Made by a program: the position numbers and the translations under genes. Source: an archaeon (GTDB lineage: Archaea > Iainarchaeota > Iainarchaeia > Iainarchaeales > GCA-2688035). From it: 28,099 nt of DNA. Shown piece after piece: positions 1 through 28,099 of the stretch. Positions within the stretch are counted from its first letter, which is position 1. Every line of letters begins with the position of its first letter. The notes beneath the pieces are model-generated. The model was not told the origin of the DNA. It worked only from the letters and a program-made list of their open reading frames with translations, and did no database searches. The DNA lies in NCBI GenBank assembly GCA_030616665.1, contig JAUWWX010000001.1:1-28099 (forward strand). The letters are read 5' to 3'.

Positions 1-222
1 AAGCACCGGCAGCTGCTTGACCAGATCTTAAGCATCAAGGCAAAGAAGCCTGTGCCAAGCAGCAAGCCTGGAAATGTCTCCCTCAAGGTTTTGCAGAACG
101 TGCCTGCCTTCATGGGCAGTGATATGAAGGAATACGGCCCCTTTGAAAAGGACAAGAGCATAGCGGTTCCGGAAAAGATTGCTAGCCTGCTTGTTTCAAG
201 AAAGCTGGCTGAGAGGGCTTGA
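1..222 (+). CDS. GINS complex subunit (Gins51/Gins15-type), C-terminal B-domain, 5'-truncated by the window edge
   Basis: Frame 1 is open from base 1 to TGA at 220-222: ...VSLKVLQNVPAFMGSDMKEYGPFEKDKSIAVPEKIASLLVSRKLAERA. This resembles the archaeal Gins51 B-domain pattern (VxxxxPxFxGxDxxxYGPF...VxxPxxxAxLL). It occupies the usual position upstream of S27e/aIF2a. Confidence 0.75.
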   Translation, partial: KHRQLLDQILSIKAKKPVPSSKPGNVSLKVLQNVPAFMGSDMKEYGPFEKDKSIAVPEKIASLLVSRKLAERA

Positions 223-223
223 G

Positions 224-424
224 GTGTTTTTTATCAGGAATACACAACTTGCAAGGGAGCCAAGCACCTTCTTTTTGAGGGTGAAGTGCAGTGGCTGCGG
301 GAACGAGCAGGTTATCTTCAGCGCTGCAAGCATGGCCGTACTCTGCCTCGGCTGCAACCAGGTTCTTGCTGCCAGTGGCCCTGGCAAAATAATTTTGAAG
401 TCAAAGGTTGTAAAATCTTTTTAG
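224..424 (+). CDS. rps27e: 30S ribosomal protein S27e (eS27), zinc ribbon
   Basis: FLRVKCSGCGNEQVIFSAAS...CLGCNQVLA...GK has the CxxC...CxxC S27e signature. The start is uncertain: GTG at 224 or ATC at 233. Confidence 0.92.
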   Translation: MFFIRNTQLAREPSTFFLRVKCSGCGNEQVIFSAASMAVLCLGCNQVLAASGPGKIILKSKVVKSF

Positions 425-486
425 GGTGTTGCGAAAAATGGGTTCTGGCTCGAAGGTTGTGAATTTTTTTTAAGGGTGTTGTGAAG

Positions 487-1260
487 ATGGATGAGAACCA
501 AGATGTGCCGGATATGGGCGAAACCGTTGTATGCAAAGTGAAGCAGGTCCTCAACTATGGTGCGTTTGTTGAGCTTGTGGAATACGGCAACAGAAAGGGC
601 TTTGTGCATATAAGCCAGGTTGCTACCAGGTGGGTAAAAAACATAAGGAACTTTGTCAAAGAGGGCCAGGTCAGGGCTGCAAAGGTCCTTTCAATTAATA
701 GGGAGAGGGGTCAGATAGACTTGTCTTTCACCAAAGTTTCGAGTCATGCCCAAAGGGCAAGAATAGAGGAGTGGAAGCAGCTGAAGCGGTGCAGGAAGCT
801 GCTTGAAATCCTTGCAAAAGAGCAGCACAAAACCTTCGAGGAAGCCTGGGAGGCTATTGCAAACCCATTGCTTGAAAAATATGACCGCTTGGCAGAGGCA
901 TTCCAAGAAATTGCATTGCATGAGGAAGCCGCAGCAGGTGTTGACAGCAAGTGGCTCAAGCCGTTAGTGGAAATGGTTAAGAAAAACGTGCCACCTCCAG
1001 AAAAAACGCTTAAGGGAACGCTTTCGCTGAGAAGCTTTAGACCTGATGGCGTAGATGCAATCAAGCAGGCCCTATTAAAGGCAGAGAAATTGAAGGGAAA
1101 GAAGATTGAACTTTTTTACAGCGGCGGCGGAAAATACGCTCTAAAAGCAACCGCCTCAGATTTCAAAAAAGCAGAAAAGGAGCTTAATGAGGCCGCTGCA
1201 ATGGTGGTAGAAACAGTGAAGGCTTCCGACGGAGAAGCAAACTTTGAGAGGGCTGACTAG
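487..1260 (+). CDS. eif2a: Translation initiation factor aIF2 subunit alpha
   Basis: N-terminal S1 domain (VCKVKQVLNYGAFVELVEY...GFVHISQV...IDLS), helical middle domain and C-terminal alpha/beta domain (YSGGGKYALKATASDFKKAE). ATG 487 preferred, with GGTG about 8 nt upstream. Confidence 0.95.
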   Translation: MDENQDVPDMGETVVCKVKQVLNYGAFVELVEYGNRKGFVHISQVATRWVKNIRNFVKEGQVRAAKVLSINRERGQIDLSFTKVSSHAQRARIEEWKQLKRCRKLLEILAKEQHKTFEEAWEAIANPLLEKYDRLAEAFQEIALHEEAAAGVDSKWLKPLVEMVKKNVPPPEKTLKGTLSLRSFRPDGVDAIKQALLKAEKLKGKKIELFYSGGGKYALKATASDFKKAEKELNEAAAMVVETVKASDGEANFERAD

Positions 1261-1261
1261 G

Positions 1262-2038
1262 ATGGGAACAAAGGTTGTTTTCTTGAAGAAGAAAAGGCTT
1301 TCAAAGCCAGTCCTTTTTGTGGGATTGCCAGGCATTGGCCTGGTTGGAAAAATCTGCGCGGACTACTTTTTGAAACAGTTCAAGACAGAGCTCATAGCAG
1401 AAGTCTACAGTGACAGCTTTCCGCCAACAGTCCACACAAAGGCCGGCCTAATAGACCTGATCACAGACCAGCTGCACGCATTCAAGTTCAAGGGAAGGCA
1501 CTTCCTTTTCCTTGCTGGGCCGGTGCAGCCAAGCCTTGATTTTAGGGCAGGCGGTTCACAAGAGCACTACGATTTTGCGGAGAGAATTGTTGAGACTGTA
1601 AAAAGCCTGGGTGTGAAACAGGTTTTTACCCTTGCAGGGATAAACATCGGCGACAAGAGGATGGAAGTGCAGCCAAGCGTTGTCGTTGCGGCAACAAACA
1701 AAAGGCTGTTGCAAGAATTCAAGGCAATTGGCGCGAAGTCAGATGAAAAAGAAGGCCTTATAAGCGGGGCAGCTGGCATGATTTTGGGAATCGCTGCACA
1801 GCACGGTTTGGAAGGAGCCTGCCTCATGGGCGAGACAAACGCAAAACTTGTTTACGGAGACCACGGCGCAGCCAAAAAGCTGATCGAGTTGCTTGTCAAG
1901 CGCTTTGGCTTCGAGGTTGACATGAAAAGCATTGAAAGGGAAGCCAAAAACATCGAGGAAGCCTTCAAAAAGCTCGTCAGGCAGTTCGAGGAAGTGGAAG
2001 AAAAGATGCCCCCAGAGGGGCCAAGCTACGTGAGGTAA
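1262..2038 (+). CDS. PAC2 family proteasome assembly chaperone-like protein
   Basis: VLFVGLPGIGLVGKI, ISGAAGMILG, GACLMGET and a C-terminal ...SYVR tail. Conserved position after aIF2a. ATG 1262 directly follows the aIF2a stop. Confidence 0.9.
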   Translation: MGTKVVFLKKKRLSKPVLFVGLPGIGLVGKICADYFLKQFKTELIAEVYSDSFPPTVHTKAGLIDLITDQLHAFKFKGRHFLFLAGPVQPSLDFRAGGSQEHYDFAERIVETVKSLGVKQVFTLAGINIGDKRMEVQPSVVVAATNKRLLQEFKAIGAKSDEKEGLISGAAGMILGIAAQHGLEGACLMGETNAKLVYGDHGAAKKLIELLVKRFGFEVDMKSIEREAKNIEEAFKKLVRQFEEVEEKMPPEGPSYVR

Positions 2039-2051
2039 AGGATTAAACCCC

Positions 2052-2690
2052 TTACAACAAGTCCTTATAATGTTTCATTTCTGGGTGTCGCTTAAGCATT
2101 TCAAGCACTCTTTCCACACCGTACTCTACTATTCTGGGAGTGGTCTTGTGCTTTTCTGCAATCTCTGTATAACTTTTGCCTGGTTCTCCAGCCAAGCCAA
2201 AACGCTCAAAGAAAAAAGTTCTGTATTTTGGTTGGACGCGTTGTAAGCCGTTAACAATTTTTACGACCTCTTTATTAAATTCCACGTTCTTAACCCGTTT
2301 TCTTCTATCTTGAACAGTTCCTTCAAAAGTCTTCTCACCACCCGGTATTTTGTTACTTAACGATTTAATTGATCCAGGGCTTCTTTTTTGTGCCCTGGCT
2401 TTTTCTAACTCTACTTTCAAACGGTTTTCCATTGCCACCCAGGCAAAAGTGCTAAATTTTGTCCTGCCGTCATATTTCGGTGCCAGTAGGCTCAATTCGT
2501 GAAGTGCTATTTGCTGAACGTCCTCTTTGTCCATTGCAAGCTTTTTAAAATGGCCTGAATTCTTTTCCCAAAATTTTTTACCTATTTCATATGCAAGACC
2601 CTTGTTGTTTTTGAACAAATCTTCTGGGCGCACTTTCTTTTTTGCTTTCCTGCGCTTAACCTTTTTTCCTCTTTTCCTAACAGGGACCAT
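2052..2690 (-). CDS. Sigma-70 family RNA polymerase sigma-factor-like protein (sigma2 + sigma4 regions) with a Lys/Arg-rich N-terminal extension
   Basis: Sigma2-like: LFKNNKGLAYEIGKKF...EDVQQIALHELSLLAPKYDGRTKFSTFAWVAMENRL (compare LVxxNLRLVxxIAKKY...EDLIQEGxIGLxKAxxKFDxxxGxKFSTYAxWWI). Sigma4-like: FFFERFGLAGEPGKSYTEIAEKHKTTPRIVEYGVERVLEMLKRHP (compare LRLRFGL...TLEEIG...VTRERVRQIExKALxKLRHP). Confidence 0.85.
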   Translation of the reverse strand: MVPVRKRGKKVKRRKAKKKVRPEDLFKNNKGLAYEIGKKFWEKNSGHFKKLAMDKEDVQQIALHELSLLAPKYDGRTKFSTFAWVAMENRLKVELEKARAQKRSPGSIKSLSNKIPGGEKTFEGTVQDRRKRVKNVEFNKEVVKIVNGLQRVQPKYRTFFFERFGLAGEPGKSYTEIAEKHKTTPRIVEYGVERVLEMLKRHPEMKHYKDLL

Positions 2691-2730
2691 ACGTAAAAAA
2701 TAGGCTCTTTTCCCTTTTTATCCCTTTTCC

Positions 2731-4002
2731 CTAGAATTCCCCAAGCGTCTTCTGGCCCTTAAAGCTATCCTTTTCCTTCATCTCGGCTTCAATTTCCCCT
2801 TTTTTCCTTTCAAATTCTTCCTTGCTGTCACAAATCACTGGCTTGCCGTAGTTGCCTCCACCGCCAGCAATGTAGTGGACAAAGCCCTTTCTGAAAGAAA
2901 CTACCTTTTGACCAACCCTTGGGTTTACCTGCTTCAATTCCTCTTCTGCTGCATCAATCAATGCGTTTATCTCACTCCCAAACCTTTCAACAAAGTCTCG
3001 CCACATGCTCTGCACGCTTATGCTGTTAATGCCTTGCACATTCAAGGCTAGCTGTATTATTTCTGCAAGCGGCACAATATGCAGGTAGCGTGGCCTAAAC
3101 TCTGGATGCTTGCTTTTTCCGTCTGAAAGCATTTCAATCCTGTCTCGAACGCCCCTCTTAATGGAGCCCCTGCACTTTGGGCAGCGCCAATTCAAGGCCT
3201 TTGCCTGTTCCAGGGAGAACTTGGAGTAGCATGCATTGCAGGCAGTCATGTGGTATTTGCCTTCCCTTGGGTCAAGGCCAACGTTTAGCTTAATCCTTTT
3301 TTCCTCCTTTTCCTCCAGCGCCTTTTTAAGCTCCTTAAAGGAAGGCTCTTTCATTTCAATTCTTGTGAATTCCCTGCCTATGCGATAAGGCCAGGGGCTG
3401 TGAGCATCTGAGCACGTGAGAAATTGGTATTGCCTGTTTTCTGCAATCATGTCAGCATAGTTGGTATCAGCGCTCAAGCCAAGCTCAAGAAAATGGATGC
3501 TTTTTCCCATGTTTCCATATGCCTTTTGGATGCTGTCAAAGAAGGCGTAAACAGAAAAGTAGGGCGTGAAAGCATGCGCTGGCCCAATAATGCCGCCTGC
3601 ATCCAAAACCTTTTCCGCAATCTCTTCTGGTGAAAGCCTGATAACCGGCCTGCCGCAGCCCCAGCTGTCAAACACTGCCTTTCCCTTCAAGGATTCCTTC
3701 AAATTGAGGGCAGAGGCAAAATCCGGCAAGAACACCAAATGGTGAATCCTCTTGTTGCACTGCACTTCAACCTGCGGAATGAAGAAAACCTGCTCTTTCT
3801 TGTCCAAAAAAACACCGTTCTCTTTCTCAATAATGTTTTCGCGCAGGTGCTTCATCCAGCTTGCCTGCAGCATGTCTGCCATGCCGCAGACATCAAGGCC
3901 CTTCAGCTTTGCCTGCTCTGCAATTATTGGGATGAGCATGTTCTTGCTCACGCCCGAGCTATACGGCCCGTGGAAATGCAAATCGCAGTTGAATTCAGTC
4001 AT
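2731..4002 (-). CDS. endoQ: Endonuclease Q family protein (PHP domain + zinc finger) with C-terminal PIP box
   Basis: DLHFHGPYS, HHLVFLP, PAHAFTPYFS, ELGLSAD, SDAHSP...GREF, DPREGKYHMTACNAC...CPKC...GVRDRI, GGGGNYG. It ends in QKTLGEF, a PCNA-interacting motif. Confidence 0.92.
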   Translation of the reverse strand: MTEFNCDLHFHGPYSSGVSKNMLIPIIAEQAKLKGLDVCGMADMLQASWMKHLRENIIEKENGVFLDKKEQVFFIPQVEVQCNKRIHHLVFLPDFASALNLKESLKGKAVFDSWGCGRPVIRLSPEEIAEKVLDAGGIIGPAHAFTPYFSVYAFFDSIQKAYGNMGKSIHFLELGLSADTNYADMIAENRQYQFLTCSDAHSPWPYRIGREFTRIEMKEPSFKELKKALEEKEEKRIKLNVGLDPREGKYHMTACNACYSKFSLEQAKALNWRCPKCRGSIKRGVRDRIEMLSDGKSKHPEFRPRYLHIVPLAEIIQLALNVQGINSISVQSMWRDFVERFGSEINALIDAAEEELKQVNPRVGQKVVSFRKGFVHYIAGGGGNYGKPVICDSKEEFERKKGEIEAEMKEKDSFKGQKTLGEF

Positions 4003-4535
4003 TGCTCGCTCTCCATTTCGTCTCTAATCCTCTCAACTTCTAGCAATTTCCTTAACAGGTAAACACAATAGTGCTCTTCGGCCCCTATCTTTATTCTTAT
4101 TCCTTTCCTCTCTGTTTGCAAAGAGGTTTTTCCCAAGTATTCAAGTTTGCCAATGCGCTCTAAACTCACATCAATCATTGTTCTGAGTGTATTTATTAAA
4201 GTGCTTGCATTTTCAATACTTCTATTATTGTCAAATATTTTGAGAAGCCTGTTGTATCCTTTGACCATTTGCGCATTTTTGTCAGATAAGGCTTTTTCCC
4301 TTTCGCGCAATTTACCTATCAGTGACGCCCTTCTTTTTCCCGCTTCTGCAATCAACCGCTTTAAAATTTTCTGTTCTGCCTGGGTTTTGTTTTTAAAGTA
4401 GTTTTTTAGGACACGTTCGTGCTTTGCATCAGAATCGCTAATCCTAATCAGGCTTTTTTCCATCCTGCTTGCGCTTCTCTTCAAAGACTTTTTCCAAGCC
4501 TCTGAGCCAGGTCTTTTGTGTATTCTTTTCGGCAT
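3999..4535 (-). CDS. Hypothetical basic, helical orphan protein
   Basis: Open frame of about 178 aa from ATG 4535 (MPKRIHKRP...); the ORF track starts at 4547. Its TGA overlaps the EndoQ ATG (ATGA at 3999-4002). No recognisable motif. Confidence 0.65.
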   Translation of the reverse strand: MPKRIHKRPGSEAWKKSLKRSASRMEKSLIRISDSDAKHERVLKNYFKNKTQAEQKILKRLIAEAGKRRASLIGKLREREKALSDKNAQMVKGYNRLLKIFDNNRSIENASTLINTLRTMIDVSLERIGKLEYLGKTSLQTERKGIRIKIGAEEHYCVYLLRKLLEVERIRDEMESEQ

Positions 4536-4601
4536 GCAATCAACCAATATGCTTAATTACTTTCTCAAAGAAAATTAATTTATAGTCTGTGTTAAGGTTA
4601 A

Positions 4602-5246
4602 TCAGTGGCTTTTTCTTGTTTTTAAAAATGTCATCTGCTGTATAACGCGGTTTCTTGCTTCATTCAGTGCTACCGCGGCTTCATAGGCTGCAAATCTCAC
4701 CAGTCTCAAAAGCTCCTTTTTTGGCACTGAGTAGTTTTCCATATGTCTACTTATCCCATGTCTGTCCGCCCACTCGACTTCTGTGCCAGGGGAGTTCATC
4801 ATTATTGCCCTTCCGTACTCTTCCATTATCCCCCCTCTTTGGGTTTGACTACTTGCCAGGCTCTCAATTTTTGAAATAACTTTTAGTATGTTCTGCAGTT
4901 CGCCTTTAGATTTTGTTGTCCTAATGCCCGCACTTTTACCCTTTCTAATCTTTCGCCAAACCACTTCCATTTGGCCTGGGCCATAACCAAGTTTCATTTC
5001 TCCATATATTTTAACAAGGGCTCTTGACAATTGTTTGACGGCTGTTATCGGAATGTCTGGAGGGCTTTTTCCTATCTTCCATTCATTTGCATTTTTTTCA
5101 AAAGCAAGCTTTGCCGCTGAATCCACAGTTTTCATTGCTTCCTCGCCAAGCATAGCTATTTCGGCTCTCTTTCTAGTGGGTGAGAAATCTCTGGGCCTTG
5201 CGTAATGTACTCTTTTTTCACGTAACCTGCTTGCTCTTCTAATCAT
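4602..5246 (-). CDS. Hypothetical basic orphan protein
   Basis: 214-aa ORF with an Arg-rich N-terminus. A TATA-like TTTTTTATA lies about 24-32 nt upstream on the minus strand. No recognisable family. Confidence 0.65.
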   Translation of the reverse strand: MIRRASRLREKRVHYARPRDFSPTRKRAEIAMLGEEAMKTVDSAAKLAFEKNANEWKIGKSPPDIPITAVKQLSRALVKIYGEMKLGYGPGQMEVVWRKIRKGKSAGIRTTKSKGELQNILKVISKIESLASSQTQRGGIMEEYGRAIMMNSPGTEVEWADRHGISRHMENYSVPKKELLRLVRFAAYEAAVALNEARNRVIQQMTFLKTRKSH

Positions 5247-5287
5247 TCAATATATTGTTAATTTCTTCCTATAAAAAAGTAATAGTT
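5247..5287. promoter_or_regulatory. Compact divergent promoter region (41 bp) with TATA-like element
   Basis: AT-rich spacer between divergent ATGs at 5246 and 5288. TATAAAAAA at 5270-5278 reads TTTTTTATA on the minus strand. Confidence 0.45.
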
Positions 5288-6301
5288 ATGCCTGAATTGC
5301 ATGAGGCAATGCTTTACAGCAAGCTTGAGGGCAAGAAAGTGAAATGTGGGCTTTGCAGGAGAAACTGCCTAATCCAAGAGAATGGAAAGGGCCAGTGCGG
5401 CGTAAGGAAAAACCTTGGCGGCAAGTTGTACAGCCTTGTCTACGGCAGAACCCTTACAATGGAAATCGACCCAATAGAGAAAAAGCCCTTGTTCAACTTC
5501 AAGCCAGGAACCCAGTGCCTGGGAATCTCAACCTATGGCTGCAATTTTTTCTGCAGGCACTGCCAAAACTGGCAGATTTCACAGCAGCGCGATGAGAAGG
5601 CAATTGCTGCTGTACCCTTCACTTCCCCGGTGGAAATTGTTGAGCAGACGCTTGCAGCAGGCGTGGAGGGAATTGCCTACACTTACACCGATCCAACAAT
5701 CTTTGCAGAGTACGCTTTGGACACGATGAAGCTGGCACGCAAGAAAGGGCTTTACAACGTATGGGTAAGCAACGGCTATATGTCCAAAGAATGCATTGAC
5801 GAGATTGTCCCCTTCCTTGACGCAATCAATGTTGACTTGAAGGGTGATGCCCGCTTTTACAAAGAGATTGTTGGCAACGCAAATATTGAATTTGTCAAGG
5901 AGAACATTGCCTACTTATACAAGAAGAAAATCCATTTGGAGGTAACAAACCTAATAGTGCCTGGATACAATGACAAGGAAAAGGACTTTGAGAGTGTTAG
6001 CAGCTTCGTTGCATCCCTCTCTTCGTTTGTGCCCCTTCATTTCACGAGGTTCTGGCCCTGCTACAAGATGCAGCATTTGCCTCCAACAGATGTAGGCAAG
6101 CTGCACAAGGCAAAGGAAATAGCTGAAAAAGCCGGCTTAAAATACGTTTACATTGGAAACGTTGCGGAGGAGGAAAGCACCAAATGCCCAAAATGTAGGG
6201 CTGTCCTTATAAAGCGCTTTGGGTTTGCCGCTCAGCCAGTTGGCTTGGGCAAGAAAGGAGAATGCAGGAAATGCGGCGCAAAAACAGGGATAATTGTTTG
6301 A
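5288..6301 (+). CDS. AmmeMemoRadiSam system radical SAM enzyme (PflA-like clade)
   Basis: N-terminal CGLCRRNC...G.CGVR, DPIEKKPLFNFKPG, radical SAM CNFFCRHCQN, IAYTYTDP, C-terminal CPKC...CRKC zinc ribbon. Confidence 0.9.
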   Translation: MPELHEAMLYSKLEGKKVKCGLCRRNCLIQENGKGQCGVRKNLGGKLYSLVYGRTLTMEIDPIEKKPLFNFKPGTQCLGISTYGCNFFCRHCQNWQISQQRDEKAIAAVPFTSPVEIVEQTLAAGVEGIAYTYTDPTIFAEYALDTMKLARKKGLYNVWVSNGYMSKECIDEIVPFLDAINVDLKGDARFYKEIVGNANIEFVKENIAYLYKKKIHLEVTNLIVPGYNDKEKDFESVSSFVASLSSFVPLHFTRFWPCYKMQHLPPTDVGKLHKAKEIAEKAGLKYVYIGNVAEEESTKCPKCRAVLIKRFGFAAQPVGLGKKGECRKCGAKTGIIV

Positions 6302-6313
6302 AAGCTGACAACC

Positions 6314-6661
6314 CTAAAACAGCCCAAAGAATTTCATTACCAGCATTGCTCCAATGCCAGCCAAGCCGAATATTATGCTTATGGCAAGGGAGGGGATGAA
6401 GGGCAGTTCCACGTGGAAAACGTAGGTTAGGACGAGCCATGCAGCAATTCCCAAAATGGTGTTTATTACTATTTTCTTCAAAAAGAAGAATATCACTACT
6501 GCGGCAACGACGAGGATTATTCCCCCTGCCAGAATGACCGGGTTTCCAGCCAGTTGCAGTGCTGCTGTTCCCACGCTTTCTGCTGAGGCTGTTGCTCCCT
6601 CACCCAAGCCGTTTAGAATGTGGTCCGGCATAGGAATGTCCAAAACAGGAATTTGTATCAT
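6314..6661 (-). CDS. Small hypothetical membrane protein (about 3 TM helices)
   Basis: Hydrophobic segments ILAGGIILVVAAVVIFFFL, VINTILGIAAWLVLTYVF and LAISIIFGLAGIGAMLVMKFFGLF. Confidence 0.7.
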   Translation of the reverse strand: MIQIPVLDIPMPDHILNGLGEGATASAESVGTAALQLAGNPVILAGGIILVVAAVVIFFFLKKIVINTILGIAAWLVLTYVFHVELPFIPSLAISIIFGLAGIGAMLVMKFFGLF

Positions 6662-6768
6662 GCCAGTTATTTTTCTTGTTCAAAATGGTTTTTAAGGAAA
6701 CCCCCTTTTTTGCAGAAAGAGGGGTTTGGGTGTCATTTAAAAATTTTTGCAGGCAAAGACTTTTTTAC

Positions 6769-7405
6769 ATGGCTAGGTTTAGCGAAGAGCAGAAGAGAAT
6801 CGCACTGCTGTTAATTCACGGCCCAAAAACCTCGGAGGACCTTAATTCGCAGCTCAACATCCCGTTCAACAAGCTTTCTGATGAGCTGAAGGCAATGCTC
6901 AAGCTTGGCGTAATTGAAAAACAGGGCTTTCCAACCAAGTACAGCCTGAAAAAGAACATTGCCAGTGAAGTGCAGAAAAGGAAAAAAATAGCGGAAACTG
7001 ACCTGAACAGGCTCAGGATAAGGGCCTTCATTGAAATGCAGGCAATTGAGGAAGAGCTGCTAAAAAAAACAGCTGCTGCAGCTTGAGGAGTCAATGAAAA
7101 AGGACAGCAATTTCACCCTCTACAACCTTGACAAAGCCCCAATAGAAAAGCAGGGCGATTACTACTCAACATACTTTGAGATAAACTTCAGCGTAAAGGA
7201 CTTTGCTTCCCTAATAAGGTTCATGTTCTTCTACGGGCCGAGCAGCGTCGAGGTTGTGAAGCCAGCCAAAATAGAGTTCAGCGCCCAAGACCTGCAAGAC
7301 GGTCTAATGGAAACAGCCGACATGGTGCAAAAGTACAGTTCTGCAATCCACAAGCTGCTTAACAGGGAAGAGCTTGAAAGGTTCAACGCCGAGTTGTATA
7401 AGTGA
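6769..7405 (+). pseudogene. Winged-helix protein fused to a conserved archaeal domain, interrupted by a +1 frameshift in an A8 run (7062-7069)
   Basis: ORF1 (ATG 6769) encodes a wHTH (LLLIHGPKTSEDLNSQLNIPFNKLSDELKAMLKLGVIEKQG) and ends abnormally in KKTAAAA*. Removing one A gives ...EEELLKKQLLQLEESMKKDSNF..., in frame with ORF2 (7094-7405), for a 211-aa product. Confidence 0.75.
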
Positions 7406-7530
7406 ATTCCCTCTTTTTTTCGTCAATTGAGGAAAAACAATGCTTCGACAATTGTACGGCTTGGTTTCTGCAAAAGCGGTAAATCAGCCCTTATTGGCTG
7501 AAAACAGCCCTTTAAAGCCCCCTTGGAAAG

Positions 7531-7547
7531 CGAAAGGTATTTAAATA
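7531..7547 (+). promoter_or_regulatory. Strong BRE-TATA promoter of the S-layer gene
   Basis: CGAAAGGTA-TTTAAATA is a canonical BRE plus TATA box. It predicts a TSS near 7570. The SD GAGGTGA at 7652-7658 precedes ATG 7667. Confidence 0.75.
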
Positions 7548-7565
7548 TGCTCATGTTATTAGGTT

Positions 7566-7635
7566 ATGAGTCTAGCTAGACAAATAGTGCCTTTTCATTA
7601 TACATCACGATCGTGAAAGGTACATCTAGACTTAT
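7566..7635 (+). promoter_or_regulatory. Structured 5' leader of the S-layer mRNA
   Basis: ATGAGTCTAG (7566-75) pairs with CTAGACTTAT (7626-35). Inner GTGCCTTT (7587-94) pairs with AAAGGTAC (7616-23). Perfect palindromes GTCTAGCTAGAC (7570-81) and TCACGATCGTGA (7605-16). Confidence 0.55.
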
Positions 7636-7666
7636 TCTTTGTAAAAAAAGTGAGGTGAAACAATAA

Positions 7667-10612
7667 ATGAAAGGTTTGAACATAAAGAAGCTTGCCGCTA
7701 TTGCGGTAGGTGGAGCTTTAGTCGGTTCAGCCTTGGCGCCGCTGGCAGCAGCAATTAACGTCACAAAGGCAGACGTTGTTGGTGCAACCGGTGCTCCAGT
7801 GGTTAACGTCGTTGCAGGAATCAACGCACAGGCAAGTGACTTTGTTTGGGCAGGAAACATTGCCGCAAAAGTCGCTCAGTTGGCCACAGTGGACACTGCA
7901 TTGGCAGGTGGCGAAGGAACCGCTACACCAACAGGCCTAAGCGTTGACCTGGCTGTTGGCGGAGAAACGACTTATAGCACAGAGTACGCAAAAACCTACG
8001 ATGGAAGCAGCTATGGATTTGACAATACTAGCACTGATGCTGTCGCAGAATTCATAAAAGCGCCAGGACACGGCCAGCTGCCGTTCCTGTACAATGCATC
8101 AAAGAGCTACAGGTACAATGGTTCAACGTACAACGCAACAATGAAGGAAACCATCGGCATTGAAGCAGACGCAAGGTTTGAATACAACGACAAGGACGTC
8201 AAGGACCTAATTGCCTTGTTGGATGCAGAGGGCGACCTCAATTACGTCATTGACTTTGGTGACGGAATACCAAGCCAAGTAAGCAAAAGCGACACGGAAA
8301 AGTTCACTGACCAGGCCAACGACAACATCGTAATCCCTTTCATAGGAGACGAGTTCACGGTCCAAGAAATTGACATGTTGAGTTCGCCTAAGACAATCAG
8401 CCTGATAAAGGAGAGTGCAAAGGCAAACTACAACGAGGGCGACACAATCCCAGGGCTTACAGGAAAGGGAACCTACGCTGGCGAAGAGATGTCAGTCAAG
8501 GTTGCAGCCGTAACGCAGGCAGGGCCAACTGGTTCAGCCTACAGTGCAAGGTTTGGCCTATACGATTCAGAGGGAAACCTTGTTGACAGCCAGACGCTTG
8601 AAAGCGGACTCTACCTGCAGAAGAACTTCCTTGACGCGGAAGGCGCATATGCGCTGGAAACAGTCATCTATATCTCGGAAATAAACATTGAGCCAACCAC
8701 AAGCAAGGGCGTCATAACCCTGGTTGTCGGCAAAAACGTTGTAACCATAGGCAACGACAAGGTATACCCCTATGACGAAACAAACACAGACACCACAACA
8801 TGGTACTGGGCAGCAAGTATCGATGAAAACACCAGTACGACATCGGTAGGCGTTAACACAGTAGCCGCGGTAAGCGTCAAGAACAGGGAACAGGTATGGA
8901 ATGCACAGAGCCCGCTTTGGAGCACCACCAGTAGCCTGACCGAAAAAGGCAAAGAGGAAGCGGCTGCCGGAGGAGACACAGCCCACTTCCTGCAGGGCGA
9001 AGAAACAGGCCTTGGCTATGACTTCGTCAAGCTAAAGTTCAAGGGCTTCAAAGAAGACCAGGACAAGACAAAAATAATAGTCGGAAACAAGGACATAGTG
9101 TACACGGACGCAGACGACACATCGGCCACAATTCCGTTCTACTTTACAGTACCAGGACAGCCAGCAACAGGTACGCCATCACAAAAGACCATCACATTGA
9201 ACAGCACAAACTTCTACGCAAAGTGCTACAAGGGAACAGTGAATATCGATGTCTACGACGACAACAAGCTGAACGGTTCAGCGCTTGACTTCGGAAGCAT
9301 AGCCAATATAGGTTACATAGCCACGGACAACGGATGGGTTGCAATTAACACCTCCGCAATAACAAACGTGGACGTCGACATCAACGGTGTACAGTTCACC
9401 GTTACAGATGACCTTAATGCAAATGTCTACGACGGCAATGGTGCAACACTGCAGGCAGACGGAAACTGCGCCTATGCCTCAGAGGAATGGGGCACAGACG
9501 GCTCGCAGTCAGCCTACCTGAATGTAAACGGTACATCAACCTATAACCAAATTGGCTTGGATGGCACCGATACTGATACAGTGTACTTTGACGACACCAA
9601 CACCACTAGGACTCCAGGCGACCTGCCAATCTACTTTGCCAAAAGCGGAATGCAGGACACCTATAAGTACAGGCAGTACTACAGCATAAGCGGCAAGCAG
9701 GTCTACCTGCTACTGGACAGCAGTACAGACTTCAGCAACACCTTCAACAGCGTAGCAGACGTGAACTTCGTTGGAACAGACCCAGTTAACCTAGGCGACA
9801 AAGGTATCACGGGAGGCGAAGTCGCAGGCCTCTTCCCGTACTACTGGCCTGACACAGTGGATTTCACAAACGATTCAGCGGACGAGACCTATATAACAGC
9901 AATCTTTGGCGTACAAGGCCACACAACAGTCAGGGACAACTTCAGGATACACATTGACACCTATACCAACAACCTGATTACGCTGCCAAACACCAAGAGG
10001 GACGGCTATGAGGCAGACGTCAACTATGTGGACACAGATGAGCCGACATGGAGCCTGAAAGCCAGGACAGATGTGGCAACTGCATTGCACGCAGGCATAA
10101 CAAACTTTGGCACCACAGCTGAACTGACTGACGACATGGAGACAGCAACCTTCACTATCCCAGAGACAAGGGTTTACCTGAGCCTGACAGTAATGGGCGA
10201 GGGAGCCACAATGACAGTGGAAGGCGGCGAAACAGAGGAAGGTGTCTTGGAAGGTGAGACAGTAACCATTGCCGGAAAGGACATCACAGTTGCAGCAATC
10301 AACTACGCAGCAGGAACCTGCACAATAGAGGGCGAAACATATCCAAAGATAGTCTCAGTCGGGCAGTTGGTCTTCACAGACTCGCCGGCACCGGCCGGAA
10401 ACCACATCATTGTAGGTGGTTACATGGTCAACAAGCTGGCTGAGAACGTTGTATTGGGCGATGGGTCAACGCTGCAGGAAGCATTGACTGCGCCTGGCGA
10501 CGTCGTAGCCGAAGTGCTGGCAAACGGCAACATTGTTGTTGCTGGATACACGGCAACCGACACTGTGACAGCTGCCAAAGAACTAATCAGCGCACTGGAC
10601 GTATTGGCTTAA
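7667..10612 (+). CDS. S-layer protein (S_layer_N/S_layer_C-type termini), 981 aa
   Basis: Signal peptide MKGLNIKKLAAIAVGGALVGSALAPLAAA, N-terminal VVAG..A.ASD.V.AGNIAAK, and C-terminal IIVGGYMVNKL...IVVAGYTATDTVTAA. Acidic and Thr-rich with about 12 N-X-S/T sequons. Has a strong promoter, SD and terminator. Confidence 0.9.
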   Translation: MKGLNIKKLAAIAVGGALVGSALAPLAAAINVTKADVVGATGAPVVNVVAGINAQASDFVWAGNIAAKVAQLATVDTALAGGEGTATPTGLSVDLAVGGETTYSTEYAKTYDGSSYGFDNTSTDAVAEFIKAPGHGQLPFLYNASKSYRYNGSTYNATMKETIGIEADARFEYNDKDVKDLIALLDAEGDLNYVIDFGDGIPSQVSKSDTEKFTDQANDNIVIPFIGDEFTVQEIDMLSSPKTISLIKESAKANYNEGDTIPGLTGKGTYAGEEMSVKVAAVTQAGPTGSAYSARFGLYDSEGNLVDSQTLESGLYLQKNFLDAEGAYALETVIYISEINIEPTTSKGVITLVVGKNVVTIGNDKVYPYDETNTDTTTWYWAASIDENTSTTSVGVNTVAAVSVKNREQVWNAQSPLWSTTSSLTEKGKEEAAAGGDTAHFLQGEETGLGYDFVKLKFKGFKEDQDKTKIIVGNKDIVYTDADDTSATIPFYFTVPGQPATGTPSQKTITLNSTNFYAKCYKGTVNIDVYDDNKLNGSALDFGSIANIGYIATDNGWVAINTSAITNVDVDINGVQFTVTDDLNANVYDGNGATLQADGNCAYASEEWGTDGSQSAYLNVNGTSTYNQIGLDGTDTDTVYFDDTNTTRTPGDLPIYFAKSGMQDTYKYRQYYSISGKQVYLLLDSSTDFSNTFNSVADVNFVGTDPVNLGDKGITGGEVAGLFPYYWPDTVDFTNDSADETYITAIFGVQGHTTVRDNFRIHIDTYTNNLITLPNTKRDGYEADVNYVDTDEPTWSLKARTDVATALHAGITNFGTTAELTDDMETATFTIPETRVYLSLTVMGEGATMTVEGGETEEGVLEGETVTIAGKDITVAAINYAAGTCTIEGETYPKIVSVGQLVFTDSPAPAGNHIIVGGYMVNKLAENVVLGDGSTLQEALTAPGDVVAEVLANGNIVVAGYTATDTVTAAKELISALDVLA

Positions 10613-10618
10613 TTGGAT

Positions 10619-10673
10619 AAAAAAATTAGGTTTGAGTAAAACCTAATTTTTTTCCTTTTTTTTTCTTTTTTTC
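10619..10673 (+). terminator. Hairpin plus long oligo-T terminator after the S-layer gene
   Basis: AAAAATTAGGTTT-GAGTA-AAACCTAATTTTT stem-loop followed by an approximately 20-nt T-rich tract. Confidence 0.8.
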
Positions 10674-10763
10674 AAGCTTTTTTGCTTAAACAACCCCCTG
10701 GTTATGTAGAAGTTCCATTGGCTGCTGTGTACGTTTTTATTCCTTTTGCTTTAATTCTTGCTT

Positions 10764-11375
10764 ATGAACAAAGAGCACGCTGTCCCAATTACAGGGGTTG
10801 CAATCACAATTGCAATTGCCCTGTTCATCATTGCCTTTTTTCCAGTCAACAAAGGGCTTGTTGTTGAAGGCGTTTTCATAGATTCTGGCGAAAAGGACCC
10901 TTACAGCCTTTTCTCTGCCCTTAGCAAAAAGAGTGTTTTCCTCATCAGCCCGCAGATGCACGAACGGGCAGAAGCTGTTGACCATTCAATGTTCAACGGA
11001 ACCGCCTTGTTCCTGCAGGTCCTCGAGGGCAACAAAAGGAAACCTGTGCAGGTTATCAGGGTTTACAACGAAGGCAATGAACTAAGCTATTGCCTGACAA
11101 ACTACGGCGATGTGAACAAAAGCGAAACACTTGAAAAGCTAGAATGCCTTGAATACATTTCTCAGGAAAACAATGCAGTTGTGCTAATACAGTTTCCTGA
11201 CCAAAGGCTGCCACAGCCTGTTTTGGAAATAAGCGAGGGCAGGCTTGTCATAAAGCCAAAAACTGATGAGGGCATTGGAGAAGCATGCTTTCTTGCCCTT
11301 AGAATATTGTTCAAAAACAGCCAGCAGATTGTTGAAAGGTCAGACTTCTTTCTCAGGGGCCTACAGGGGGCCTAA
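10764..11375 (+). CDS. Hypothetical membrane-anchored protein (single N-terminal TM)
   Basis: ITGVAITIAIALFIIAFF anchor followed by a soluble domain with three Cys. ATG 10764. Confidence 0.7.
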   Translation: MNKEHAVPITGVAITIAIALFIIAFFPVNKGLVVEGVFIDSGEKDPYSLFSALSKKSVFLISPQMHERAEAVDHSMFNGTALFLQVLEGNKRKPVQVIRVYNEGNELSYCLTNYGDVNKSETLEKLECLEYISQENNAVVLIQFPDQRLPQPVLEISEGRLVIKPKTDEGIGEACFLALRILFKNSQQIVERSDFFLRGLQGA

Positions 11376-11552
11376 AAAAAGCCTCCGTCGGAAACTTGAA
11401 GCCCTGCAAATTTCTTTTCCCTTAAGGCTATTTTATGTGCTTTTTTTTCTAAGAAAGCGAAATTTATTGCCCTGTTTGCCACAAAACAGGTTTATGCCTT
11501 CTTTTTCGTTTTAATTAAATTTAAAACCCTTGTCGTGGGACACTTTGATACA

Positions 11553-12836
11553 ATGCCCCTTCGACTTAGAACAGTAGTTGCCTTTCTGGCAATTTTTTCA
11601 GCTGCTTTCCTTCTTGTGCGGATGGCTCTCTTTCAGTGGGCTTTCATTGTGCTGTCAACATTCTTCCTGTTTGTTGGAAGCGTTATGTTTGCAGGCTACA
11701 TGAGGTTTGCAAACGAGGAAAAGAAATGGCGGCGCGTGCTTCCAACTGCCTCTGTTTTGATACCGTGCTACAACAGGGCTGACACGATTGGGAAATGCGT
11801 CAGGGCAGTGAAGGCAATGAGCTACCCAAAAAAATTAGAGGTCATTGTAGTAGACGATGCCAGTACTGACCGCTCTTACGCACTGTTAAAAAAGATGCCA
11901 GGCATAAAGGTGCTGAGGCAAAAGAAGAACAAGGGCAAGGCGGCAGCGCTAAACATGGCCATCAAAGCGGCTAAGGGCGAGATAGTCGCCTGCATCGACG
12001 CAGACACTTACCCAACAAAGGAAGCGCTTGAAAGGATGGCTGCCCTCTTTTCCGATGAAAGGGTCGGCGCAGTCACAGCCTTGATAAAGCCCTCAAGGCT
12101 TGCCAGGCTTTTGCAAAAGGCGCAGGAAATCGAGTACATGATCGGCTTTGGCTTTTCGCAGAGCGCGATGTCCTCAATAAACTGCATCATTGTAACGCCT
12201 GGCCCGATGGCTGTTTATAACAGAAAGGTTCTTTTAAAGCTCGGGGGCTATGACGAACACAACCTTACAGAGGACATGGAGATTGCCTTGAGGATAAGAA
12301 AAAACGGCTACAAGATTGTCGCATGCCCAACTGCAAAGGTGTTCACAGAAACTCCTGACAATTGGCGCGATTGGCTGAGGCAAAGGCAAAGGTGGTACAG
12401 GGGCAAGATATTCAACACATACAAGTACAGGGATTTGATTTTCAACCCTAAGTATGGGGAAGTTGGCCAGTTTGGCTTGCCCTTCACCTTCATGTTGGAG
12501 ATGTCCGCTGTTTTCATGTTGTTCCTGATAATGGCAATCACTGCAGACAGCCTTGTATACACTGCAGGCATTCTTGCAGCCTACGCAAGAACAAGCTTTT
12601 TTTCCTTTGAACTTGCACCTCTTGTCCTAAACAGTGCAAGCATTTTTGTGAATGTGGTGATTCTCGGCAACTTTGCAGTTGGCATACTGCTGTCCCACAA
12701 ACTTGCAAAGGAAAAAATAAGGCTTGGCAAGCTTCCTGGCATAGTCTTCATAATAGTGGGCTACAGCCTTGTTATTTCGGCTGTGTGGCTTGTCTGCCTG
12801 TTCAAGGAAATAAATAAAAGCAGTTCACAGTGGTGA
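11553..12836 (+). CDS. Processive family-2 glycosyltransferase (PgaC/IcaA/cellulose-synthase-like)
   Basis: LIPCYN, VVDDASTD, NKGKAAALN, DAD, LTEDME and QRQRW (QxxRW) motifs. Two N-terminal and several C-terminal TM helices. The start is ATG 11553 (fits a TATA at about 11520) or GTG 11535. Confidence 0.9.
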   Translation: MPLRLRTVVAFLAIFSAAFLLVRMALFQWAFIVLSTFFLFVGSVMFAGYMRFANEEKKWRRVLPTASVLIPCYNRADTIGKCVRAVKAMSYPKKLEVIVVDDASTDRSYALLKKMPGIKVLRQKKNKGKAAALNMAIKAAKGEIVACIDADTYPTKEALERMAALFSDERVGAVTALIKPSRLARLLQKAQEIEYMIGFGFSQSAMSSINCIIVTPGPMAVYNRKVLLKLGGYDEHNLTEDMEIALRIRKNGYKIVACPTAKVFTETPDNWRDWLRQRQRWYRGKIFNTYKYRDLIFNPKYGEVGQFGLPFTFMLEMSAVFMLFLIMAITADSLVYTAGILAAYARTSFFSFELAPLVLNSASIFVNVVILGNFAVGILLSHKLAKEKIRLGKLPGIVFIIVGYSLVISAVWLVCLFKEINKSSSQW

Positions 12837-12842
12837 TTCCTT

Positions 12843-13493
12843 ATGAAGACCGAGTACCTGCTTGCAATCTCAATAATGGCCCTGTTTGTTTCAGCATCCT
12901 TTTTTGCGATGGCGCAAATGGAAACAGCCAGCGTTAACCGGCTCAGGGCAAGCCTTGAAGACGCCTCAATTGAAGCCGAGAGCGCAAGGCTAACAATGTT
13001 GCTGGCTGAAAGCTTTGGCGAAGGGGAGAAATACTGCGCTGCCTTGAACCAGAGGATTAGCTCGCAGCTGTCCAAAAACTTTGCAATCCTTAGCCAGATT
13101 GAAACAACGGAAAGGGAAGTGTTTCTGGCTGACATCGTCCAGTTAAAGAAAAGATACTTCCTTTCAAACGCACAACTTTACTATTACCTAAAGCAGTCGA
13201 AGGATGTTTGCAGCCCCAAGGATACTTTGTTATTGTACTTTTACATTGATGAAACGCCCTGCCCTGACTGCCATGTGCAGGGCAAGATACTTGATTCACT
13301 GAGAATGAAGTGCCAGAACCTGAAAGTGTTTGCCTTTCCAGTAGACATAGACCTCGAAACAACAAACTTCTTCAAGTCGCTTTTCGGAATAAGTGAAGCG
13401 CCGGCAGTGGTTCTAAATGACAGCACCGTTTTAAGTGGGCTGTACAGCGAAGCCCAGATACTCCAGTACTTTGAATGCCAGCCGGCAGGCTAG
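12843..13493 (+). CDS. Membrane-anchored protein with coiled region and C-terminal thioredoxin-like CxxC domain
   Basis: N-terminal TM/signal (LLAISIMALFVSASFFAM) and LLYFYIDETPCPDCHVQGKILDSL...VFAFP...P.VVLN. It starts 6 nt after the GT2 stop. Confidence 0.65.
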   Translation: MKTEYLLAISIMALFVSASFFAMAQMETASVNRLRASLEDASIEAESARLTMLLAESFGEGEKYCAALNQRISSQLSKNFAILSQIETTEREVFLADIVQLKKRYFLSNAQLYYYLKQSKDVCSPKDTLLLYFYIDETPCPDCHVQGKILDSLRMKCQNLKVFAFPVDIDLETTNFFKSLFGISEAPAVVLNDSTVLSGLYSEAQILQYFECQPAG

Positions 13494-14743
13494 GGCTGCC
13501 CTGGCTTCATCAGTTCCCTTAAAACAGTTGTTGCATAGTTGCCTTTTGCCAGCTCAAACGAAATTGTTGCAGCAAGCTTTCCTGGAAAAAATTCGTCTCG
13601 TTCAATTGAAGCAAGCCTCATTTTTTCTGGCTTCAAGACAATGCTTTTCCTTGCGCCCTTGCTTGAAATCTCAGCCATCTTCTTAACGTGAAAATCCTGC
13701 AAAGAAATGTTTTCCTCTTTTAGGATCCGTCTCTCAATTTCGCCGGGCTTTCCCTTGGCAAATTTTAGCTCAAAGCCAAACAAGGGGGCAGCAGGCATGC
13801 CATTCAAAAGTACGTCGCCCTCGGTCTTTCCAAGGCCAATTCCCTGCTTGAACCTTTCCTCAATCACCCTGTTGAACAGATAGCTCTGGTAAGCGTGCGT
13901 GAAAAGGTACCTAAGCTTTTTTGGCAGCTTTGCAAACGCGCCCACAATATCGTTTGGATACTTGCACAGATGGTGAATCATTGACCTCTCATACCTGAAC
14001 TTGCTTGGGAAAAGCCTTGTTGCCTCAGCAAAATCATTTGTTTCAGCAAGCCTTTGCCTTGCCTTCCTGATTTCCTCTTCCTCCCCTGCCATGGAGTGGG
14101 TCAGGTAAAGCATTACTCCCTCCTTAAACCTGCCTTCCAGCAATTCTTTGCCAACAACATGCGTAATCTGCCTTATTCCGCCAAAGCGCTGCTCGCCAAA
14201 ATAGTTTGCAATTCCATTTTGCGGCATTTCCTTAAGGCAGACTCTAACCCTTTTCTTAACCTCTTTCTCTTCCAAATCAATGTCCCTTATTACAACAGTA
14301 AATCTGTTGCCTTTTAGCATTCCCAAGTCAATCCTTTCATTGCTCCATTTTGCATTCCTCAGCTGGATTCCTCTGCTGCCAAAGTCTTGAAGCCTTTCAA
14401 TGTTTGGCTTGAACAAGCTTATCCTTTGGCAAGTAACTGCCCTTTTGTCTTTCATGCCAGCATAGCCAAAACGCTTTTTGCTGCACTGCAAAAACCTTGT
14501 AATTTCTCTTATAACAAAATTCGTGTCCTTGTTTATCTTCTCCAAGTCAAGGTGCAGCTGCTGCATTCCCCTTGGATTTTTTGGCACGGAAACCCTTTCC
14601 TCCAAATGGGTTCCCTTTTCAGGAAACCTCCTTGCCCTGCAAACCCTTCCACCAGACCTTATCTCCTCAACAACAAAATCAGTGTAACGCCTTTTTATCT
14701 GCCCGCCAATGCCCTTGCAAGAAGTGGAAAAAAATTCAGGCAT
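13490..14743 (-). CDS. truD: tRNA pseudouridine(13) synthase TruD/Pus7
   Basis: IKRRYTDFVVEE, FGYAGMKDKRAVTCQ (catalytic Asp), LGMLKGNRF, NYFGEQRFG, HAYQSYLFN, FELAKGNYATTVLRE. Confidence 0.95.
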   Translation of the reverse strand: MPEFFSTSCKGIGGQIKRRYTDFVVEEIRSGGRVCRARRFPEKGTHLEERVSVPKNPRGMQQLHLDLEKINKDTNFVIREITRFLQCSKKRFGYAGMKDKRAVTCQRISLFKPNIERLQDFGSRGIQLRNAKWSNERIDLGMLKGNRFTVVIRDIDLEEKEVKKRVRVCLKEMPQNGIANYFGEQRFGGIRQITHVVGKELLEGRFKEGVMLYLTHSMAGEEEEIRKARQRLAETNDFAEATRLFPSKFRYERSMIHHLCKYPNDIVGAFAKLPKKLRYLFTHAYQSYLFNRVIEERFKQGIGLGKTEGDVLLNGMPAAPLFGFELKFAKGKPGEIERRILKEENISLQDFHVKKMAEISSKGARKSIVLKPEKMRLASIERDEFFPGKLAATISFELAKGNYATTVLRELMKPGQP

Positions 14744-14744
14744 T

Positions 14745-15995
14745 TTACTTGTACCTCAAAATTGCGCCGATGCCACCAAAGCCCCTGTAGAACTGTTCTC
14801 CTTCAGCTGTTTCGGTACTAACGATTTTTGTCTTCGCGCCTGTGTTTTGTGCTTTTTCCATCATCCAGTCAAGATAGTCAACCTGTTCAACAAGCTCTGC
14901 ATTCACGCTGCCGCACTTGCTGCATTTGAATTTCTTTTCATCAAAGGAAGCCTGCTCCTTTACAACAATCTCCTCCTCTGCTCCGCAGGAACTGCACTTG
15001 AACTTGTAAACCCACCACTCTATTTCCTCGCTCAAAAGAAGCCTTTCAACCTTTCCAATCGCTAAAGCTTCTTCAACTTGCTTCTGACCGTATGTTGCAA
15101 GCCCTGTTTTCACTACTGCCTCAAAAAATTGCTCAAGCGCCTTCCTCTCCTTTGTGATTTCCGTATCTTTCAGCAACTCACCGCTTTTTTGTACTACTTC
15201 CCTAATGCCACTCTCATCGGTATAGCTCGTGTCTATTTGTCCAATGATCTTTCCCCTAATTCTGTGGTCCATCAGTTCCTGGTTGAGGAAGTAATTCTTT
15301 GTAATGCCAGGCCCAGCGATTATGATTCCCTTCAGTTTCTCGCCATAAGGCAAAAAGACCGCGTTCATCTTCTCGCTTATCCTCTTATAAAAGTCCTGAG
15401 CGGCCTCTTCCCTTAGCCTTTCAAACCTGTGACTGCTCTGTCCCCCAGCACGTGTTTTACCGGCAACCCCGCTAGTGAAATGCCCCAAAATCTCGTACTT
15501 TTTTCCAATCAGTATGGCAATGGTTGCCTCGTTCTTGTCAATCGTAAGAATGGCAAATATCTCCGACGGCTGGGCCATTTCATTCAGTGGCCCCAAATGA
15601 AATTCCGAATCGCACCAGTAGAGCTTTACATTCAGCCTCTTCACCGGCTTCAAAGTGAAGAGCTGAATATCGGGTTTGCCTTCCTGCTGGCTCACGTTTC
15701 CGCAGAGGACAACCAGGCCATTTGCAGGAAGCCTGAAGTTAATTGTTTTCAGGAAATTCTGCAGCTTTCTCAAAGCACCCTGCACATTCTTCCTGGTTGT
15801 AGGGCTCTTTATGTTGCTGCTCTGCGACATTTCCTCAGTTAGCTGCCCGGTAACCAGACTCCTGTCTACGTCAGGCGGCAGATACAGCGAAATAAGCTCA
15901 GTTCCCCTGCCCTTGAAGGAAGCAAGCTTTCGCAGTTTCTTTTTGAAAACCGACATCTCTGCTTCTGAGATCTCTTCTACATGCTCTTTTCCCAT
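14745..15995 (-). CDS. prf1: Peptide chain release factor aRF1
   Basis: GRGTELISLY, NIKS, YWCDSEF, GGQS, C-terminal domain with a CxxC...CxxC mini-domain, GGIGAILRY. ATG 15995 preferred; the ORF track starts at 16031. Confidence 0.96.
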   Translation of the reverse strand: MGKEHVEEISEAEMSVFKKKLRKLASFKGRGTELISLYLPPDVDRSLVTGQLTEEMSQSSNIKSPTTRKNVQGALRKLQNFLKTINFRLPANGLVVLCGNVSQQEGKPDIQLFTLKPVKRLNVKLYWCDSEFHLGPLNEMAQPSEIFAILTIDKNEATIAILIGKKYEILGHFTSGVAGKTRAGGQSSHRFERLREEAAQDFYKRISEKMNAVFLPYGEKLKGIIIAGPGITKNYFLNQELMDHRIRGKIIGQIDTSYTDESGIREVVQKSGELLKDTEITKERKALEQFFEAVVKTGLATYGQKQVEEALAIGKVERLLLSEEIEWWVYKFKCSSCGAEEEIVVKEQASFDEKKFKCSKCGSVNAELVEQVDYLDWMMEKAQNTGAKTKIVSTETAEGEQFYRGFGGIGAILRYK

Positions 15996-16031
15996 ATTTT
16001 TCCCCTTTTCAAAAGATGGCTTAAAAGCCAA

Positions 16032-16063
16032 TATTTAAATAAGCCTTTACAATAATTTATAAA
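16032..16063. promoter_or_regulatory. Divergent TATA elements for aRF1 (-) and pyrH (+)
   Basis: Palindromic TATTTAAATA at 16032-16041 and TTTATAAA at 16056-16063. Confidence 0.5.
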
Positions 16064-16117
16064 ACAAACAATTAAATTACTGATTGCGAAAGAAGGCGTT
16101 TTATTTTGTTTGAAAAC

Positions 16118-17056
16118 ATGTTTGAAATCTTCAACAAGGAAGAGGACAAGGAAACAGAGGTAACGTATCCATCGGGTTCTGGTTCCCAGTCATCATATTC
16201 TTCCCCTTCAAACGTCTTCGTTGTGAGCGTTGGAGGCAGCGTCTTGCTTGGCCAGAAGCCTGACGCCGAAAACGTCTCGGAAATCACCTCCTGCCTAAAT
16301 GATTTGATAAGGCAGGGCTACAAGCTTGTTCTTGTTATTGGCGGAGGCAAAGTGTGCAGGGACTATGTAAATGCAGCAAAGCATTTGGGTGCGAACAACT
16401 TTGAGTTGGATGAATTGGGCATAAAGGTTTCAAAGGTGAATGCTTCACTTCTCATTTCCGCGATTGAAAACTCTTTTCCAGATGTTTTGGCAGACATAAA
16501 GCAGGCTGAAGAAGTACTTGCCCAGGGCAAAACCCCGGTCTACGGCGGCATAATGCCTGGCTTTACCACTGATGCAGTAGCAGCCCTTCTCGCAGAATAC
16601 TTGAACGCAACATTCATTAACCTGAGCAATGTTGACGGCATCTTTACAGCAGACCCGGCCATGCATCCCTCTGCCAGAATGTACAGGGAACTCAGCTATG
16701 ACAATCTGCTTGAAATCCTTTACTCCAATTCTATGAGGCCAAGCCAAAACCTGATAATTGACCTTCCAGCTGCAACAATTCTCAAGAGAAGCAGCATAAC
16801 CGCCTTTTTCCTAAACGGTCATGACATGCAGAACTTCAGGGCAGCTGTCCAAGGCTCATCTTTCAAGGGCACAATAGTCAGGCCTGACGCCGAAGAGCTT
16901 TTCGATGACGAGGAACAAGTTGCCCCAAGTCCGAGAAGGCGCACCACAAGAAAGAAAACAACCAGGAGAAAACCTGCGAAGAGAAAACCGGCCAAGAAGA
17001 AAAATGTTTCCAGGGCCAGCAGCGAGCCGCTTGACCCAAACGAAATAAGGTTCTAG
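16118..17056 (+). CDS. pyrH: Uridylate kinase (archaeal type) with N- and C-terminal low-complexity extensions
   Basis: VVSVGGS, LVIGGGKVCRDY, DELGI, GGIMPGFTTDAVAALLAE, NVDGIFTADP, IIDLPAA. About 30 extra aa at the N-terminus and 57 extra aa at the C-terminus. Confidence 0.92.
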   Translation: MFEIFNKEEDKETEVTYPSGSGSQSSYSSPSNVFVVSVGGSVLLGQKPDAENVSEITSCLNDLIRQGYKLVLVIGGGKVCRDYVNAAKHLGANNFELDELGIKVSKVNASLLISAIENSFPDVLADIKQAEEVLAQGKTPVYGGIMPGFTTDAVAALLAEYLNATFINLSNVDGIFTADPAMHPSARMYRELSYDNLLEILYSNSMRPSQNLIIDLPAATILKRSSITAFFLNGHDMQNFRAAVQGSSFKGTIVRPDAEELFDDEEQVAPSPRRRTTRKKTTRRKPAKRKPAKKKNVSRASSEPLDPNEIRF

Positions 17057-18058
17057 TCAAGCAAGCTCATCAAACGCATATTCCCCAAGCTTTTTTTCCC
17101 CGAGCGCAATCATTGCCTCAACCTGATTGACAATCGGCTGCTTGAACAAGCTGCTGTCATCAAACGCAATTCTCGGGCAGTCAGTGCAGACAATTGCCTC
17201 AACGTCAACGCCTGCAACATAGTCCGGCTTTACGAAATCGCTCACAAAAACAAAGACCTTTTTCCCCTGCCTCTCAAAGCCCTTTCTAAGCCTTTCTGCA
17301 AGCGGCATCCTCTGCTGCCCCCTCTTTGTGCTAACCCATATTCCAATGCTCTTTGCCTGCTTAACCTTTTCAATCATCGCAATCCTTTTCCGCAGAAACA
17401 AGTCCCTCTGCTGCAAAATTTCTTTCACTTCCTTCTGCACTGGATCCAAAACAAAAACAGGCCTTTTAACAGCAAAACCTAAACCCAAAGGGTGAAACAA
17501 GCCATCTCCAACAAATGCCACTGCCTCAACCTTTCCTTCAACCCCTTTCACGCTGCTGTAATTGCAGCCAACTACCTGGCCTCTTTCAACACCTTTGCCC
17601 TTTCCAACAAATGCCTCAAATCCCTTTCCATTCAATTCTTGTTCGAGCATTGCAAGATGCTTCTTAAACTGAATTGTAGCACACAAGGCAATTCTCTTAC
17701 TCCCCTTTTTCTTCAATTCAGCTGCGAGCCTGCCAGCCAGCAGTGAAATAGCTTTTCCATCTGCCTTGCACTCAACCGGAACATAAATGGTCTCAATCGC
17801 ATGCCCTTCAACAAACTGTGAATGCCCAAAGTGCAGTAGCATGTCAGCGCCCAATGCCTTTGCTTCCATGTCCTTGACATCGCATGCCCCAAAGCAGGGT
17901 TGCACAAAGGCAAACGCCTTTGCGTCTGCATTATCCTCAATTGTTGCAATTATCTCCGGCAGCCTTGCCTTCAGGCCCTCTGGAACCTGCAACGCAACAT
18001 TTTTTGCCTTCCTTCTCTTTATCTCCTTCAGGGCACTGTCCAAATCAAATTGCAGCAT
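17057..18058 (-). CDS. dph2: 2-(3-amino-3-carboxypropyl)histidine synthase (diphthamide biosynthesis Dph2)
   Basis: ALQVPEGLK, PCFGACD, HFGHS, GQVVGC, GDGLFH and CTDCPRI; all three Fe-S-ligating Cys positions are present. Confidence 0.93.
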   Translation of the reverse strand: MLQFDLDSALKEIKRRKAKNVALQVPEGLKARLPEIIATIEDNADAKAFAFVQPCFGACDVKDMEAKALGADMLLHFGHSQFVEGHAIETIYVPVECKADGKAISLLAGRLAAELKKKGSKRIALCATIQFKKHLAMLEQELNGKGFEAFVGKGKGVERGQVVGCNYSSVKGVEGKVEAVAFVGDGLFHPLGLGFAVKRPVFVLDPVQKEVKEILQQRDLFLRKRIAMIEKVKQAKSIGIWVSTKRGQQRMPLAERLRKGFERQGKKVFVFVSDFVKPDYVAGVDVEAIVCTDCPRIAFDDSSLFKQPIVNQVEAMIALGEKKLGEYAFDELA

Positions 18059-18090
18059 AAAAAACTCTTTCCAGAAAAAGGGTATTAAAG

Positions 18091-20664
18091 CTATTCCTTT
18101 GGCGCCATGCCCAAAATAAGCTTCTTTTCTTCTAAGAGAACTGTGTCCCTAACCGTTTCAACAGCATCAATGTTTGCTGAAATGCTGTCAATTCCATACC
18201 TTACCAAATGCTTTACCATAGCAGGCTTGCTCCCTGCCTGCCCGCAAATGCTTGTCAAAACGCCTTTCTTCCTGCATTTCTTTATTACGTGCCTAATGCT
18301 TCTCAAAACAGCTGGATGCAGTTCTGTGAACAACTTTTGTATGTTCTCATTATTCCTGTCAATTCCCAGGGTAAGCTGCGTTAAGTCATTTGTGCCAAAC
18401 GAAATGAAGTCAATGCCTTCCCCAAGAATCTCGTCAATAGCCCAGACAGCTGCAGGCGTTTCCACCATGACGCCAAACTGTGTCTTTTTGCATGGCTGCA
18501 TGCCAACCTCTTCTGCAATCTCCTTTGCCCTTCTCACTTCCTCGGCGCTTTGCACAAAGGGCAGCATCACGCCAACGTTGTCAAGCCCTTCGTCGTGCAG
18601 TTCCTTTACTGCCCTGAACTGCGCTTTGAGCATCTCGGGCTCGTCCAAATCCCTTCTAATGCCGTGCCATCCAAGCATTGGGTTGTCCTCTTCCGGTTCT
18701 TTGTCCCCCCCTTCCAAGCCTCTAAACTCGTCTGTCCTCGCATCAAATGTCCTGTACCATACAGGCTTTCCCTTGAAGAGTAATGCAACTCGTTTGATTC
18801 CCTCTTTTACAACCTGCGTCAGTTCATCTGCTTTTCCCTGCCTGATGAACTCAGCTGGGTGCTTTCCGGCTGAGGTAACCATGTGCTCTGCCCTCAGCAA
18901 GCCAACACCGTCGGCTTTGGTTTTTGCAGCAGGCTCTGCGGCATCAGGCAATGCAACGTTTACCTTTACCTTTGGCGAAACTTTTCTAAGCAAATCAACG
19001 ATTTTTTCCTCTTCCTGTTCAAGCTCTTCTTTTGGCATTTCCTCCGCTTTTTTCTCACCATACTCTTCAACGATTTCTTTCGCTTCCTCGGCTGCCTTTT
19101 CTGCTATCTCCTGCCTTTCCTCTTCCACCCTTTCCTTAAACTCTTCCTCGGGTGAAACCTTCTCAACAGCAGGCTTTTCCTCTTTCCCTTTTTCCTCTTT
19201 AACCTCTTCTTCCAAAACCTTTTCAATTTTGTCAACATCTGCTGTCTTTACCACTTCCACTATTTCATCCTTCGGCTTCTCAACCTCAACCTTGCCCTTA
19301 TAAACAAGCCCGTCATAGCCATCAACTGTTACCTCGTCTCCGTTCTCCAAAACCTCGCTTGCTTTCTCTGTTCCAACCACGCAGGGAATTCCAAGCTCCC
19401 TGCTTACTATTGCTGCATGGCAGGTTACACCGCCCTCGTCTGTTATTATGCCCCTGCTTTTCTTCATTGTCGGAACCCAGTCCGGGCTAGTCATTGGCGC
19501 AACCAAGATGTCTCCCTTCTGCACCTTTTCAATCTGTGCAACGTTTCTTACCACCTTAACTCTTCCACTAGCAACGCCTGGGCTAGCGGCCAGCCCATTC
19601 AAGACAACCTTGTCTTTCAATGCCTCAAGCTGCTTCCGCCTTTCCTCCTTGCTTGCCCCCTTTCCCTTCAAGCCAAGCGTTGTTATGGGCCTGCTTTGAA
19701 CTATGAACAGCTCCTTGTTTTCAATCGCCCACTCTATATCCTGAGGCTCCTTGTAATGTAGTTCAACCTGCTTGCCAAGCTTTGCAATCTGTATAATGGT
19801 TTTGTCGTCAATCTTCTGCTTTCTTGCCATTGCCCCACTCATCTTTTCCCTCACATTCTCTTTGCCTTTCCTCACAATCTTAAAGTCCTGCTCGTGAATC
19901 TTCTTTTCCAAAATCTTGAAGTTTCCTTTGTCCACAACATAAGTATCTGGCGTAATGCTCCCTGAGACAATCGCTTCCCCCAAGCCAAAGCCTGCCTCGA
20001 TAACTATCTTGGTTTCATCGCCGGTTGGCTCAGCGGTAAACATTACGCCGCTTGTCTGCCCATTAACCATCTTTTGTACAACAACAGCAATTCCAACCTG
20101 TTCTGTTCCAAAGCCCTGCTTTTTTCTGTAATAGACTGCCCTTGCCGTGAAGAGGGAGGCCCAGCATTTCTGCACCGCTTTTACAAGGGTTTCCCTGCCC
20201 TTGACATTCAAGAACGTTTCCTGCTGGCCAGCAAAACTCGCAGTTGGAAGATCCTCCGCCGTTGCGCTGCTTCTCACGGCAACAAATTCCTCCTCCGAGC
20301 TTGTAAGCCAGGCAAGCTTTCTCTCCCCAAGCTGCCCGTAAGCCCTCTTTACTTCGTTTACAAGTTCCTCTGACATCGGCGTTGCGAGAATCAAGTCCCT
20401 GACTTCCTCGCTTACCTTTGCGAGCTGCTTGGTATCCTCAACGTTGATTGCGTCAATCTTTTTTACTACCCTGTTTTTTATGCCTGTTTCGTCCAAGTAC
20501 CTAAAATAGGCCTGCGCCGTTACCACAAAGCCCGGTGGCACAGGAAAGTTGTGGTTTGCCATTTCTCCCAGAGAAGCGCCTTTTCCTCCAACGCTGGGAA
20601 TGTCTTTTATCCTTATTTCCCTGAACCAGAGGATGTTTGGGGCCTCCATGCCGTAATCTTCCAT
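18091..20664 (-). CDS. ppsA: Phosphoenolpyruvate synthase (pyruvate, water dikinase) with an approximately 95-aa Glu/Lys-rich insertion
   Basis: VGGKGASLGE, VAVRSSATAEDL..ASFAGQQET, DIEWA...QSRPIT, phospho-His GGVTCHAAIVSRE, GVGLLRAE, NPMLGWHGIR, SFGTNDLTQ, SICGQA. Confidence 0.95.
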   Translation of the reverse strand: MEDYGMEAPNILWFREIRIKDIPSVGGKGASLGEMANHNFPVPPGFVVTAQAYFRYLDETGIKNRVVKKIDAINVEDTKQLAKVSEEVRDLILATPMSEELVNEVKRAYGQLGERKLAWLTSSEEEFVAVRSSATAEDLPTASFAGQQETFLNVKGRETLVKAVQKCWASLFTARAVYYRKKQGFGTEQVGIAVVVQKMVNGQTSGVMFTAEPTGDETKIVIEAGFGLGEAIVSGSITPDTYVVDKGNFKILEKKIHEQDFKIVRKGKENVREKMSGAMARKQKIDDKTIIQIAKLGKQVELHYKEPQDIEWAIENKELFIVQSRPITTLGLKGKGASKEERRKQLEALKDKVVLNGLAASPGVASGRVKVVRNVAQIEKVQKGDILVAPMTSPDWVPTMKKSRGIITDEGGVTCHAAIVSRELGIPCVVGTEKASEVLENGDEVTVDGYDGLVYKGKVEVEKPKDEIVEVVKTADVDKIEKVLEEEVKEEKGKEEKPAVEKVSPEEEFKERVEEERQEIAEKAAEEAKEIVEEYGEKKAEEMPKEELEQEEEKIVDLLRKVSPKVKVNVALPDAAEPAAKTKADGVGLLRAEHMVTSAGKHPAEFIRQGKADELTQVVKEGIKRVALLFKGKPVWYRTFDARTDEFRGLEGGDKEPEEDNPMLGWHGIRRDLDEPEMLKAQFRAVKELHDEGLDNVGVMLPFVQSAEEVRRAKEIAEEVGMQPCKKTQFGVMVETPAAVWAIDEILGEGIDFISFGTNDLTQLTLGIDRNNENIQKLFTELHPAVLRSIRHVIKKCRKKGVLTSICGQAGSKPAMVKHLVRYGIDSISANIDAVETVRDTVLLEEKKLILGMAPKE

Positions 20665-20858
20665 CTTAACCCATTAGAAAAAGGCGTTTTTGTTTAATAA
20701 GGTTTCTTCTTTTGGAAAAGGAACTTTCATTAACAATTAAAACCTAGACCAGCCTAAAAATATATGCAATCAAGCCTGCCCAATACGCTTCTAAAAGAAG
20801 AATAAGAATAATTCGAAAGAGGAAAAAATAAATACTCCTTAAGCCCTTACTTTTCCTT

Positions 20859-21221
20859 ATGAGGCGCTTTCAAACCACTCCGCGAAAAAAGCTTGCTGGA
20901 ATGCTTATCCTGTTCGTTTTCATTCCGCTGTTTCTTTTGTGGTATTTTATTTTCTTTTTGGGCAACAAGCCAGGGCTTGACACAATCATAATTCTTGCCT
21001 GCGTTGCAATTCTCGCAGCCTACTTTTATCTAAGGTACAAGCGGCAGATTGACGCGCTTGCAGCCGGCCAGCCAGCAGAAGAATTGCCTGAAGAGGCTGA
21101 AGAATTTGCTGAAGCGCAAGTTGATGAAGCTGAAGAATCTGTCGGCTCAGATAAATTTGATGAAGAGCCAGTTGAAGGTAATTCAGGTGAATTAGAAAAG
21201 CCTGTTCCAAAATCCAAATAA
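20859..21221 (+). CDS. Hypothetical 2-TM membrane protein with acidic C-terminal tail
   Basis: Two hydrophobic helices (LAGMLILFVFIPLFLLWYFIFFL; TIIILACVAILAAYFYL) followed by an approximately 50-aa Glu-rich tail. Confidence 0.65.
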   Translation: MRRFQTTPRKKLAGMLILFVFIPLFLLWYFIFFLGNKPGLDTIIILACVAILAAYFYLRYKRQIDALAAGQPAEELPEEAEEFAEAQVDEAEESVGSDKFDEEPVEGNSGELEKPVPKSK

Positions 21222-21234
21222 AAATTGCACAATT

Positions 21235-21990
21235 TTACTTCTTTTTCCCTTTCTTGCCTTCTTCCCTTTCCTCTTTGCCTTCTTCTTTCTTTTCGCCCTC
21301 GGCTTTCTCTCCCTTCTTTTCCTCTGCTTCCTTGCCTTCGCCTTCCTTCTCTCCCTCTTTGGCCTCGCCTTCTTTTGCCTCTTCTGCAACCTTCTTCTCA
21401 GCCTCTTTTTCCTTCTCTTCCTTAATAATGTCTCTTGTCTTCTTCGGCCTTGTTCCAATGCTTTCAACGTCTGTGCCAACCCTAATGCTTAGCTTTACTC
21501 CAATCAGGCTGTTTGCCCTCATCAAGGCCTTCTTCGCTGTCCCGACATCTTCTTTGTCAACCAAAACTGAGATTATTTTTTGGCCAGGCCTTACCCTTAT
21601 TGCCCTGCCAATGTTTTTGCCAAACGAGTGGCTCATTCCGCTGCTAACCCTGTCTGCTCCTGCTCCCTGAGCCTGTTTGTTCTCTCTCAAAACTTGGAAT
21701 GGGTATACCCTAATCTTCATAAAGTAGCCGTCCTTTCCAAGGTTCTTGTTCAAATACCTGTTTATTGCCATTCTCACGCTTTCAATTGCGTTGTCCCTTA
21801 TCTGGGCGTGCTCTTCCACTTTCAGGTCGAGCACGTGCGAAAACTGCTTCCTGCCGTTTCCCATGTTAAACTGCCTTGTCCTAATGCCTGGAATCGCACC
21901 AACAAAGCTTTTCCTGTGCACCTTGACAGCGTAACGCGAATATGCCCTGTCCTTTTTGCTGCTGTAGCAGTGCCCTGGCCTCAAACCCAT
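21235..21990 (-). CDS. rpl10e: 50S ribosomal protein L16/L10e (uL16) with 79-aa Glu/Lys tail
   Basis: MGLRPGHCY, QIRDNAIESVR...N, FMKIRVYPFQVLRENKQAQGAGADRVSSGMSHSFGK, AKKALMRA. ATG 21990. Confidence 0.95.
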   Translation of the reverse strand: MGLRPGHCYSSKKDRAYSRYAVKVHRKSFVGAIPGIRTRQFNMGNGRKQFSHVLDLKVEEHAQIRDNAIESVRMAINRYLNKNLGKDGYFMKIRVYPFQVLRENKQAQGAGADRVSSGMSHSFGKNIGRAIRVRPGQKIISVLVDKEDVGTAKKALMRANSLIGVKLSIRVGTDVESIGTRPKKTRDIIKEEKEKEAEKKVAEEAKEGEAKEGEKEGEGKEAEEKKGEKAEGEKKEEGKEEREEGKKGKKK

Positions 21991-22220
21991 TTTCAAATCA
22001 CTAAAAATTCCGTCTTCCAAAAATCTACAAAAAACAGGATTTTATGTCAACTGTTCTGTAGAAATTTGTTTGAAGAAAGGCTTTTTAAAGCTTGTTAATC
22101 ACTTAACCCCTTGGTGGAAAATAACCTGGTTGTCAGTTCCTTGAGGGAAATTTTTGACTTCAGCATTTTGGCGAACTTTGCCTAGGCTTGTAATTATTTA
22201 TTTTGCTTTTCCTGCCTTGC

Positions 22221-22592
22221 CTACAGCTGTTTTCTAATAGTGTCTCTCAGCTGCTTGTGAATCGGCTTCCTTAGCATGGTATTTACAACAAGCCGGACAT
22301 TTGCTTTGTTTTTGCCGCATGCCGCAATAATCATGCTTGCCGCAATGCTATTTTTTTGTGGGCCCCATTTCCTGTACATCCTCCTAATGTCGACCACCTT
22401 GGTTCTAATCCCCGCCGGAACATCTGATATAGTTGGCAGCACCCTTTTCCTTTTTTTTGGTTTAGTGCCTGTTTGCCCAGTTACCTTTATTATCCTGCTC
22501 ATAGTCGACTGCCTACCAATCTTTCCTCCAATAGCAGCCACACCCTTTGACCTAAGGGTCCGTGCATCAGATCTCTTGCGATTTCTTACCAC
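22221..22592 (-). CDS. Hypothetical small, very basic orphan protein
   Basis: 123-aa ORF with a GTG start, Lys/Arg-rich (KPKKRKR). TTTAAATA (minus strand, 22626-22633) lies upstream, just after the tRNA 3' end. Confidence 0.55.
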   Translation of the reverse strand: MVRNRKRSDARTLRSKGVAAIGGKIGRQSTMSRIIKVTGQTGTKPKKRKRVLPTISDVPAGIRTKVVDIRRMYRKWGPQKNSIAASMIIAACGKNKANVRLVVNTMLRKPIHKQLRDTIRKQL

Positions 22593-22647
22593 AATTGCTC
22601 ACAATAAAAAAATTGCCTTTTCTATTATTTAAATCTATCTACCGAAA

Positions 22648-22847
22648 AGCGGGGTGAGGGAGTTGAACCCTCTTCCTCGGCTCGCCGCAAGCCCGGCGGG
22701 TGCTGTGCCATCTTCGTGCCTTGCGGGCACTCGATGCCACGACCAGCGGGCTTTTCCGGTTGCGAAGCAACCGGTTCTTTTCGCAAACCTTTTCTTTCTA
22801 AGAAAAGGTTTCTGCAGGCCGGCGCATAACCGTTCTGCCAACCCCGC
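22648..22847 (-). tRNA. tRNA-Cys(GCA) with a 129-nt intron at the canonical 37/38 position
   Basis: Exon 1 (22847-22812) GCGGGGTTGGCAGAACGGTTATGCGCCGGCCTGCAG; exon 2 (22682-22648) AGCCGAGGAAGAGGGTTCAACTCCCTCACCCCGCT. It has a 7-bp acceptor stem, a 5-bp T-stem with TTCAACT loop, anticodon GCA, the U73 discriminator typical of Cys, and a BHB motif at the junctions. Confidence 0.92.
22683..22811 (-). other. BHB-type tRNA intron, multi-hairpin
   Basis: BHB: central helix C32-U33-G34-C35 pairs with intron GCGG; the bulges are A36-G37|A and C-G|A38. Internal stems: AAACCTTTTCTT/AAGAAAAGGTTT, CCGGTTGC/GCAACCGG, AAGCCCG/CGGGCTT and GTGCC/GGCAC. Confidence 0.85.
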
Positions 22848-22880
22848 TTTTCTTAACGATTAATTTTAGCTTGAAAATGC

Positions 22881-22888
22881 TTTTTATA
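22881..22888. promoter_or_regulatory. Possible shared bidirectional TATA box for tRNA-Cys (-) and thiI-like gene (+)
   Basis: TTTTTATA on + lies about 24-31 nt before ATG 22912. The same site reads TATAAAAA on -, about 34 nt before tRNA G1. Confidence 0.45.
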
Positions 22889-22911
22889 GCTTTGTTTACC
22901 AAAGTTAATTC

Positions 22912-23814
22912 ATGCCAGAACAGCAATGCCTGCTTGTAAAGACCGCTAGCGAGATTGCCCTGAAAAGCAATTTCGTAAGGCGGTTTTTCACAAAAAAGCT
23001 TGTGCAAAGCATAAAATTTGCGCTGAAAAGAAACAAGATTGAGTACAGTGCAATAACGAGGGGCGGTGGAAGGCTGTATGTTTTCTGCGGGAAGCTGAAA
23101 AAAGCCCAAAAGATTCTTTTCACTGTTTCAGGGATTCACGCGATTGCAGTAGCAGAGCAGAGCAAGCCAGCTGAATACAGGGAAATTGAATCCCAAACAC
23201 TTGCCTTTGCAAAAAAGCATCTCAAAAAAGGCGATAGCTTTGCGCTTGATGTAAGGGTTGCAGGCAACAAAAGCTTTTCAGCCAAGGACCTGGAGAACAA
23301 ATTGGGAGCAGCCATACAGAAGGCAATAGCTGGCCTGAGAGTCAATTTGTCAAACCCGGAAAAACAAATTTTTATTGAGATAAGGAAGAGCGACTTCTTC
23401 ATTTATGCTTCACAGCTAAAATGCCTTGGCGGCCTTCCCTTAGGTGTTGAAGGCGCGGTTGCCATGCTCTTTAGTGGAAAACAGGGTGAATTACCTGCAG
23501 CTTTTCTTTTAATGCATCGTGGTTGCAACGTCTTTCCAATTGTGGGGAAAAAGACAGCAGCCATTGAAAAGCATGTGGGGAAGCTTTTAGCATTCAACGA
23601 CTACAGGCGCTTTGTTTTGACGGAGGAAAAAGACTTGCCAGCGCTGATTAAGGAAAGAAAGATTCAGGCGATTGCAACGGCTGACAGCAAGCTTGACAAG
23701 AAAGCCCTTGCCAGCTACAAAAAATTTGACGCTTCGCAAAGCCTGGTTGTGCTGAGGCCATTGCTGTTGTATCCAGAGGAATCAAAAGTCAAATTGGAAA
23801 AATTTTTCGCTTAG
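22912..23814 (+). CDS. ThiI-like protein: THUMP domain plus degenerate PP-loop domain (probably catalytically inactive)
   Basis: SEIALKS..VRR.F...L, SF..DVR, VNLSNP...IFIEIR and GGLPLGVEG are ThiI hallmarks. The PP-loop SGGIDS is replaced by SGKQGE, and the protein is only 300 aa. Confidence 0.8.
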   Translation: MPEQQCLLVKTASEIALKSNFVRRFFTKKLVQSIKFALKRNKIEYSAITRGGGRLYVFCGKLKKAQKILFTVSGIHAIAVAEQSKPAEYREIESQTLAFAKKHLKKGDSFALDVRVAGNKSFSAKDLENKLGAAIQKAIAGLRVNLSNPEKQIFIEIRKSDFFIYASQLKCLGGLPLGVEGAVAMLFSGKQGELPAAFLLMHRGCNVFPIVGKKTAAIEKHVGKLLAFNDYRRFVLTEEKDLPALIKERKIQAIATADSKLDKKALASYKKFDASQSLVVLRPLLLYPEESKVKLEKFFA

Positions 23815-23827
23815 GAGTTGATTGTTT

Positions 23828-24670
23828 ATGGATTTGGTTGTAGTAGGTTATTTGTTGCACGACATTCTGGATGTGGGTGGCATAGTCCAAGAATGTTTGG
23901 GTGGTCCAGCTGCCTACACATCTTTGGCAGCAGCCAAGCTTGGATTGAAAACAGGAGTTGTTTCAAAGGCCGGTGAAGACTTTAGATACTTTCAGAACTT
24001 GAATAGGGTTGATTTGAAAGGCGTTTCAAAGCAGGCTTTGACAACTGTCTTCTTCAACACCTACAGAAAAGGTGAGAGAATTCAAAAGGTTGCAAACGTC
24101 GGTGAAAAAATTCTGCCAAAAGACATCCCCCCTGAGTACCTTAAAGCAAAAGCATTTCACCTTGGGCCTGTGTTCAACGAGCTTCCACTGGAAACAATGC
24201 GCTTCCTGAGAGAAAACACAAATGCATTTATTACCTTGGACCCGCAGGGCTTTTTGAGGAGGGACGATGGGGGACTTGTCCTCCCAAAAGAGCTTGACTT
24301 TGGACTGCTTGACTTCGTTGACCTTGTAAAGGTTTCGGAAAAGGACTGCAGCAAAGCAGACATTGAGAAAATGAAGGAAAAGTGTGAAGTAGTGATTGTG
24401 ACCAGGGGCAAGCAGGGCTCAACAGTCTTCTTCAAGGGAAAAAAGGCAGACATTCCATTCTTCAAGGCAGAAGGGGTTGTGGACGAGACAGGCGCAGGCG
24501 ACGTCTTCATGGCCGGCTTCATCAAGGAATTTCTTGCCTCCCAATATGTTGAGAAAAGCGCTTTGTTTGGCTCTGCAGCAGCAAGCTTTGCAGTAGAAGA
24601 CTTTGGAGTGAAAGGGATAAAGGGCAGTAAAGAGATTGAGGACAGATTAAAAAGCAGGATCAAAGACTAG
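23828..24670 (+). CDS. PfkB/ribokinase-family sugar kinase (candidate myo-inositol kinase)
   Basis: LGGPAAY, LDPQGFLR, VTRGKQGS and the DETGAGDVF PfkB signature. It converges on the inositol-lipid genes. Confidence 0.88.
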   Translation: MDLVVVGYLLHDILDVGGIVQECLGGPAAYTSLAAAKLGLKTGVVSKAGEDFRYFQNLNRVDLKGVSKQALTTVFFNTYRKGERIQKVANVGEKILPKDIPPEYLKAKAFHLGPVFNELPLETMRFLRENTNAFITLDPQGFLRRDDGGLVLPKELDFGLLDFVDLVKVSEKDCSKADIEKMKEKCEVVIVTRGKQGSTVFFKGKKADIPFFKAEGVVDETGAGDVFMAGFIKEFLASQYVEKSALFGSAAASFAVEDFGVKGIKGSKEIEDRLKSRIKD

Positions 24671-25284
24671 TTTACGATTGAGGCTTTTCTCGCAATCCAA
24701 ATCCTTTGCAATGCCGAGAAGTTTGTTAAGACAGCAAGCAACACAATTGCATAGCTGAGGTAAATCGGGTTGAAGGCAGCTGCAACAATGCCAATGAACA
24801 AGATGATTAGCCTTTCAGCTCTTTCAAGAATGCCGCCTTTGAGTTCATCACCATCTTTTACGATTTCCTTTTCCTTTGCTGCAGATTTTGCGTAAGTGGT
24901 CATCATTGCGCCAAAGAAGTACAAGAAAATCCAAGCCTTGATTGGCAGGAAAAAGCCGGTGCTTGGCAATGCCACAAACAGCAAAGCAAAAATAATCATT
25001 GCTTCAACATACCTGTCAACGATTGTGTCAAGGTATGTGCCGAACTTGCTTACCCTTCCAGTAACCCTGGCAACGCTTCCGTCAACCAGGTCAAGGAACG
25101 AAGCAATTATGAAAAGGCCTGCCGCTGTTAAGAAAAGGACTCTTGCAAGAAAGTAGGCAGCCAAAATTGCAGGAATCAGTGAAACAATCGTCCACTGGTT
25201 CGGAGTTAAGGGAATCTTTGAAAAAGAGATGCCAATCTTTACCGAAAGTCTTGAGAACTTCTCCCTGTTCCTGTAGAAAGTCAT
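24667..25284 (-). CDS. CDP-alcohol phosphatidyltransferase, probably archaetidylinositol phosphate synthase
   Basis: DLVDGSVARVTGRVSKFGTYLDTIVDRY matches DxxDGxxAR...GxxxDxxxD; also TPNQWT and ERAERL. It lies directly downstream of ino1. ATG 25284 has a GGGGGT SD. Confidence 0.88.
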   Translation of the reverse strand: MTFYRNREKFSRLSVKIGISFSKIPLTPNQWTIVSLIPAILAAYFLARVLFLTAAGLFIIASFLDLVDGSVARVTGRVSKFGTYLDTIVDRYVEAMIIFALLFVALPSTGFFLPIKAWIFLYFFGAMMTTYAKSAAKEKEIVKDGDELKGGILERAERLIILFIGIVAAAFNPIYLSYAIVLLAVLTNFSALQRIWIARKASIVN

Positions 25285-25333
25285 TAAACCCCCGCTTATT
25301 TCCTTAATAAAAATAAATAAAAGGAAAGGCTCT

Positions 25334-26443
25334 TTACCTTTCCCTGCTTCCCTTAATGAACTCATCCACCATCTGCCTTGCGACCGGGTCGGGGTATTGT
25401 ATGGCTGGGTGCTTCATCGTGTATGCGCTTATGCTGTCCAGCTTTCCTTTAACACCGCGGTCCAAGCCAAGCTTCAAACACCTTATCCCGTCAATCGTGC
25501 AGCCAGCGCTGTCCGCTGAATCTTCAACGTTTAGCCTGACCTCTATTGCCACCGGCGCTTCGCCAAATTTCTCTCCCTCTATTCTGCAGAAGCAAATCTT
25601 CCTGTCCAGAAGCCAGGGAACATAATCGCTTGGTCCAATGTGGACCTTGTCATCTGGCAACGGCACCTGCAAATTGCTTTGCACAGCGCCTGTCTTTGAA
25701 ATCCTTTTGAATTTGAGCCTGTTGTGCCTTGCCATGTTCAAAAAGTCCGTGTTTCCGCCAACGTTCAGCTGGTACGTGCCAGTAATCTTTACTCCCCTGT
25801 CATCAAACAGCTTTGCAAGAACCCTATGCACAATGGTTGCACCAACCTGCGCTTTTATGTCGTCCCCGACACAAGGTAGCCCCTTTTCAACGAACTTCTT
25901 CTCCCATTCAGGGGCTGAGACAATAAAAGACGGAATACAGTTAAGAAAAGCAACTCCTGAATCCAAAGCAGCCTGTGCATAGTACTGCGTTGCTTTCTCA
26001 GAGCCAACAGGCATGTAGTTCATCAAAATCTCTGCGCCTGATTCCTTCAAAACCTTTGCTGCGTCAACAGGCTTCTGTGTTTCGTCAACCCTGAACGAAA
26101 CATCCTCCGGGTATTCTCCCATGTGGTCTGCAACGCCATCCAAAACAGGGCCCTTCTGTACTATTACGTCGCCCCACTTTGGGACCTTCTCAACAATCTC
26201 GTAAGTGTTGTTCGGCTTCTCATAAATTGCCTTGTTCAAGGGCTTTCCAACCTTTCTCTTGTCAACGTCGAATCCGGCCACAAAGTCAATGTCCGAAATC
26301 TTGTAGCCACCCAAAACGTTGTGCATCAGCCCTGGCACCAGCTTGTCGCCCTCTCCCACATCCTTATAAAACTCACATCCCTGAATCAGTGAACTAGCGC
26401 AATTGCCAATTCCCGCAATCGCAACCTTGATTTTTCCAGTCAT
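25334..26443 (-). CDS. ino1: Myo-inositol-1(3)-phosphate synthase
   Basis: IAGIGNCASSLIQG, GDDIKAQVGAT, YQLNVGGNTDFLNM, SKTGAV, HIGPSDY, VEDSADSAG..IDGIR. ATG 26443 has a GGAGGT SD. Confidence 0.95.
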   Translation of the reverse strand: MTGKIKVAIAGIGNCASSLIQGCEFYKDVGEGDKLVPGLMHNVLGGYKISDIDFVAGFDVDKRKVGKPLNKAIYEKPNNTYEIVEKVPKWGDVIVQKGPVLDGVADHMGEYPEDVSFRVDETQKPVDAAKVLKESGAEILMNYMPVGSEKATQYYAQAALDSGVAFLNCIPSFIVSAPEWEKKFVEKGLPCVGDDIKAQVGATIVHRVLAKLFDDRGVKITGTYQLNVGGNTDFLNMARHNRLKFKRISKTGAVQSNLQVPLPDDKVHIGPSDYVPWLLDRKICFCRIEGEKFGEAPVAIEVRLNVEDSADSAGCTIDGIRCLKLGLDRGVKGKLDSISAYTMKHPAIQYPDPVARQMVDEFIKGSRER

Positions 26444-26476
26444 ACTAAAATTACCTCCAACACATTTCACAAAAAT

Positions 26477-26536
26477 AAACTATTTTACGGTTGTAAAATA
26501 CCCGATATAATTAAACTATTTTACATATATAAAACT
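26477..26536. promoter_or_regulatory. Candidate PadR operator pair in the ino1/padR divergent promoter
   Basis: Perfect inverted repeat TATTTTAC-GGTT-GTAAAATA (26481-26500) and a second imperfect copy TATTTTAC-ATAT-ATAAAACT (26517-26536). The 12-bp direct repeat AAACTATTTTAC occurs at 26477 and 26513. Confidence 0.6.
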
Positions 26537-26557
26537 TTCGCCTCTTTTTATGTAGCA

Positions 26558-26875
26558 ATGCCTACTGCAAAAAGCCGTGAATTGGAGAGGCTTAGACGAA
26601 AGCTTGGCATCGAGTTGTTGTGGATTTACCTTTTGAGCATGCTCAAGAAGAAGCCCTCCCATGCCTATGTCCTGAGAAAGGAGATTGAAGAGAGGTTTGG
26701 CTTTCTCCCCGGAAATGTTTCCGTTTACGTTGTACTCTACAAGCTTGAAAAGCACGGTTTTGTCAAGGCAAAGCGGCAAGGCAACAGGTCAGTTTACACC
26801 ATCACTGCGGCAGGAAAAGCACTTTTGAAGCAGGCAAAAAAGGAATTGCAGAACACGATTGAAATGGTTGGCTAG
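26558..26875 (+). CDS. PadR-family winged-helix transcriptional regulator
   Basis: LLSMLKKKPSHAYVLRKEI...VYVVLYKLEKHGFV...RSVYTITAAGKALL. Confidence 0.88.
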   Translation: MPTAKSRELERLRRKLGIELLWIYLLSMLKKKPSHAYVLRKEIEERFGFLPGNVSVYVVLYKLEKHGFVKAKRQGNRSVYTITAAGKALLKQAKKELQNTIEMVG

Positions 26876-27564
26876 GGTTTCCTCCTTACCTGCCTTGGCT
26901 TGAATGGTTTTTTTCCGAGTTTCCGTGCAAGCGCGTTTGCTTTTTCCCTTCTTCTCAAAATATACTTTGTGGCATTTTCCCTGAGCTTCCTTCTTCCCTC
27001 AGCTGTCTTCAAAAGCTCTTTCAGTTCCCATGGCTTGAAGTCCGCACCAACCGACTTTCTTAGCAGAACGGCGCTTTGTCTGTTCCTGTAAGGGATTGGC
27101 TCTGGCAAGCCAACGTGCAAATTGAGTTCTGTTAGGTAGTCCACAACGCAGCTGTTTGTATATTCTCCAAAGCCTCTGGTTTTTACCATGTTGGGATTTA
27201 CCTTGAAGCGCCTTCCTGTGAAGTCTTCGAAGACCCTGCAGGCGAAACCTTTTTGGTCGTGAAAGGGAAACTTTGCCTTTTGCTTTCTGAAAAACCCAAA
27301 CCTTTCTCCAAGCCTTTTCCTTGCGTAATTGACAAGTTGTCTGCTTAATTTAGCTTGCCATTTTGTCTGCCTTAGCGTGGGCGAAATAAAAAGCAGCCTG
27401 TTTGGGTCCTTTGCTGCCTCGTCAACGTGCTGTTTCCAGATTTCAAGCAATTTCCCGGCTTGTTCTTTGTTGTAGGGAATTGGTGGACTTCCCTGCTCCA
27501 GCCTAGGGTCGTAAAAAGGGTGCGCAAGCAAGTCAATTCTCTTAATCAGCAGGGGCTTTGCCAT
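26872..27564 (-). CDS. Hypothetical basic orphan protein with HPFY and GEY...CV motifs
   Basis: 230-aa ORF with an upstream TATA-like TATTATTAAG. Contains LLAHPFY and FGEYTNSCV, plus an Arg/Lys-rich C-terminus. Confidence 0.65.
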   Translation of the reverse strand: MAKPLLIKRIDLLAHPFYDPRLEQGSPPIPYNKEQAGKLLEIWKQHVDEAAKDPNRLLFISPTLRQTKWQAKLSRQLVNYARKRLGERFGFFRKQKAKFPFHDQKGFACRVFEDFTGRRFKVNPNMVKTRGFGEYTNSCVVDYLTELNLHVGLPEPIPYRNRQSAVLLRKSVGADFKPWELKELLKTAEGRRKLRENATKYILRRREKANALARKLGKKPFKPRQVRRKP

Positions 27565-27609
27565 AACTTATTTATGTTATCTGCTGCTTAATAATATTGG
27601 GGTTTTCTT

Positions 27610-28099
27610 ATGAGAATAGCAATTGCTTCGGATTTCCACATTGGCTTTGCAAAAGGCTCTCCTAGGGAAAAGGAGGCCTTTGACCAGGCAAAGCAAGCCT
27701 TTGAGCTTGCCTTGAAAGAAAAGGCTGACTTGATTCTGCTTGCAGGAGACCTCTTCAACGAGGCAACGCCAAGCCAGGAAACCTGGCTGCAGATGTTCCG
27801 ACTGTTCAGCCTGCTGAGGAAAGAGAAGAGGGAACAACAAAGTGTCAGCTATGTTAAGGGAAGCGAAAGGAAGGAATTCTATTTTAACTCGATTCCAGTA
27901 ATCTCAATCGCCGGAACCCACGAGTTCAGAAGCAAAGACTTCAAGAATGCGTTGGAGGTCTTGCAGGAAGCTGGCTGCCTTGTTTACTTGCATGCAGCCA
28001 AGGCAGAGCTTGAATTGAACGGCGAAAAGCTTGTTGTTCAGGGAATGAGTGGTGTCCCAGAAAAAAAGGCTCTTGACGCTTTGAAGATGTGGAACCCAA
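27610..28099 (+). CDS. mre11: Mre11/SbcD-type metallophosphoesterase nuclease, 3'-truncated by the window edge
   Basis: My own translation, not in the ORF track: MRIAIASDFHIGF...ADLILLAGDLFNEATPS...PVISIAGTHE. Phosphoesterase motifs I-III are present and the frame is open to the end of the window. Confidence 0.85.
   Translation, partial: MRIAIASDFHIGFAKGSPREKEAFDQAKQAFELALKEKADLILLAGDLFNEATPSQETWLQMFRLFSLLRKEKREQQSVSYVKGSERKEFYFNSIPVISIAGTHEFRSKDFKNALEVLQEAGCLVYLHAAKAELELNGEKLVVQGMSGVPEKKALDALKMWNP

Follow-up and report, generated by a model that had tools for sequence, protein, structure and literature searches.

Archaea initiate transcription with TBP and TFB. Sigma-70 homologs of DPANN archaea were nevertheless reportedly described by Rinke et al. 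in 2013, and the question of why archaea with TBP and TFB keep bacterial-type sigma genes has been posed since the first DPANN reports. Such homologs were grouped as fam00359 by Castelle et al. (2021), who stressed the Woesearchaeota and gave no locus-level description, and the occurrence of sigma-70 genes in DPANN is thereby already published (PMC8204110). Likened by description, the gene analyzed here resembles fam00359 in being a sigma-70-family gene of bacterial type whose DPANN genome also has TBP, TFB and an archaeal RNA polymerase (RNAP), and in having neighbouring genes that exclude mis-binning (PMC8204110). It differs from that account in coming from the Iainarchaeota, in lacking sigma3, in being very basic, in having lost the -35-reading residues and in being a strain-variable insert. 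New here is that the gene, placed in a defined slot between the PAC2 and EndoQ genes, is polymorphic for presence and absence, and that the empty site is clean. This locus narrows the question of sigma genes in TBP/TFB archaea but does not answer it.

The window, i.e. the whole stretch of DNA that was analyzed, comprises 28,099 nt (positions 1-28,099 of the forward strand of contig JAUWWX010000001.1, assembly GCA_030616665.1) and belongs to the Iainarchaeota (DPANN), the source being a small archaeon of the symbiotic type. The sigma-70-superfamily gene was identified from its open reading frame, profile searches and an AF2 model. It lies exactly where the preliminary description had placed it (2052-2690, minus strand), starts with ATG and encodes a product of 212 aa with a pI of 10.2 (P0001), in which all of the motifs quoted earlier were found. 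The product consists of a sigma2 domain (regions 1.2/2.1-2.4; codons 22-102, 2385-2627; profile alignment and structure match), a linker aligning to sigma70 region 3.2 (codons 103-135, 2286-2384; profile alignment and PDB profile match) and a sigma4 helix-turn-helix domain (codons 136-209, 2064-2285; structure match to SigA region 4), all on the minus strand, without sigma3 and without an acidic region 1.1. The place of the acidic region 1.1 of bacterial primary sigmas is occupied by a Lys/Arg-rich N-terminal tail (codons 1-21, 2628-2690, minus strand), where the pLDDT is lower (72-86). This tail, which had been put at 20 aa, is evident from the first 25 residues, 13 of which are Lys or Arg. 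A basic N-terminal tail is common to the family, and the pI is 10-11 across its members versus 4.7 for E. coli RpoD.

When P0001 was searched as a single sequence, it passed none of the curated cut-offs. Pfam Sigma70_r2 (PF04542) scored 16.2 bits (E-value 0.009), which is under the cut-off of 24, Pfam Sigma70_r4 (PF04545) gave no match, and NCBIfam TIGR02937 scored 40.6 bits (E-value 1.9e-10; model positions 4-163 of 165), narrowly missing its cut-off of 42.9. PHROG 351 (sigma factor) matched P0001 with an E-value of 5.8e-8, and phmmer with P0001 alone against the PDB returned chance matches only (T7 gp14 at E 0.4). Among the nearest relatives, Sigma70_r2 matched 13 of 14 and Sigma70_r4 matched 6 of 14. 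When the family profile was compared with the PDB, SigA was found at an E-value of 1e-38, with RpoS, SigF and FliA next, and a stricter 14-sequence profile matched E. coli RpoD in region 2 (4e-10) and in regions 3.2-4 (9e-13). As judged from these profiles, the sigma homology is weak from the single sequence and decisive at the family level.

The AF2 model of P0001 reached a pLDDT of 90.5 from a shallow alignment. Its sigma2 domain matched the N-terminal domain of SigE (Z 10.5, rmsd 2.7) and region 2 of RpoS (Z 9.5, rmsd 2.0). For sigma4 the match was region 4 of SigA (Z 9.3, rmsd 2.2), and all of the top 50 Foldseek matches were sigma factors. Profile searches and predicted fold thus agree that the sigma2- and sigma4-like blocks noticed earlier belong to a true sigma-70-superfamily homolog. 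P0001 genuinely descends from a sigma-70 factor of bacterial type and has been heavily remodelled.

The bacterial group 1-3 sigmas (SigA/RpoD, RpoS, SigK/SigE, SigH and FliA) share with P0001 the sigma2 and sigma4 folds, D-x-x-Q in region 2.2, FST-aromatic-A in region 2.3 and V/I-S-L at the opening of region 3.2; 12 of the 14 family members match RpoD_Cterm and 13 match SigK. P0001 differs from these groups in the absence of sigma3 (sigma70 450-498 has no counterpart), of region 1.1 and of the Trp dyad, in its pI (10.2 versus 4.7), in the changed -35 residues of its ortholog group and in a genome in which bacterial core RNAP was not found. With about 200 aa, two domains (sigma2-sigma4) and a TIGR02937 match over its full length, it is also like the ECF (group 4) and small phage sigmas. 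In addition, the language-model clusters nearest to it consist of small sigma factors, of which several are viral; small Uroviricota ones are among them. However, the signature of P0001 is closer to groups 1-3 than to ECF and phage sigmas and the region-3.2-like linker is kept. No ECF structure was present among the top 60 PDB profile matches of the family, and no anti-sigma neighbour was found at the locus.

We also considered the MZA anti-phage system, as the MzaA model is matched by 8-9 of the 14 family members. It was rejected: P0001 has no PADLOC match, and its neighbours and the other slot cargo have no defence-system match. The resemblance is simply generic, MzaA being another sigma-70 relative.

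At the residue level, the sigma70 positions L402, D403, Q406, E407, N409 and M413 are those that we take to bind the beta-prime clamp helices. D403 and Q406 are kept in P0001 as D57 and Q60 (each in 13 of 14 family members), and L402, E407, N409 and M413 are replaced by E, I, L and S. The FSTFA motif is kept in sigma2. Across the 14 aligned family sequences, S110, which opens region 3.2 and is the equivalent of S506, is invariant, linker residue L111 is present in 13 of 14 sequences and R103 is nearly invariant, so that specific positions are invariant or nearly so across sequences only about 30 % identical overall. The sigma features that survive without a bacterial RNAP are the D/Q pair of region 2.2, the FST-aromatic-A motif and the region-3.2 serine.

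Other canonical positions are lost. The region 2.3 aromatics Y425, Y430, W433 and W434 are T77, F82, V85 and A86 in P0001, which confirms that the Trp pair (W433/W434) is reduced, and the dyad is present in none of the family members. Its loss alone does not exclude function because ECF sigmas are also without a Trp dyad. In the sigma4 recognition helix, the claimed replacement of TRERxRQ (here TRERIRQ) by TPRIVEY was borne out: the -35-reading residues R584, E585, R586, R588 and Q589 are P185, R186, I187, E189 and Y190. The slot orthologs P0002 and P0004 have lost these residues too, and other family members (P0005, P0006 and P0008) keep all or most of them.

The contig carries the archaeal markers aIF2alpha, PAC2, EndoQ, aRF1 (with relatives named Candidatus Iainarchaeum), diphthamide synthase and TruD. 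The genome has an ordinary archaeal RNAP, TBP and TFB (rpoB_arch scores 886 bits, and both factors were found). As had been anticipated, bacterial rpoB and rpoC were not found in the 79 %-complete assembly, where TIGR02013 and TIGR02386 gave cross-matches only, well under cut-off, to the loci of archaeal Rpo2 and Rpo1.

The genes on both sides of the sigma gene are those named in the preliminary description. A gene of the PAC2 proteasome-assembly-chaperone family (1244-2038, plus strand; Pfam E-value 2.4e-40) forms the conserved convergent flank. The conserved upstream flank is Endonuclease Q (2731-4002, minus strand as for the sigma gene; E-value 1.9e-102 to P. furiosus EndoQ), which ends in the PIP-like tail QKTLGEF. 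Between these convergent genes the sigma gene occupies a cargo slot. In 10 of 15 informative same-family genomes, PAC2 and EndoQ lie end to end or at most about 75 nt apart. In Logan contig X6, position 2031 is followed after 10 nt by position 2738; both genes are complete there and their stop codons overlap. Contig X2 has the same sigma-less junction. The flanks of these sigma-less metagenome relatives are about 96 % identical. In four runs the flanks were covered at 90-98 % identity and no contig covered 2125-2655; no sequencing run was found that carries the window's own sigma allele. No target-site duplication or att-like repeats flank the insert, and Rfam returned nothing in the window.

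Thus, the sigma gene is an accessory insert and not part of the core genome. A core initiation role is argued against because the gene is dispensable, hypervariable and located in a defined insertion slot of this Iainarchaeota lineage. Natural sigma-plus and sigma-minus strains with flanks about 96 % identical provide material for comparison.

The positional orthologs of the sigma gene are 27-34 % identical and the flanks 62-83 %. For example, a sigma identity of 31 % goes with 83 % in PAC2, one of 34 % with 62 % in EndoQ, and one of 27.6 % (the G004 copy) with 78 % in PAC2. Sigma therefore evolves several times faster than its flanks. Among the slot orthologs sigma4 is the most variable part (19-26 % identity versus 36-49 % for sigma2). 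The positional ortholog in G005 has lost the sigma2 motifs, the one in G004 carries a second sigma4, and some family relatives are fused to winged-helix domains of the MarR/IclR/ArsR type. Frames are intact, at about 200 aa or more, in 19 of the 20 family loci examined; one relative contains an internal stop.

The family is small and Iainarchaeota-rich, and occurs in about one in eight genomes of the phylum. A word-indexed search of 5.8 billion proteins returned only P0001 itself, no relatives above about 35 % identity were found in 15 billion proteins, and a scan of genome contigs with P0001 alone found no relatives. Nowhere does the family alignment hold 7-10 conserved columns in a row. The tree is of low resolution (27 of 43 inner branches open; very long terminal branches, with a median of 1.27 substitutions per site) and gives weak support only to a slot clade (SH-aLRT 81) and to a 29-row clade of the top matches and most sampled Iainarchaeota rows (SH-aLRT 92) that excludes E. 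coli RpoD. Synonymous sites are already saturated between P0001 and its closest ortholog (31-34 % identity). Recognizable near relatives are all in other Iainarchaeota; any bacterial donor would therefore be ancient.

As claimed, the GC content of the gene is below that of PAC2 (0.399 versus 0.499). Its GC3 is 0.384, whereas its amino-acid composition and the codon preference of the genome predict 0.52, and housekeeping genes have a GC3 of 0.48-0.58. The preliminary description had regarded the gene as horizontally acquired and retained. Its bacterial-type descent holds, but "retained" is an overstatement, as the gene is missing in most of the family's genomes and in metagenome relatives that are nearly identical, its evolution outpaces that of its flanks by far and its GC3 is anomalously low.

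A purine-rich spacer of 40 nt (2691-2730, minus strand) separates the EndoQ stop from the sigma start, and the positional orthologs in G004 and G005 share this layout. It contains TATTTTTT at 2695-2702 and, 31 to 24 nt upstream of the sigma ATG, the sequence ATAAAAAG (2714-2721), which is similar to an archaeal TATA box and may serve as an archaeal promoter. The positional orthologs (G000, G004 and G005) have kept the spacer together with this TATA-like element. There is no hint of a self-recognized bacterial promoter, because a scan for sigma70-type promoters over 1900-5400 found 0 sites versus 4.0 in shuffled sequence.

From sequence comparison and the predicted fold, we consider it somewhat more probable than not that P0001 is a dispensable, lineage-specific, sigma-derived DNA-binding regulator and not a true sigma. 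Transcription would start from an archaeal-type TATA-like element belonging to the gene itself, or the gene would be cotranscribed with EndoQ. With the auto-inhibition by region 1.1 gone, direct DNA binding would fall to the basic tail and to a sigma4 helix-turn-helix of altered specificity, and TBP/TFB-driven transcription would be modulated at a few targets without replacement of the machinery; the better conserved sigma2 half may still hold a protein partner. The pI of 10-11, the winged-helix fusions or second sigma4, the variable sigma4 and the conserved spacer are in favour of such a regulator, whereas the frequent loss, the low GC3 and the loss of sigma2 motifs in G005 also fit a drift to decay. 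Conservation of D57, Q60 and S110 weighs against a free DNA binder, since these positions serve RNAP contact in bacteria. The same residues (nearly invariant in the case of the D403/Q406 equivalents, invariant in the case of S110) would fit an RNAP adaptor, in which sigma2 docks on the Rpo1N clamp coiled coil (the TFE/Spt5 site), the linker enters the cleft and RNAP is redirected or tuned at particular promoters. The stronger conservation of sigma2 than of sigma4 among slot orthologs points the same way, as does the Rpo1N clamp coiled coil, which aligns without gaps to beta-prime 233-377 (37 % identity) and keeps the NRLK and LQ motifs. However, beta-prime R275, E295 and A302, presumably sigma-binding residues, are I, L and H in the Rpo1N of this genome, and on the sigma side I, L and S stand in place of E407, N409 and M413. 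P0001 lacks the Trp dyad on which promoter melting depends, near-identical strains do without the gene, and the region 1900-5400 has none of the sigma70-type promoter-like sites of which shuffled sequence has 4.0. We regard the adaptor as quite unlikely. That sigma2 and the region-3.2 linker of the family still engage archaeal RNAP through the Rpo1N clamp coiled coil is similarly improbable; if they did, some DPANN would select promoters through a further, sigma-like layer that varies between strains and is added to TBP/TFB, and the empty-site strains would be natural knock-outs of that layer. Of the roles proposed earlier (stand-alone regulator, adaptor on archaeal RNAP, or effector aimed at the RNAP of a bacterial partner), the data lean to the stand-alone regulator, and none support the effector.

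The variability of the slot also suits an origin in conflict or mobility, in which the sigma gene and the two orphan ORFs upstream of EndoQ would have arrived by virus, plasmid or inter-strain recombination and P0001 would serve in conflict between virus and host or between symbiont and host, for example as a takeover factor, a decoy or an MzaA-like defence sigma. Presence, absence and deeply divergent alleles are found between highly similar flanks, low GC3 is common to all three cargo genes, and the Uroviricota clusters, the PHROG 351 match and the MzaA matches within the family are compatible with it. DPANN viruses and a prophage with rpoS-like genes have been reported (PMC12647753). This origin is nonetheless unlikely, as the surroundings contain no integrase, att-like repeat or further viral or defence gene, P0001 lacks a PADLOC match and MzaA is just a further sigma-70 relative, the phage collection and IMG/VR yielded no relatives with the methods used (scans of viral contigs with P0001, P0005 and P0008, and tblastn against 50,697 phage records), and the spacer conserved in G000, G004 and G005 argues for descent in place. 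An acquired sigma gene that was once functional, has no function at present and drifts under relaxed constraint would account for the very fast evolution, the frequent loss, the degraded G005 ortholog, the internal stop in one relative, the lost DNA-reading residues and the low codon adaptation. Decay of this kind is, however, decidedly improbable given the 19 of 20 intact loci, the confidently predicted fold, the (near-)invariant positions amid low overall identity and the conserved spacer; by our estimate, a chance open frame of 212 codons at 40 % GC is itself very unlikely. A GC content lower than that of the flanks would fit a fragment of bacterial or phage DNA that mis-assembly or mis-binning had placed in an archaeal contig. 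Archaeal genes stand on both sides within one 28-kb contig, the chromosome around the sigma homolog being plainly archaeal, near relatives are all in Iainarchaeota genomes, and the order EndoQ, sigma, reversed PAC2 recurs in genomes G004 and G005 and in an ENA contig from an independent assembly. Such an artefact, and with it the doubt raised earlier about a chimera at the flanks, is scarcely credible.

The two orphan ORFs (182 aa and 214 aa; 3999-5246, minus strand) encode basic products and are absent in relatives. Alignment of the two with the sigma profile by hhalign was not significant (E-values 0.065 and 0.21), and a language-model search with the 214-aa product gave no coherent family. 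In relatives without these ORFs, EndoQ adjoins a radical-SAM gene; the two ORFs are also cargo.

The ORF at 2052-2690 (-) opens with ATG and comprises 212 codons, and all motifs quoted in the preliminary description were found in its product, P0001. As a single sequence, P0001 reached 16.2 bits against Pfam Sigma70_r2 (E 0.009; cut-off 24), had no match to Pfam Sigma70_r4, and scored 40.6 bits against NCBIfam TIGR02937 (sigma-70 family; E 1.9e-10, model positions 4-163 of 165, cut-off 42.9); it also matched PHROG 351 (RNA polymerase sigma factor) with an E-value of 5.8e-8. On these scores, P0001 alone misses the curated thresholds narrowly. A word-indexed protein search returned the query alone. 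When 1.84 billion cluster representatives were searched exhaustively with HMMER, 35 proteins were found at E <=1e-3 (nine of them at E <=1e-10), none of which was more than 35 % identical to P0001 except the query itself. Sigma70_r2 was detected in 13 of the 14 closest relatives and Sigma70_r4 in six, and several relatives passed the Pfam cut-offs outright. A profile of 36 family sequences matched SigA chains in the PDB (E 1e-38), then RpoS, SigF and FliA, with no ECF structure among the top 60 matches. A stricter 14-sequence profile aligned E. coli RpoD 371-449 (E 4e-10) and 499-605 (E 9e-13) and skipped residues 450-498, the sigma3 domain. At the sequence level, the case for sigma homology becomes decisive once relatives are added.

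An AlphaFold2 model of P0001, built from the family alignment, had a mean pLDDT of 90.5, and sigma factors made up all of its top 50 Foldseek matches in the PDB. In the predicted structure, residues 18-99 matched the SigE N-terminal domain (Z 10.5, rmsd 2.7 Å), sigma2 matched RpoS region 2 (Z 9.5, rmsd 2.0 Å) and residues 137-210 matched SigA region 4 (Z 9.3, rmsd 2.2 Å). The protein consists of a basic tail (residues 1-21), sigma2 (22-102), a region-3.2-like linker (103-135) and sigma4 (136-209). Because the profiles of its relatives match SigA and RpoD and its predicted fold matches both sigma domains, P0001 is a real member of the sigma-70 superfamily, as had been proposed.

The host of the gene is archaeal. 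The 28-kb contig also encodes aIF2-alpha, PAC2 (1244-2038, +), aRF1, diphthamide synthase, TruD, a PPDK-type enzyme (pyruvate phosphate dikinase/PEP synthase family) and Endonuclease Q (EndoQ; 2731-4002, -; E 1.9e-102 against P. furiosus EndoQ). The aRF1 relatives are 71-83 % identical and mostly labelled Candidatus Iainarchaeum (Diapherotrites/Iainarchaeota, DPANN). The source assembly (G000; 980 kb) contains archaeal Rpo2 (886 bits to rpoB_arch), Rpo1, TBP and TFB. Bacterial rpoB and rpoC, which the preliminary description presumed to be absent, were not found in this 79 % complete assembly, their models cross-matching the archaeal Rpo2/Rpo1 loci only, far below cut-off. Since the order EndoQ, sigma gene, reversed PAC2 is repeated in an independent ENA contig and in two further genomes of this genus, the assembly is very unlikely to be chimeric, and an artefact as the source of the sigma gene in this contig is highly improbable.

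Rinke et al. are said to have noted 'complete sigma factors in Archaea' earlier, in 2013. A sigma-70 family in DPANN archaea, fam00359, was described as 'particularly prevalent in Woesearchaeota' (Castelle et al. 2021); that study excluded mis-binning, detected no anti-sigma factors and came to no clear view of the mechanism. Added here are a very basic Iainarchaeota family without sigma3, a defined insertion slot between PAC2 and EndoQ that is shown to be empty in near-identical strains, and a residue-level inventory of the surviving sigma features.

All 23 genomes of the GTDB family were searched for PAC2, and its neighbours were mapped, 15 genomes being informative. In ten of these, including three of the same genus (G001, G002 and G003), PAC2 and EndoQ lie stop to stop, abutting or nearly so (gap up to ~75 nt). 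The slot is filled in five genomes: by P0001 in G000, by a 304-aa protein 27.6 % identical to P0001 in G004 of the same genus (locus L060, 2299-3213, -), and by a 203-aa protein in G005 that has lost the sigma2 motifs (hhalign to the family: 77 %, E 2e-5). The G006 slot (L057, 2392-3416; 34 % GC) holds unrelated ORFs of 78 and 259 aa, and the G015 slot (L061, 2409-3604) holds a 227-aa ORF, HTH-bearing by eye only, and a 125-aa ORF; PADLOC gave no match for these four. In the G004 protein, identical to family representative P0024, the basic tail, sigma2 and sigma4 are joined by another sigma4-like repeat.

Four independent metagenome studies, among them marine sediment and cold seep, supplied Logan contigs, which were aligned to window 1-5300 at identities of 80 % or more. 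The genes for aIF2-alpha and PAC2 were covered at ~96-98 % identity and EndoQ at ~90-92 %. Depth was zero in 4/4 runs at 2125-2655, in the sigma gene, and at 4072-4425 and 4603-4779, in two orphan ORFs, with a trace at 4426-4602 in run X1 only. In a contig from run X6, 10 nt separate 2031 from 2738; run X2 has the same junction, at which PAC2 ends in frame with YVR-stop and EndoQ with TLGEF-stop, the stop codons overlapping. This junction is a clean empty site. PAC2 runs on into unlike sequence in contigs from X2 (at 2039) and X7 (at 2036), which therefore represent further slot alleles. The sigma gene is thus a strain-variable insert. EndoQ, with cargo on both sides in the window (2738-4004), is more diverged than 1-2031 in the same metagenome relatives. 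Genome G014 has two EndoQ genes. One (L064, contig C28) is 76 % identical to that of the window and is separated from PAC2 by a gap of ~75 nt that holds no cargo; the other (L012, the 3.1-kb contig C49) is 62 % identical, and after it come the sigma ortholog P0004 and then a large multi-winged-helix protein. The arrangement on C49 means either that EndoQ and the sigma gene travel together, or that the bin includes a short contig of another Iainarchaeote.

In G002 and G019, EndoQ directly adjoins a radical-SAM gene; the two orphan ORFs at 3999-5246 are therefore also cargo. Both are situated directly upstream of EndoQ and on its strand; they encode 182 aa (3999-4547, -; GC3 0.42) and 214 aa (orf214; 4602-5246, -; GC3 0.38), each with an Arg/Lys-rich N-terminus. 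Neither had a Pfam, NCBIfam or significant PHROG match, and a sigma4-like stretch in orf214 was not significant (hhalign E 0.065). The three cargo genes have a GC3 of 0.38-0.42 versus 0.48-0.58 in the housekeeping genes of the contig, which agrees with the low GC remarked on previously. The expectation from amino-acid composition and genome codon preference is ~0.52, so lysine richness does not explain the low GC. Elsewhere in the window, a 981-aa ORF (7667-10612, +), with just 5.8 % Lys+Arg, and a 205-aa ORF (10758-11375, +) had no Pfam match at E <=1e-5.

The sigma gene has diverged faster than its neighbours: its product is 31 % identical between the window and the ENA contig L008 (PAC2 83 %), 34 % between the window and G014 contig C49 (EndoQ 62 %), and 27.6 % between the window and G004 (PAC2 78 %). 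Among the slot orthologs, identity is 36-49 % in sigma2 and 19-26 % in sigma4. In the 40-nt spacer that precedes the sigma gene, a purine run is followed by ATAAAAAG, 31-24 nt upstream of the ATG, and then by TATTTTTT, a layout recognisably common to G004 and partly to G005. This conservation supports descent in place, and the spacer suggests a promoter of the archaeal TATA type whose leader would be short or lacking. The sigma genes of L008 and G014 are instead coupled directly to EndoQ (2-nt gap or overlap). The slot genes form one group (SH-aLRT 81) in a weakly resolved tree, inside a clade of 29 rows formed by the top matches and most sampled Iainarchaeota rows (SH-aLRT 92); E. coli RpoD falls outside that clade.

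In E. coli sigma70 numbering, D403 (D57 in P0001) and Q406 (Q60) are each retained in 13 of 14 family members. P0001 also keeps L412 (L66), F427-S-T-Y-A (as F79-S-T-F-A), L598 (L199) and, at the start of region 3.2, the invariant S506 (S110), followed by L111 for M507. E407, N409 and M413 are replaced by I, L and S, and Q437, T440 and R441 are altered. The reduced Trp pair of region 2.3 is confirmed, the melting dyad W433/W434 being V85/A86 in P0001 and present in no family member. The -35-reading R584, E585, R586, R588 and Q589 are P, R, I, E and Y, all five having changed within the TPRIVEY segment singled out in the preliminary description. This loss is confined to the ortholog group P0001, P0002 and P0004; in the representatives P0005, P0006 and P0008, the recognition helix still has the ERIRQ(I) motif in canonical or near-canonical form. 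Region 1.1 of primary sigmas is acidic and auto-inhibitory. At its place the family has a Lys/Arg-rich N-terminus, so that the tail first noticed in P0001 is family-wide, and the pI is 9.9-11.2 across the family vs 4.7 for RpoD.

We infer with moderate confidence that P0001 is a sigma-derived protein that regulates transcription by binding DNA and that is dispensable. DNA would be bound independently of RNAP, through the basic tail and the re-specified sigma4 helix, and the TBP/TFB machinery would be affected at a small number of targets. The exchange of acidic region 1.1 for a basic tail, the high pI, the fusion of relatives to MarR/IclR/ArsR winged-helix domains or to a second sigma4, and the variability of the DNA-reading half, the highest in the protein, argue for such a regulator. 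The main objection is that the best-conserved positions are those that contact RNAP in bacteria. P0001 could instead dock on the archaeal RNAP as an adaptor, which we consider unlikely; the clamp coiled coil of the G000 Rpo1N aligns with beta-prime 233-377 without gaps (37 % identity), and beta-prime R275, E295 and A302, the residues that bind sigma, are I, L and H there.

A role in conflict or as mobile cargo would fit the slot dynamics and low GC3, the likeness to small viral sigmas and the rpoS-like genes reported in DPANN viruses (PMC12647753). However, an integrase, repeats and defence neighbours were all looked for at the locus and none was found, and searches of the phage and IMG/VR collections gave no viral relatives; we regard this role as unlikely. 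Frames were intact in 19 of the 20 family loci examined, and a phylum-level profile search found the family in 26 of 215 genomes (17 of 79 genera). The gene therefore stays intact as a coding gene in the genomes that have it, yet it is patchy, often lost and, given the rate contrast, fast-evolving; decay without function is unlikely. No result points to an effector directed at a bacterial partner, which had also been suggested.

A second sigma-like gene is present in G000 (L002, contig C28, 1492-2493, -). The C-terminal half of its 333-aa product matches TIGR02937 (32 bits, E 4.7e-8) and the N-terminal half has two HTH-like repeats by eye; an 85-aa ORF, ribbon-helix-helix-like by eye, overlaps its start (2493-2750). 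The representatives P0003, P0006, P0007 and P0031 (625-646 aa; loci including L009 and L045 of G128) carry the sigma2-sigma4 module C-terminally, behind ~420 residues with MarR/IclR/ArsR/PadR-type winged-helix matches, and a beta-CASP/RMMBL nuclease gene lies nearby in two loci (L009 and L010). Locus L046 (G167, contig C20) has a tandem pair of sigma-family genes, both on one strand, whose open frames span 253 and 227 aa; one of the two is identical to P0014.
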